A stretch of 64,000 bases of DNA. Source: Tetramitus jugosus. Its lineage: Eukaryota; Protista; Heterolobosea. This document shows positions 1-64,000 of this stretch, piece by piece. How positions within the stretch are numbered: position 1 is the stretch's first letter; each line of letters begins with the position of its first letter. Both the position numbers and the translations under genes were made by a program. The notes beneath the pieces were generated by a model. That model saw only the letters and a list, made by a program, of their open reading frames with translations, was not told the DNA's origin and searched no databases. The stretch covers positions 372,001 through 436,000 of the forward strand of contig OW569349.1 in NCBI GenBank assembly GCA_937625935.1, written 5' to 3'.

Positions 1-2998
1 CACGGTGTCAATATATTGGATCAAATAGTCTGTAGAAAGACTTGAAAGGAACTCGTTACCAATCTGTTGCACTCCCTTGAAGGCAATAGCGAGATACTTT
101 GGATCCAGAGGAATCTTGTTTGAGTCAGGTGATGGCTCCTCGCAGCATGAGGACAATATTGGCAAAATAATAGGCCATGAGCCAGAGAGTACTTGACCAC
201 ACTTATGAATTAGATTATTGATCGCATGTAAAACTTTTTCTCTGACATCTTTGTGCTCAGAGTCAAACATGAGTGCTAGAACCGAGAAAACATTTTGTTC
301 TAATGCAGAGTCAATTGACTTTGGTTTTTCATCTGTTTCAGACACAAATTTGTTATACTCGGGTCTTACTATAGCAAGAATTACACTGGTAACACTATCC
401 ACACCAAACTTTCGAACATTTTCTTCTGGATGATCCACCAAGAACAAAATATGCGCAGAGAAATAGCTCCAAATTAAATCGACTCGACTTGCATTAATCT
501 GAACAGTTTCAACCAGTTTTTGAGCTCCAAATAAGCGGGGCATTTCGTTTGGTGGTGTATTTTTCATTGTATCCTTCGAAAGACTACATAGAGCCTTAAG
601 GACAATGATCAAAGATTCTGAATCTAAATGTTCTGTGCTCTTGAATAGATTGTTGAGAGCTGCGTTCAAAATTTTCAAGTCCTCTTCCAATTCTCCCTTA
701 AAGTTATCGCGTGTCATTATAGATTCGAACAGTTGAAAATTCTTGAGTAGTAAATACCAGGACGATCCAAGCAAGCCTCCCAAGCAATGAGCAAAGTTGA
801 ATAAAATCTTGATCACTTGAACATTTTTTCTTGTAATTGGTGATAGTAGTTGATTGTTCGCGATATGAGGAGTAAACTTGCAGAGAGAAGTAAGGAAGGC
901 ATCACGTGGTGTCGCAAGGGCAGTCACTCCACAGGTATGAGTAAATAATAAATAGGTTCTCAAAATTAATTGTATCGTTTCCTCTTCTTCGCATCGTTCC
1001 AGCATTTGAGACAAAGCTGCCAGAACAGGGCACCATACATGTTCGATCATAATTTCACAAATCTATTGATTGTTTTGGTTAGATTGAAGTGCTCGATGAT
1101 CATAGGGTAGCATAAATTCACTAATTTCACGTTTATACATACTTCTCTGTTATGTTTAATCTTCTTTGCTGCTTCTTCTGACACTTCTTCATCAAGATCC
1201 AATTTGTGAATATCAGCCAGAATGCTCATTGATGTAGCTGTTACAGATATTGTTTCTAGAGCTAAAGCGAGGCATTCTTCCAGACTTGACATTGGAGCAC
1301 TTCGTTCAAGTAGCGTGTCCAATCGACTTTCTCGTCTTAAGTATTGCTGAAGGGAGAGCACAGAGGTTTGACTTTCTCTGATCATTCGCTGCACAAAATT
1401 ACAAATTGCGTTCACTAAATCGACAATAATGTATCCCTCATTGCTTGAGGATGATGTTTCAGAATTCTGTGGTATTTCCTCATATAATTGTTTAAAGACT
1501 GTTTGTTTCTGGACAATGGCTTTGATCACTTCAAAAGCTAATAGCTTGTACCACAACACACACTCAATATTTACCAAATTATAAATCCGCTGAAGCAATT
1601 CTTTACATTGCACTTTCTAATAATCAATTAAAATTCGAGTCAACAATCACATTTTGCTTTCAACAACAACAACAAAACACAAACATATGCAATATCACCG
1701 TACCATCACTCCATAATAGTATTGTACGATTGAAGATGCAATTCGATAGCATCTTACAATAAAAGTAAAGTCATTGATCGTTGCTGATGGATTATAAATG
1801 TTGCTCGAGATCAATGGACACACTTTTTCCTCAATGATCTGAACGAGTTGAGGATATTGAATAAGAAGTGTTGAATGAGTACTCAATATCGAATCCAACA
1901 ATTCCAATGCAAATAACTGAGACACTCCAGTGACATTGAGCCACATGGATGTATTTCCCTCCACAAACAAACAATAGTCGCGTAATAATAAATACAGGTT
2001 TTTAGCATGAGTGAACAAATGGTTCATATCCTCTTGTTGTTCATCGTTGACATCATCTTCATTCTCTTGGTGACTGTGAACAGTGATGGGCAAATCATTG
2101 TCCTCTCCTTTTGCTTCGCCTATAGAATGTGTGATCGGTGAGATGTTATTCGCTCACAAATTGCTGGTCGTAAAACAACAAGCAATATATATACACAAAC
2201 AAACAAAAGAGAAATCATGATTATTCTTACTTGTTTTGAGTGCCAGTTTTTCAAATAACACGACAGTGGCTTGTCGAATCGCAGCAGTAGCTGTATAGTG
2301 CACGTTTAATGCCTTGGACGAATGCAGCAAGAAACAGATTCTCAAAAGCTATAGGAACAGAAACAACATAGGAAATGTGAGCTCCCACACACACAATACA
2401 CAACCAAATGAACCAACCATGATATATGCGCACACACAAACAATATTGTAATGTAAATACCTTTGCCAATGTTGTTTGATTCAATTCGTATTCATTCGAA
2501 GTAAAAACTGTTAATGCCAACTGTAAAATCTTCAATTGAACTTGTTCTTCATTGTTTTCGCCAGAGAGACGTGCCACTGTCTCTACAATGATATTTAGCC
2601 CTGCCTATGTGTGCCGAATGAAAATGTTTGGTTGTCTTTGTAAGCTTTTATTGTGTTCGCGAACACTAAAACAACCCAAAGAATAAAACTGAAGGGGGAT
2701 TACACATATGACATACGATTGGTACAGCAGAATGCAACAGCAATTGCTGCATTGACGACAATGAAGTCACAATCAGTTTGGTCACTTTGCTTTCACATGC
2801 CAACAAAAATGGCTTCAAAATTTCTTCATTTGTTCTGACTGCTTTCGATTGATTGACATTATCGTCATCTACTTGTTCCTGTATGGATCTCAACTGCCTA
2901 ATGCCACGATCAGCAGCATCCTTGATGTGAGGATGCTTTTTTCTGGCTTCTTCCGACAGAGAACGTAATTCACTCTGCAACACTCGAATTAAGCTCAT
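1..2998 (-). CDS. MON2: MON2 (Sec7/ARF-GEF-like endosome-Golgi trafficking protein), 3' end outside the window
   Basis: N-terminus LQSELRSLSEEARKKHPHIKDAA...ILKPFLLACES and VQLKILQ, TATAAIRQ, FALELLDSIL, VWCPVLAALS are typical MON2 motifs. Inferred exons 2998-2717, 2604-2461, 2348-2231, 2119-1704, 1616-1143, 1062-<1. All introns are GT-AG and frame-compatible. Confidence 0.9.
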
Positions 2999-3194
2999 TG
3001 TTTAGTTTCGGAGCTGCAGTGAGATGATGTTCGTTGTGTTTGTTGTGATCTGTGTGTTGGTTCTTTTTTTCGAGCGGTCAAATTCCATGGATAGTCCTTT
3101 ACTCCGTTTTTGATGCACAAGTTCTTTGTTGTGTGGGTGGAAAAAACGATCAAGCAAACACGCACCCAACAACCTTTGAAAAAAAAACAATCAA

Positions 3195-4556
3195 ATGACG
3201 GAGGAGAACTTAACTGGTGCTTCACCAACTACTGCCGCTGATGCCACTAAACCCAAGAGAACTCTAACCGACGAAGAAAAACGAAAGCTTCTTGCCGCCA
3301 AAAGAAGACAAAAAGTTTTACAGCGCGGAAATGCATTCTTGAAGGATCCAGAAAATGCTCTGAACAAAAGTACTGATGCTGGTGAGGCTCATACACCAGT
3401 CAAGGCTTCTGCTTCTTCTTCATTGTCATCATCACCATTCTCAACATCAATCTATAATAATACTGCTGGACAACACGACAATGAACTTCATGAGTTTCCA
3501 ACAGTGTCTACACCTGGATTGTCTTCTTCAGTCAACACAGTTCTATTTGCTTCACCCAGTACAATGGACACACCAAGAACACCAAAGACACCAGAGACAC
3601 CTGAAGAGTCATCTCCTACAATGGACGCGAACACTCCACAGCCTACACTGCGATTGAATCAAGGTTCACCATTGTCACCCAATGTGGATTTGATGACACC
3701 ATTGGTGCACTTGTACAAGTCACAGATGAACAATAATCAGAGAAGAGTGTTGCAAGAGACTGAGAGTCTCATACCAGATGAAGAAGAAGAAGAAGAAGAG
3801 GGAGAGGAACAATACAGCGGCAGAAATAATGATAATAGTCAAAATAATAATAATAATAATCAGGAGACAAGAGGCAGATTGATTGATGCAAATCAATCTC
3901 ATGTACCATCCGATCATCATTCTTCAATGAGAAACAATGAAAGGCAGGAGCATCAACAGCATCAGCAAATGGATCAACAGTCAGTGCAGAAACAATTGAG
4001 CGAGGATTCTGCTGTACTTGCAACGTCAGGAGAAGACAAATTAACAAGATTTATGCAAAAGCTTCGCATGGTTTTAATTGTTTTACTGTCAGTGTATTCG
4101 GCAGTCTATGCTTGTTTTGCTCCGTGTGATACGATTGCTCAATCCTATTTGCACAGCAATAATGAATTATTTGCATCTGAAAATGTCAACTCGAATACAT
4201 GGATGGGACACAATCATTGTCCACAGAGAGCCGCAAAATCATTGATGAATTTTGAATGGAAAGAAATATCGATCAAAGATGTGTCCACTTGGCCATACCT
4301 CCCACCACTAACATTGTTTGTGACCATTCAATTAATCGTGATCGTGCCTCGCCTTATTCGATATATAACGGTCAAGAAGAACAAGAACGGGCAATCCATG
4401 TTGGATATGTTTTTGTTTGCTCTGCAAATGTATGGTCGTGTAAGGCGGTTGCTGAGAGAGATATGTTTGTTTATATTTACTTATGTTATGGTTGTTATCT
4501 CCCTCAAGTTCGCAGCAACCCAGGTGGGCTTCCAAGTTTCTTCATCCACTCTCTGA
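3195..4556 (+). CDS. Get2/CAML-like ER receptor for tail-anchored protein insertion
   Basis: N-terminal basic helix LTDEEKRKLLAAKRRQKVL resembles the yeast Get2 Get3-binding helix. It is followed by a long disordered linker and three C-terminal hydrophobic segments. Confidence 0.65.
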   Translation: MTEENLTGASPTTAADATKPKRTLTDEEKRKLLAAKRRQKVLQRGNAFLKDPENALNKSTDAGEAHTPVKASASSSLSSSPFSTSIYNNTAGQHDNELHEFPTVSTPGLSSSVNTVLFASPSTMDTPRTPKTPETPEESSPTMDANTPQPTLRLNQGSPLSPNVDLMTPLVHLYKSQMNNNQRRVLQETESLIPDEEEEEEEGEEQYSGRNNDNSQNNNNNNQETRGRLIDANQSHVPSDHHSSMRNNERQEHQQHQQMDQQSVQKQLSEDSAVLATSGEDKLTRFMQKLRMVLIVLLSVYSAVYACFAPCDTIAQSYLHSNNELFASENVNSNTWMGHNHCPQRAAKSLMNFEWKEISIKDVSTWPYLPPLTLFVTIQLIVIVPRLIRYITVKKNKNGQSMLDMFLFALQMYGRVRRLLREICLFIFTYVMVVISLKFAATQVGFQVSSSTL

Positions 4557-4565
4557 ATAAATGTA

Positions 4566-7348
4566 TTACTTGTTATGTGCCGAGTATTGATCTGCTACAT
4601 TGAACAGATATTGAGCCAAGTAGTCAATTGGATCTTCAGGTTTCACTTGTACAACTTCGACAAGTCCTTGTGACAAACATGGAATGATGTGGTCCATGAG
4701 GAAGGATCTAAGTGGTTGTGCTTTCATCTCCAACATCATTCTCTCTAGTTCTTGAACTTCTTGTAACCTCTCTTGGTCTCTTTTCCTTGTTTGCTCTCTT
4801 TCTTCCAATTCTCTTTTCTCCCGGGCAATACGTTCTTTCTCTTCTTTCTCGAGTCGTTCAGCCTCCAATCGCTGCCTCTCTTCTTCAGCTTTTGCGATAG
4901 CTTCCAGTTCTTCTTCGGAAGGTCCATAATTATGAGGTTCTCCAACAAAGTCTTGGACGGAATCAAATAATTCCTCTAGGGTTGAATCAACTCCAACAAT
5001 TATATCCTTACTAATTGGTTGGACTTTAGATTTTGTAATCATTCCTTCCAAACAACCAACAACGGTATTCCCGCCCATACTACCCTTCCTGAATTCCTCC
5101 ATTCTTCGATTAAATCGTTCGGCGTTCGCTACTCCTGATTCAATCAAACGATCCAATCGGTTGTTCAATGCACTTTCTTCAGCATTCAACATGATCACAT
5201 ATTCTGGCATAAAAGAGGGATTCGCTTTAAAGTTGGATGTTCTTTCATCTTCTTCCTTTTCCTCATCATCTTCTTCTCGGTCTTCTTCGTCGTTTTCTTC
5301 CTGCTCTTCCTCAACTTCTTCCTCTTCCTCTTCTTGCTCGTCTTCCCCTCCTTCTTCTTGCCTCAGGAGCATTAACATTTTGGCTTGAATCACAGTCTTT
5401 GGATAGCCCTCTAGAATCCAGCCTTGGTTTTTGCACCTCCTTTGTGACAATCGATGTTTCACCATTCCAGTTATTGCTTTGTCGCTGAATCGATTCGAGG
5501 TATCCAATAATGATGTTATCTTCTTGCTTTTTGCAATTTTTACTCTAAGAATGGATCGTGGGTCGTCAGGTTCCAGTTCTTCCTCCTCCAATGGTTCAGG
5601 TTCAGGTGGGATACCCTCTCCTTCTTCGTCAAACTCTCCAATTTCTTCCATGACTTGCGCGAGAAGCTCTTCTTCTTCTTGTACGTCAATATCCTCATCT
5701 TCTTGTGCTTGTTTCTCTTCTTGACCCGTTTCATTTTCACTTTCCTCGTCACCTTTCTCCTTGTTTTCCTCTTCCGAATCAGATCCTTGTTGTTCTTCAA
5801 GTTGTGCCAATCTCTCTTCTTCTTTTTCTCTTGCTCTTTCTTCTTCTCTCTCTTCCTTCAACTGTACCAACTTAGATTGAATTAATTGTTCATGGTCTTT
5901 TTTCATTCTATCAATGAGATCTAACCTATCTTGAACACTCTTCTCGTACGTTCTCTCCCGTAATATTCTTTCTTGATCAAGGGCAAACAACTCATCCTCC
6001 CAATTCTTCTCTCTTTCCAAATATTCGGTGATCATATCGTGTATTGTCAGATATTCGATTTTATATTGCTTTGCAATGTGTTGGGCTAGAACAGACTTGC
6101 CTGATAGTGGAGGTCCGAGAGTGACGATCCTTAGTGGTGCGAGATTCCTCCTTTTCTCATATTCTGTTCTCAACTGTTTCATGTTGGCAATCATACCCTC
6201 TTGATACTTCCATTCGATATCCAAGCTCGAAACTACTCCCGACTCAAAATCAAATTTCAAGTCTAATGTCAAGTAATCTGTATATTCGTAGTTCTGAAGA
6301 TTCTTCTCGGATATGGGTTCAAGTTCCTCTGGCCCATGGAACACTTTCGCTATTGATTGCATCACTTCGTTAAATTTATGTTGTGAGTGATCAACGGCGA
6401 TCATGTATTGCTCGATCTCTTCTGGTTCTTCATCTTCAGGAAATACACCACCTATTAGACGCTGGCAAATACGTGCAACATCATCCACATGGATGAGAGG
6501 TAAATGATTTCCTCCATCGATGAAACTCGGAAGTCTTGGAATATCTCCCATCCAAGCAAGTTTAAAGAATTGATGTAACATTTCTTCTCCCCTTCCGTAC
6601 ATTATCCCAGAGAAGAGAATAAATGTCTTTAGGGTCGTGCAATTCGCTTTTCTCACTCGTTTTTCGATCTGAAAAGCTAACCATTAGTATTTGATTGACA
6701 AATTTTGCTGTTGTACAACAAATTTCATACCTCTAGAAAAGTTTTGTAATCAACATGTGGTCTTCGAGAAACTACAGCCTCCTCAGATATTGGTTCATAG
6801 TCCCTCCGTTTGGGCGGAGGAATATCTATAAGTTGAGTTTCATTCAAGTAATCATTTCCTGTACTCAGATTTTCTTCGACGTCATTCTTATTTTCCTTGT
6901 CTTCGTGTCGTTCTTCATCATCATCATCTTTGCCTTCTTCGTTCCTATCTTCGTTCCCATCATCGACTTCTTTCTCTGATACTTCATCTTCCTCCTCCTC
7001 TTCCTCTGGAATGTAATCTCGTTTTGTTCGAGCCCAACTGATCACACTCGAGACCAGAATGAATGCTTTGCGATTGTTGTATTGTGCGCTTTCCAGAATC
7101 TTAATGGCGTATTTGGCATCTTCAATCGTGTCAGTTAAACGATACACAATTACATCTGCTTCCAGAATGGCTTGCTTAATCACAGCTGGGTCCTTGCTGA
7201 GATGTCTTGTGATGTACTGAGGACACAATGGCAAACCGTCCTCTGACAACATACGACCGGTCCCCATTAGTTCATTCAATGGAGAGTTCAAGTACTCACA
7301 TAGTACATTTTCAAAGTAGCCATCAGCATTGTTGATAAAAACCTTCAT
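4566..7348 (-). CDS. AK7: Adenylate kinase 7 (flagellar), with C-terminal Dpy-30 motif
   Basis: Starts MKVFINNADGY. NAD-binding-like N-domain (FILVSSVISWA, LPLIHVDD), P-loop GPPLSGKS, GWILEGYPKT, and C-terminal PLRSFLMDHIIPCLSQGLVEV..KPEDPIDYLAQYLF. Intron 6730-6669 joins the two track ORFs in frame. Confidence 0.93.
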
Positions 7349-7803
7349 CTTCTTGAAGTTGATCTGATCATAAAAACGTTCTGTTTGTCGTAAAACCAAA
7401 CCCAAAAGAAAAGGCGCGTATCCAGTCAGTTCATGTCGCAGTATCTCATGTCAAGCAAACATTTTGACTCTTGGCTGTCATATGACAGGTAAATAACTAG
7501 TTGTGTGATACTTTTTTTGAGCCACCCTTTCTCCAAGGCAGCAGGAGTCGCGTTGACGGCGTTATGATTTCTTCCAATCCCCATCACACATCAAAACTTC
7601 GGGTATATCTCAAGATACACAAAACATGCATGTTATTATTAATCCGGCCAAACTATTGTGACAAACAAACAAGAACAACCAAAACATCCTTCCTTTTTGA
7701 TCAATCTTGAATCACTTTCATCTTTTGCACAAAAACATCATCAAACACAAATAACAACTGCAGTGCCACCATCACTGATTTGAAAATTTTCCGATTACCT
7801 CCA

Positions 7804-10800
7804 ATGGGCAATGAACTTGCGAGCAACAGAAATAGTGTCGCTATGACAAGAGAGGAATTATCAGAGAACATTCAATCGCAATTGTCCAATGACACGACGA
7901 CTACTACTGCCACCATCAACAACAACAACGATGGCTACTTTGGTAGTCGATCTGATTCAGCATCCAATAACAACAACAATCATAACAATAACCATTCCAA
8001 CAACAACCACCATCACCACTACCACCAACACCATTTATCATCACCAGCGTCATCCATATCTTCTCCATCGTCAGTGAACAACAACATTTCAAAATCACCA
8101 CCACCATTCTCCTCCCACTCTTCTCCATCTCCCTCTCCATCATCGACTGACATTTTTCCATCACTGAATCAACAACAACAACAACAGACGACTGCATCAC
8201 CCTTGTTGTCGCATTCACTGCCATCGCCATCTTCATCGTCATCGTTACAAATGATGAAACGCATGTCCACCCGGTCTTCCAAGTCAACAACAACCGCATC
8301 TGATGAACCGTTCGAAGTCATCATGTTGAGTCGATTGAGACACATGGTGAGAGATCAGGATTTGCACTCGAAAATTTATGATTCATCTGCCAGCACAGAC
8401 ACGCACAGTGGTGGTAGCAACATTACGCAAACAAACACCACTATCAACAATTATACCAATGACTCGAGCAGTAGCAGCAGCACAAGTGTAACACCAAGAA
8501 GTTTGTCTTCACAGGTTAGCAGTGTAGGAGTAGGACCACATTTCCCTTCTGCGGTCCAACTGTCCAGAAAGTATAGCTCTGTGGCATCATCGTACCTCAG
8601 CCCTCATGATTTCTCCACTGCCTATGCCAATTATTCATCAGGGGATTCAGCCCGGTTTCGAAGCTTGTCTAATGCGCTCAAGGTTGCACCTCATGCGACA
8701 ATGAGCACTCGGCGATATCATTCTGAGGAGATATTTGATGATGATGACACGACCCGTGATGCGTACGATGATGACGAATACACTGAATCTCTATCGAATT
8801 CTGAAATTATAAAATCATTTGGAAGACAAAACTCGATGAATTATTTGGATGAGGCAGACCTAACATCCGAGAATAGTTCGCCTGGTCTCGAGAAAGTGAA
8901 GAGGAGCAAGCCATTGCTCATGCGGAATCCAATTAAAGCATTGAGGAAACACAAAGTTCGACTCGAGCAAATACAAGAAGAGAAGAAGCGAAATCGAATG
9001 TCGAAGCAGTTGCAGAAACAAAGAGAGATTGCCAAGCAAGAAACTGAACATGCTTTGGCTGTGAGACAGGATGAAGCACAAACAATTGATTATTGGGTGA
9101 GTTATCAACGAGCACTTAGTCATATCGGTCGAAATAATATCCGAAGAGAAATTAGGCGCTTAGATCCTCAGAACAAGTATTTGACGTCGCGAATTAGGAG
9201 ACACTATGAATTCGAAATGCAGCATCAATCCAAAAAGAAAACGAGGTTTAAATTTTTTACGAAGAGAACAAAGAATAGCGAATTGGAGGACAAGAGATCA
9301 GCGCTAGAAAAATCAATCAGCGATATTCGCCAAGCGAAGGATCTATGTCTTATTTATGGTTTGGATTTGGAGTGTTTAGCCCCCTTGGTGCCTGATTCTG
9401 ATATCAAAAAAATTCGAAAGGAGTTAATAGCGGTACCAGAGTGTCCTATAGATATGTTTGCAGATCAAGGTATGTCTTCTATTGTTTTCTTTATGAACTG
9501 GATCATTCGATAGAGGATAAAAACCACTGACTATCCATAACTACTAGACAATCGAGCCCCAATCAAACGGTTAATTTTAAGATGGATTAATAGTGTGTTA
9601 CTACATTATGAATCAATACCCGATCTCGAAAGCTTTGATATAGAGTGGACTGTTATTACGGTACGACATATCTACTACGCGATTTTAAATCAATATCGGA
9701 TTCCGTATCCCCTTTCTGAGTTAACTTTGTTCAAAAGTGAACCTGAGACTGAATCTGAACAACACTACATACATGAAATGGCAGTTTTAATATTGTCTAT
9801 TGAATTGTTTAAGGACATGTATATCGAAAGAAGAGCCTATGAAAAAATTACTGAATATTCGGCCTACGGTGTTGCGTACTCATCTGTGCAAGAGAATACT
9901 CGACACCTCAACGAGGCAACTACCATTATTCAAAGTATTCCCCGAAATAGTTACAACGTTACTCGGCTCTCTGTAAAAGTCAATCTCTCGATCAGAGGCC
10001 AATCCTCAATTAGAACTCGCGTCGAGATCAGTCACATTATTAAGAGTATGAATGGTGTCGAACTGTCACAAGCTATGATAAGGTTGCATATGAACCGTAG
10101 CTTCCCATGGGGCGAGCAAAATACTTGCCGTATTCAATCCGCTATTAGGAGCTCTTTGGATATGTGTAGTAGATTTACTTCTCTATTATCGAGTACAGTT
10201 ATTTCTGCGAGTACTCTGTCACATGTCGAGACAAAACGAACTAGTTCAGAAACTTATATCTTACAAAGTATGATACGAATGTTCCGGACTCATCGTGTCA
10301 ATACTCAAGCCATACTTAATAATGTTCTATCGAACATCAGACTCGCAATGATACAGAAAAATATCCAGAAGCAGCTTCATGATATCATGTGCGTAGAGGG
10401 ATCATTTAGAAAGACATTACGTTCATTGGACCGTCACTCAAAATGTGTGGCAACATCTCGATCACAGGCTCTCATTCGAAGCAAACGCTCGAATTCTACC
10501 TGTCTATTCTCTATTGAGAGAGTAGTATCATTGCAGGCTCTATGTCGAACTCACTCCACAATTTGTGACAAAGTGTTGATGTCTCACGGTGCACTACTAC
10601 AACAAGCCGTTGTTAGATTGTACGTAACGAGAGTGGAGCAGATATCCTTGCTCTGCCATGTTGGTTCCCACCAAGCAGTTGTTAGAAAAAACTGCAGAAA
10701 TTCGCATTTAGAAAATGACAGTAAGTGTCTTTTGCTCATAGAAAGTGTTCTGAGTTGCTCTTTAGTTTCGAAAAAGCTACTGTGCTTATATCACGCTCAG

Positions 10801-13800
10801 ATATTAATTTGCAACTCGTCCCAATGTGGTCTTATCACAGCCGATACACTTATACAAAATACTCTCGTCATGAAGATTCAAGCCACTGCTCGGAAATTCG
10901 AGCTTGGTAAGCGCCCAGGCATTGAAAGATGCACAAACATTCAATGCTGTATTTACACAGCAAACACCCCATCTCTTTCCACGATGTTTAGAGGTACTCT
11001 CTGTATTCAAAGTCTAATTCGCTCATCTTTGGTGGACAAAATACATGATGCCCAATGTAAGTTGGAGCTGCTCACAGCGACAAAGAGGCGGTGGGGTGCT
11101 CAAAACTTGCTTCATGGAACTCAATTTAATTTATCTCCCCTTCATTGCATAATACGACTCTCTGCCCTAAAATGGAAGAGCCAATTGGTTGAGAAGGATG
11201 TGAAATGTCTTCAAGGAGTACTTACAAGTTGGAGGACAAAAGCAAACGAAAGAGAATATTATGTGTACACATTACCAGCGTCAATCAAGTCCTGCATTCA
11301 ACGCTCCCAAGTGACTGATGATCGACAGCTGATGATTAATGTAAATACGGTGATATCTCAAATATTGACAGTCCGTGAGAACAATACGAAATTCCAAAAA
11401 TGTTCAGTAATATCTGCAATACTGAGAAGGATGAACTATCAACTAAATCTAGATAATGATTTGATAATGATCCAGAGTATTGCTCGATCTCTGAACTTTA
11501 AAATTTATGAAGACGTGGAAGCAATTAAGAGTATAATACGTACGAAGCTTCTAACCTCCTATGAAGATTTTGCACACAATATCTCCAAGCTTAGTTCATT
11601 GATCAGAAGGGAATTGAATACTTCGCTGATACCAAAAGTTCTGGTCCTGCAAATCTCTCTTCGCTCGAACCTTTTCTCCTGTAACAACTTAGCAATAATT
11701 AGAGCTCTAATTACTATATCTTCTTGTTTTCGGACATCACTGCGCAGGGGAGAAGGATCAGTTGGCGACTACCTCTACAGTACGATTCGAAGTAGTCAAG
11801 TTAACCCACCGTTCAGTCAAGCGGTAGGCACTCAATCTGTCTGCAGATCACACAGTTCAATGTTAGCTCCCGATTCCGTCAGAGTAGCGCAATGTACTGC
11901 AAGAATGGCTCTAGATAGGAGAATTCTCTCATCGAGTGACAGAGTACTATGTGACACTTCGGCTATGATTGTCACTCGTGGTCACTTATTGGGAGCATTT
12001 AATACTGTGTCACTCATTCAAAGCAACATTAGAAGAAGCGTCAACACCAAGAAAACCTGTGTAATAATACAGAACATAGTACGAATGGCACTACTTCACA
12101 CGAGTAAGCTCTCTTCTCCTTGGGACCTTCAAGCGGTGATTAGTTCTCGATGTGTGAGTGTGCTTTCTCCTGTCTCTTGTTCAATTGTGCAGTCAATGAC
12201 TAGAGGAGGAGATCTGAAAATATCATTTAAACCTACCATTGCAATACAAGCCTTGTTTTCTTTGCAAGGATATGCGAAGATTAGCACCACTGCGCTAAGT
12301 GCAGAGTTGTTTAGCTTCGAGAAAAGGCAACAAGCAACACTTAAAAAGTTAGATATCATCAAGCTACAGGCAAGATCTCGCTCAATTCAGGGAATTGAAG
12401 ACTGCCATAATGGCATACGTCAAGTTCAAGCAACTATACGCTCTCTACTCTTAAATGCGTCATACGGCCCAATCAAATTACAGCAATTGGCACAAATTAC
12501 AACAATTCAATCAGGAGTCATATCGTCCTCTGAGAACAATTTTGATACCGAGGCTTTACGATGCTGTATTTCAAGGACACATGGCGGTCGACAGCTCTCT
12601 GAATGTTATCAAGCAATTATCATATTGGAGGCTGCTGCTCGTTGGAGTTTCCAAGCTAAAAGATGTGAGAAGATTAGTATCACTGCGCTAAGTGCGAGCT
12701 CTTTTAGTTGGGAGAAGAGATACCCAACAGCACGCAAAAACATTGATATCACGAAGATACAAGCAATATCTAGAGCAATTCGAGACAATTATGAAGACTT
12801 CTGTCGAGTTAAAGCGAGTATTCAGACATCTCTACTCTTACATGTGTCATATGAAGTATCTATTCAATCACTTCTGAGGCAACAACTTGTAAGAATTAAT
12901 CACGATCATTGCATCCAGTTGTCAGCAGTTACTAGGAGCTCCCTTGGCAGATCGAAGGACATTCTCCCCATCAGAGTTATGCAAGGTCATATTCGTGCAT
13001 CTCAACATCACATATCACCCAATCAAATTGCAATGATCCAATCAAGAATCAGACCTACCCTTAAGAACAATTTTGATACTGAAACTTTAAGATGCTGTAT
13101 TTCAAGGACACGTGACAGTATGCAGTTCTCTGGATGTTATCGAGTAATCGCAATATTGGAGGCTGCTGTTCGCATAAATCTTGAAGCTGAAGGATGCGAG
13201 ACGATTTATGTCACTACGCTTAATGCCCTTTCCCTCGCTAATGAGCGGATACAACAAGCAACTCTTAAAATGAAAGATATCATGAAGATACAAGCAATAT
13301 TTCGCTCACTTCAAGCAATTCAAAATACCTGCAAGGAAATATTCAGAGTTCAAGCAACTATACGCACATCTCAATCATTGAATAATTCTCATGAAACTGT
13401 GGCGATTGATCGTGTAAGTCAAACCTCTATTCAATCACTTCTGAGGCAGCAACTTTTAAGATTTAATCCCGATCATTGCATCCAGTTATCAACAATTATT
13501 AGAAGTTCCCTTGGCAGATCGAAGGATACCTTACTCATCAACATTATGCAAGGGCATATACGCTCAAATCAATGGAACTTATCACCCAATCAAATTGCAA
13601 TGATTCAATCAGAAATCAGATTTACTCAGAGGTATGATTTTGATACTAGGATTCTGCGCTTCTGTATGTTACGGGCACATGGTGGCATACAGCTCTCTGA
13701 GTATTGTAGAGCAATTACCATACTTGAGACTGCAACTCGTAGACGTCTCAAAGCTAAAGAATATGAAGCGATTCATGACACTGTGCTTAATGGTTGTGAG

Positions 13801-16683
13801 AAGAGCCAGAAAACAAGATCCAAAACAAAAGGTGTCATGAAGATACAGGCAATATTTCGTTCAATTACAGGAATTCTAGACAATTATGAAGGCATATGCA
13901 GAGTTCAGGCGATGATACGCCCTTTTCAACTCTTGGATATGCCACATAGAACTAATAGCATCAATCATATCCCTATTCAATCCTGTCTGCTACAATGTGT
14001 CTCAAGATTTAATTCCGAGTATTGCATCCAGTTATCGACAGTTATTAGGGGATCTCTTGGCAGATGTAAGGACACTTTATCCATCAACATTGTGCAAGAT
14101 TTTCTTCGTTCATATGAACATCATTTATCACTCAATCAAATTGTAACAATTCAGTCAGGAATCAGATCTGCCGCTGAGAACAATTTTGATACTGAAGCAC
14201 ATGGTGGCATACAGCTCTCTGAATATTGTCGAGCAATTACCATACTTGAGGCTGCAACTCGTGGATGTCGCAAAACTGGAGGATATGGGGCGATTCATGT
14301 CACTGTGCTGAATGCAATCACTCGTGGTCGCGAAAAGAGACAGAAAACGAACGAGATCATGAAGATACAAGCATTGTCTCGAGCAATTCAAGACTCTCAG
14401 GATAATTATGAAGATATATGTCGAGTTCAGGCGACTATGTGCACATCTCAATCTTTGAATTTCAATGCTCTGGTCGTTGATCGCATAAGTCAAATCCCTA
14501 TTCAATCATTTCTGAGACAACAACTCGCAAAATTTAATCTCGATTCTTGCGTTCAGTTGTCAGCAATTGTGAGAGGCTCACTTGCCAGAAATAAGGACGC
14601 GTTATTCATCAAAGTTATGCAAGGTCTTACTCGCGCGTCTCAATATCACTCATCATCCGGTCAAACTGCAGTGATTCAATCAAGAATCAGATCTATCCTT
14701 AAGAACAATTTTGATACTGAAAATTTAAGATGCTGTATTTCAAGGACACATGGTGGTGTACACCTATCTGAATATTGTCGAGCAATCGCCATACTAGAGG
14801 CAACCACTCTTGGCGGTCTAAAGGCTGACTCAACCACTCCCCTTGTAACATCGGTGTGTCATATACAAAGTATTGTTCGTTGCGCACAAGTTGGAATCTC
14901 TCCTGTGATTGCATACACTGCCAAGATGTCGTCTTACCTCAGATCATCATCTCTCCATGACACCAACTCAGATATTCTGGTGCACATAATGCAGAGCATC
15001 GTCCGAACTAATCTCAACTCACCAAAGTTGAAATATTCCAATCTAGCTTGTGAAATTCAAACTTCGCTTCAATCATCTGACTTGTGCCAAATGCAGTTGC
15101 ATGGCCAATGTTTGCAGAACTTCATCAAGAATCGAAGTACTAACGACTATTATGAGGAACTAAAATTAGTGCAATCAGTTCTGAAGCAAAGATACGTGAA
15201 CCCAAAGAACACTCAAAACACCTCTAGAATTCAAGCTTTGGTACGACGAGATGTGAATTATATGAGGGTAGAGTTGATTTCATCATTAGAGGCGCATCTC
15301 AGATATGTTCTCTCTGAAGGGTCAAACTTAGCATATGGCATTATTCCTCATCTCCAAGCTGTAATCAAAGCAAATGTTATCAAGGGTGATCATCTCTCGA
15401 GAGAGCAGAATTTAGGAATAATGAAAGCGAGTATTCGACCTTCACATCCGCATAACCATGATCTTAAAGCTATCTCAGACATCGAAGCAGTAATGTCGGC
15501 TGTGAATGATCGAAGTTCCCTGGCACTAGGCATAGTCAAATTAGCTCCCCTATCATCCTTCCGACCAAATGATATGAACTCTTTTACCACACAAATGCAG
15601 GAATCCTTGAGTGTCATTCATTCCTTGATTCAGTCTAGGAATGTTGATATTATCGAACATGGTCGACTGGGACATCTTCAGGCACAATTTTTGCAATCGA
15701 AGGGTGGCTACAAACAGGAACAACTCTCAATAGATAAGCTGAGTTCCTGTTTTGTCGATGTTGATGCTGTGAGGGAAAAGCAGATGGAAATGAGAGTTGT
15801 TCAAAAGCTTGCTAGTACATGTCGGAGAGTTGGAAGACAAGCAAATTCCGCACTTCAGGTAAATTATGTTCGAAAAATACAATCAATCTGCCGCAGGCTG
15901 AACAATTTATTGAATACGAACCACTTAACGGTACAAGCAAGCATGAGATCGAGTACTCAAGATCTTCTCAAGATTATTGCTCCTCTATCTGCAACAATTG
16001 AAAGTACTATGATAACACAACCACGCATTGATTTTCTCCAATCGCTCATTCGAAACTCATTGGCTGAACAATTTGTAGGGAATCAAAACATTGCAACTAT
16101 GCAGAATATTTGTCGCACACACGAACAGGAAGCAAGATTGAGTGGTCTTACTCAATGTATTCATTCCTTGCTATTGAGTCGTGTACTTACCTATCCTTCG
16201 TTGGTGCGATGTATTCAATCCATTATCCTTACAAGGGAATCGATCATAGATTTTAAAGAACTCCATCTACTCGTTCACCTGGCAAGCAGCACTCTGTCCT
16301 ATCCATCTCCTGTGACACCATATTGCATCACAAACGCAGCACTGCAATGTACCAACCGACGAGAAATGATTGATGAGGTAGTTTGTTGTCAGGCCATTAC
16401 ACGCATGGCTCTCGTTCCTCACAACAGGGACAGGGATTCCATTCGTCCAACACCAGAGTCATCCTTCCAGCTGTTGTCCAAACAGCTGATTATCGAGGGC
16501 ATAACATTGTTGAAGAAATATATTTGTGAAGCCACCAAAGTACTTGGTCGCCACTTATGGCAGCGGTACACAATCACTGGGTATGCAAACAACTGCAATA
16601 TGACCTGGCATCGGTCCGTTCAAGCGTCCTCTCTCGTCTACTCTCTTCGCTTTCATCAAAGTGCCTCCGCAGAGCGCAAATAA
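7804..16683 (+). CDS. Giant (~2933 aa) protein: low-complexity N-terminus, CH-like domain, long degenerate IQ-motif array (ASPM-like architecture)
   Basis: Intron 9470-9547 (GTATGT...CTGAC...TAG) joins ORF 7780-9513 to ORF 9595-16683 in frame. LILRWINSVL...IYYAILNQY is CH-like, followed by dozens of IQxxxR-like motifs. AATAAA overlaps the stop at 16679-16684. Confidence 0.7.
12268..14820 (+). repeat. In-frame tandem super-repeat (~175-189 codons, about 5 units) inside the IQ-array gene
   Basis: Anchor AACAATTTTGATAC (NNFDTE) recurs at 12535, 13066, 13633 (variant), 14179 and 14704. Spacings of 531/567/546/525 nt are all multiples of 3. Confidence 0.9.
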
Positions 16684-16795
16684 AATCATCGGCGAAACAA
16701 CTGTCACTCTTCACATGTCATCACATGCACCAGCAGACACCAAAACAAAAAAGAAAAATCACACAGAAGCACAAAAAGGGATTGAAAATTGGACC

Positions 16796-19700
16796 ATGTC
16801 GTCGTCGTCATCAACAACCACCAATCATCATTACAGCAACAACAATAACAACTCATGGTGCCAAGTCTATTGTATCTGTATTGCTGAATTCGATATATTG
16901 AAGGGCAATACACTGTCGTACACGTATCCGACTCACATTGACCTCAACAATGAATATCAGAAAAATATAGGTGACATGTGTCTCATGGACGGATCACACA
17001 TGTACAAGGAAGACATGAGTTACCTGTTTTTGAAGATGACACCGAATCAGCAACAAGCATTCTCTATGAACAACAGTCGGCAGCACAACAAGAGTAGTAC
17101 GTCGATATCATCACCCACGACAACATCTCCACTATCACCTACAAATACAAATAGTAGTAGTAGTAGTAGTAGTAGTGATGATCAACAGCAACAACAGCAA
17201 CAACATCAACAACAGTACATTTATGGCACCATTCTCTTTCAAAACAAAAAGGACGATACAGTCAAGAGAGGTGCCATTCAAAAATCACTCGTCCTATTCA
17301 GTCAACAACCCATTTTCAGTGTGTGGGAACCCATGATGCGATGCACACTCAATTACATTATGAATCACTCACCCAACGATCCACTGTCAGCCATGAAACT
17401 ATTGTTTGACACGGTCAAGAGCAGTGATCTCACTCAAAAACTGAGCATTTCACTGTTTAATCAAGAAACGTTCACAATCAAGAAACCAGTGTTGACAGAG
17501 CATGATGCCTATCTGTACATGGGCAATGTGAGTCTGTTGTCGCTCGTAAAACGATTCAAGAATGATGTCATGCACCTATGGTATGCTCTGTTGTGCAACA
17601 AGAGGATCATGGTGATTGGAACACCGGGGAAACAAGTGGCCAACTGTTGCATGAGTTGTCCATTGTTGGTGCATCCGTGTTGCTATGGTTTCGATGGTGT
17701 GTTGACACCGTATGTGCCATTGACTGATTTGGACACTGTGTTGACGAGTAAGCGATTCATTTGCGGTAGTACGAATCAGTTGTTTGAGACGAGGCAGGAC
17801 TGGTGGGATGTTTGTGCCTCCTTTTCCAGCAATCAAATCATTATATCAAAACAGTTTCGCCCATTGAGCATACTGACTGCGCGAGACAAGGAATTCATGA
17901 TGAATGTATTGAGCGGTATCGAAGACGGCAGAGGAGAACAGTGGGTGCGTCAACAATTCTCTCAAATGACACTCCGATTCTTCCAAATGATCAAATCGGA
18001 CACACTTCCAAAGACGGATCATATGCAACTTGTGGTCAATACGATTATGGTGCAGACAGAGTGGTGGGACACGTATCAATCATATGTTGCGTCTGTTGAG
18101 AAGGAGAAGGCGTTATGTGAGGGAAGTGCCTCGGCACATGACAGGAGATCAGCTGTGGATCTGTTTCGATCCATCCATGAGAATCAAATGGAGCAGGAGG
18201 TGTTGGACAGAGTGAGAACCGTGTTCGAATTGTCAAAGGTGTTGGATGAAGACATTTCTCAAGTGAATGAGCTGTTATCGTCCCCTTCATCATCCGATAT
18301 CATTGTTGTTGTGTCTGGTTGGCTCAAAGATGACAACAGTCAGTTCAGAAAGTACGCTGCGAGTATTATGGCTTCGTTTGCTGGTTGTGTCAAGGGATTG
18401 TTAACCATATCCTCGCAAGCAATACAGAAGACGGATGACAACAAAACAAGTGTCATTCTGGAGTCCATTATCGATTTGTTGACAGATGATATGCCCAATG
18501 TGAGATCAAGAGGCACTTACACCGTGTATAAGATGAGTAATCTGTTTGTGGGATGCAAGGTGCTTTTGACTAGCGAGCGAAACTTTGAAGACACCCTAAG
18601 GAAAATTATTTTGAGCACGAGTGATGACACGATGACTAGAACGTATGCTGCACTCTCGTTGGCTCAACTGTACCAGTATATGCCCGATGCAATGATCAAG
18701 AGAATGAAAAATGATTGGATTTATGAAATTCATGACTTAGCATTTGTTGCAACGGATATTCAATTGCAAGAAGCTCTCTATCGCTTGCTGAGTGTCGTGC
18801 TACCATTGTTGAATCAGTCGACAACTAACTCTAGTGACCAATTCAAGTATTCCATGCAGCAACTCCCAGCAAATCCAAAGGCTGTACAACTTGTCGCATC
18901 AATGAGAAACAAGTACAAACTCAATGAAGCGCTCAAGAAGTGTCAACAGGAACTGACAGAGCATCCTCACTTCCCCTTGCACTTATCGCTGGCCAATGCA
19001 GTTTTCACCTTGACTCAACACATGACTCATTGGAAAAAGCAAGGTCACGAGCTCTATGCTTGCTCCAGTGCTCAATTTCTGACAACTCTGTGTGGCCACG
19101 AATACTGCAAGTCTCAAATATTGACCTATGGAGTACTGGAGGACATGATCATTCCAGTTCTTCAGGACAAACAAGTAACAGCATTTAGTCTCTGTGTGTT
19201 GCATCTCCTGTTGGCACTATTGTCGCGTTATGAAGACGTAACACACCAATTCAATCAGTTTGGAGGCATTGCAGACCTATCGACATTCATTCTCAACAAC
19301 TTCCATAATCCTCTGCTATCACAGTATACCCAAACAGCAATCGAATGCCTAAAGATTACTCTTCTTTCACTAAGTCGGATTGAGCGGGAGGTTATACGGA
19401 ACATGTACGAGAATAATGATATGTATGACGAGGAATTTGAGTTTGTGAAATCGAATCCACTGCACTTGGTAGATGCCACGATAGAACTGCATCAGAATTG
19501 TTACATACAACTCATGCAGCAGTGTACAGACAAGTTAACACTCATTAGTAGCAATGCGCTGACATTGGGAGCTGTCTCGCGTCACAGCACATCTTCTACA
19601 CCTCATCAGGATACCAGCAGTGACGATTATCCACAAGTGTTGCAACTGCAGCGATCACCCTCAATCGTGAAACGTAAGAGAACACTGAATGGAACAGATA

Positions 19701-19939
19701 TCCCAGTAGCAGCGAACAGAACTTCCGTATCGTCATCACTGTCCCTGTCGGATGAAGATGACTATGAAGATGGCGAAGATGAATTGTTCATTGAAGAATT
19801 GAAACCATCCATGACTCCGATTGTATCCTCGCGAATGACTCAATTCTTTGCAGAGATGAACAAGTGCCGCGTCGATGATTTATTGAGAGACAAATTGAAC
19901 GATGCTCTGTCTACGTTGAAACAACTATCGCCAATGTGA
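16796..19939 (+). CDS. DENN-related (Afi1/Avl9-like) domain protein with C-terminal ARM/HEAT repeats
   Basis: CIAEFDILKGNTLSYTYP (uDENN), KRGAIQKSLVLFS, LWYALLCNKRIMV, PYVPL, FICGSTNQLF, then helical repeats (IIDLLTDDMPNVRSRG). The start could instead be 16715. Confidence 0.75.
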   Translation: MSSSSSTTTNHHYSNNNNNSWCQVYCICIAEFDILKGNTLSYTYPTHIDLNNEYQKNIGDMCLMDGSHMYKEDMSYLFLKMTPNQQQAFSMNNSRQHNKSSTSISSPTTTSPLSPTNTNSSSSSSSSDDQQQQQQQHQQQYIYGTILFQNKKDDTVKRGAIQKSLVLFSQQPIFSVWEPMMRCTLNYIMNHSPNDPLSAMKLLFDTVKSSDLTQKLSISLFNQETFTIKKPVLTEHDAYLYMGNVSLLSLVKRFKNDVMHLWYALLCNKRIMVIGTPGKQVANCCMSCPLLVHPCCYGFDGVLTPYVPLTDLDTVLTSKRFICGSTNQLFETRQDWWDVCASFSSNQIIISKQFRPLSILTARDKEFMMNVLSGIEDGRGEQWVRQQFSQMTLRFFQMIKSDTLPKTDHMQLVVNTIMVQTEWWDTYQSYVASVEKEKALCEGSASAHDRRSAVDLFRSIHENQMEQEVLDRVRTVFELSKVLDEDISQVNELLSSPSSSDIIVVVSGWLKDDNSQFRKYAASIMASFAGCVKGLLTISSQAIQKTDDNKTSVILESIIDLLTDDMPNVRSRGTYTVYKMSNLFVGCKVLLTSERNFEDTLRKIILSTSDDTMTRTYAALSLAQLYQYMPDAMIKRMKNDWIYEIHDLAFVATDIQLQEALYRLLSVVLPLLNQSTTNSSDQFKYSMQQLPANPKAVQLVASMRNKYKLNEALKKCQQELTEHPHFPLHLSLANAVFTLTQHMTHWKKQGHELYACSSAQFLTTLCGHEYCKSQILTYGVLEDMIIPVLQDKQVTAFSLCVLHLLLALLSRYEDVTHQFNQFGGIADLSTFILNNFHNPLLSQYTQTAIECLKITLLSLSRIEREVIRNMYENNDMYDEEFEFVKSNPLHLVDATIELHQNCYIQLMQQCTDKLTLISSNALTLGAVSRHSTSSTPHQDTSSDDYPQVLQLQRSPSIVKRKRTLNGTDIPVAANRTSVSSSLSLSDEDDYEDGEDELFIEELKPSMTPIVSSRMTQFFAEMNKCRVDDLLRDKLNDALSTLKQLSPM

Positions 19940-20035
19940 TTGAAACCAGACACAATCCAATAAAACTGACATCTCTTACTTTACAACAACATTTACAAAC
20001 ACTTCCTTTAGAGATTTACGTTTGAAGTTTCAACA

Positions 20036-20191
20036 TCAATGATAAACAGTTGTTGGAGTTGATTTTTTGGTGATGGACCGATAGGCAGAAACACCCAATG
20101 GTGCGACAATCACCATGACGATCAAGAACAGACCAATCAAATATCCACCCGTATGAAGAGAAATCCCAGCAGTCGCTTCTGTTCCAGTCAT
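20036..20191 (-). CDS. Putative 51-aa single-pass membrane microprotein
   Basis: ATG at 20191; MTGTEATAGISLHTGGYLIGLFLIVMVIVAPLGVSAYRSITKK has one clean TM helix and a basic tail. It fills an otherwise empty gap. Confidence 0.5.
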   Translation of the reverse strand: MTGTEATAGISLHTGGYLIGLFLIVMVIVAPLGVSAYRSITKKSTPTTVYH

Positions 20192-20271
20192 TTTCTGATA
20201 CGATGTACGTGTTGATGTTTTATTTTTGAGTTTTTTTGGGTGGATACCACCAAACAAAGATCTTTCCTCTC

Positions 20272-20589
20272 TTACTGTTGGATGACGAACTCTTCGGCCA
20301 ACAATTCTGCCAATGCTCCCTTTTGAAGCAAAGCTTGTGTGTCGCTGTTTCCACCAATGAACTTTCTGTTGATCCAGACAGATGGAACAGTTCTTTGACC
20401 AGTCATCTTTGCTAATTCGTTTTGGATTTCTGATCCGTTGGACATGGAGTCAAGCTCAATGGCTTTGAATCCTTCTCCCAATGTCTTGAAAAGCTTCTTG
20501 ACAGATACGCAGTATGGACATGAAGTCTTGGAGAAGACGACAATCTTGTGAGCATTGATCACGGAGTTGATAAATTCCTTGCTGGACAT
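20272..20589 (-). CDS. Dithiol glutaredoxin (CPYC)
   Basis: VVFSKTSCPYC, TGQRTVPSVWI, FIGGNSD; 105 aa from the ATG at 20589. Confidence 0.95.
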   Translation of the reverse strand: MSSKEFINSVINAHKIVVFSKTSCPYCVSVKKLFKTLGEGFKAIELDSMSNGSEIQNELAKMTGQRTVPSVWINRKFIGGNSDTQALLQKGALAELLAEEFVIQQ

Positions 20590-20720
20590 TATGGTTAGTT
20601 GATAATTTTGTTTTTGTTGTTGTGGAAGAACTGGATTTTTGCTTTTGTGTGAGATCGGCAGAGGCATGGGTCGAATGCGCGTACGAATACCATGGAAGAA
20701 ATAGCGCATCGACTCCAAGT

Positions 20721-22268
20721 TTATTGTTGGGCGCACATGGAAGGCATGAAGCCCTTCTTTCTTTCCGACCGTCGTTTGGAAGACCTCACTTCCTCATTCT
20801 GTGCATTTTCTGATGAACTGCCGTTGCTATTGCGAGCACTGCTGGTGTTGGGTCTGTACGGTTGCTTGTATCGAACACCATCATAATGACCAGGTTCAAA
20901 TCGCACATGCTTGATCCGCACGTCACTACTGCTCTCTGGTTTATCTTTTGTGTTTGCATCGTCATCTTCTATTGTACGCTGCTCCTTTCTCCACTGCTCT
21001 GTTTGTAGCTTGAGCGATTCAACAACTGGAATGCTGGAACTCTTTCTTCGACTATTGGGATCCATGAGCAACCGTAGATAGCTCTTCATTTCAGCATTGA
21101 GATGCATTGGAAACACAACTTCAAACAGCACGACCAGAGCACCTCTCTTTGTTGGTTCTGTTGACTGAGGGCTCTTGTCCTCTGACGATGCTGCATTGAT
21201 CAGATTGGGATTGTAGATGGGCATTCCCTCACCTAAAATGGCCTTAGCCATACCGGGCTGTATCACTTCATCTACTGTTACGTGAAGTTTTTGAGTCGGG
21301 TCGAGAGTGTCTAGAGTGAGATCGAATCCTGTCAATGCCTCCAACAGAGTAATCGATTTTGTAATATACAAGTCATCTCCCTTGCGAGAGAAGACTGGAT
21401 GGTCAACCTGCTGTACAATAAATATTAAATCGGCTGTAATCTTACCAGGCCATTCATCACCTTCTCCCTTGAGTACAATTTTTTGTCCGTGTCTCATTCC
21501 AGGATAGATCTTGACGTGAATAGTCTTCTTTTGATTCATGAGTTGTCGACCCTTGCAGTCCGAACACTTTTCAGTGATAAATTGCCCTCGACCTTCACAG
21601 TCCGTACACTTGGACGAGAATTGTTGAACAATGCCTCTGGGCAACGTTCTTCGAATCACTCTGATGCCCGTTCCTTTGCATGCCTTACAAAAGAAGACAT
21701 GCTTGGGTGATTTGGCACCTGTGCCCTTACAGGTACCACAAATTACAGTTCTTGTTGTTGTGAAAGGTCTCACAGCACCACTAAACAACTCATTCAACGT
21801 GACTTCAATCGGTATAAACACATCTTCTCTCTTGTTGTGAAAGCGCTGAGTCGCATCAGCAGACGAATGATTGAACAATGTCTGGAAAAAATCATTGCCA
21901 AACGTTTCTGTAAACAGACCACCGTCTGTGAAGAATGTTGCATCGCCACCAAACGACGACGATCCACCTGCATTGTTCTGCTGCTTCAATCCCTCGACTC
22001 CAAATCGATCATATACATCTCTCTTGTACACGTCACACAGTGTTTCATATGCTTCTGTAATCTTGGAAAACCGATCTGCACATGCTTCTCTCTGAGACTC
22101 CGGGTTGCGATCAGGATGATATTGGAAAGCTAATTTTCGATAAGCTTTCTTGATCATCTCATCAGTGGCATCTCTGCTCACTCCCAACAAGTGATAATAG
22201 TCATCATCAATGTTATCACCACCACGGCTGCTATTTTGTTGTTGTGAGCGTCGCTGCTGTTGTTGCAT
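20721..22268 (-). CDS. Type I Hsp40/DnaJ (DNAJA-like) with CaaX
   Basis: J-domain with HPD, G/F region, four CxxCxGxG-type zinc-finger repeats, C-terminal CAQQ farnesylation motif. Confidence 0.95.
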   Translation of the reverse strand: MQQQQRRSQQQNSSRGGDNIDDDYYHLLGVSRDATDEMIKKAYRKLAFQYHPDRNPESQREACADRFSKITEAYETLCDVYKRDVYDRFGVEGLKQQNNAGGSSSFGGDATFFTDGGLFTETFGNDFFQTLFNHSSADATQRFHNKREDVFIPIEVTLNELFSGAVRPFTTTRTVICGTCKGTGAKSPKHVFFCKACKGTGIRVIRRTLPRGIVQQFSSKCTDCEGRGQFITEKCSDCKGRQLMNQKKTIHVKIYPGMRHGQKIVLKGEGDEWPGKITADLIFIVQQVDHPVFSRKGDDLYITKSITLLEALTGFDLTLDTLDPTQKLHVTVDEVIQPGMAKAILGEGMPIYNPNLINAASSEDKSPQSTEPTKRGALVVLFEVVFPMHLNAEMKSYLRLLMDPNSRRKSSSIPVVESLKLQTEQWRKEQRTIEDDDANTKDKPESSSDVRIKHVRFEPGHYDGVRYKQPYRPNTSSARNSNGSSSENAQNEEVRSSKRRSERKKGFMPSMCAQQ

Positions 22269-22376
22269 GTGTTTGTTGTGTTGTTTTCCATCTGGTTCAA
22301 CAACAGAGAGAAAGCTTCAACGAACTGCAAGACGCAAAAACAATTCACAACAAACAAAAATTATTCGAATCACATC

Positions 22377-23630
22377 ATGTTTGCTGCAGCATTGTCAAAG
22401 AAAAGTAGTATTGGTAGGCGATGGTCTCATCATCTTCACCATCAGATGACACACCTCTGTGCATCTCAACCTGTAGCCACCATGTTCACCAATCATTCTA
22501 TTGTTTCACCAGCACCACCATCCTCACTTCACCTCCTCCATTCTTCTCGTCTACAACAGCAACAACCATTCTCCTCTCTCAAAATGAGTCAAAAAGAATA
22601 TCGAACCACCACGACTAGAATTCCTACCAATGAGCAGACAACAACAAAAACAACAATAGCTTCTTCCCCCACTGATGATTCCACCACAATCACCGCGCCC
22701 AACAATAATCAACTCATGGTTCAGAGACTGAGTGAAATTATCAAGAAGGCTTCCATTCCACTCTCACCACCATCCAATCACGATACTTTACCATCATCAT
22801 CATTGAATGCGACTGCTGCTGTTGGTCGTAGTGCTAGTGCTAGTAGTGAAGAGGAATATGAACAATTGTTGACCATCATATTGAATCTGACACAAGAGAC
22901 CAAGCACGAGTCTCGCAAGTGTGAACACATGGGCAGAGCAGTTGTCAAAATGTGTTGTGCAGACTACTTGTACTCTCATTTTGTAAACATGAGTGCATTG
23001 CAGATGGAAGCTGTGTTGAATCAGTTTATTAGTCCATTGAATATGATGGATGTGGCACGTGCACTCCAATTGAACACCATTTTCTCTCCTCATGAGGAAT
23101 ATATAGAGATTGATGTGACTGATGAGAACACAATGGATGTGGGAGTCAGAGGTCATGAGCGAATGGTCACAGGAACCTTGTTGCGATTGATTGGAGCCAT
23201 CTATTTCACCAATGGTTTGCATATTGTACGACGGTTCATCTCCTCACATATTCTGAGTCGAAGTGTCGATATTTCATCGCTGTTGGAATCGTTTGACCCA
23301 GTCAAGGACCTCAAGGAGCTGTTGCGATCAGGTCAAATGAGAGACCATGCGTATGAGCAGTTGGTATTTGAGACTGTGCAATCAAAGGGAACTCTTTCGA
23401 ACTCAACAGCAGCAGCAGAACACAATCCACTGCACGATGACTCCTCTGATTTGGTTACGGTTCATGCGAGAGTCCAAGAGGATGTTATTGGTTTTGGATC
23501 TGGGTACACGAAAAAGATTGCTGACATGAGAGCAGCACAGGATGCACTCAACAAGCACTATACCAAGTACGATAATCGAATGACACCGATTCAATTGGAA
23601 CAACGCCAAGCGCTATTGAGTAAGAATTAA
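22377..23630 (+). CDS. Mitochondrial ribosomal protein mL44-like (degenerate RNase III domain plus dsRBD)
   Basis: Basic, Ser-rich presequence; degenerate RNase III signature CEHMGRAVV; LIGAIY; dsRBD end GFGSGYTKKIADMRAAQDAL. Confidence 0.65.
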   Translation: MFAAALSKKSSIGRRWSHHLHHQMTHLCASQPVATMFTNHSIVSPAPPSSLHLLHSSRLQQQQPFSSLKMSQKEYRTTTTRIPTNEQTTTKTTIASSPTDDSTTITAPNNNQLMVQRLSEIIKKASIPLSPPSNHDTLPSSSLNATAAVGRSASASSEEEYEQLLTIILNLTQETKHESRKCEHMGRAVVKMCCADYLYSHFVNMSALQMEAVLNQFISPLNMMDVARALQLNTIFSPHEEYIEIDVTDENTMDVGVRGHERMVTGTLLRLIGAIYFTNGLHIVRRFISSHILSRSVDISSLLESFDPVKDLKELLRSGQMRDHAYEQLVFETVQSKGTLSNSTAAAEHNPLHDDSSDLVTVHARVQEDVIGFGSGYTKKIADMRAAQDALNKHYTKYDNRMTPIQLEQRQALLSKN

Positions 23631-23876
23631 TTTGTTCATGAATGTGTGTCACAACAAGAAATAAAACCAAAGAAACTGGATGAATCGTCAATCCCATGTT
23701 GATTATATCTTCCATAGAACAGGTTTGTGACTTCTATTGGAGTTTGTCATTTGTAGACCTCTTGGGGCTGTAGTGGCGATGCCAACGGTCATCATCACAC
23801 AACCAAGCAGTAAAGAAGAAATGTCGGGGACTGCGAAACAGAACGCATCCAAACCAGGGTAGAAGCGTCACACATC

Positions 23877-23962
23877 ATTCATCAGGCTCCCATCACGCAA
23901 CAAGTCTCTCAACAAAATCAAACAACTCCGAATAAGCAGAAGGTCCTTTCATCATTTTGAAT
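23877..23962 (-). ncRNA. Candidate box C/D snoRNA
   Basis: Minus strand: ATTCA-AA-ATGATGA (box C, 23955-23949) ... CTGA (box D, 23885-23882)-TGAAT, giving a 5-bp terminal stem. Internal TTCTGCTTA is complementary to conserved LSU UAAGCAGAA. Confidence 0.4.
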
Positions 23963-24382
23963 ATCGCAAACTCTCACACATTTATTGGTCCAGTTACAGT
24001 GAGCAGGCGTGTCCATTCAACAACAACAACACCAAGGACAAATAACAATATTTCTACGTTGGACCCACAAAAAAAAACTGCGACAACTTCGAACAACATC
24101 AACAAAAAAATTAGCTCACGCACAACTGTGTACCGACAAACTCTTCCCGTGTGATTTTGTGTCAACGCATCAGATATATATCACTCACATCTCAAACAAA
24201 TTGAGCTCAGGATCACCACCTTCACTTTTACTGATACAACAACTGTTGACTTTTTCAACAACCAACTGGACCATCCTCCTCTCAACACACTTCTTCTCTC
24301 CCTACGGCCACAACAACAACAAGCATCATCACCGTCACAGTGAATAGTCCATCAAAGAGCAACAATAACCACACCAACAAAT

Positions 24383-27352
24383 ATGGATCCAAACAATACA
24401 TCATCATCGTCTGCAATACCAACGAATACAACGAACAATCACAACAATGCATCATACACAAGTGGTGGTGGTAGCAATAATAATAATAATAATAATAATA
24501 CTGGTATGAGTCAGTTTGATCCTCTCATGGCAAATGATCCCTTCATGTCAACAATGATGAACGTTGTTCCACCACCTCCACCAACGAACAATAACTTGAT
24601 GAACCCAAACAACATGTTGTCCACTCATCATCATCAACAACAACAGCATCAACATCACGCACAGCATCATCAACAACAACAATCAATGAGGAATCCGTTG
24701 ATTCATCACGCACAACCGCAACAACCACAACAACAACAACAACAATATGGTTATCATCAAGCATTTGGTACTCAGCAGCAGCATCAACCACAACAACAAA
24801 TGCATCATCACAATAATCAACAATTCATGGCACAACAACAACCATCACATCACACTCCATCACCTGCACTACAGTCATTTATGCAAGCAAACAACAACAA
24901 TCCACAGCAGCAACAACAACAACAGCCAATGGTTCACGGTCATCTCTCACATAATTTATACACGCAACAACAACAACAATCACAACCACAACAACAGCAA
25001 CAAATCAATAATATGATTGTTCCTAGTAACGCAATGAACATTGGTATGGTATATCCTCAATCATCAGCCATCGCACCAACAACAGCGACAGCAACAACAA
25101 CAACAACAGGACCATCACCCTCTACCAATACTGCAACGACAAATCATGCAACAACAACAGGTACCGCAACTCAAATGGTTCATCCAAGTCATGTCATGAT
25201 TCCACAGCAACAACAACAAGCACAACAACAACAGCACATGGGTAGTATGAATCAATTGTACTCTGGTACGACTACTACTGGTGGTAGTGGTGGTGGTGGT
25301 GGTGTTATGACTGCATCCAATGCAATGATACTCTCCATGCCACACCAACACACTAACACTGCCAGTAGTAATAACACTATCAACAACAACAATACGAGTA
25401 ATGTCATGTCACATTTGAATGCAACTGGTATGCAGCAGCAGTCATCATTTGTCATGCCAGTGGTGACGAATACTGCTGCTACCACTGCTACTACAACAAC
25501 TAACATGATGGCACCTTCACACTTTTCACAACAACAACAACAAATGATGATGATGAACACATTTGTCAACAATCAGAGAGCCAGTGGTGGTGTCCAACCA
25601 ACAACCACAACAGCAACAACTTCCAAAATGGTGATTACTGCTGCCAATACTGCTTCTCCGGGTGCCATGATCAACAACACCACCAACAGCAGCAACAGCA
25701 ATAATAGCAGTAGTGGAAGAAACAGTGCAATGGGCAACAACAACAACAACAACCATACCAGATCAACTCCTACGCCAACATCTGCAGGCACTCCAACAAT
25801 GGCATCTACTCCTACATTGAATGCCTCACAAGCAGCCATACCCACGACTTCCTCATCATCGACAGCAACCACAGCAGCCAATACTATTGGCAACAGTACT
25901 GTTGTTGACAGAGGAGCATCAAACAATGGTGATGCTCACATGTTTGTGAATCCTCATCCTCATCATTCTCATCACTATGGTCATACTGCGCAACAACAAC
26001 AACAAGTACCATCCCAGCATAATCAATCCATGATGGTGATGATGATGGGTGGAAATATGCCACCTCACAATAACAACAATAACATGAACGTGGCGAACAA
26101 CACGAGTCATATGGCGAGTGTTGCACAACAACAACAACAACCAAAATCCAACATTTTTGGTCCAGAGTGGTCAAACGAAGACGTGGAGCGAATGAAGGAC
26201 GTACTACCCAACTTGTCCCTCGATTTCAACAATATTGATGATCGCTCTGTTCAGAGCATTGTGAACATGATGGGCAATACCAAGTCCGAGACGGAGATTC
26301 GAGGATTCTTGCATGCAGCACAAAAGGCTCTGGCACTACAGGGTAATGCAGTAGTAGTCGCGCCACAACACATGTCCACACAACAACAGAGGATAGTACA
26401 GCAACAACAACAACAACAACAGTCACAACACATGAGTTCATCTGCAAACTCGACGTCTGTTACTACTACTACACCACCACATTCCTCCTCCTCCTCCTCA
26501 TCGTCAACCACCTTTATGACTCACATGAGCAACAGTGCGAGCAGTGGTGGTGCAAATAGCGGTGCTATGGGTGCAATGATGGTGGCCAATGGATCCATTG
26601 ATAGCTCAGCAATGAGTGGAAACAATACGCCAACAGCAGGCACTGGATCTCCTGCCTCCACGACTCCAACAAACACGGGAATGGTGATGCGGGGGTCACC
26701 ATCCTCCTCCGCAACGGCAGGTAAGAGAAAGAGTATGGGTGCTGATATGAATCCGAAGATGAGCAAGCAGATGAAGGACCTCTCGTTCGAAATCAATAAT
26801 ATTACCAACAACAGTGGTGCTGGCGGTAGTCATACCAGTGGCACAATAGGTGTACATACAAGTGGTACAACAACTCCGACAGGTGTGGTGCAGTCCACAA
26901 CGGCAACAAATACTTCTGAGCAACTTGTGACACCGGCATCTTCACAAATGAGACCTCCGTCGACTGCTGGACCACAGGATGCATCCGAGATTATGGTCAA
27001 CCGGTTATTGTTGGAGAATTTACAAATCATAGAGAACATCAGAAAGAATATTACGAATCACAAAGTCTCCAGCAACATTAACCTGATTGCGAAGTTTAGA
27101 GAAAACATTATCCAGATTCTAACATGTATGGCGAAGATGCAGGGTGTGATGAGACAAATGCCTCCTATTCCTGTCAAGCTCAACACAATCTGTATACCGA
27201 TACAGTCGCCACAGCAGCTACCACAAGCACAATCAGCATACAATATGTTGGTTCAGCAGCAACACCTTCTTCAAACCGGTTCTCAAACGCCAACAATGCA
27301 ACAGCCACCTATGAGCCAACAGAACTTTTATTATTCGACAAGACAACAATAG
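24383..27352 (+). CDS. Q/N/M-rich transcriptional regulator with SANT/MYB-like domain and C-terminal DUF3755-like domain (DRIF-like)
   Basis: EWSNEDVERMKDVL...KSETEIRGF is SANT-like. RLLLENLQIIENIRKNI...NINLIAKFRENIIQILTCM...VMRQMPPIPVKLN closely follows the DUF3755 pattern. Confidence 0.7.
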   Translation: MDPNNTSSSSAIPTNTTNNHNNASYTSGGGSNNNNNNNNTGMSQFDPLMANDPFMSTMMNVVPPPPPTNNNLMNPNNMLSTHHHQQQQHQHHAQHHQQQQSMRNPLIHHAQPQQPQQQQQQYGYHQAFGTQQQHQPQQQMHHHNNQQFMAQQQPSHHTPSPALQSFMQANNNNPQQQQQQQPMVHGHLSHNLYTQQQQQSQPQQQQQINNMIVPSNAMNIGMVYPQSSAIAPTTATATTTTTGPSPSTNTATTNHATTTGTATQMVHPSHVMIPQQQQQAQQQQHMGSMNQLYSGTTTTGGSGGGGGVMTASNAMILSMPHQHTNTASSNNTINNNNTSNVMSHLNATGMQQQSSFVMPVVTNTAATTATTTTNMMAPSHFSQQQQQMMMMNTFVNNQRASGGVQPTTTTATTSKMVITAANTASPGAMINNTTNSSNSNNSSSGRNSAMGNNNNNNHTRSTPTPTSAGTPTMASTPTLNASQAAIPTTSSSSTATTAANTIGNSTVVDRGASNNGDAHMFVNPHPHHSHHYGHTAQQQQQVPSQHNQSMMVMMMGGNMPPHNNNNNMNVANNTSHMASVAQQQQQPKSNIFGPEWSNEDVERMKDVLPNLSLDFNNIDDRSVQSIVNMMGNTKSETEIRGFLHAAQKALALQGNAVVVAPQHMSTQQQRIVQQQQQQQQSQHMSSSANSTSVTTTTPPHSSSSSSSSTTFMTHMSNSASSGGANSGAMGAMMVANGSIDSSAMSGNNTPTAGTGSPASTTPTNTGMVMRGSPSSSATAGKRKSMGADMNPKMSKQMKDLSFEINNITNNSGAGGSHTSGTIGVHTSGTTTPTGVVQSTTATNTSEQLVTPASSQMRPPSTAGPQDASEIMVNRLLLENLQIIENIRKNITNHKVSSNINLIAKFRENIIQILTCMAKMQGVMRQMPPIPVKLNTICIPIQSPQQLPQAQSAYNMLVQQQHLLQTGSQTPTMQQPPMSQQNFYYSTRQQ

Positions 27353-27623
27353 GTGTATATTATGTAAAACTTTCTAAACTTATTCTGCAGTTTAGTGTTT
27401 TGTTATGGATTGGGTTCCAATGAGCTCCCTCGACAACATGATCTGAAGTCTCTTTGATTTGCATCCACTATTTCGATGGGATTGATATTAATTACAATTG
27501 TGTAATCCGTATGATAACTTTGCTCTGATGTCCCAGCTCAATGAGAAACAGATGGATAACATTCGAATGAAGTGAGAGGGTTGATGAATTTATTCATTGG
27601 TTACAACTAATCCATAAGTTGAT

Positions 27624-29164
27624 TCAATAATTGTATTCATCTTCTTCATCGCTCTGAGGACCATATCCGTAAAGATCCCTATCATTCAGAGCTGAGTTGT
27701 ACTGTTCACTGTTTTTCATAGCATCGACAGATTTCCAAATTCTACAACAATTATCCTTAGAACCAGTAATGATGGTATCGCCGTCATAATTAAATGCACA
27801 AGAAAATATTTCATCTTCGTGTCCCTGAAATCGTTGCACACATTCTCCTGATTCAACGTCCCAGAGTCGGCAAGAACGATCGCTGCTTGCTGTAATGATG
27901 AAACGTCCGTTGGGATTGAAGGCAACTTTAGAGATTTCACTCAGATGACCATAACAAGTTGCTAGACATTCACCTGTTTGAGTGCTATAAATTTTTGCAC
28001 TGGCATCAGCACTTCCCGTAACAATTCGGGTTCCGCTTGCATTGAAAGCGACATCTAACACTTCATCATTGTGTCCAGTTAGCGTGTGGATGCAAGTACC
28101 ATGCTGGACACTCCATATTTTACATGTACCGTCGATAGATCCTGATATCACAAGATCTCCAGTAAAATTAAATTGTGTCGAAGAGACTTCTCCTTCATGC
28201 CCAAGGAATGAATGAACAGCTCTGTACAAGAGTAAATGGTAAGATTCGAATCAATCGGATGAAAGTCAATAAAGAAACAACATACTTTCCACTTCTGACG
28301 TCCCACAATCGAGTGGTTTTGTCGAAACTTCCTGTCACAATCAAGTTTCCAGTGTTGTTAAAGTTGAGTGAAACGATTTCTTGAGTGTGACCAATAAGAG
28401 TGAGTATTTCGGAGCCAGTTTCTACGTCCCAAATCTTTGCAGTATTATCCATACAACCAGTTGCAATCATTTCGCTTTGATGGTTGAACCCAACACAAAC
28501 AATTTCCTTTTCATGACCTTTCAGTGTGTAATCACATTGTCCCGTTTCAACATCCCACAACTTGCAAGTCTTGTCAAAGGATCCAGTAATAACCTTGTCT
28601 CCATATGGATTGTTGAAAGCAATCGCATAAACCACGTTATTGTGCCCAGTGAGTGTGTTGAGACATTTTCCTGTGTTTGTATCCCATATCTTACATGTTC
28701 TATCATAAGATCCAGTGATGAACTTATCTCCTGATTTGTTGAAGGCACAATTCGTCAAGGGTAAATCATGTCCTTTCAAGCATTTGAACTCTACGAATCT
28801 GCTATGTTCTTTAGACACAGTTCGTTCCTTCAATTCTATCGATATCTTGTTAGTCGCTTCGCAATGAACGGATGAAAACACATGATTGTTACTTACTCTG
28901 AACTAGTTGAGTCACTTGAGGTCTCTTCTTTTCTGAAATCAATGGTTCATGACGAATAACCTGTTCTGTTACGACGTCAACATCAGTACTATGATTGAAT
29001 GAGTTTAGGTGTTAGTTGCCAGGAGAGAACAGGTTTCACTTTACTTACTGTTCTGAGATATCAAGGAGGTCAATGGTTTTAGAACCTTCAAAACCGTTAG
29101 ATCTCTCATACTCGAGTATGATACCAGGAGGGTAGTATCGCAATAAAAATCTCTTTAATTTCAT
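27624..29164 (-). CDS. DAW1: Dynein assembly factor with WD40 repeats (WDR69/ODA16)
   Basis: N-terminus [19 protein letters not shown]; [27 protein letters not shown]; [11 protein letters not shown]. Introns 29048-28989, 28896-28836, 28285-28222. Confidence 0.95.
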
Positions 29165-29367
29165 GGATTTTTTCTTGTTTCTTGCAAAATGCAACTCTTT
29201 TCTTTCCATGATTCCGTAAAGCACGAAACGAAAAAATTCCCGCCAATTTTCCTTGTGTTAAATACAACTCGAAGAAGAATAGTGAATTGGTTATAATTTG
29301 CCTCCATCTACCATCTCAACTAGTTGAAAAGTCGGACTTGTCCCACATTTTTATGTTTTTGTGTTCA

Positions 29368-29513
29368 ATCAATCGTTCATTTCAAGAGATAGCGAGCAAG
29401 CCACTAACGGGTGGTGACATCGTTCTTCAAACGAGTTGGTAGATAGCAAGATTGAGGGGGATGCTGCTGCCCAATAGAATCTGTAGCATTCCTTACTCCA
29501 TCACCTGACACTT
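29368..29513 (+). ncRNA. Candidate box H/ACA RNA (hairpin-H-hairpin-ACA)
   Basis: Hairpin 1 at 29368-29440 (ATCAATCGTT/AACGAGTTGGT, AGCGA/TCGTT, GCCAC/GTGGT). H box ATAGCA at 29443-29448. Hairpin 2 has a 12-bp stem GGGGGATGCTGC/GTAGCATTCCTT. ACA at 29508-29510 lies about 13-14 nt below the upper stem. No target identified. Confidence 0.45.
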
Positions 29514-29645
29514 CAGAAACGCGGGTAGGATGGCATTTAGACTACGCAAATTTTTTCACACAAAGCACTTGTCCCACAAGTATTTTCTATCAAATATTTT
29601 GTCGGACTCTTCAACTTGGTCGAATACCTTCAATACTTCGTATAT

Positions 29646-29724
29646 TGCTCATGATGACAACAAAGTACGTCCGTGTTTCTGAACGTTGATGAAAAACCAA
29701 AATCAAGACAAAACTACTGAAGTA
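29646..29724 (+). ncRNA. U18: U18-type box C/D snoRNA guiding LSU rRNA 2'-O-methylation (yeast Am649 equivalent)
   Basis: Box C ATGATGA 29651-57; guide GTCCGTGTTT 29669-78 complementary to LSU AAACACGGAC; D' CTGA 29679-82; C' TTGATGA 29686-92; D CTGA 29717-20; terminal stem TGCT/AGTA; T6 run follows. Confidence 0.88.
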
Positions 29725-29777
29725 TTTTTTCGCCATTTTGGTTGGCATCATCTACGGCGATAACAAGAAACAAAAAC

Positions 29778-31111
29778 ATGTCTCTCCATGCGATGCCATT
29801 CCTCATCTATAATTTAGGTGGGGAAATGATTTACATCCTCGAACAAAGATTAGATGCACAGAAGATAGAGATAGAAAAAGCGAAGAAAGGTAAGATATGC
29901 TCGATGAAGCACTCGGTGATAGGACCTTGTTGGTTAACCTCTTTTTAGTTCTAATTGATGTAACTGAACACATGTTTAGCAAACAATTTCAAGATGAGGT
30001 AATGAAGCCACAGAAATTGTATTCTTATGTCTCTATAAGGGAGATATTTGATCGATTGGCTCATTCATCCATCATGAGACTCTCAACATCTAGTATGGAT
30101 AAGGTATGTTTGAATTTGGTTGATTATAATATCTTAGAACAAGTTCTGATGGTCTCCTAGTTGTTTGACCTCATGACAATGGGTCTGAAACATAACATTA
30201 TTCAATGTAATCAACCCCAAGAAATACTTCAATCCACATTGAATCATTTAGATTCTATTTGTAAGTTGGTTTGTTCATCTGAAAAGGCACTGAAGTATGT
30301 CCAGTTAGCACAAACAAATGTAGTTCAGGTATGTACCAATTGACTCGAATCTATTGAACACCGCTATGGGACTCAGCCTAACCGAACATCCTAGCTCTCA
30401 ATGAGATTTTCTTTGTATGAATGGCACCAAGTTAGAATGAAGCTGCTAGATTACTTACATGGAAAGAATATTAAGGTGTCTCTGTTTTTGAACGCGAATT
30501 TGCAAAACAGACCTGATGGGTCTTTCGTCATTGAAGTTAATGATTATGTAATGGGTTGTGACGTACCAGGAACAGTTCGCACTTACAAAACGGATGGATC
30601 TCTGGCTAGTAGCATGACTCTCGAAACTCATCCATTTTCAAGTTATGAAAGTACAAGCATTAATCATTTTGACACTCGCTCCCGAACCTCAAACTATGGA
30701 TACAATTTGTACATGGATCAGAAGAAAATTGAGGATTACAAGCAATTTTTAACGGATGCGAAGTCTTCAGCTCCTACAACGACGAATGTATCTTCAGTGA
30801 TGGACAGCAAACAACAAGAGTTAGTGGAGAAAAGAAGGGAAGCAGAGACAAAGGACTTGAACTACTTAGCAAAATTAATTGGAGTTTCAGCTGATTCAAC
30901 ATCCAAGTCTACTTTTAAAATTGAGAATCTGTTCCCTGAATCAAGGATTGCACAGAGCGAAGACGGTGGTAAACCAGAAACATACGTCTTGCGTTTTGAT
31001 GCTCCATCAGCCCAGAACTCTACTCTCCAATCGGTTCTCAATGATTTCTCGATTGAAGAAGCTTCCTCTTCCGTCAATGATGACTTACTGAGTCTCATGG
31101 ACAACGCTTGA
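29778..31111 (+). CDS. OSCP1: OSCP1 (cilia-associated conserved protein)
   Basis: MPFLIYNLGGEMIYILEQRL and FDRLAHSSIMRLSTSSMDKLFDLMTMGLK are family-diagnostic. Introns 29890-29948, 30104-30160, 30329-30394. Confidence 0.93.
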
Positions 31112-31239
31112 AGAAGGGTCCTTCAAAATACTTCCGACAAGATTCGGAAAATTAAAAATTCTGTATTTCGTTCAACCAAACGCTGGCACGAAAAAAACCA
31201 AGGAGTCAAAAAGCCAAACTTTTCAAACGCAACAACGTC

Positions 31240-33976
31240 ATGGCACGAACGAAGAGAGGAACACCTTCAGATTCAGGAACTCCCCAAGCACAAGCTTCTT
31301 CTGGATCATCTTCCACACCAACATCAACAACAAACATGACAATGTTCAATCACCTTGCCAACAACAACAACAACAATACTGACATGCTCGCTGCTACACG
31401 ATCCCCACAACAACAAATCATAAACCTTGAAGAAGAAGAAGATGACAATGAAACCAATCAACAACAGCAAGCGACTAGAAGCAAGCCCTCATTGACATCA
31501 ACTGACGGTGTTACTTTTAGCTGTGAGAGAATTCATCTTGGTGGAACTGATAAAGATGTGCCTCAAGCGAGACAGTGTCACTCTGCCAGTATGTTGTTCT
31601 TTTCTTTTGTTCATGATGATTTATGATGAATTATTGTTGTTACTCTTTTTATGTGATGATGATGACGTTCATAACAATATAACTCTGTAACTCACAACAC
31701 AATATTCTCCTTGCTTGTTTTCACCAAATTGATTTGAAACCATCACTTTTTTCCTCATCTCCTGCTCCTACCGCATAAAACGAAAAACAGCATTCATTGA
31801 AGACAGGGAGGAAATGATTGTTTTTGGTGGCAGAATACGCAAGACACTGTACAGTGATGAACTATGCGTTTTTAATTTGCAAAAAAAACAGTGGTACATT
31901 CACAGAAATCCGAGGAATGCAAAGATTCAGTGGCCATTCGGAAGAAAGTTGGCCTCTCTTCACTACGATAAGACAGCAAATGCATTGTACATGTTTGGTG
32001 GTTTGTTGCCATCGGACATGGCCCCGAAATTGCAATCCACTGGTGTCCAGGACTTTATGGTGAGCAGTGATGGTGATATTAGACAGACAGATTTGTGGAA
32101 ATTTGATTTTGAGACTGCTCAGTGGACTTGCTTGAGCCCAAGACTGCCATTTGTGACACCTGATGAACAACATGTGCTCCTACAACAATCATCCGATTGT
32201 TTTATTGTGCTGGGAGGTCAAACAATGAGCCACTGCCTATACATGTTCAAGGTTCATTCCGGAAAATGGGATGTTGTAGAGTTTGGAAGCCGATATGCCG
32301 GTAAGCCTGCACCTGATCGGTTGAGACTGTTTTCCACTGTTTGTAGACAGAATGAGATGATACTCTTTGGAGGAAAGCACTGTGATGTGCAGATGATGAC
32401 AAATGATATTTGGACGTTCAATATACAGAATTATGAATGGAGGAAGGTCATTATTGATTCAAAGAGTGCAACATTATGCAAACGTGATAGAACAATGACA
32501 GCGTTACTTCAGGATGATTTTTTGGTTGTTTATGGAGGCAGAAAGGATGACGGACACTTGATTGGAGATTCATTCATATTTAGTTTTATTGACAAACGTT
32601 GGTACAAGCTTCAAATTGAGAATACACATCCTGGAAAAGTTTTCAATGCGGTATCTGTTCCAATCAAAGATGGAAGTGGCATGTTGATGTTTGGAGGTCA
32701 CGATGGAACCAAATCATTGAATTGTGTGTATCAATTTAAGGCTCCTGCTCTGAAAACTGGACTCACAATGGCCTCACTTCTGATCCAATCAGACAATGTG
32801 CTCTGTGCAGACGTTGTATTCGAGATAGAGTCAAAGGAAATTGCTTGCCACTCGTGCTTTGTCTCACAAATTCCTTATTTGCGAGACTTAATTCAACAAG
32901 AACGATCAAAGAATGAGTTTTGTGATGAAGATGGTGAAACGCAATTAAGTGGATTAGATGTGACAAATCAGACTAGAATCAAATTAGAAGGTGATGTGTT
33001 CAAGAGCAAATCTTTTGAACAGTTGTTAATGTTTTTATATGGTAGTGCGCCAACCACCACCTCTGCTGATGAGGTAGTAGACTTAGGATTGCTTGCATCA
33101 TTTTTGAGCATTGAGGATCTCTTTGAATGGTGTGTAGGTGACGTTACAACCTACATTGATGCATCAAATGTGTTCTCCATTATCAAACGGTGCCAAAGCA
33201 TGCAGCGTTCAGACTTTGAAGACGTTTGTGTTTCCTTTATTGCTGCTCACCCCATGTTGAAAATGCATGAGGATATTGCAGTATTACCAAAAGAAACGAT
33301 TCTAAAGGTCCTAAGAACTCCCAACGAGACTGAAGTAGACACTGGAAGCACTCGGGTGGATCCCAGTATTCGCTTCCAACAGTTTTTGAGAAGATTGCGA
33401 GATGAACCTATTTCTACGAGCGATTTAACTATTACCACAAAAGGAAAGCAATTCCTAGTACACAAAGTTGTATTAGTGTTCCAATCGTCCTACTTTGCAA
33501 CAATGTTTGGTGGTAATTTTGCGGAAAAGAGCGAAACTACTATCAATTTGTCTGAAATCTCAAGTGATACGATGGCAAGGATTTTGGACTTTGTGTACAA
33601 TAACGATGTGGACTTTACATCACTTTCAGAAAGTGAACTCATGGATTTGGCCAAGGGCTCCAACATGCTCCTCCTAACCAAGTTGGAAGTCGAGAGCATG
33701 AATGAGCTGTGTATGAGAGCATCCACGGGCAATGCGTTCGACATGTTGCACTTCTCTCGAAGCATCCCGAATAGCAACGGATCTGCTCTCAAGCAGAGAT
33801 GCTTGGAATTGGTGGACAAAGAGGATTTGGTACAGCACCTTTTCCAGTTTGCTGATGTTCATGATGAAATGCTCCGAGAGATTAATGAATTGAAGAGAAA
33901 AAGAGCAGAGGATTCTTCAGACGATGAAGGTGACATTGACCTCCATCGATCTTCCAAGAGGCGTAAGGTTGAATAA
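31240..33976 (+). CDS. Kelch-repeat plus two BTB domain protein (LZTR1-like architecture)
   Basis: Repeated FGG/YGG kelch blades, BTB motifs ADVVF..IACHS and SDLTI..FLVHKVVL..SSYFATMF. Intron 31589-31790 restores RQCHSATFI. Basic C-terminal NLS-like tail. Confidence 0.85.
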
Positions 33977-34208
33977 AAGTCATTTTTGTGTCCAGAATTA
34001 CAACTGACGAATTCGTTCCTCAGACAACAACTCGCTCGGACCACCTGTCCTGACACCCTATTCTCTTCGACCCATCAGGTCGTGCTCCGATCAGCAGAAA
34101 CACACCAACATTCTGCAGAAAAGCTCCGCACACACAATTATCCCACTCTCCTTCAGAAAAAAGATCTGGAGCCAAAAACAACAAACTTGGTCAAAGAAAC
34201 AAACACAA

Positions 34209-35948
34209 ATGTACCATAATAACAGTTTCCCAACATCACCCAGTCGGAATTCCACGGATAACGACGACCATTTGAATCATGTCACTTTCCAACACGGGGA
34301 GAAAAATAATCTGGAGAGTGAGGTGGATGCTGTTGTCGAACCATCTGACGCCGAAAGAAGAAACCATGCCGCAGCTGTCCAGGACAACAACACTTTTCAG
34401 ATTCATGAAGAAAACTCAACAACAACAGCTACTACTACTACTACTCAGGATTCAACAGAAACAATGATGAGTGCTGCCACATCAACAACAACAATAGCAA
34501 CAGCCGCAGCGACATCGACATCCATACGGAACTTTGAAATCATAAAGTCAAAACTGTTGGGCAAAGGTTCATTCGGTAGTGTTTATCTGGGCCGGAATCG
34601 CATCACGGATGATCTCGTTGCGGTCAAAGTGATCAACAAGAAGGAAATGGTGGACAAAATTGGTCTAAAACTGACCAACAAGTACCTGAAGAGTGAAGTC
34701 GATAGCATGACACGTGTAAACCACAAGAATGTGTTGCGTTTGCTGGGGAAAACTTCATCTGGCAGTGAGTGTAAACTAGTGCTTGAAAAGTGTGACATTG
34801 GCTTCGATGGCTATCTGACACACAAGACGAAACTGTATGAGAAAAAGTATGGATCAATCTATGCGAAGAAGACTACTCAAAGGAAACCCATTTTGTCTGA
34901 GCCAGAGATACGGTACTGGTTGCATCAGCTGTTCAGTGGTCTGCACTGTCTTCATACGCATCAACTGATACATAGAGATATCAAACCTGGGAATTTGTTG
35001 CTGATGATTATCGAAACAAAGGAGCACACAGACAGCTGGGAGCGCTTTGTTTTAAAGATTGCAGATTTTGGATTGTCAAAGTATCTGGCTGAGGACACAC
35101 TGACGAATACAGTTGTTGGTTCGAAGCCATTTATGAGTCCAGAGGTATCCACTCACAAGCCGTACACGAAATCTGCCGACATGTGGTCCGTAGGTTGTGT
35201 TTTGCACATGTGTATATCAGGTAAGTTATCATGGGATCATTCCATGAGTTTGAGGAAATATTTGGACAGACAGTTTGAGTTGTCAGAGGAACTCAAGGAT
35301 TTGACATGTCAATTACTGCAAAAAGATCCCAACGAGAGAATTGATTGTGCTGCTGCTTTGAGCCACTCCTTTTTCAATGGGAAGTTTGAGAATACAAGAA
35401 TAGTTGAATCAGATACAATTGGAGAGACACCTACTATTCCAGATTCTGAGAACCATGAGCGAGTCGGATTTGTACATTATGAACCACCACATTTGGAGAT
35501 TATCAATACTCCTGAACCACCTACCACTGATACTATTAACAAGGATGCAGCTGAGGATGACGAAATAATGAATTATGACTACGAAGAAGTGTACAATGGA
35601 ATGATAATGCTAAACAAACGAACAATTCACATGTACAGAAATCAAGAGACTGTGACTGTAACGTTTCCATCTCTTGCACCAAATCGCACTTATCTCATCA
35701 GTATTCACAATGATGTCTCATCCTTTGACGATGACATGGTGTGTGCCATCCAACTAAATGGATCTGATGGTGCACGATCATTGTGGAAGGGCGAGATTAG
35801 CAGAGGAACACATGTGCAACAGAGCTTCATCGAACTCACCGATGTTGAAATCCAAGTGACCTGCTATCATTCTTACCCCTCTTACCTCCCGTATTCTTTG
35901 TTTGGACTGGGTATTACAGGGCATATCCAACTTCATTCAAGTAAATAG
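34209..35948 (+). CDS. Ser/Thr protein kinase (possibly ULK/Atg1-related) with unknown C-terminal domain
   Basis: GKGSFGSV, VAVK, HRDIKPGN, DFG, MSPE, DMWSVG. Confidence 0.9.
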   Translation: MYHNNSFPTSPSRNSTDNDDHLNHVTFQHGEKNNLESEVDAVVEPSDAERRNHAAAVQDNNTFQIHEENSTTTATTTTTQDSTETMMSAATSTTTIATAAATSTSIRNFEIIKSKLLGKGSFGSVYLGRNRITDDLVAVKVINKKEMVDKIGLKLTNKYLKSEVDSMTRVNHKNVLRLLGKTSSGSECKLVLEKCDIGFDGYLTHKTKLYEKKYGSIYAKKTTQRKPILSEPEIRYWLHQLFSGLHCLHTHQLIHRDIKPGNLLLMIIETKEHTDSWERFVLKIADFGLSKYLAEDTLTNTVVGSKPFMSPEVSTHKPYTKSADMWSVGCVLHMCISGKLSWDHSMSLRKYLDRQFELSEELKDLTCQLLQKDPNERIDCAAALSHSFFNGKFENTRIVESDTIGETPTIPDSENHERVGFVHYEPPHLEIINTPEPPTTDTINKDAAEDDEIMNYDYEEVYNGMIMLNKRTIHMYRNQETVTVTFPSLAPNRTYLISIHNDVSSFDDDMVCAIQLNGSDGARSLWKGEISRGTHVQQSFIELTDVEIQVTCYHSYPSYLPYSLFGLGITGHIQLHSSK

Positions 35949-38471
35949 TAATTTATTGCTTACCAGAAATTGAACAATTCGTGTGATCTCAAAACCAAAT
36001 GATCCTTCAAGAACACTATTGTACAATCTCTCTGTGTTGGTCAACAACTTCATCAATGCTCCATGTATCTGGCGATCTGAGGTTTCATCGTCTGCCTGTT
36101 GTTCTTGCATTTTACTGTATTGTCGCCTCAGGATGAGGAGTAAGACCTTAAATATTGTTTCGAGCAAAGGAATACACTGAGTAAGCGTTGTATAAATTTT
36201 TCGATGATTGGTTCTTGCAGTTCGGTTGTTGATCATTTCGATTAGTGCGGAAAGTTTGTCGGGTAGTGCTGTTCGAATCGGAAGTAAAAATTCTTCAAGT
36301 ATCTTCTTGCATATTGTGACATTACTGATATGTTGTGCTGAGGCATAGAAATGATCTCTGTAATGTTCAGGCAATCGATAATCGTCCCCTATAACTGTCT
36401 CTACTCTTTTTAATTCATCTTCAACACTAGTTAAATATTGCTGGATTTCCAAGCAAGTGAAGTCTGTACACTTGCTCGCTGGTAGTTTCGAATTTAACTG
36501 GAACTGACTCTCAATCAGTTGAGTAATGTCTCGGTTGTTATCAGGAGGAGATCCCTTTTTCAAGGAGTATCCATTTTTGGAAAAGGTACTGGTGTACTCA
36601 TGCAACTCCTTCACAAAAGGTCTATCAACGATCGTTTCTAGGAATATAGACAAAGTCTGGACAGCTTGATTCCACGATGAAATAAATTGGACTCGTATGT
36701 CATAGCATGAGACGTGACCCTTGTTTGTCAACATAGTATCAATAGCAGATCTAATGATAGGGGACTTAATTGCTGTCTCATTCTCCTCATGGGTCAGCCT
36801 CTTTGCTATGCAAACAAATACCATCAGAAAGTGAAGAGCCAAATTAGAGCTAAATTGTTCGACCTCATTATGTGCCACCTTATCTCTCAGCCTAGGTCCT
36901 TGATAATGGATAAATAGATCCAACAATGAATCAGTCAAATTCCATCCCAATACATGCCCAATTCTATTTGATAAATCACCGTGATATCCCTCCTCAACAT
37001 AATCTGAATCGATTAATGGATGCAATAAAATATCAAGAGTCGAAAACAACTCTCTACTCTCTGCTCTTAGCATATTTTCTTTCACAGGATTCAACGCTAC
37101 AAACACAATTCGTAGCAAGTGTTCCATCTGTGGGAACAGTAATGCAAGAGAATTGTGTAAATATCTGTTTCTCAATAACGGATCATTACACTCCAACGCT
37201 TTTTCATATTGATCAAATATCATTTCACAAATCTTTTTCCTTGAAAGAGGTACAAAGAATGATTGCTGAACGATACCTTTGGCATCTTGTACCGCTTGTC
37301 TCATCTCACTTTGGCTAATATCGGTCGATGATAACCATTTGGAGTATAATTCTGTAAAGCATTCATTGTTCTGTACCAACTGTTTCTTCCATATGAATTC
37401 CTTACTGTGTTCCTTTGTCCAGTTGATCACTTGTGAGCACAAACTCAAATATAAGATGACTAAGAACTGAACATAACACAACTGCATATGTCCTGTGGAT
37501 TCAATGAAACCGTGCCATGTAATATTTCGTAAATTGAGACCTGTTGGTCGGCCCATGAAGGCTGAGACTACAAAAATCACCTTCTCGTCCAATACTTCCT
37601 TCAATTCATCGGTCGCCAATATTTCTGTTAATGTTGCCGGTATGTTTACTTGATCTTCATTGTCCCCATGCACCACAACTCTCACAGTCTTAAAAGCTGA
37701 TGCAATCAATCGCTCAACAAATGTACTAAACACAGAAAACTGCATCAAGAGTTGTGTTCCCTCTGCGGGTGTGATCTCTCTTCTGATATTACTGCTGCTA
37801 CCATTATCCGTGAGACTGGAATGATCACCTATATCAAACAAGTATTGCAGAGAACTCTTTTCAACATTTAATTCCTTCAACAACGGCTCGTGCATATCAA
37901 TCAGGGAATGAATGGACACTCGTCGATGATTCAGAACATGAGAAGCACTTTGACTCCATTGTCTCAAATGAAATGCTGCTTGTCTGAATATCATGACATC
38001 AGAGTCGTCATCTTCTTCATCATTACTATTCAAACGCAAATTACCATGTTGTGCTCTCTGTTCAAAGTACTGTATAGAAGGCACCTTTTGCCATTCAATC
38101 AATAGTGACTCCTGACTCAAAACACACTTGAATGGAGTTGTATGATGATCGCTACTACCGTCATCTTCATCATTCTCATACTCTTCTTCTTGCTTATTCG
38201 TATCATGATCAGTAGCAGCAACCACAACAAGTGCTGACACGTAATCGGACAGACACGAATATTGATCAATCGTCGCATCTCTCCACAAGAATTCTTCTTC
38301 TTCTGCTTTGTCTCCTCCTGTGTGATCCATTCCCATCATATGATGACTCGTCGTCGTCATCACAACAGATGAGGAACGATGATTATTTTGATTGTTGCTC
38401 TTCCATTTTTGATAATGGTGAAGAAAATTGCGAGTGTACAAGTGTTTTCGAATGACAGAGGAGCAGCTCAT
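35937..38471 (-). CDS. ERMARD: ERMARD/DUF4209 family protein
   Basis: PTGLNLRNITWHGF, AESRELFSTLDILL, GPRLRDKVAH match the ERMARD family. The start could be a later Met. Confidence 0.82.
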   Translation of the reverse strand: MSCSSVIRKHLYTRNFLHHYQKWKSNNQNNHRSSSVVMTTTSHHMMGMDHTGGDKAEEEEFLWRDATIDQYSCLSDYVSALVVVAATDHDTNKQEEEYENDEDDGSSDHHTTPFKCVLSQESLLIEWQKVPSIQYFEQRAQHGNLRLNSNDEEDDDSDVMIFRQAAFHLRQWSQSASHVLNHRRVSIHSLIDMHEPLLKELNVEKSSLQYLFDIGDHSSLTDNGSSSNIRREITPAEGTQLLMQFSVFSTFVERLIASAFKTVRVVVHGDNEDQVNIPATLTEILATDELKEVLDEKVIFVVSAFMGRPTGLNLRNITWHGFIESTGHMQLCYVQFLVILYLSLCSQVINWTKEHSKEFIWKKQLVQNNECFTELYSKWLSSTDISQSEMRQAVQDAKGIVQQSFFVPLSRKKICEMIFDQYEKALECNDPLLRNRYLHNSLALLFPQMEHLLRIVFVALNPVKENMLRAESRELFSTLDILLHPLIDSDYVEEGYHGDLSNRIGHVLGWNLTDSLLDLFIHYQGPRLRDKVAHNEVEQFSSNLALHFLMVFVCIAKRLTHEENETAIKSPIIRSAIDTMLTNKGHVSCYDIRVQFISSWNQAVQTLSIFLETIVDRPFVKELHEYTSTFSKNGYSLKKGSPPDNNRDITQLIESQFQLNSKLPASKCTDFTCLEIQQYLTSVEDELKRVETVIGDDYRLPEHYRDHFYASAQHISNVTICKKILEEFLLPIRTALPDKLSALIEMINNRTARTNHRKIYTTLTQCIPLLETIFKVLLLILRRQYSKMQEQQADDETSDRQIHGALMKLLTNTERLYNSVLEGSFGFEITRIVQFLVSNKLLFT

Positions 38472-38604
38472 TGATGGATGAAAAATGAAGAAGGTTGTTA
38501 CAATGTGATTGATTTTTTTTTTATATATTTGTTCTCGAATGATTGTTCAAACAAAGACTGCCCATAATTGATGTTCTGTGCAAATTGGAATTGTCAATAG
38601 CACC

Positions 38605-40914
38605 TTAGAGGAGATGGTAATAAGTAAGGTGCAGAACAACACCCAGTAGAGCAACAATCATTGCCAAATGTAAAGTCTTACCACTGTTGGAGTGCTCTGA
38701 TGATGTCCTTGGGGTTGTACTTCCTTCATGAGAATGAGAACGAGAAACAGCAGTCGATGGAGTGGTTGAAGGTGTGGAGGTTGACCAAGAGGGTAGTGGA
38801 TCCGTGGAGGAACTAATGTTCCTTGGAGGTATATCAGGTGAAGAGGAAACTCTCTCGACCACTTCGCCATTGACACAGCTGCTGACATCCGTGTAATAGC
38901 ACTTCTGAGAGGTACCACATGTTTTTTGCCCGGATCTACATACCTTTCCACTGATACAAGACAATTCGTTTGGATTGTAGCACATGCCATTGCAGCAGTT
39001 ATTGGGACAGAGATCACAAATCGAATTTGTCTGACATGTCTGTCCGACTGGACATAACACGTGATTAGGACAGTAATAGAGGGCAGGATCATAACATGCT
39101 CCATTACAACATTGGGAACCATCACACAAGTAAGAATCAAGACAACATGAATCAAATAGAAGGTTCTTGCTCGCTTGTTCTGTTGTCATAATGCCATAAA
39201 CATGCACCTTTGATTGGGTTTCTGGAGGAAGAGCTAGAGATGGAACATACACCTTACCATTGGCAACCATTGGAGTGTTAAACTTAGCGAGTTCCCCAAG
39301 ACCATCTCTGCAAGGAACCATGTTGGAATTCCATAATTCTGCCAAATTTTCTGCATTGAAAGCTCGGAGCACTCCAGGTCTCAGTTGTCTATTGGAAGAC
39401 CCTGCTGTGGAATGAGTAGCCCAAATGATACCACTTCCAGCAGTGAATCCATTGGCACTAAGTGATATAATACCTCCGGGGAAGGCAACTGCAGGGGTAA
39501 TCTCTCTAGATTTGATTGGATCCTCGATATCTAAAGTACCAAGCTTACCATTCGCTTTTAGCACAAACCCTTTCAAAACGTCGTCAATAGGCCATACATA
39601 AACGATGGTTCCTCTACTAGTTTGCCAATAAGTGGCACCTCCATGAGTGCCCGTGTTCAACTTGGGATAATCTGTACCTGAGTTAGGATTGGGCTTGAAT
39701 GTTTGAATACATGTGTTCGAAGTGTCTGAATGATGACCCATATCATTCTTATCAACAAGATAGCAGTATCCTTGCTTGGAGCAAGAGAAAATAAGATTCG
39801 TGTTAGGAATGAGCAATGGTCCAGCAGTTCCCATATCCAGATCAAGATCCCACAACTCCCTCCAATTGTAAGGAGTGAAATAATCGATCAAACCATTCTG
39901 TACATCGAAAGTTCCATCAAATCTTCCTCCTACTACTGTCTTCGTGAGATCAATTTTCAGATTCGAGTTGCCCCAATCTGTTCCTGCACTGAAGTATCCA
40001 TTTGCTGTCACCATATAGGCATAGGTTCCATCGTACACAAGACCCTGTCCCGATTGCCAAATACTACCTTCTTTACCGTTTGGCGTAGTACACCAAACAA
40101 ACTTTCTTTGCAGAGTTGTCTTGTCATAACCAAACAACCATCCATGATAGATTGGTTTAGTACAGTACGATCCAAAAGCAAAGTACACATTACCATTAAT
40201 AAGAGTGAGAGCCAATCTTTGGTTTTGAGTAAGACTCGTGAACGGAACAACTCCATTGACAGATCCATCACCAGTTCCCGGGAACTCTCCTTCTATGACA
40301 ACGGGAGAGTTCGCTCTGTCATTACCTGTCAAGATATCAATAGCTCGCAGTCTATGTCTTACAATGTATGGATCATTGGATTCCTTGTTTACATGAACTA
40401 GGTATAAGGTATTGGTCTCTCTGTCAATCGCTGGGGTAGAGACAATACCAACTTCGACAAAGATATCAGTGTACACTGCACAGTGAGCACTTGGAGCACC
40501 AATTATTCCATCACTGATTGGTAGAGTAGGTCCAAAGTTTCGTTGCCAGAGAGGTTGGTCTGCGTTGGGATCATCCGCATCGAAAGCATACAGGTTGTTA
40601 CCCATGGTGGCCACAAATATTACATTGTGAGTTTTGCCATCCTGAGGCATCAATAGATTAGGAATGTATAAAACCTGAGAATACACGTGTCCTGTAACAG
40701 ATCTGGTAAATAAACTGCCAAACTTGTCATGATTGACATTACTCGTGTTTAGAATTGTCTCTTCCAAGTTGGCATTCGTTCTACTCATGTCGTACGAGCG
40801 AGTCCAGGTAGCATGTTGCTGCTCAGAATCTGCCGCGAAGAGTAACAGAAGTAGAATTGCCAGATAAGTTGACAAAAATAAACTTTTGATAAAGAATTTG
40901 TTATTTTCCTTCAT
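38605..40914 (-). CDS. Secreted, likely GPI-anchored PQQ-like beta-propeller protein with Cys-rich CBM52-like repeats
   Basis: Signal peptide; SRTNANLEETILNTSNVN..FGSLF, GIVSTPAID, NQRLALTL, GSIWQSG, AKFNTPMVANGKVYVP; CYDP..YYC repeats; S/T/P stalk; hydrophobic C-terminus. Intronless. Confidence 0.8.
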   Translation of the reverse strand: MKENNKFFIKSLFLSTYLAILLLLLFAADSEQQHATWTRSYDMSRTNANLEETILNTSNVNHDKFGSLFTRSVTGHVYSQVLYIPNLLMPQDGKTHNVIFVATMGNNLYAFDADDPNADQPLWQRNFGPTLPISDGIIGAPSAHCAVYTDIFVEVGIVSTPAIDRETNTLYLVHVNKESNDPYIVRHRLRAIDILTGNDRANSPVVIEGEFPGTGDGSVNGVVPFTSLTQNQRLALTLINGNVYFAFGSYCTKPIYHGWLFGYDKTTLQRKFVWCTTPNGKEGSIWQSGQGLVYDGTYAYMVTANGYFSAGTDWGNSNLKIDLTKTVVGGRFDGTFDVQNGLIDYFTPYNWRELWDLDLDMGTAGPLLIPNTNLIFSCSKQGYCYLVDKNDMGHHSDTSNTCIQTFKPNPNSGTDYPKLNTGTHGGATYWQTSRGTIVYVWPIDDVLKGFVLKANGKLGTLDIEDPIKSREITPAVAFPGGIISLSANGFTAGSGIIWATHSTAGSSNRQLRPGVLRAFNAENLAELWNSNMVPCRDGLGELAKFNTPMVANGKVYVPSLALPPETQSKVHVYGIMTTEQASKNLLFDSCCLDSYLCDGSQCCNGACYDPALYYCPNHVLCPVGQTCQTNSICDLCPNNCCNGMCYNPNELSCISGKVCRSGQKTCGTSQKCYYTDVSSCVNGEVVERVSSSPDIPPRNISSSTDPLPSWSTSTPSTTPSTAVSRSHSHEGSTTPRTSSEHSNSGKTLHLAMIVALLGVVLHLTYYHLL

Positions 40915-41238
40915 TATCGCCTATTATCCATAATATTGAGAATGTGCAATTGGTGTGATTAGTTGTTGTGAGTTCAAAAGATCAAAACACCCTTGGTTCA
41001 TTATCTACTCGGATAACTTTGCAACAAAGCGACTTAGCAAAAATAATTGTGATGCCCAGATCACAAAAAAAGGACAATCGATGTCAGAAGTTTAGTGGCT
41101 GGAGGTGTCCAAATCGCTTCGCGAATCCTGAAAAATAGACTGAACTCCTCCGACAAACAAGAGAACTGCTTACTTTTATTTCTCTTCCTCAATGTCAGAG
41201 TTGGAACGTTTCAAAAGTGTTCTGCTTAAGGATCTCCT

Positions 41239-41529
41239 CTAGTTATTCGCCATGAATTCCTGTAGATCATTTCTGGTGAAGAATTGAATGTAACACTGTT
41301 CAATGTGATCTTCTTCTGGTTTTTTGTCGAGAACATTTTGTAAGGCCTTCGAAATCAACTTGAAAATCTCTGGGTGAGATCTAAGGTAAAGTTCATTGCA
41401 AAACTGTATTCTTCGTTTTTCTTTCTGTATCTTCTCTTCTTCTTCAATCGTTAACACATCAGATAGTTCGCATCTGGTTCTTGGAGCTCTCTTATGTGAT
41501 TCAATGACTAAAATATCATCCGAATCCAT
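41239..41529 (-). CDS. RIIAD1: RIIa-domain-containing protein 1-like (ciliary)
   Basis: LTIEEEEKIQKEKRRIQFCNELYLRSHPEI...KKPE...FFT follows the RIIAD1 pattern. The frame is open upstream to 41724, so the true start may be further 5'. Confidence 0.7.
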   Translation of the reverse strand: MDSDDILVIESHKRAPRTRCELSDVLTIEEEEKIQKEKRRIQFCNELYLRSHPEIFKLISKALQNVLDKKPEEDHIEQCYIQFFTRNDLQEFMANN

Positions 41530-42003
41530 CTCAATATTGGATCGAGGCTCGAGTCTATCGTTTGTAGAAGCAGGTTGAAGTAACGGTTGGTTGGCAAGAT
41601 CTTGTTGATGTCCTGAGACATGGTCGTAGTCAATTCTGTTCCCAGAAATAAACCGTCCTCGATTACTCCGACAGTACGGATTCGATCCATCAATGTCACC
41701 CGTCCAGTTTTTTGGCTGAATCACTCCTTTTCAGAGAGGAGGAATGGCATTGTTGTGTTTGTTGATTACACACAACACTTATGACAACACACCTGCCGGT
41801 AAATTCGAATCTCTCCATTTCCACTGCTGTGCTCCACAAACCATACGACTGCGAAGAAGCTACAACAAACAAAAACAAACACAACAACCTGAACCATATC
41901 ACCAACAAAAGCAAAAACACACAACATCTAACAGTGTCGGGTGTGAACAAACAACAAAAAACAACAAATAACAATAACAAATAACAATAGTTCATCATCA
42001 CAA

Positions 42004-45000
42004 ATGTCAGGAGGAGTGGAGAATATGATCATGTTGGACAACGTTCAAGAGAACGCTGTCCGAGACAACCTAAAGAAACGATATGCCAAGGATGAGATTT
42101 ACACCTATATCGGTGATGTACTCATCAGTGTCAACCCGTTCAAGAATATTTCAAACATGTATTCTGATGTAAGTGCTGTTGTTTCCGCTTTTTGTCATCA
42201 TCATTATCATCATTGTCATTGTCATCTCACACCACCACCACCACTATGTCAAATAGTTCAAGCTCCGAGACTACAGAGCCAAGTATCCCTATGAACTGCC
42301 ACCGCATGTTTTTGCCATTGCAGAGAGTGCGTACCGTGGTATCATTACGGATCGAAAATCACAGGCCATCATCATTACTGGTGAGTCCGGTGCAGGTAAA
42401 ACAGAAGCCTCCAAGCACATCATGAGCTACTTGGCATCCATCAGTACAAGTGCCATGGCATCCAACAATACCAATGTCCGTTCCAAGAGCTTTGTTCAAA
42501 AAAAGGGTGCCTACGCATCTGCATCACTGCACCTTACGCAGCAACAACAGGATCAGGTACGAAATCAGATTCTCAAATCCAATCCGTTGCTCGAATCGTT
42601 TGGCAATGCCAAGACTGTACGAAACAACAATAGCTCCCGTTTCGGCAAGTACATGGAAATTTTCTTCTCGTTGCAAGGAACGATCATTGGCGGTCAAGTC
42701 ACACAGTTTCTGCTGGAAAAGTCCAGAGTCATCTCACAGACGATTGGCGAGCGAAATTTTCACATTTTTTATCAATTGTTCACGGACAAGGCATTGAAAA
42801 AGTCGTTGGAGTTGGATTCGCCACAGCAGTTTCGTTATTTGAACCAGTCCAATTGTACAGAAGTAAAGGACATTGATGATGCAAAGGACTTTTCAGAGAC
42901 AAAGGACGCATTTAACAGCATGGGTGTCAAGAAGGCGACCCAGGACAGAATTTATGAGCTGTTGGCCGCTGTTCTACACATGGGTAACATTGAGTTTGCC
43001 GAGTCTCCAAACTCTGGTTGTAAAGTAATCAATATGAACACGTTGGCTCTTGTGGCCAGATTGTTAAGCATTGAACCACTGGCACTGGAGAGTGGTCTCA
43101 CAACAAAGACTGTCGAAGCTGGAGGCAGAAAATCAATGTACTTGTCTCCGTTGAGAGCCGATGAGGCAGCGTACGTGAGAGATGCACTCGCAAAGGCACT
43201 CTATGGCAAGGTGTTTGATTTGATTGTAAAATTAGTGAATCGCTCGATTGAGAGAGCGGATAAGAGAATGTCAGAGAACAGACACACGAGTACTCCACTG
43301 TCGATTGGTATCTTGGACATTTATGGATTTGAGATTTTTGAGAGGAATTCATTTGAACAGTTGTGCATCAATTATGTGAATGAACGCTTGCAAAAGACAT
43401 TTATTGAGTTGACACTTGAATTGGAACAGAAAGAGTATGCCAGTGAAGGTATCAAATGGGAGAAGATTCCATACATTGACAATTCTCCTTGCTTGACAGC
43501 GATTGATGGCAAGATGGGTGTGTTTTCATTGCTGAATGAAGCTTGTCTCATGAAGAAGACCAATGTCCAATTCTTGGAATCATTGAAGCAGAACTTGAAG
43601 AATAACACTGCCATGGTGTGGAATGAGATTGATTTCAGTGACGGACTCTTTATTATGAAGCACTATGCTGGTGATGTGGCCTATTCCGCTGAAGAGTTTG
43701 TACAAAAGAACACGGATTCCATGTTGCAGAGTCTTGTGACAATGTTGTCCGTTAGTAACTGCTCTGTGATCACTGATATGTTTGCAAGTTTGCCAACTGA
43801 GGGAGACATGGGATCGTCTGCTGCTGCGACTACACCTCGCATGAGAGCTGCCAAGGATGTGAGTAAGAGACCACCCATGATTGCCACTCAGTTCAAGAAG
43901 CAAGTGGACGAACTGATTGAAAAGCTCTATCAATGTAATACTCATTATGTTCGTTGTATGAAACCCAATCAAGCCAAAGCCAGTAATCAATTCCTCGATG
44001 ATCAAATGTTGCATCAGATTCGCTACTTGGGTTTGTTGGAGAACATTCGTGTACGAAGAGCTGGTTTCGTCTATCGTCACACTTATTCTACCTTTGCTCA
44101 TCATTATGGACTCATTCTACACAAGGACCCGTCGTTCAAGGAATTGAAGGAAAGTGATCCAAAGGAGGCTTCAGTCAGAATTGTTAAGCATTTGTTGAGT
44201 AACACAGCGCAAGCAGACTCTGATAAACAAATGTATGCCTTGGGTAAGACAAAGGTGTTTATTCGAACACCTGAGCTCGTGTTTGCATTGGAAGAGATGA
44301 GAGAACAAGTCCTGCCTGATTTTGCAATTAGAATTCAGAAGCAGTACAGACGATACAAGGCCATCAAATTCTACATTGAACTCAAGAATGAAATGAGAGA
44401 GAAGATGGCGCAATGGAAGAAGAAGAGAAGAAGAGTCAGTATTAACAGAACACTTGTTGGAGATAATTTGAATCTTCAAGAATTAACAGGAGTGAATAAG
44501 ATTCTAACAAAGAACAAGGATCACGCCAGTGTCATGTTCTCTGGTATTGTTCAGAAGACCAATCGCCGAAACAAGATTCAAGAGAGAGTTCTCATGATTA
44601 CCAGAAATAATTTCTACACTTTGGCCAGAAAAGTGAAGAAGACTGGACCTGTGTACACCATGAAGAGACGAGTTCCACTTTCTGACATCACTAATGTCAC
44701 ATTGTCACCCTTGACAGACAATTTTATCATCATTGGTTGCAGCAACAAGCATGATTATGTACTAGAGAGTGATGATAAGACTGAGATTGTTGGTGTGTTG
44801 ATCCGTGCACTCAAGGACAATGAAAACAGAGACCTACCAGTTCAAATTTCTGATCGATTCCAGTACAAGGTTTCAAAATCTGAATCAAGGACTCTAACCT
44901 TTGTTCAGTCAACCACAGACGCACCAACTCCTGTTCAATTTGCAAAGGGCCAGGCGACTGTGTTTGTGAGAAACGAACCTGAAGCAAGATTTACGGCCCA

Positions 45001-45016
45001 TGGTGGTTGGAAATAA
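42004..45016 (+). CDS. Class I myosin (short tail: motor, IQ, TH1)
   Basis: IYTYIGDVLISVNPF, GESGAGKT, NNNSSRFGK, ILDIYGFE, YLGLLENIRVRRAG, TH1 KTNRRNKIQERVLMIT. Intron 42169-42256. Confidence 0.95.
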
Positions 45017-45066
45017 ACTCCATTTATAAGTTACAAGTTTGAAAGAGTTATGTGTGGTGGTAGCAT

Positions 45067-46107
45067 TTAATTGCCACTGCTTAGTTTTTTCAACAGTTGT
45101 TGCAAGTCAGATTGACCTCCACCACTGACTTCAGAATTGCCAGTCATTGGATTCAGAGGCACGTGAGAATCGAATGGATGGAATGCTGATGCAACACCAC
45201 TACTCGATCCAAAATCGATCTCCATTGGATCGTAATCATTGACCATCGTACTCGTTGGTGCTGCTAACCGTTGTTGCCTCTGCTTGTGGTGTGCCAAAAT
45301 TTGTTCATTCAATTCTTGTCCATTCTTTGCCAAGTCATGAATCAGAGCATCCCACGATTCCACATTGTCCTCCTTCAACATTTCTTCACTAGTGAATTGA
45401 AACTTTGAAATGTTTCGCTGTGCAAACTTGACCTCTCTCAACAATGTCCGCCTCTCATTCTCCAATGAATCATTCTTCAATTTTTCACTTTGAATCTGTC
45501 GTCTCAACTTCACAATCATCTCATCCAACTCTTGTTCATTCACCAGTGAATGACTATTGTTAATGTGATTACTCTCTTGTTCATTGTCATTCATTGTAGT
45601 ACCAGTCGTAGTAGTACCAGTAGTAGTAGTAGTATCTGTTGTCATGTGCGTCGTCTGTGGTTGTTGTTGTTGTTGATTGGATAATGATGATGCAAGCACA
45701 GATTGTTGATAAATGGACCGCACAATTGCAGGATCCAAATATTCCTTCTTCTCCAGTGAAAACACTGATTTGGCAGCGTAGACTTCTGCTTGATCCACAT
45801 AGAGACTGGTTGCTCTTTCCATGTCTCTAATCATTTGATTCAACGATTTGGAGAGTATTGATTTCTGATATTGTGCCTCATTGATTGACACTTTTTCTCT
45901 CGTGACATAATCATCGTGCAACACATTCAACCGCTGTTCCAATTCATCCAGAGAATCTGCACTCAACAGAGTAATGGCATTGAAAATGTCACCAAATAGA
46001 CCAATCATGTCAATGTCAAATTGACTCTTGAGTGCTTCATTTTGTTGTTGATCTTGTGATGATATCGTTGTGGTACTACTAGTAGGGGGGATTGTATTGT
46101 CGTTCAT
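45067..46107 (-). CDS. Mis12/Mtw1-like kinetochore protein
   Basis: GLFGDIFNAI...DSLDELEQRL and YVDQAEVYAAKSVFSL echo the two conserved Mis12 blocks (DDIINAV; FDKFELY..RNIF), followed by coiled coil EQELDEMIVKLRRQI. Confidence 0.6.
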   Translation of the reverse strand: MNDNTIPPTSSTTTISSQDQQQNEALKSQFDIDMIGLFGDIFNAITLLSADSLDELEQRLNVLHDDYVTREKVSINEAQYQKSILSKSLNQMIRDMERATSLYVDQAEVYAAKSVFSLEKKEYLDPAIVRSIYQQSVLASSLSNQQQQQPQTTHMTTDTTTTTGTTTTGTTMNDNEQESNHINNSHSLVNEQELDEMIVKLRRQIQSEKLKNDSLENERRTLLREVKFAQRNISKFQFTSEEMLKEDNVESWDALIHDLAKNGQELNEQILAHHKQRQQRLAAPTSTMVNDYDPMEIDFGSSSGVASAFHPFDSHVPLNPMTGNSEVSGGGQSDLQQLLKKLSSGN

Positions 46108-46156
46108 GCCTTCTTGGTCCGGTTGGTTTGGTTTGGTGTTTTTCACAAGAGTGATA

Positions 46157-46170
46157 AAATGGCGCCAAAA
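46157..46170. promoter_or_regulatory. E2F-like (TTTGGCGC on minus) and overlapping YY1-like (AAAATGGCG) element in a bidirectional promoter
   Basis: AAAATGGCGCCAAAA lies between the divergent ATGs at 46107 and 46306. Confidence 0.45.
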
Positions 46171-46305
46171 TGAAAAATCGACCGTTAGTTTCAGATTGAC
46201 TGTCTGTTGCTGAGAGAGTGGTGCTCACACAAAACCAAACAACACGGAATTATTCAATCTCAGTGTCCCTCTCCTGTTCTGTTTCACACACAAAAGCAAC
46301 ACAAT

Positions 46306-47773
46306 ATGAGGCCCAATCACTTTGTTCGTGCCATGCAACAAAAGAAGCAATCTTCTCAACAACAACAAGAACCTGAACAACAACAACAAAAACAACAACA
46401 ACAGGAGAACTCCACCACAGCAACTCATCATCATCACCATCGTTCTCGCAGTGCTACTTCTCATCACTCCTCTAATAGGCAACATCATGCATCTTCATCG
46501 TCGTCCAATAATAAGACTAGAAACGTTCAATTTGGCAATGATGAGCAAGAAACAATGGACAACAGACAAGTTCTGCAGAGAACCACCCATTCCAAGTCAT
46601 CTTCTTCCCATCATCGAAAATCATCATCTCCACCTCAACTCGAAGACTCTGATTTTATTATCGGAGAATCTAATACAATCAATCAAGCACGGCGAAAATC
46701 CATTCTGAAGCAGAGCAGACTCCCCACCACACCCCCATCCAATCGAATGTCCGACATTGAACAGACCAATACAACAACAGCAACAGGGTCCCATTCTTCC
46801 AAAAAGAGAAAGAGATCAAGTTCTCATACAACAACTGATGTCAGTGAGGCTGATGGATCATCAAAGCAAAAGAAGCGGACTCGACTTGGCGCCAAAAATT
46901 TTTGTACAAGAGTATCAAAGGATTTGAGTGACTTTGATCAATTTAAACAATTGATTTCATTGTTGGAGGAGCACACGAGAGCCAACTATTGTGCCAAGCA
47001 TCATTTCCTGTCTGTTATACGTATGTGCTCTCTAATCTCTGTTTTTCTTTACTTTGGCATAACGAGTATTTGACAAAAGTTAACAACGATTTTTTTTGTA
47101 TTCGTTTTTAGATGATAATGTTTTTAAGAAATTACACAAGTTTGTCGAAGAGAAATTAACTGAGGCGTATGCCAGTGTATTGACACCCAATGAATTGAAC
47201 AGTTCATTGAAAGCAAAGGAGCACATTTTATTGGTGTTGAAACAAAGGTTGATGAATGAAGAGGAACAATGGATGAGAGTAGACAAGGAATTGGACCAAT
47301 GTGATGAACAGAGTAGCCAGACTCTGAGTGATTCACTGTTGTTAAAATCGTTGGATGATGATCAATCATCCAATAATAACAATAATGATGAACAACATCA
47401 CGATGTGTCAATCATGGAAGCAAACAGAGTGAGTCAACCACCAGAATCACCCATATCAAAGAGGATGCTGGATCAGATGACACGAACCATTATGGACATT
47501 GATTACCTGAACATGTGTACAAGTGAGATTGCTCAATTGCAGAATATTGCCAATCGACAGGACAAATCTCTTACAAATCGGTTGAAATCCGAACTGCATG
47601 TCACTCACAGCACTTCTTCGTCTATCAAGGAAACAATAGCACACGGATCCAGATCGCCAGGGGATTCTGAAACGATGGACACAAGTGAACAAATGAACTT
47701 ACTCTATGGATTCACCGACCCTAAAAAACTGTTGCAAGATATGCAGAACGATACGAGTACAATGGAACAATAA
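46306..47773 (+). CDS. Dsn1/Mis13-like kinetochore protein
   Basis: Disordered N-terminus with RRKS Aurora-B-type site; NFCTRVSKDLSDFDQFKQLI resembles fungal FYKHI..LPEP.RMKQLL; PNELN...KQRLMNEEEQW resembles PNP.N...RL..E...W. Intron 47021-47111. Confidence 0.6.
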
Positions 47774-47862
47774 ACACTGTTGCCTTGATTGAGTGTGCAT
47801 CCGTTTTGTTTAACTTTAGAGCTCCGTTACTAGCGTCTCGGGATTCAAACAATTTATTTCAA

Positions 47863-50554
47863 TTATAAATCTTCTGAGAAGGAGCTATGCTGAGTTGGAT
47901 CGTAATGAGGATCATCCATTAGCTCCTCATTCTCTTCAAAGTCTTCCTCTGGTTGTTTTGTTGTAATAAACTTTACACTGAGCTTTGGATGAACACTCTG
48001 TTCACACTGCAGAGTGAGGAATGAGGCTCTGAGACCCATGTGTATGGAGTTGCTAATTGAGAAACCATGAGCTATGCCATAGGTTAAACCAGATGCGAAA
48101 TTATCGCCACACCCTGTGACATTCACTCTCTTGTGGGCACTCACTGGGATTGCTGAATAATGATCAAACGTAATCTTATTCCTGTTTCTATATGCATGAA
48201 CAACACCGTATTTGCCTCTCGTTAGGAATATGTGATTGGCACCGTGTTGCACGAGCAATTTCATGCAATCATAGATGGAGAGATTGTTGGGACTGATGGA
48301 TGAAGACAAGAGAGCACTGGCCATCGCATACAATTCGTCCTCATTTGGTTTCATGTATGTGATGAGCGAGAGACAATTGACTTCAATTGGCTTGACACAC
48401 TTGGCAACGGATGTTGGCTCAAAGAACACTGAAAACTTTCTATTGTTGTTCTTGTTGTTGTTGTGCTGAGCAACAAAGTGGCAAATTGTTTTCAGAGTTG
48501 CTGATGAAACATTGCCATCCACGAATAGTACGATTGGTGCACTATTCTTGTTGCTGTTGCTATTGTTGTTGTTGTTCCACTCATAATTGTTCAATTGTTT
48601 GACAAGAGTAGACAAGTAGTCAGAGATTCTCTCTGGTGATAATTCTCGTTCTAAAATGTCCATGTCAGCCACTGCAGTCACCATCTCTCCCGTCTCATCA
48701 ATCATGCAATTATAAACTGCAGTTCGACTCGTATTGTCAAGATCATTGCTACTGCTGCCACTGCCACTGCCACTGCTACTGCTACTGCTACTGCTACCGC
48801 TACTACTATTATTATTATTATTGTTGTTGTTCTCGTTCATGGGATGAAACAGTGCAACGGAAGAATGATTCAACTGTAGATCATTGAGCAAATGATTTGT
48901 CAACAATGTGCCAAACGAATCATTCTGCAACGCAGAGACAAAATGAACTTGATTCTTCATTTGCAATTGTCTGCTCAGCAATTCGAGACAGTTTCTGGCC
49001 ACACCGCCGAATGAGACTTTGACCTTGCCTGGATTCGATGTGTGAGACAAGAGGCGAGTGCCTGATTTGGGAGAGGCAGAGATATCGAGTACACATCCAC
49101 CAATGCAAATGACATTGGGAATGATGTGTTGTTGTTGACTGTTTTTATGATTGGTGGTTGTGGTTGTTGTTCTTGTGGTGAATGACTTGAAAGAGAACAA
49201 AGTGAGAGAGACACAAATGTGATGATGATGATGAGATTTGGTGTTTATCAAAAGAGACGACAAATTATTTCTGGGTCAATGTGTGTGTTATTATCAGAGA
49301 CATGCATCAATGACGTCATCAATCACAGAATGATAGAGTATCCATTACATACCTGAGAGATTAATGCTCTGGCAATCTGAGCACCCACTCTTGCATTGTT
49401 CAATATCAATGCGATATCTACATGATGTCAAACATGAAGTTTACACAAAGTGTTAAAAACAAATACACAAAAAACACAAAATACACAAAAAACAAAAAAC
49501 ACACACAAACAGACGTCTACGTACTTGCTCTCAGAGATTCACCACCAGTGAGTTCATTGACTCGTTTCAACAAGAATGGAGTGACATCCTTGCCCTGTAT
49601 GCCCTGTTCATGCGCCTCAGACAATGCTCTCTCTACGGCAGCATGGATTGGAGCATTGTTTGCTTCTTCGTTTGCTGGAATGGGAACAGCCAACAACAAT
49701 CCAGACTCGACACCCAACTGTGCACTGCTCTTGATCATTTGAGCCACTTGTTGCACAGAGTCTACTCTCATGGGTGATTCCAGTCCACTGTGTCTAGTGA
49801 AAAAGGCTGGGAATTCATTGGTTTGATAGGTGGCTACAGTGACACCCATCGTCTCCAAGTACTCCAACGTCTTTTCAATGTCCAATATGGATTTGACACC
49901 TGCACTGATGACTGTAGTGCTCGTGCGACCCAACTCTGTCAAATCAGCTGAAATGTCCATGGTATCGGAGACGCCACGGTGCACTCCACCGATTCCACCC
50001 GTCACAAACAATGAGATACCCACCATGTGAGCAATCATCATGGTGGCACTGACTGTTGTGGCACCGTGTTCTCTATTGGCAACAATGCATGACAAATCAC
50101 GTCTACTGCACTTTTTCACCAAGTGTTGTTCACCGAGTTGACTCAATCGATCCATTTCATCATCTGACAGTCCCACATGAATGATACCATCTAGAATGGC
50201 AATTGTAGCAGGAATGGCACCATGTTCTCTAATGACTGCCTCTACGCGTCTCGCTGTTTGAACATTGTGAGGATAGGGCATGCCATGAGTGATGATGGTG
50301 GATTCTAGAGCCACAATATTGTTCATTCCTCTGCCATTGCCATACTTGTTGAGTGATTGTTGAACAGATGGGTGAATTTGAATCATTGGTGGTGGTGATG
50401 GTGGTGGTATAGATACTGATGATGGTGGTGATGATGATACTGATGGTGATGATTGTTGTTGTGATTGTTGTTGTTGTTGGGTGGAAGAGGAGAGAAGGTA
50501 TTGAAGAGGTTTCGATACCAAATGATTGCTAATGACTTGTAATCGGTGATGCAT
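47863..50554 (-). CDS. Bifunctional pseudouridine-5'-phosphate glycosidase (PsuG) / pseudouridine kinase (PsuK, PfkB family)
   Basis: PsuG: VALESTIITHGMPYP, TGGIGGVHRG, DISADLTELG, GKDVTPFLL. Exon 2 (49417-49353) is NIALILNNARVGAQIA. PfkB: GGVARN, FEPTS..K, PNEDE, NVTGCGDNF. Introns 49524-49418 and 49352-49186; the latter needs an AAG acceptor. Confidence 0.85.
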
Positions 50555-50791
50555 TTCTTTTTGTATGTTTTTGTATGTAATGTTCGATGTTGTTGTTGAT
50601 TTTTGTGTGATGGGTTTTTCTTCTTCTTGTTGTGTCGTCGGCCTTCTTGGAAATGCAGGGGGTGACGATGATCCTTTGGTTGGAATGAGTGGTCGTGAAT
50701 GGACACATCCAATATGTCCAGAATCACCATGACCAGAAAAGTGGTCTCAATTTTATAATAACTTCATAATTAACATGTCTATAAATAGACA

Positions 50792-50874
50792 GCATTGATG
50801 CTCGAGCGGTCAAGAGGTTGGACTTGAAATCCAATACCGGAAACGGTGCGCAGGTTCGAATCCTGTTCAATGCG
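50792..50874 (+). tRNA. tRNA-Ser(TGA)
   Basis: Acceptor stem GCATTGA/TCAATGC with G discriminator; anticodon stem TTGGA/TCCAA with loop CTTGAAA; long variable arm; T-arm GCAGG-TTCGAAT-CCTGT; T6 terminator at about 50879-50884. Confidence 0.97.
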
Positions 50875-50938
50875 AAACTTTTTTCCTATCTGGTCTTCTT
50901 CGTTTACAGATAAACGTTTCTCTAACAGGGTAATCAAA

Positions 50939-52564
50939 ATGGCAGCATCTCATCCCAACCATAAGTGCCGAGTATTTGTTAAAATCAATGGCATGGCTCC
51001 CTTCGTGCTATCATTGAACAAAGGACTTCAACTTGATCATTACAGACAAATTGTTGACCTGTTCTACACTCAAGAGTTATACAGTGGCAGTCCTCCATCT
51101 CCATTGTACATTTGCAAAATTGTGAACTTTCCAAACGGGGACAAGCTATTTGAATACAAGAGAAAACAGACCATTAATGCCATTTTCTCGATCGAAATGC
51201 AACAACAGACCAACATCAACGACGAACCTCCTCCATGTGAGGACAGTATTACATTTGTGAAGAACAATTTTGCAGATCAATGTTCGTTGAGTGAGATTCC
51301 AAAGTTAATTGGATTAAATAGACTGTTACTCTTGTTAACTGATCCTTATAGTGATCACTTCATTGAGAGAGTTTTCTGGTACACTCACAGAAAACTAGCG
51401 AAACCGATTGTAGTACTGACGAAACTAATAGAACGATTTGATTTGAAGGACATTGGCGAAGATGATCCCACCTACACTCTCTTGGACAAGCAATATTACA
51501 ATATGAGCTTGAAGCCAGAAGTTCAGAGAAAAGTTTTATCCATTATTTCCAATTGGATTGATATCTCTTTCTTTGATTTTGATGATAAGATGGTGACTGT
51601 TCTGACTGATTTTTGCCAGACGAAACTAACTTCGGCATTGTATCGCTCTCTATCAGAAATCTTGCTTCAAAAACTTTCAACTCGTTCCAGAGAAGAATTG
51701 TGGAAGAGCGCTCGCCCGTTGAAGGTGATACTCAATCTTCCAACAGCGAACACTAATCGGTTCTCAAGACTCATAGGAAACGATTTCTCGAATTCTAATG
51801 GTTCCTTTTCTTCTCTCTCTTTTGCAGTTCCCTCCCTCTTGTCTCTTTCAGAACAAGAAACTGCGGAACTTTTGACCTTTGTAGATTTTAGAATCTACAG
51901 TGAAATTCACTTTTCTGAAATGTTAGGACAAGCGTGGAACAAGGAGGATCGAAGACACATGTCACCAAACATTGTTACCAGCACAGGGTTCTTCAATTTG
52001 GTCGGAAACTGGGTGGCAGTGAGTCTTCTGAATGTAACAGATATCAAAGAGAGGAAGAAAATGTTGAAAAAGTTTATCGGTATCACAAACTGCTTGCTTG
52101 AGTTGAATAGTCTTAACATGGTCATGGCCGTCAGTGGAGGTTTAACCAACGCTTCAATTCATCGTCTGAGCAATACCTGGGATTCTCTCGATGAGAAAAC
52201 ACAGAGAACCTGGCAACACATTCTAACACTCTCGAGTGGTGCTCAAAACTCAAAGGAACTACGACTGAAAATGAAGGAGTTGTATGATACAGGTAAGAAT
52301 TGTTGTCCTTTTGCTGGAGTGTACCTTAAAGATTTAGTGTTCGTCGATGATGGCAATCCAACCTTTATTGATGGTAAAATCAACTTTGCAAAGTGTGCGC
52401 AACAATACAACATGATGAATCAGGTTCTGCGCTTCCAAGGTAGACTCTACTCTCAATTACCTCAACCCAACATGGATCACGTATCAGAACTATTGGCTCA
52501 TGAATTGATTGATGACCATTCACTGTATCGCATGAGCCAAGAGGTGCAGCCCAGAAAGAGTTGA
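50939..52564 (+). CDS. Ras guanine-nucleotide exchange factor (REM + CDC25)
   Basis: VLSIISNWID...DFD, AELLTFVD, FFNLVGNWV, IHRLSNTW, PFAGVYLKDLVFVDDGNP, KINFAK. Confidence 0.92.
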   Translation: MAASHPNHKCRVFVKINGMAPFVLSLNKGLQLDHYRQIVDLFYTQELYSGSPPSPLYICKIVNFPNGDKLFEYKRKQTINAIFSIEMQQQTNINDEPPPCEDSITFVKNNFADQCSLSEIPKLIGLNRLLLLLTDPYSDHFIERVFWYTHRKLAKPIVVLTKLIERFDLKDIGEDDPTYTLLDKQYYNMSLKPEVQRKVLSIISNWIDISFFDFDDKMVTVLTDFCQTKLTSALYRSLSEILLQKLSTRSREELWKSARPLKVILNLPTANTNRFSRLIGNDFSNSNGSFSSLSFAVPSLLSLSEQETAELLTFVDFRIYSEIHFSEMLGQAWNKEDRRHMSPNIVTSTGFFNLVGNWVAVSLLNVTDIKERKKMLKKFIGITNCLLELNSLNMVMAVSGGLTNASIHRLSNTWDSLDEKTQRTWQHILTLSSGAQNSKELRLKMKELYDTGKNCCPFAGVYLKDLVFVDDGNPTFIDGKINFAKCAQQYNMMNQVLRFQGRLYSQLPQPNMDHVSELLAHELIDDHSLYRMSQEVQPRKS

Positions 52565-52695
52565 ATCGTGAATCGGGTCAGACAGATTATTGTTCATTCA
52601 ACCAAAAATTGAACATGTCATGTGAAATTGAACATTTTCGTCACAACACAGTCAGAAATATACTTTCATCAATAAAAAACCAAATACACTGAATC

Positions 52696-52992
52696 ATGAC
52701 TCAACATCAACAAGTGAGTGAATGCTATTCATTGCCTCATCTCATCATCTATTTGGATGAAATACCAGAGACGCTGCTCAATAAGCGATACAATCACATT
52801 ACCAACTACATTTCACTGCAATTGATTCAACAACAATCATCATCATTGTCATTTATTGTTGATCATGTAAACACACGCAGCACAACAACAATGGAAAAAC
52901 ACACAAATGTGAAAATACAAGGCAAATCCTATGCCATTACACTCAAGACTATCATTCACAATCGCAACAACAATCATGCCACTCTTGTTGAA

Positions 52993-53023
<31 letters not shown>

Positions 53024-55065
53024 AACAACCACAATCCATACAATACAAGATTACACTGGATACTCGATTACAATTCATGAGAATGAATCTCAACAATCAT
53101 AAACTGAGTGATGATGATCATCACAAGAGCAATAGCAGTAGTAGTGGTAGTCGTAACCACACCATGATGGGTGGAATGGAAAAGGAAAAGAAACAATTGA
53201 ATGATATCATGAATCAATATTTTGGTAATAGTGACAATAATAGTAGCCATAATAGTAATAGTAATAGTAATAGTAATAGTAATAGTAATAGTAATAGTAA
53301 TAGTAATAGTAGTGGATGTTTGATACATGGAATGGCAGGAACAGGAAAGGATACACTTGTTCAACACATGATTCATCTCTATCGTCATCAAATCAATCAA
53401 GTTCACACATTGCACTCTTATCAATTTCTCTATCACAACAATAGTAGTAATAGTGGTGGTGGTAGTGGTAGTGGTAGTGGTGGTAATAGTAACTTGTTTG
53501 GTCAAGATGAACAATTGATTCACCAGTATCTCAATCAATGCATTCAAACAGCACCATGCATTCTATTGATTGATCATATTCATCACTTGTTTTCATCTAG
53601 TAGTAGTAGTAATAGCAATGGTAGTGGTGGTAGTGGTAGTCAACAAAAGAGATTGATACAGAGCATGATTCAATTATTAGACACGATACATGAATTCAAC
53701 AACAACAACAACAATAACAACAACAACAACAATAATGAGAAACAGAAGAAGATTCTAGTGATTGGTGTATGCAATCAATTGAGTCAAGTGGATGATCGAA
53801 TCAAGAGATCAGGTCGAATGGATCAATTTGTTGAATGTTGTGTGCCTGATACTCACAACAGACAATGCATTCTCTATTCCATATTGAAGGAACATCATTA
53901 CAATCATCACCATCATCCTACTACTACTACTACAACTACTACTACTACGACTAGCAGCAGCAGTAGTGATCATGAGAATGATGACCATAACTATGATCAG
54001 AGAATACAAGAATTGAGTGCTCAAGTATCACAGTGTACACATGGTTATGTGCAGAGTGATTTGAAAGCATTGTGCAATGAAGCTTACTTTTATCACTTGT
54101 CTCAATGGATGACACATCGCAATCACCATCAGAATCACCATCAGGATCACCATCAGGATCATCATGACCATCGTTACTTGTCCATGAAACATTTTCAGTA
54201 TGCATTGTCTCATGTGAAACCGAGTGCCATCAAAACTGTGCTCGTCGAAGTGCCCCATGTCAAATGGAGTGACATTGGAGGACAATCCGAAGTGAAGCAA
54301 TCACTGAGAGAATCAGTGGAGTGGCAATTGAAACACTCGGATGCATTCCAGAGAATGAACATTAGACCACCGAGGGGCATATTGCTGTATGGAGCACCTG
54401 GCTGTTCCAAAACTCTCATGGCCAAGGCACTGGCCACTGAAGCAAACATGAATTTTATTGCTGTGCGTGGACCAGAACTGTTTAGCAAGTGGGTTGGTGA
54501 GTCGGAGAGAGCTGTGCGTGACTTGTTCCAAAAGGCTCGCAACAGTGCACCGAGCATTGTCTTCTTTGATGAGATTGATGGATTGGGAGGTGAGAGAGGC
54601 GGTGATGGAGGTGGTGGCGGTGTCAGTGATCGAGTGCTATCTCAATTGTTGAACGAATTGGATGGTATTGATCCATTGCAGGGCGTAACAGTCATTGCTG
54701 CCACCAACAGACCTGATATGCTCGATAAGGCACTGTTGAGACCAGGTCGCATTGATCGTATGCTGTACGTGGCACCACCCGACCTCGAATCTAGAGTTCA
54801 AATCATTGAGATTCAATTGAGACGAATGAAATCGCATGGATTGACGGATCAAGATGTACTCAGTCTCGCACAGTCCACAGATGGATACAGCGGTGCAGAG
54901 TTGACTGCTCTGTGCAGAGAAGCTGCCTATCGAGCGCTCAGAGAAGACATTCATATTGAAAGAGTGGACTTGCGGCATTTTGAAATGGCTCTTGAGACTG
55001 TCAAGCCCAGAATTTCACCTCAAATGATCCAGTTTTATCAATCATTTGCCAATAAAGCACTCTGA
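52696..55065 (+). CDS. AFG2/SPATA5-like double AAA+ ATPase with degenerate D1
   Basis: D2: VKWSDIGG, GILLYGAPGCSKT, FFDEID, AATNRPD..DKALLRPGRID. D1: GMAGTGKD and LLIDHI. Confidence 0.85.
53251..53310 (+). repeat. (AATAGT)x10 coding microsatellite encoding (NS)n
   Basis: Perfect hexamer tandem immediately before the D1 Walker A. Confidence 0.95.
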
Positions 55066-55099
55066 GTACTTCGTCGTACATGATTCATCTTTTTATTGG

Positions 55100-56083
55100 T
55101 TAATGTCGCTGCTGCAGTGTGGCTTGATCCAATGCTTCATAAAACTTTTCTGGTGCCACAGTAATCCACAGTCCAGTGGATTCCACGTGAACCGTCTTGC
55201 CATCAATGCTCTTCATCACACCATCAGCCTTGATCTTTCGCCCATCCACAGCCAATATCTTTGATTCACAAATGACAACAGACTCCAGAGGCATAAACTT
55301 GCGATAGTTGACAGCTACAATAATAGGAGATGGTTAAATCACTAATACTTACCAAGCCACCAGCTCAAACAAACAAATTATTACACACAAATACTTACTT
55401 AAGTTGGCAGTCAATGCAAACAAATCACATCTCCACACATTGGCAGTCATGACAGAGTCTAAAATGGTAGCCATGGATCCACCATGAGAGCACCCAGGGG
55501 GTCCTTCCATATGAGGCCCAAAGTACACGACAACAATTGATTTTTGTTGCCTCTTGGAAAAGTAGGAGACGTATTCGAATTTCTTGACATCCAGTGTGCC
55601 CTGTTTCTTGGACAGTAGATATTGACGGAAATGAGAATCATTATCACCACCACCACTACCACCATCACTAGATATCGTATCAGCATCGTCTGAAGATGGC
55701 CTTGCTGGACGATCAGGTGGTAGAGTCACTCGCTCAAAATCAGGATCACACTCCAATTGTTGAATCAACTGGAGTGCTTGTTCATTCTTGGAGATGATGG
55801 GAGGAACATGGGCGATCAGCATATTCTGAAGAGGGTTGACCCTTGTTGTTGTTTCTCCTTCATCAGCATGCAATCGAGATGATGAGAAGTGAGCATCTGC
55901 GGACCCAGGTTGATAATCATCATCGTGGTTGGATAACAAGACAAAGGCAGTTGCAGTCAAAGCAACCACCGAGGCAATTGTGGTGCTGCGTTGAAAGATA
56001 GACTGCTGATGATGTATGGTCTCCTTGGAGAGAAGAGGACATTGTTTGGCGCTCCTCCTGAACAACGTGTGAAATCTTTGCAT
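55100..56083 (-). CDS. THEM4/PaaI-type hotdog acyl-CoA thioesterase, likely mitochondrial
   Basis: FGPHMEGPPGCSHGGSMATILDS. Intron 55398-55315 gives TANLTVNYRKFMPL. Basic presequence followed by a hydrophobic segment. Confidence 0.88.
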
Positions 56084-56690
56084 TTGTTTTTTTGGTTATC
56101 TCAGAGAATTCTCCTATACACCCATACACCAAACCAGAAGCACTCAGAGCAGAGCCGTGTGCATTGGTTGAGTGCTGGGTTTGGGTGAAGCGACGTACTG
56201 TTGTTGACTATATTCATTGAAAAGATGATCATTTCCGGCCGTTCAATCCAACCAACTCAAAATTCGGACGCCAATCTTCCCCGTCCGACCATGCTGACCG
56301 AAATGAATTATTTTAAGTGTAACAATATTTTAACACACCGGAAGGTTTACAGCTGAAATACATTAATAATGTACCCTGCAATTTATTTATATAAGAATAC
56401 TTCAATAATTTCAATATATTAATTGAATATCTTACTAAAGTTTAATGTATCCGTTTCTGCGTCATTTAGTTGGAAGTATCTTCGCGATTCTTAACTATTT
56501 ATATCTCGAAAATATTACGAATGAAAGCTGAGTATGAAGGTGTTTGTCCTTGGAGAACTTACTTTAACGTTTCGCGTGGACATCTGAAGAAGGGCCCTCA
56601 TGCTTCAGTACAAGCGCATCAACAACTCGCGTTCCAAACAGTTTTACAACTCACAAGGTTCAGTTATGGCTTTATGGCTTTGTCGTTTAT

Positions 56691-58424
56691 TTACAATTGT
56701 CTTGCCTTTTTCACGATTTCAATAAAAGCTTTTGCTCCCTTGCGAAGAGTTCTCTTCATAGTGTTTCTGTCCAGACGGTACAATCCAAACTGCATGTCGA
56801 ATCCCAAGTTCCATTCCCAACTATCAGTCAGAGTGTAGTGCATGTAACCAATAACATTGTGTCCCTCTGAAATGGCCTTGCTCACCGCGTACAAGTATCT
56901 GCGTATAAACAAGTCTCTATAGTAGTCCATGTGATCAGCAATGCCATTCTCTGTAATCATGATTGGTTTCTTGAGTATCGTACTTGCTTCGACAATGGCT
57001 CGATAGATACCTTCAGGGTACATGGGAAAGTGAGGCATATCAGTCATCGAGTCCTTGTCCAATTCGATAAACTTGTGCTTGGCTGTAGGGGAGAACTGAG
57101 CATACACATTGCCATAGTAGTTGATACCAAGAAAGTCGAGCGCACCGATGGCTTTGGGATCTTCGTATTTTAGATCCACTGATCCAGGTTCAGAGAAATG
57201 AAACACTCCTGTGCTGAGGAACGTGAGGAGACAACCACGATAACCATTGTTGACCATGGAACTAATCATTCGATCCAGAGTGTTCGTACTGTTGTATGGA
57301 TCGAATTGCATCATGTTCAACACAACTCCCACTTGAGCTTCCTGTTCAACAATGGTTTTGGTGATTGGTGTTGTTGCAGAAAGACTCTTGAGATACTGCT
57401 GATCCAATTCCTTGAGTCTGTGATAGAGAGCCACATGTGCCTGAATCATGTTCTTCATGACAATGGCAGCCCTCTTGGAATCCTTGACACCTGGTGGCCA
57501 TACTCCTTGTTGATACCCCTGAAGAGCATAGACGTTGACACCGTTCATGGTGATCCATCTCTTGACCTTGGATCGAAACTCTTGGAACAAGAAGACACCA
57601 TAGTCTACAAAGTGCTGCAAATTCTCCTCCTTTTCAAACGATCCCATATCAGTGAACCACAGTGGATCAGTGAGATGATGAATGGTTACGATGGGTTCAA
57701 TACCTCGACTAATCATGTAATCAATGACAGAGTGATAGTGTTGGAGTGCCTCTTGTGAATACTTGCTGGTATGGTTCTTACCATTGTTACCATTATCATT
57801 ATCATTACCACCAGAAGAATAGGAGGAGGATAGTGGTGAGTGTGGCTGCACTCGACTCCATTCTATTGAGAATCGATAACTGTTCAGGTGCAACTCTGAG
57901 CTCATGAGTGCAATATCCGACTGCCACAATCGATAGTGGTCATTGGCTGCACCGCACTGTGAATGATCCACAATAGCCGATGGATTGTTTTGTTCGAATC
58001 GGTACCATTGATTGTTGGTGTTGTGTCCTTCGCACTGGTGGGCACTTGATGCAACACCCCAGAGGAAATTGTCTGGAAAGTGAATGTTACTCAATCGAAT
58101 CTCATTCCAATTCCAGTGCAGTTCATCACCCGCATAGGGATATCTCTTCCTGAGGATGAGATATGTCAGTAGAACAGCTAGTCCTGCCAGTAGTAACGCG
58201 CTCAGCACCACAAGGGAGATGACACTGGACAAGATGAGTAGGACTCGGCGTCCACCATGTCTCTTCTTGTATTCAAGTGTGCTTGTAGTAGGTAACAACA
58301 ATGAACGATCATCCTGATAATGAGTATGAGCGGATGATGTTGTTTCTGTTGTATGATTACCTCTACTACTACCACTATTGGTGTTCTGATAGGCTGTTTG
58401 ATAGTAATTGTTAGATGTAGCCAT
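56691..58424 (-). CDS. Type II membrane glycoside hydrolase family 1 protein (acid/base Glu missing)
   Basis: FPDNFLWGVASSAHQCEG, YRFSIEWSR, ITENG nucleophile, WEWNLG. The expected TxNEP reads TMNGV. N-terminal TM anchor. Confidence 0.92.
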   Translation of the reverse strand: MATSNNYYQTAYQNTNSGSSRGNHTTETTSSAHTHYQDDRSLLLPTTSTLEYKKRHGGRRVLLILSSVISLVVLSALLLAGLAVLLTYLILRKRYPYAGDELHWNWNEIRLSNIHFPDNFLWGVASSAHQCEGHNTNNQWYRFEQNNPSAIVDHSQCGAANDHYRLWQSDIALMSSELHLNSYRFSIEWSRVQPHSPLSSSYSSGGNDNDNGNNGKNHTSKYSQEALQHYHSVIDYMISRGIEPIVTIHHLTDPLWFTDMGSFEKEENLQHFVDYGVFLFQEFRSKVKRWITMNGVNVYALQGYQQGVWPPGVKDSKRAAIVMKNMIQAHVALYHRLKELDQQYLKSLSATTPITKTIVEQEAQVGVVLNMMQFDPYNSTNTLDRMISSMVNNGYRGCLLTFLSTGVFHFSEPGSVDLKYEDPKAIGALDFLGINYYGNVYAQFSPTAKHKFIELDKDSMTDMPHFPMYPEGIYRAIVEASTILKKPIMITENGIADHMDYYRDLFIRRYLYAVSKAISEGHNVIGYMHYTLTDSWEWNLGFDMQFGLYRLDRNTMKRTLRKGAKAFIEIVKKARQL

Positions 58425-59167
58425 GTATGAATGAGTATCTAATGATGTTTGTATGGAGAGATAGATCCTGCCTTGTTAGGTGAAGTATGTTAGTATTTAG
58501 TTTCTTTGCAGGTTGTGGTTTTAGTGAGTCACGTGGGAAAGACAACCGAAAGAGTAAAAAATCTTTGGCCAACCAGATCCAATCATAGAATCCAATGGAA
58601 AAAAGGAACGATGAAAATAGAATACAACTCGTCTGTGGTTCGCGATGTCGGCCCTAAAGTGATTGGAAAGATGGACTGTCCAAAAACTATTGTAGAGGCA
58701 TCTATCATCCTGTTACAACCGGTGAGATTGATTGTTAAAGCATGAGTCTGTGGTCAATATTGCACTGAGTTCAGAGTTCAGTTTAACGCCTGCATGTGGC
58801 AGAGTCCAACCAACAATGGACGAACAATGTTCATCTCAACAGTGCGTACCCATATTCGAATGCATTTCTTTCTTTGGTGAGATTGCACTGCATCTCCTGG
58901 CACTTATCTATCACTGCGAAAAGTCATCCTCGAATGTGGTTTCAATCATTGTATCGTGCCATTTCATCCCTATCCAACATGTACAAGAGAGCGCTTCACA
59001 ATGCGTTCTGTGACTGCACTGTTTTCACCTGAGATGAACTCAGTGTTGGGAAGAGTTACGAATGTTCATCAAACACAAGGGCTTGGTGTCAACGGTATTC
59101 TCAGAAGGAGTTCAGTAGCTGTCGAAGGAAAGACAGCTGGCATTACTTTGTTTCGATTGCTATTTTA

Positions 59168-60724
59168 TTAAGGAACCCTCACCACTCTTCCTGCAAACAC
59201 GACTTGATTGGTGCGTTCATGCTTCAACAAGAACATAAATGGTCGATCAATGATGAAGGTCTTTAGTGGCGATGAAGGTGCAGGAGCGCGGCCCCTTCCT
59301 CGAGCAATGACAGCTGTCGCAGCCGCTGCTGTGGTTCCTTGCTCATCTACCTCAATAACTGTCTTGTGTACAATGTGACTAATGAATAGCTGCAAAGGCA
59401 ATGCATCATCGGACACTCCTTCAAAATTTGCCTTTTCGCGGATGAAAGCATCAGTCGCACCCAAATTCTTCACATGTTCTGCCATTTTGATACTTCCACA
59501 TTCAATCTTGAATTTTGGAATCTGAATGGTCGATAGCTCACATAGTCTTTGTTCCTTGTCCAACTTGTGAGTCGAACAACCATAGTCTCCAAATGTTGTA
59601 TCCGTGTTCCAACCACTACTCGTATTGTTTGAACTGAATTGCTCAAACACTGCAATTTCCAAGTCTCTGAGTCTCTCTGGAGTATTATTCTTTTCACCCT
59701 CTTCATTGTTATCTTGATGGGTGACTGGAAGTAAGAATTGCATACCGAAGTGTCCAGAGTCATACCTCAGTTTCAAACTCTGGAATGACACAGTCTTGTT
59801 CAGAGAGGAACTGAACCATGAGTGATCACCGTACACTGCCTTCTCTTTGAGTCTTCTCATCATTGCAATCTGCTGTTGTTGACCGTTGAACAAGTGGAAT
59901 GGCAATTGTTTGGTGTTGTGTGCCTTGAACAAGTGTTGCCACTTGTCTTTAAAGTACAAGCAGTTGACGAGAACCATGAGAGTGTTGCCATCAATGAACC
60001 CCTGAGGAATCAAATGCTTGATACAACGTCTCGTCTTGTTCTCCACCATTGTATTGATTGCCTGTCTGCACTGTTCTGCATGGAACAGAAAATCCATATT
60101 GAGTACTGCTTTGGTCTGTTGTTGTTGTTGTTGTCGATCACCACTACCATTATTGCCACCATCAACACCAATTGTTCTAGTAGTAGTAGTAGGTGTTTCC
60201 ACCTTGTAATTGTGAATCAAGTTATGAACAAAGTCATCTCTCAATGGGAATTTATTGGAACAGAAGACACTATTCGCCAGATTCATTCCACCTTGTTGCA
60301 ACTGCCATATCAAGTCACGCATCTTTTCATCAACTGATACAGGTGACAGTACATTGGGGAACAAGACTTGATTCAGTTGTTGTCTCGTGTCTCCTCTGGC
60401 ACCATTGCTCAACATGCTCAAAGCAATTTGAATACTGAGTGGAGCAATCAACATGTTGTTCTCCATTGGATGTTCCTTGAGTAGTAGTTCATGATAGATG
60501 CGTCCTGCGAAGACAATATTTTGTTTTGATGTAGAAGTAGCAGTGGTAGTCGTATTTCTCTGGTTGTTGTTGCTGCTGCTGTTGATGTTTGGTCTTTTGG
60601 TGTTGTTCTTGTTGTTGTTGTTGGTGTTGTTGTTGTGATTGCTGTTTGTCCTTGTGGAAGGAGGTGTTGGATAGGGTGGTTGAACCTCAGTGGTGATGCC
60701 AGTCTTGAAATTCTTGTGTTTCAT
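59168..60724 (-). CDS. Intracellular serpin, predicted inhibitory
   Basis: APLSIQIALSML..GARGDT, LVNCLYFKDKW, IPKFKI, EVDEQGTTAAAAT hinge, FIIDRPFMF. No signal peptide. Confidence 0.95.
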   Translation of the reverse strand: MKHKNFKTGITTEVQPPYPTPPSTRTNSNHNNNTNNNNKNNTKRPNINSSSNNNQRNTTTTATSTSKQNIVFAGRIYHELLLKEHPMENNMLIAPLSIQIALSMLSNGARGDTRQQLNQVLFPNVLSPVSVDEKMRDLIWQLQQGGMNLANSVFCSNKFPLRDDFVHNLIHNYKVETPTTTTRTIGVDGGNNGSGDRQQQQQQTKAVLNMDFLFHAEQCRQAINTMVENKTRRCIKHLIPQGFIDGNTLMVLVNCLYFKDKWQHLFKAHNTKQLPFHLFNGQQQQIAMMRRLKEKAVYGDHSWFSSSLNKTVSFQSLKLRYDSGHFGMQFLLPVTHQDNNEEGEKNNTPERLRDLEIAVFEQFSSNNTSSGWNTDTTFGDYGCSTHKLDKEQRLCELSTIQIPKFKIECGSIKMAEHVKNLGATDAFIREKANFEGVSDDALPLQLFISHIVHKTVIEVDEQGTTAAAATAVIARGRGRAPAPSSPLKTFIIDRPFMFLLKHERTNQVVFAGRVVRVP

Positions 60725-61049
60725 AGTTGTTATTATTATACGATTGTGTGTGTCTGTAACGTTCGTTGGTTTCTTCTTCTTCTTGCTGTACTTGCTGATC
60801 TGTTTTCTAAGCTGAGATCTCCCTTAAAAACAAGAGGCGTCACACCCACATGCACCAAAAAACTGCACCTTCACTGAATTTGAGAATCGAACATGTGTGT
60901 TACTTCGAATGTGGATGATCACCCAACTATGAACGATGCTTGCCCAGTTCGTCGTGTCTCGAACAAAGAAAAACCGCGAAAAAGTTTACGAAGAAAACGG
61001 CCACAAAACGAATACAAAAAAGTATCGATTGAAAGTTTGACACACTATT

Positions 61050-61871
61050 TTACTGGTAATAAGATGAGTGACTCGTAGTAGTAGTGGTAGTAGCAGGTCT
61101 GTGCACTCCATAGTTTGGTTCATAGTAATAATGACCATTCAACAAGTATTCTCTCTCTCTCTTTCTTCTGTTTCTCTGACTGGATGAGCAGCAACAACAG
61201 AAACAACTGACGACACAGCACACGGCACACAACAAGACAAGTCCAAGCAACACACTGCATGTAATAATGATGGCCATCGTAGTGCCAAACAGCCACTTGA
61301 GAAGGATTTGAATCCAACTCATATCCACAAATATACCACTCTTCATCTCCACTTCCAACACATTCAAATGAGTGACATTGCTGCTTGCAACATTGGCAAC
61401 AGTCACTACAAAATAAACGGATTGATACATGGATTCGAAACTGGGCATGGAACCATTCTTGTTGTACTCGTGAGGCACTTGAAACCACAATGTTCTATTG
61501 TATGATTGAATATTGAGTGTATGAGCCAGTGAGTCTGGTTGTGTATTGAACAAGACTTGTGGATTTTTTTGAACGATGGAGAATTGATCCTTGGAGAACA
61601 GGTACCAATTACAGGGCACGTCAGAGGAGCAGTGACCATGGATGGATATGTTGTGAACAGTGGTGAATGGTATGCCTGTGACGACTGATGAAAAGTATTG
61701 TGGCTTGAGAGGAACAGTGGCATCGTGATACGTGGTGGTTAAATAGGAGTCATACAATGTTCTTGATTCAATGGCATGAACAACATGTTGTTGTCGAATG
61801 CACAATGTCATGAACAAGAGCGAGAATAATAAAAGTACAGTGGAGGAAGAGGATGAAAAAGGATGATTCAT
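61050..61871 (-). CDS. Type I membrane protein with Cys-rich juxtamembrane cluster, unknown function
   Basis: Signal peptide, ~150-aa ectodomain, long TM segment, then CCVVSCFCCCC and a basic stretch. Confidence 0.7.
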   Translation of the reverse strand: MNHPFSSSSSTVLLLFSLLFMTLCIRQQHVVHAIESRTLYDSYLTTTYHDATVPLKPQYFSSVVTGIPFTTVHNISIHGHCSSDVPCNWYLFSKDQFSIVQKNPQVLFNTQPDSLAHTLNIQSYNRTLWFQVPHEYNKNGSMPSFESMYQSVYFVVTVANVASSNVTHLNVLEVEMKSGIFVDMSWIQILLKWLFGTTMAIIITCSVLLGLVLLCAVCCVVSCFCCCCSSSQRNRRKREREYLLNGHYYYEPNYGVHRPATTTTTTSHSSYYQ

Positions 61872-62081
61872 TGTTGTTGTTGTTTGTTGTTGTTGTTGTT
61901 TGTTGAATGATGATGATGTTTGTGCTTAATGAACAATGTTTGTGTGTTTCGCTTTTTTTTTTCAAGTGTCCGTCTGTTTTGAAGAGACCTCCGTTTGAAC
62001 GCGAAAAACGATCCCCCTTTTCCGGAAAATGTCCGATTTCCTTCCATCCAACGACTGCCCTGTTCCACTTGGCAGCTCAAC

Positions 62082-63980
62082 TCACGTGAACCGTGAATAG
62101 TGAGTTTCGGAAGCAGGTTGACTACTGGAAATGAACTCTGAGCTCTGATCATATGTTGTATCGCCCAACAACTTGCTATGATTCTTCACCTTTGCCGCAC
62201 GTCGCTGCCTCTTCCGTCTCTTTGAACAGCACAGGCCGCAGCATTTGTTGGATCTCCGTTCATTCCAATATCCAATGACATCACTGAGCACAATGACAAC
62301 CACAAACAAAAAGCCCTGCAATGCTGCTGAAATATTATGTGCATACTCGAGGCTCAATGGCACACCATTTCCAATCACAGTCTTAATTCTTCGTACGGAA
62401 GGCGCGATCCAAATGAGAACAAACACAATGGGCAAACCCAATAACTTAATATACAGCCTTAGACTGATTCTCACATGACTAATCAGTGTCTTCCGATTGT
62501 TATTGTTGTTTTGAATGTTCTTGTCTCTGTACGTTGTATTGGTCAATTCATCGTCATCAATGTTTACACTGTGCAAGTCAATGTCATCACCACCGTTGAT
62601 GGTAGATACAGCCATCATTCTGTTGTTTCCGCTGTCATACTCGCTCTCCTCAAAATCGTCATCAACGTATTCTTCATTCAGTGTCTCATCATCATCGAGA
62701 TAGGCATGCGTGATATGAGGATGACTCTTGACATGAATTCTGGATTGAGTAGTCGTATTGAATGGAGAGGCATTGGCAGCAGAAGTGGTGGTAGTTCCAG
62801 CAGTTGAGGAAGCATGTGTACCCATGGATGACAAGTACTGCACTCGAATCAATCGAACACATGCAATCAAGCATGTGCACGTAATGAGAATCATGAATAT
62901 CCACAGAGGTATATAGTATGCAATGAGAATGAGTGATCTGCCCTTTGCTGTCTTTCCACTGATCCAACAATAACTAGCACCATTGGACTCTATTGCACCA
63001 GCTGCAAACGGTATGACAGTGAACACTATGGATACGGACCATGCAAACACATGAGAAGCAATCTCCAATACAATCAAATGATTCCTCCGATTCAACACAA
63101 CAATGTAAAACATCCATACGCTAATGACAAACAACCAACAATACGTGTTGAGACCAAAGAATTGTGTCATGAATGCTTGAAATCTGCATGCTCTCATGGG
63201 CACATTTGCATCCAACCGATTATAAATGAGATTGACAATCGATGTGCTTGCAACGAGCCAATCCGATATCAACAATAGGAAGACGAGACGTGCAATGGGA
63301 CGAGCAAACAAGTAGCATGAACTTGTCATGTCACTCATGAAACTTTTGAATCTTGTTACAAATAATCTACCACCACCGCCACTACCACCACCACCACCAT
63401 CACCACCACTATTACTACTATGACTACTACTATTCTTATTATTGTTAGTCTCATAAAAGTGATACTGATGAGAGTAATAATCACTGTGCTTGTTCTTATT
63501 CTTTGCTGCACAACACGTCGTCACAAACACATTGAGCAGTGATCGATAGGGAAATGTAACCAATGTTCGAATCAATAGATACAGGAGATAGATGAATAGA
63601 GAGACCCATGTGATGATATCACATGTATCGACCAGGTAATCCAACACGACATCATCTGATGGTTCATCATTACTTGTGCCATTATTGTTTTTGTTATTGT
63701 CAGTCTGATTCGTGTTCACTGTGAGATGAAGAGGCAAACTGTTCCAATACAATAGAGAGGAATGCTGTTGATGATTCATGAGTTGTACGATGTCATCATC
63801 AGAATGGTCATCATCATTGTCATGCTGCCTCCGATGATGATTTGATCGTTGTTGTTGAGCATTATAGTACATGATGAGGTCATTGTTATGGCCATGGTGG
63901 TGGATGGAGACATCTGTTGTTGTTGTTCTTGTTGCGATGGGTGATGAGAAAAAATGAGTCGTCATTGGTGATTCATTCAT
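62082..63980 (-). CDS. 7TM GPCR, cAMP-receptor-like (CAR/GCR1-type)
   Basis: Seven hydrophobic segments; ACRFQAFMTQFF...CW, YCWI, YYIPLW, FVLIW.P, LQGF. The frame is open to the window edge, so the start may lie outside. Confidence 0.85.
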   Translation of the reverse strand: MNESPMTTHFFSSPIATRTTTTDVSIHHHGHNNDLIMYYNAQQQRSNHHRRQHDNDDDHSDDDIVQLMNHQQHSSLLYWNSLPLHLTVNTNQTDNNKNNNGTSNDEPSDDVVLDYLVDTCDIITWVSLFIYLLYLLIRTLVTFPYRSLLNVFVTTCCAAKNKNKHSDYYSHQYHFYETNNNKNSSSHSSNSGGDGGGGGSGGGGRLFVTRFKSFMSDMTSSCYLFARPIARLVFLLLISDWLVASTSIVNLIYNRLDANVPMRACRFQAFMTQFFGLNTYCWLFVISVWMFYIVVLNRRNHLIVLEIASHVFAWSVSIVFTVIPFAAGAIESNGASYCWISGKTAKGRSLILIAYYIPLWIFMILITCTCLIACVRLIRVQYLSSMGTHASSTAGTTTTSAANASPFNTTTQSRIHVKSHPHITHAYLDDDETLNEEYVDDDFEESEYDSGNNRMMAVSTINGGDDIDLHSVNIDDDELTNTTYRDKNIQNNNNNRKTLISHVRISLRLYIKLLGLPIVFVLIWIAPSVRRIKTVIGNGVPLSLEYAHNISAALQGFLFVVVIVLSDVIGYWNERRSNKCCGLCCSKRRKRQRRAAKVKNHSKLLGDTTYDQSSEFISSSQPASETHYSRFT

Positions 63981-64000
63981 GAAGAACAATAATAGAATGG

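Follow-up and report, generated by a model that had tools for sequence, protein, structure and literature searches.

A head-to-head gene pair of Tetramitus jugosus as candidate Mis12 and Dsn1 subunits of the MIS12 complex

In a window of 64,000 nucleotides from Tetramitus jugosus, the whole stretch of DNA that we analyzed, two genes stand head-to-head with exactly 198 bases between their start codons (46108-46305). We consider it likely that they encode two subunits of a conventional, fast-evolving MIS12 complex, Mis12 on the minus strand and Dsn1 on the plus strand. The plus gene is well supported as Dsn1, through a transitive link to the MIS13 family by way of a homologue (P0005) and through a DSN1-like fold predicted for another homologue (P0003), while its minus-strand partner is a probable Mis12, as judged from sequence comparison. 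The same genome encodes Ndc80, Spc25 and the CENP-C cupin, each above its Pfam cut-off, and a MIS12 complex is therefore expected. Most likely, the pair represents new, cryptic members of known families, which makes a useful annotation and not a new kind of biology, and existing kinetochore knowledge is left unchanged.

Gene models of the divergent pair

The minus-strand open reading frame covers 45067..46146, and translation from its first ATG at 46107 gives a protein of 346 aa that ends at the stop codon 45067-45069 within one exon. A 14-nt indel lies between GTG 46146 and ATG 46107 both in an environmental contig of the same species (L009, 98% identical) and in one soil metatranscriptome contig. 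Since this indel breaks the upstream frame, we preferred ATG 46107 over the upstream GTG. L009 is otherwise colinear and intron-free over the gene. The plus-strand gene begins at ATG 46306, the first in frame, and reaches its stop codon at 47771-47773 through two exons.

45067..46107, minus strand: Mis12-like gene, 346 codons and a TAA stop (45067-45069), single exon; evidence from the ORF, the orthologue P0001 and L009
46306..47020, plus strand: Dsn1-like exon 1, 238 codons and the opening base of the His codon at the junction; conserved from the ATG in the related contig L001
47021..47111, plus strand: Dsn1-like intron, 91 nt, GTATGT...TAG, phase 1
47112..47773, plus strand: Dsn1-like exon 2, which completes the His codon with two bases and continues with 219 codons to the stop TAA; homologues P0002, P0003 and P0005

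The predicted intron has its donor at 47021, where GTATGT follows the c of the exon, and its acceptor TTTTTAG ends at 47111. In L001 an intron of 141 nt occupies the same position and phase, and the transcript-derived homologue P0003 continues over the exon junction with an identical His. No metatranscriptome contig spans 47021-47111, and the proposed splice model takes its whole basis from conservation. Contigs of soil metatranscriptome libraries cover both genes, although such contigs are no proof of transcription and cannot rank expression. Each gene is single-copy in the 26.35-Mb genome. The host is a protist of soil and groundwater.

The first-pass annotation had given both start codons, the divergent orientation and the 198-bp gap, all of which agree with the open reading frames and the sequence. 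Every peptide block that it named is present in the minus protein, in plus exon 1 or in plus exon 2. The division of the plus gene into two exons was absent from it.

Evidence for the Dsn1 and Mis12 identities

Pfam hmmscan of the minus protein and of both plus exons returned neither Mis12 nor MIS13 at E <= 10, and recognition came through homologues. For the plus gene, an exhaustive HMMER search of 1.8e9 proteins with exon 2 retrieved P0003 (E 7.7e-18, 39% identical) and P0005 (274 aa, E 1.4e-4), the latter also found by tblastn with E 1.4e-12. P0005 passes the Pfam MIS13 model (PF08202), scoring 24.2 bits where the cut-off is 23.5 (E 2.4e-5), and P0003:165-300 matches the same model at E 0.0087. 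When P0005 was compared with the genome, its sole match was 47171-47593, within the Dsn1-like gene. One ESM Atlas neighbour of exon 2 was a DSN1/MIS13 cluster (0.90), with a recognition value of 1417, below the tool's level for strong evidence.

For the fold tests we used the natural full-length homologue P0003, and the window exons were searched separately. The AlphaFold2 (AF2) model of P0003:165-415 reached a pLDDT of 73. Searched by Foldseek against 350,542 chains, it placed DSN1 first (8ppr_D), third (5lsk_D), fifth (9s5n_Ds) and ninth (5lsi_D), with E-values above 0.1 for every DSN1 chain. VIA put human DSN1 chains at ranks 1-3, with Z 7.7 for 8ppr_D, Z 7.0 for 5lsi_D (human DSN1 Head2; rmsd 3.7 A, 72/82 residues) and Z 6.9 for 5lsk_D (168/178 residues), followed by Z 5.2 for yeast 9s5n_Ds; according to the tool, Z values below 8 are middling and common for helical proteins. 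The identity of 5lsk_D as DSN1 was confirmed against the residue ranges in PMC5101189. Searching the ESM Atlas by shape with the P0003 model gave nothing relevant (TM <=0.26). PDB sequence and profile searches with P0005, with the heads of P0001 and of the window's minus protein, and with two further queries (A1 and A2) returned no MIS12-complex or kinetochore chain.

The following features are predicted in the Dsn1-like gene.

46687..46716, plus strand: ARRKSILKQS, Aurora-B-type basic-serine motif of the form [RK][RK]xS, conserved in L001 and P0003
46801..46824, plus strand: KKRKRSSS, second basic-serine motif, some 25 residues N-terminal of the first Head2 helix
46870..47019, plus strand: predicted first Head2 helix at the end of exon 1, KNFCTRVSKDLSDFDQFKQLISLLEEHTRANYCAKHHFLSVI, conserved in L001, P0003 and P0005
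47186..47272, plus strand: predicted first stalk helix (PNELN...NEEEQW), the best-conserved block of the family
47447..47551, plus strand: predicted second stalk helix (SPISKRMLDQMT...AQLQNIA), conserved in the homologue alignment
47693..47752, plus strand: conserved C-terminal helix motif (MNLLYGFTDPKKLLQDMQND), kept in P0002 and P0003 and weaker in P0005

In exon 1, RRKS occupies residues 129-132 and DLSDFDQFKQLI residues 206-217, and in exon 2 the block PNELN...RLMNEEEQW occupies residues 25-53. R170 and S171 of KKRKRSSS are shared without exception by the four homologues, the MIS13-positive P0005 among them, and this motif may act as an Aurora-type site, as a nuclear localisation signal or in both roles. 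Together with ARRKSILKQS, it provides candidate Aurora-B-type sites in a predicted auto-inhibitory segment. In human DSN1, the Aurora B sites Ser100 and Ser109 both have basic residues at positions -3 and -2, and CENP-C is bound more tightly when RRK in this segment is mutated (PMC5101189). The P0003 model shows the first Head2 helix at 26-45 with a pLDDT of ~90, the second stalk helix at 166-221 (pLDDT 75-93), colinear with DSN1 in 8ppr_D and 5lsk_D, and the C-terminal motif as helix 239-247. Seven positions of PNELN...NEEEQW (P25, N26, E27, N29, E49, E50 and W53) are invariant across the four homologues, and the block falls within the stretch of P0005 that matches Pfam MIS13 positions 123-292.

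For the minus gene, the evidence runs through the orthologue P0001, which shares 36% identity over 90% of the protein length and whose one real match in the genome is the Mis12-like gene. For the P0001 head, no Pfam family scores better than Mis12 (E 0.0027, 17.9 bits with the cut-off at 25.7, profile positions 17-93), and the coil of the window protein gives a weak Mis12 match at positions 113-197 (E 0.16-0.37); both matches are sub-threshold, and they are colinear on the profile. The 30 nearest ESM Atlas language-model clusters of the window's minus protein all belong to PF05859 and come from fungi and plants, none being Nnf1 or Nsl1, the best with a score of 0.92 and 214/256 shared features; the recognition value is 1841, under the tool's mark of 2300 for strong evidence. 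The window head alone returned chance matches in Pfam (T3SSipB, Terminase_3C, Relaxase), and a six-frame PF05859 search of all 26.35 Mb gave no match at E <= 10. Database searches for further homologues with the whole protein, a 2-sequence profile and the head alone yielded P0001 only, and a metagenome scan with the protein yielded L009 only. Modelled by AF2 as a monomer from an alignment of 2 sequences, the protein reached a pLDDT of only 52, with a fitting order of helices. Because of this poor model, no structural match to MIS12 was obtained; Foldseek against the PDB and a wide VIA search gave only generic helical matches, which the tools warn are meaningless for a model of this quality, and the absence of a fold match is not evidence against Mis12.

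45703..46026, minus strand: candidate Head1 region of Mis12, residues 28-135, with the GLFGDIFNAIT block, the acidic helix 49-67 and the ERATSLYVDQAEVYAAKSVF block
45550..45687, minus strand: low-complexity Q/T-rich insertion, residues 141-186, between head and stalk, lineage-specific
45268..45540, minus strand: candidate coiled coil of the Mis12 stalk, residues 190-280, with AF2 helices and the weak Pfam Mis12 match
45082..45231, minus strand: C-terminal tail with DPMEIDF (45211-45231) and SDLQQLLKKL (45082-45111)

The candidate Head1 region, in which GDIFNAI spans residues 39-45 and VDQAEVYAAKSVF residues 104-116, is the part best conserved in P0001, the acidic helix included, and AF2 places helices there at 34-47, 53-71, 75-117 and 126-143 with low confidence. 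The Q/T-rich insertion is unconserved in P0001, has a pLDDT <40 and separates the part that aligns to Pfam Mis12 as far as position 102 from the part that aligns from position 113 onward. Many unrelated metatranscriptome contigs stack on this insertion. In the stalk, AF2 helices run from 191 to 234 (pLDDT 78-86) and from 252 to 280, and a REV.FAQ..IS.FQF block is conserved in P0001. DPMEIDF and SDLQQLLKKL are kept in P0001 although the rest of the tail is divergent, and AF2 predicts a helix at 334-344. In yeast, C-terminal motifs of Mis12/Mtw1 and of Dsn1 bind Spc24/Spc25 (PMC13065467); by analogy, SDLQQLLKKL and, at the C-terminal helix of the Dsn1-like protein, MNLLYGFTDPKKLLQDMQND are candidate Spc24/Spc25-binding helices.

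The partners Nnf1 and Nsl1 were not found in the genome with PF03980 and PF08641, the latter giving no match. PF03980 matches on contigs 7 and 39 were rejected as Nnf1 and attributed to chance, because the proteins concerned are a dual-specificity phosphatase and a bZIP protein. Of the Pfam models for Mis12, MIS13, Nnf1 and Mis14, none found a true gene in this genome, in which Ndc80, Spc25 and CENP-C were found easily. As neither Nnf1 nor Nsl1 was recognised by any search, it is conceivable, though less likely than not, that the MIS12 complex of this lineage is reduced or built with unrecognisable partners.

Nnf1/PMF1 and Nsl1 are ancient paralogues with the same hairpin-plus-stalk plan. Since they are missing from the genome, the minus gene could be one of them beside a genuine Dsn1, and the sub-threshold Mis12 profile evidence, the low language-model recognition and the missing structural confirmation leave room for such a reading. 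We regard it as very unlikely. Neither the Mis12-like protein nor its orthologue has a PF03980 or PF08641 match at E <= 10, the top family of the P0001 head is Mis12, and the language-model neighbours contain no other family. Moreover, Nnf1 has roughly 200 aa, and a protein of 346 aa with a long tail and a conserved terminal helix fits Mis12/Mtw1 better.

Slightly less probable still is that one or both genes encode a lineage-specific coiled-coil protein outside the kinetochore, the Mis12 and MIS13 signals being chance matches of helical, biased sequences. The window proteins do fail direct Pfam scans, helical proteins yield many middling structural matches, and chance matches occur in the same genome, for Nnf1 in the phosphatase and the bZIP protein and for MIS13 on contig 13. 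The latter PF08202 match (21.1 bits), considered as a rival Dsn1, was rejected as chance because the protein it hits is a CorA-type Mg transporter, recognisable by its GMN motif. However, independent methods converge on two families that were predicted beforehand. P0005 reaches the Pfam gathering level for MIS13, four DSN1 entries from human and yeast are among the best nine of 350,542 chains with a full-length colinear alignment, Mis12 is the sole family among the 30 neighbours and the top Pfam family of the P0001 head, and the two candidates of one complex adjoin each other and still do so in a relative (L001).

The Mis12 and Dsn1 readings, both proposed in the first-pass annotation, thus fared unequally. 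That of Dsn1 is well supported by the link from P0005 to MIS13, the unique reciprocal match, the DSN1 chains at ranks 1-3 and the basic-serine region; PF08202 itself is silent on the window exons at E <= 10, and its cut-off is passed by P0005. That of Mis12 gains support from the P0001 head, the coil and the neighbours, sub-threshold throughout; PF05859 gave no match in the direct scan of the window protein and a sub-threshold one for P0001. Profile and structural matches exist, through orthologues only, and no better Mis12 or Dsn1 orthologue was found elsewhere in the genome. The description of the pair as cryptic MIS12-complex subunits is apt, the window proteins escaping direct Pfam scans and being recognised through orthologues.

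Shared spacer and conservation of the layout

In L001 the head-to-head pair, the intron position and the E2F-type core are all kept, and the convergent myosin I neighbour is kept as well.

46108..46305, no strand: predicted shared bidirectional promoter region, the 198-bp spacer between the start codons; L001 equivalent 189 bp
46161..46169, minus strand: predicted E2F-type site TTTGGCGCC in the spacer
46886..46895, no strand: palindromic E2F-type core TTGGCGCCAA inside Dsn1-like coding exon 1

Compared with L001, the spacer has kept just one block solidly, TGGCGCCAA, and the remainder has diverged almost completely. All three E2F-core matches of L001 lie within its spacer, a number reached by 0 of 200 shuffles. 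In the window, TTSGCGCS occurs only at 46161-46168 and 46886-46895, which brings all E2F-core matches (3/3) to the gene-pair locus. E2F/DP genes are present in the genome, with four E2F_TDP matches over the cut-off. RNA-library contigs of the minus-gene side stop at 46216/46217, and those of the plus-gene side start at 46238; read as transcript ends some 20 bp apart, these positions are suggestive only, and they would place the E2F-type core in the predicted 5' leader of the Mis12-like gene. Since the only conserved element of the spacer is an E2F-type site, joint activation of the two subunits during the cell cycle is probable. PMC4072572 deals with how kinetochore genes are coordinately regulated.

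With both identities correct, the layout could nevertheless be a neutral accident of a compact genome, retained by recent ancestry with expression uncoupled. We hold this to be unlikely, though it deserves real weight. The pair is kept in one related genome only, and since L001 keeps myosin I too, this may be plain local synteny; on the contig of P0005, from a more distant relative, a PI31 gene lies upstream of Dsn1 in place of a Mis12-like gene. Against such an accident stand the almost wholly diverged spacer with its surviving E2F-type core, the concentration of core matches at the locus and the shuffling result for L001. In addition, by a rough and uncomputed estimate, two of the four subunits would be adjacent among several thousand genes in about 1 in a thousand genomes. 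At the other extreme, the pair might be a hard-wired co-expression unit in which a very short bidirectional E2F-type promoter fires both genes at the same time and dose, which we find somewhat more doubtful than the neutral accident; if true, a kinetochore module would have the eukaryotic equivalent of an operon. The term "operon-like" in the first-pass annotation says more than the results do, which are a divergent pair with a conserved E2F-type core in the spacer, kept in one related genome and not on the P0005 contig. A limited literature search found no paper on a divergent Mis12-Dsn1 pair.

Proposed mechanism and comparison with known systems

By analogy with the solved human and yeast MIS12 complexes, the N-terminal helical hairpins of the two proteins would enter four-helix heads, that of Mis12 in Head1 and that of Dsn1 in Head2, and their long helices would pack in a common stalk. 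The short C-terminal helices would dock the NDC80 complex via Spc24/Spc25. Head1 would bind the N-terminus of CENP-C; the candidate acidic Head1 helix (residues 49-67) and the CENP-C cupin gene are found in the same genome. The basic serine-rich segment before Head2 of Dsn1 may mask the CENP-C site until an Aurora-type kinase phosphorylates it. Both genes would be transcribed divergently from the 198-bp spacer, with the E2F-type site as the probable common switch. Complex prediction with Mis12-like residues 25-285 and two pieces of the plus gene as separate chains scored 0.00 against a mark of 0.34, which, the fold of the partner being uncertain, counts neither way on binding.

MIS12-complex subunits evolve too fast for standard annotation to catch. 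In this regard, the divergent Mis12 and Dsn1 sequences can serve as seeds for better lineage profiles, and the proteins as baits for the missing Nnf1 and Nsl1. The conserved divergent layout with its E2F-type core lends itself well to testing whether two partners in one complex are co-regulated.

The known relatives of the Dsn1-like protein are DSN1/Dsn1/Mis13 (PF08202; human 5LSK, 5LSI and 8PPR, S. cerevisiae 9S5N). It resembles them in its disordered, basic, serine-rich N-terminal half with [RK][RK]xS motifs ahead of the first helix, in its short conserved C-terminal helix and in having a homologue over the Pfam cut-off (P0005). In the P0003 model, the hairpin superposes on human Head2 and the two long stalk helices are colinear with DSN1 103-340. 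Unlike them, the window sequence is too divergent for Pfam, with 8-15% identity to human DSN1 in structural alignment, and carries an extended N-terminus rich in N, Q, H and S as well as a loop of low complexity that separates the stalk helices. Its RRKS lies ~65 residues before Head2 and does not adjoin it, KRKRSS being nearer at ~25.

The Mis12-like protein shares with MIS12/Mtw1 (PF05859) the order of its parts, namely helices at the N-terminus that carry a block of the type D-I-[IF]-N-A-[IV], then an acidic helix, a stalk coil and a tail that ends in a short helix. The colinear sub-threshold matches extend over Pfam positions 17-102 and 113-197, and all language-model neighbours are Mis12 clusters. 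It differs in its best score, 17.9 bits against 25.7 and in the orthologue P0001 only, in the 46-residue Q/T-rich insertion between head and stalk, and in its length of 346 aa, longer than the human protein; human MIS12 was modelled as residues 2-200 (PMC5101189).

E2F-bound bidirectional promoters of cell-cycle genes in animals are described in a genome-wide E2F4 study (PMC3089461). The likeness consists in a short spacer between divergent genes, a TTTGGCGCC-type element near the likely transcript starts and the presence of E2F/DP genes, the candidate element being kept here while the spacer diverged; the difference is that both partners here would be subunits of one complex.

Gene models at the divergent locus

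The window is positions 372001-436000 of contig 6 in a 26.35-Mb, 56-contig genome (GC content ~40%). Sequencing runs from groundwater, soil and freshwater contain near-identical DNA, as do soil metatranscriptomes, and the environmental population is at ~98% identity to the window. The spliceosomal-type intron of the plus gene and the adjoining myosin I gene mark the genome as eukaryotic. Two genes in divergent orientation occupy 45067-47773 of the window sequence, and the gene models with their neighbours are as follows:

45014-45016, plus strand: stop of a myosin I gene that converges on the Mis12-like gene, with 50 bp between the stops
45067-46107, minus strand: Mis12-like gene, ATG at 46107, stop at 45067-45069, single open frame of 346 residues
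46306-47773, plus strand: Dsn1-like gene, ATG at 46306, stop at 47771-47773, split by one intron
47021-47111, plus strand: intron of the Dsn1-like gene, GTATGT at 47021 and AG at 47110-47111, 91 nt, phase 1, spliceosomal-type
47863-49263, minus strand: convergent gene downstream of the Dsn1-like gene, after a 90-bp gap

The first-pass annotation had placed 198 bp between the two ATGs and quoted several peptide blocks, all of which are borne out by the window sequence and its translations. For the plus gene, conservation with L001, a contig of the related assembly GCA_037189345.1, starts precisely at ATG 46306. The predicted intron is supported by conservation, as it sits at the identical codon and phase in L001 (141 nt there) and the transcript-derived homologue P0003 is continuous over the exon junction with the identical histidine. 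None of the RNA contigs spans the 91 nt. The two exons were searched separately, and P0003, a natural full-length homologue, served as proxy for the whole protein.

For the minus gene, an in-frame GTG at 46146 lies upstream of the ATG. The environmental contig L009 (1147 nt, ~98% identical, colinear with 46216..45056) and the soil metatranscriptome contig X8 carry a 14-nt indel (13 + 1 bases) at 46109-46123, just 5' of the ATG; because it falls between the two codons and breaks the upstream extension, a start at the GTG is unlikely. In the middle of this gene, Q/T-rich codon repeats at 45597-45692 draw many unrelated metatranscriptome contigs, giving a depth spike with many loose contig ends, and depth is uninformative there.

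At the other end of the locus, RNA-library contigs covering 47531-47900 link the 3' ends of the Dsn1-like gene and its convergent neighbour downstream, bridging the 90 bp that separate them, and lack 6 nt that the window has at 47752. Such contigs could reflect overlapping 3' ends, or else DNA carried over in the libraries.

Assignment of the two products

We assign the plus gene to Dsn1 with high confidence. Direct hmmscan of its exons against Pfam did not find MIS13, so that the profile match anticipated in the first-pass annotation holds only by way of a homologue. An exhaustive HMMER search with exon 2 over 1.8 billion representatives matched four proteins: P0002, a C-terminal fragment of this gene's counterpart in the related assembly; P0003 (415 aa, from transcript-sized JGI contigs, E 7.7e-18); P0004 (1772 aa, E 9.3e-5, in eight short stretches); and P0005 (274 aa, E 1.4e-4). 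P0005 passes Pfam MIS13 (24.2 bits against a curated cut-off of 23.5, E 2.4e-5, profile 123-292), and its back-search of the whole genome returned a single match, window 47171-47593. A piece of P0003 matched the same family at E 0.0087, and a language-model search with the plus gene placed a DSN1/MIS13 cluster at rank 2 (score 0.90).

The AlphaFold2 model of P0003:165-415, with the window exon pieces as separate alignment rows, reached a mean pLDDT of 73 and ~90 in the first hairpin. A Foldseek comparison of this model with 350,542 PDB chains ranked human DSN1 from the KMN cryo-EM structure (8ppr_D) first; 5lsk_D came out at rank 3, yeast Dsn1 (9s5n_Ds) at rank 5 and the crystal of Head2 alone (5lsi_D) at rank 9, with E > 0.1 for every DSN1 match. 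In a second look with VIA, DSN1 chains took ranks 1-3, with 8ppr_D at Z 7.7 (189 aligned, chain residues 103-340), 5lsi_D at Z 7.0 (rmsd 3.7 A, 72/82 residues), 5lsk_D at Z 6.9 (168/178 residues) and yeast Dsn1 at Z 5.2, values that fall where the tool deems matches common among helical proteins. The chain 5lsk_D is confirmed as DSN1, since the ranges reported for DSN1 in 5LSK (residues 116-155, 159-193, 203-245 and 258-317; Petrovic et al., PMC5101189) total 178, its residue count. The model-based case for Dsn1 rests on ranking and full-length colinearity, not on any single score.

Mis12 is the probable identity of the minus gene. Among the collections searched it has a single orthologue, P0001, with 36% identity; this and P0002 belong to one fragmented assembly. 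The proposed profile match stays short of the Pfam Mis12 cut-off of 25.7 bits, which no score here reaches, but appears as colinear sub-threshold matches: Mis12 is the top Pfam family for the P0001 head (E 0.0027, 17.9 bits, profile 17-93), P0001:55-335 matches it in two stretches (E 0.0042), and the coiled coil of the window protein matches profile 113-197 (E 0.16-0.37), with a lineage-specific Q/T-rich insertion separating head and coil. By language-model features in the ESM Atlas, PF05859 occurs in 30/30 nearest clusters, from fungi and plants, and the best neighbour scores 0.92 with 214/256 features in common, at a recognition value (1841) under the tool's level for strong scores. An AF2 model from two sequences reached a pLDDT of only 52, and fold searches with it gave generic helical matches. 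Pfam and the language model are two independent methods pointing to Mis12, and adjacency to Dsn1, kept in L001, adds to them.

Elsewhere in the genome, Ndc80 (36.8 bits), Spc25 (64.4 bits) and the CENP-C cupin (52 bits) exceed their Pfam cut-offs, and a conventional axis of CENP-C, MIS12 complex and NDC80 complex is therefore expected. In the whole genome, none of the four MIS12-complex models identified a true gene: PF05859 and the Mis14 model PF08641 had no match, the Nnf1 model PF03980 had two weak matches (in a phosphatase and a bZIP protein), and the MIS13 model PF08202 had a single 21-bit match inside a CorA-type transporter. A better Mis12 or Dsn1 orthologue elsewhere in the genome, which the first-pass annotation had named as a ground for refutation, was not found in these searches.

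The shared spacer and conservation of the pair

In L001 the pair is again head-to-head, with 189 bp separating the ATGs, and intron position and the convergent myosin I neighbour are kept as well (L001 2351-2450; product of 790 aa, truncated where the contig stops). L008, another contig from assembly GCA_037189345.1, overlaps the end of L001 and holds the end of exon 1 and complete exon 2 of the Dsn1-like gene (916-1047 and 1216-1908). Downstream it has an AAA ATPase, versus a pseudouridine-kinase-like gene in the window, a mismatch that points to local rearrangement or an assembly issue. On the more distant contig that carries P0005, Dsn1 has a PI31 gene beside it instead of a Mis12-like gene, and the pairing is therefore not ancient.

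The spacers of the window and L001 align in a single solid block, TGGCGCCAA. The E2F core TTSGCGCS has three occurrences in the 64-kb window, all at this locus, and its only matches are:

46161-46168: E2F core in the spacer
46886-46895: palindromic E2F-type core TTGGCGCCAA inside Dsn1 exon 1, codons L-G-A-K

L001 has three cores, all within the spacer, against 0.12 expected (at least three in 0/200 shuffles). Four E2F_TDP matches in the genome exceed the cut-off. Two of the domains, ~250 bp from each other on one strand (G000:C42:86273-87078), suggest an atypical two-domain E2F (E2F7/8 or DEL type) beside single-domain E2F/DP genes on contigs C22 and C8.

L009 and one metatranscriptome contig terminate at 46216/46217 and another contig starts at 46238, which hints at transcript starts ~20 bp apart with the E2F site within the Mis12 leader, contigs as such being unable to establish ends. 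The pair had been described as "operon-like" and co-regulated; the divergent arrangement with its conserved E2F-type core stands, but "divergent pair on a shared promoter" is the better term, and co-regulation is a reasonable inference from the arrangement, not a result. Coordinate regulation of kinetochore genes is the subject of PMC4072572, and a wide role of E2F4 in cell-cycle gene regulation that of PMC3089461. In a limited search of the literature, no account of Mis12 and Dsn1 as a divergent pair came up.

Dsn1-like motifs and comparison with known complexes

The N-terminal half of the Dsn1-like protein is basic and of low complexity, with two Aurora-B-type motifs upstream of the first Head2 helix, listed here with a conserved helix at the C-terminus:

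46687-46716, plus strand: ARRKSILKQS, also in L001 and P0003
46801-46824, plus strand: KKRKRSSS, Arg and first Ser invariant in 4/4 homologues including P0005
47693-47752, plus strand: conserved C-terminal helix, candidate Spc24/Spc25-binding helix

In human DSN1, basic residues just precede the regulatory serines 100 and 109, and mutating them (RRAA, RRKAAA constructs) progressively tightens CENP-C binding (PMC5101189); in yeast, the equivalent Dsn1 segment is folded on Head1 and blocks CENP-C pending phosphorylation (PMC13065467). By analogy, both motifs would fit this auto-inhibition scheme as putative phosphorylation sites; KKRKR might just as well serve in nuclear import.

The first 14 residues (M-R/K-P/S-N-H-F-x-R-A-x-Q-x-K-K, 46306-46347) are kept in L001 (885-926, minus strand), and a comparable stretch, M-P-N-N-F-F-T-K-K, lies in P0003 31 residues downstream of the called start. 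A Dsn1 N-terminal extension binds Csm1 in yeast and Arabidopsis (PMC12595034), and the conserved N-terminus could by analogy be a docking motif.

The Mis12/Dsn1 assignment is a good annotation and a starting point toward the still-missing Nnf1 and Nsl1. The C-terminal helix is a candidate counterpart of the Spc24/Spc25-binding helix described in yeast (PMC13065467), and the mechanism offered for the pair is carried over from human and yeast structures. Both proteins are divergent representatives of known families, and the complex to which these two families belong is likewise known; the pair does not amount to a new type of system.
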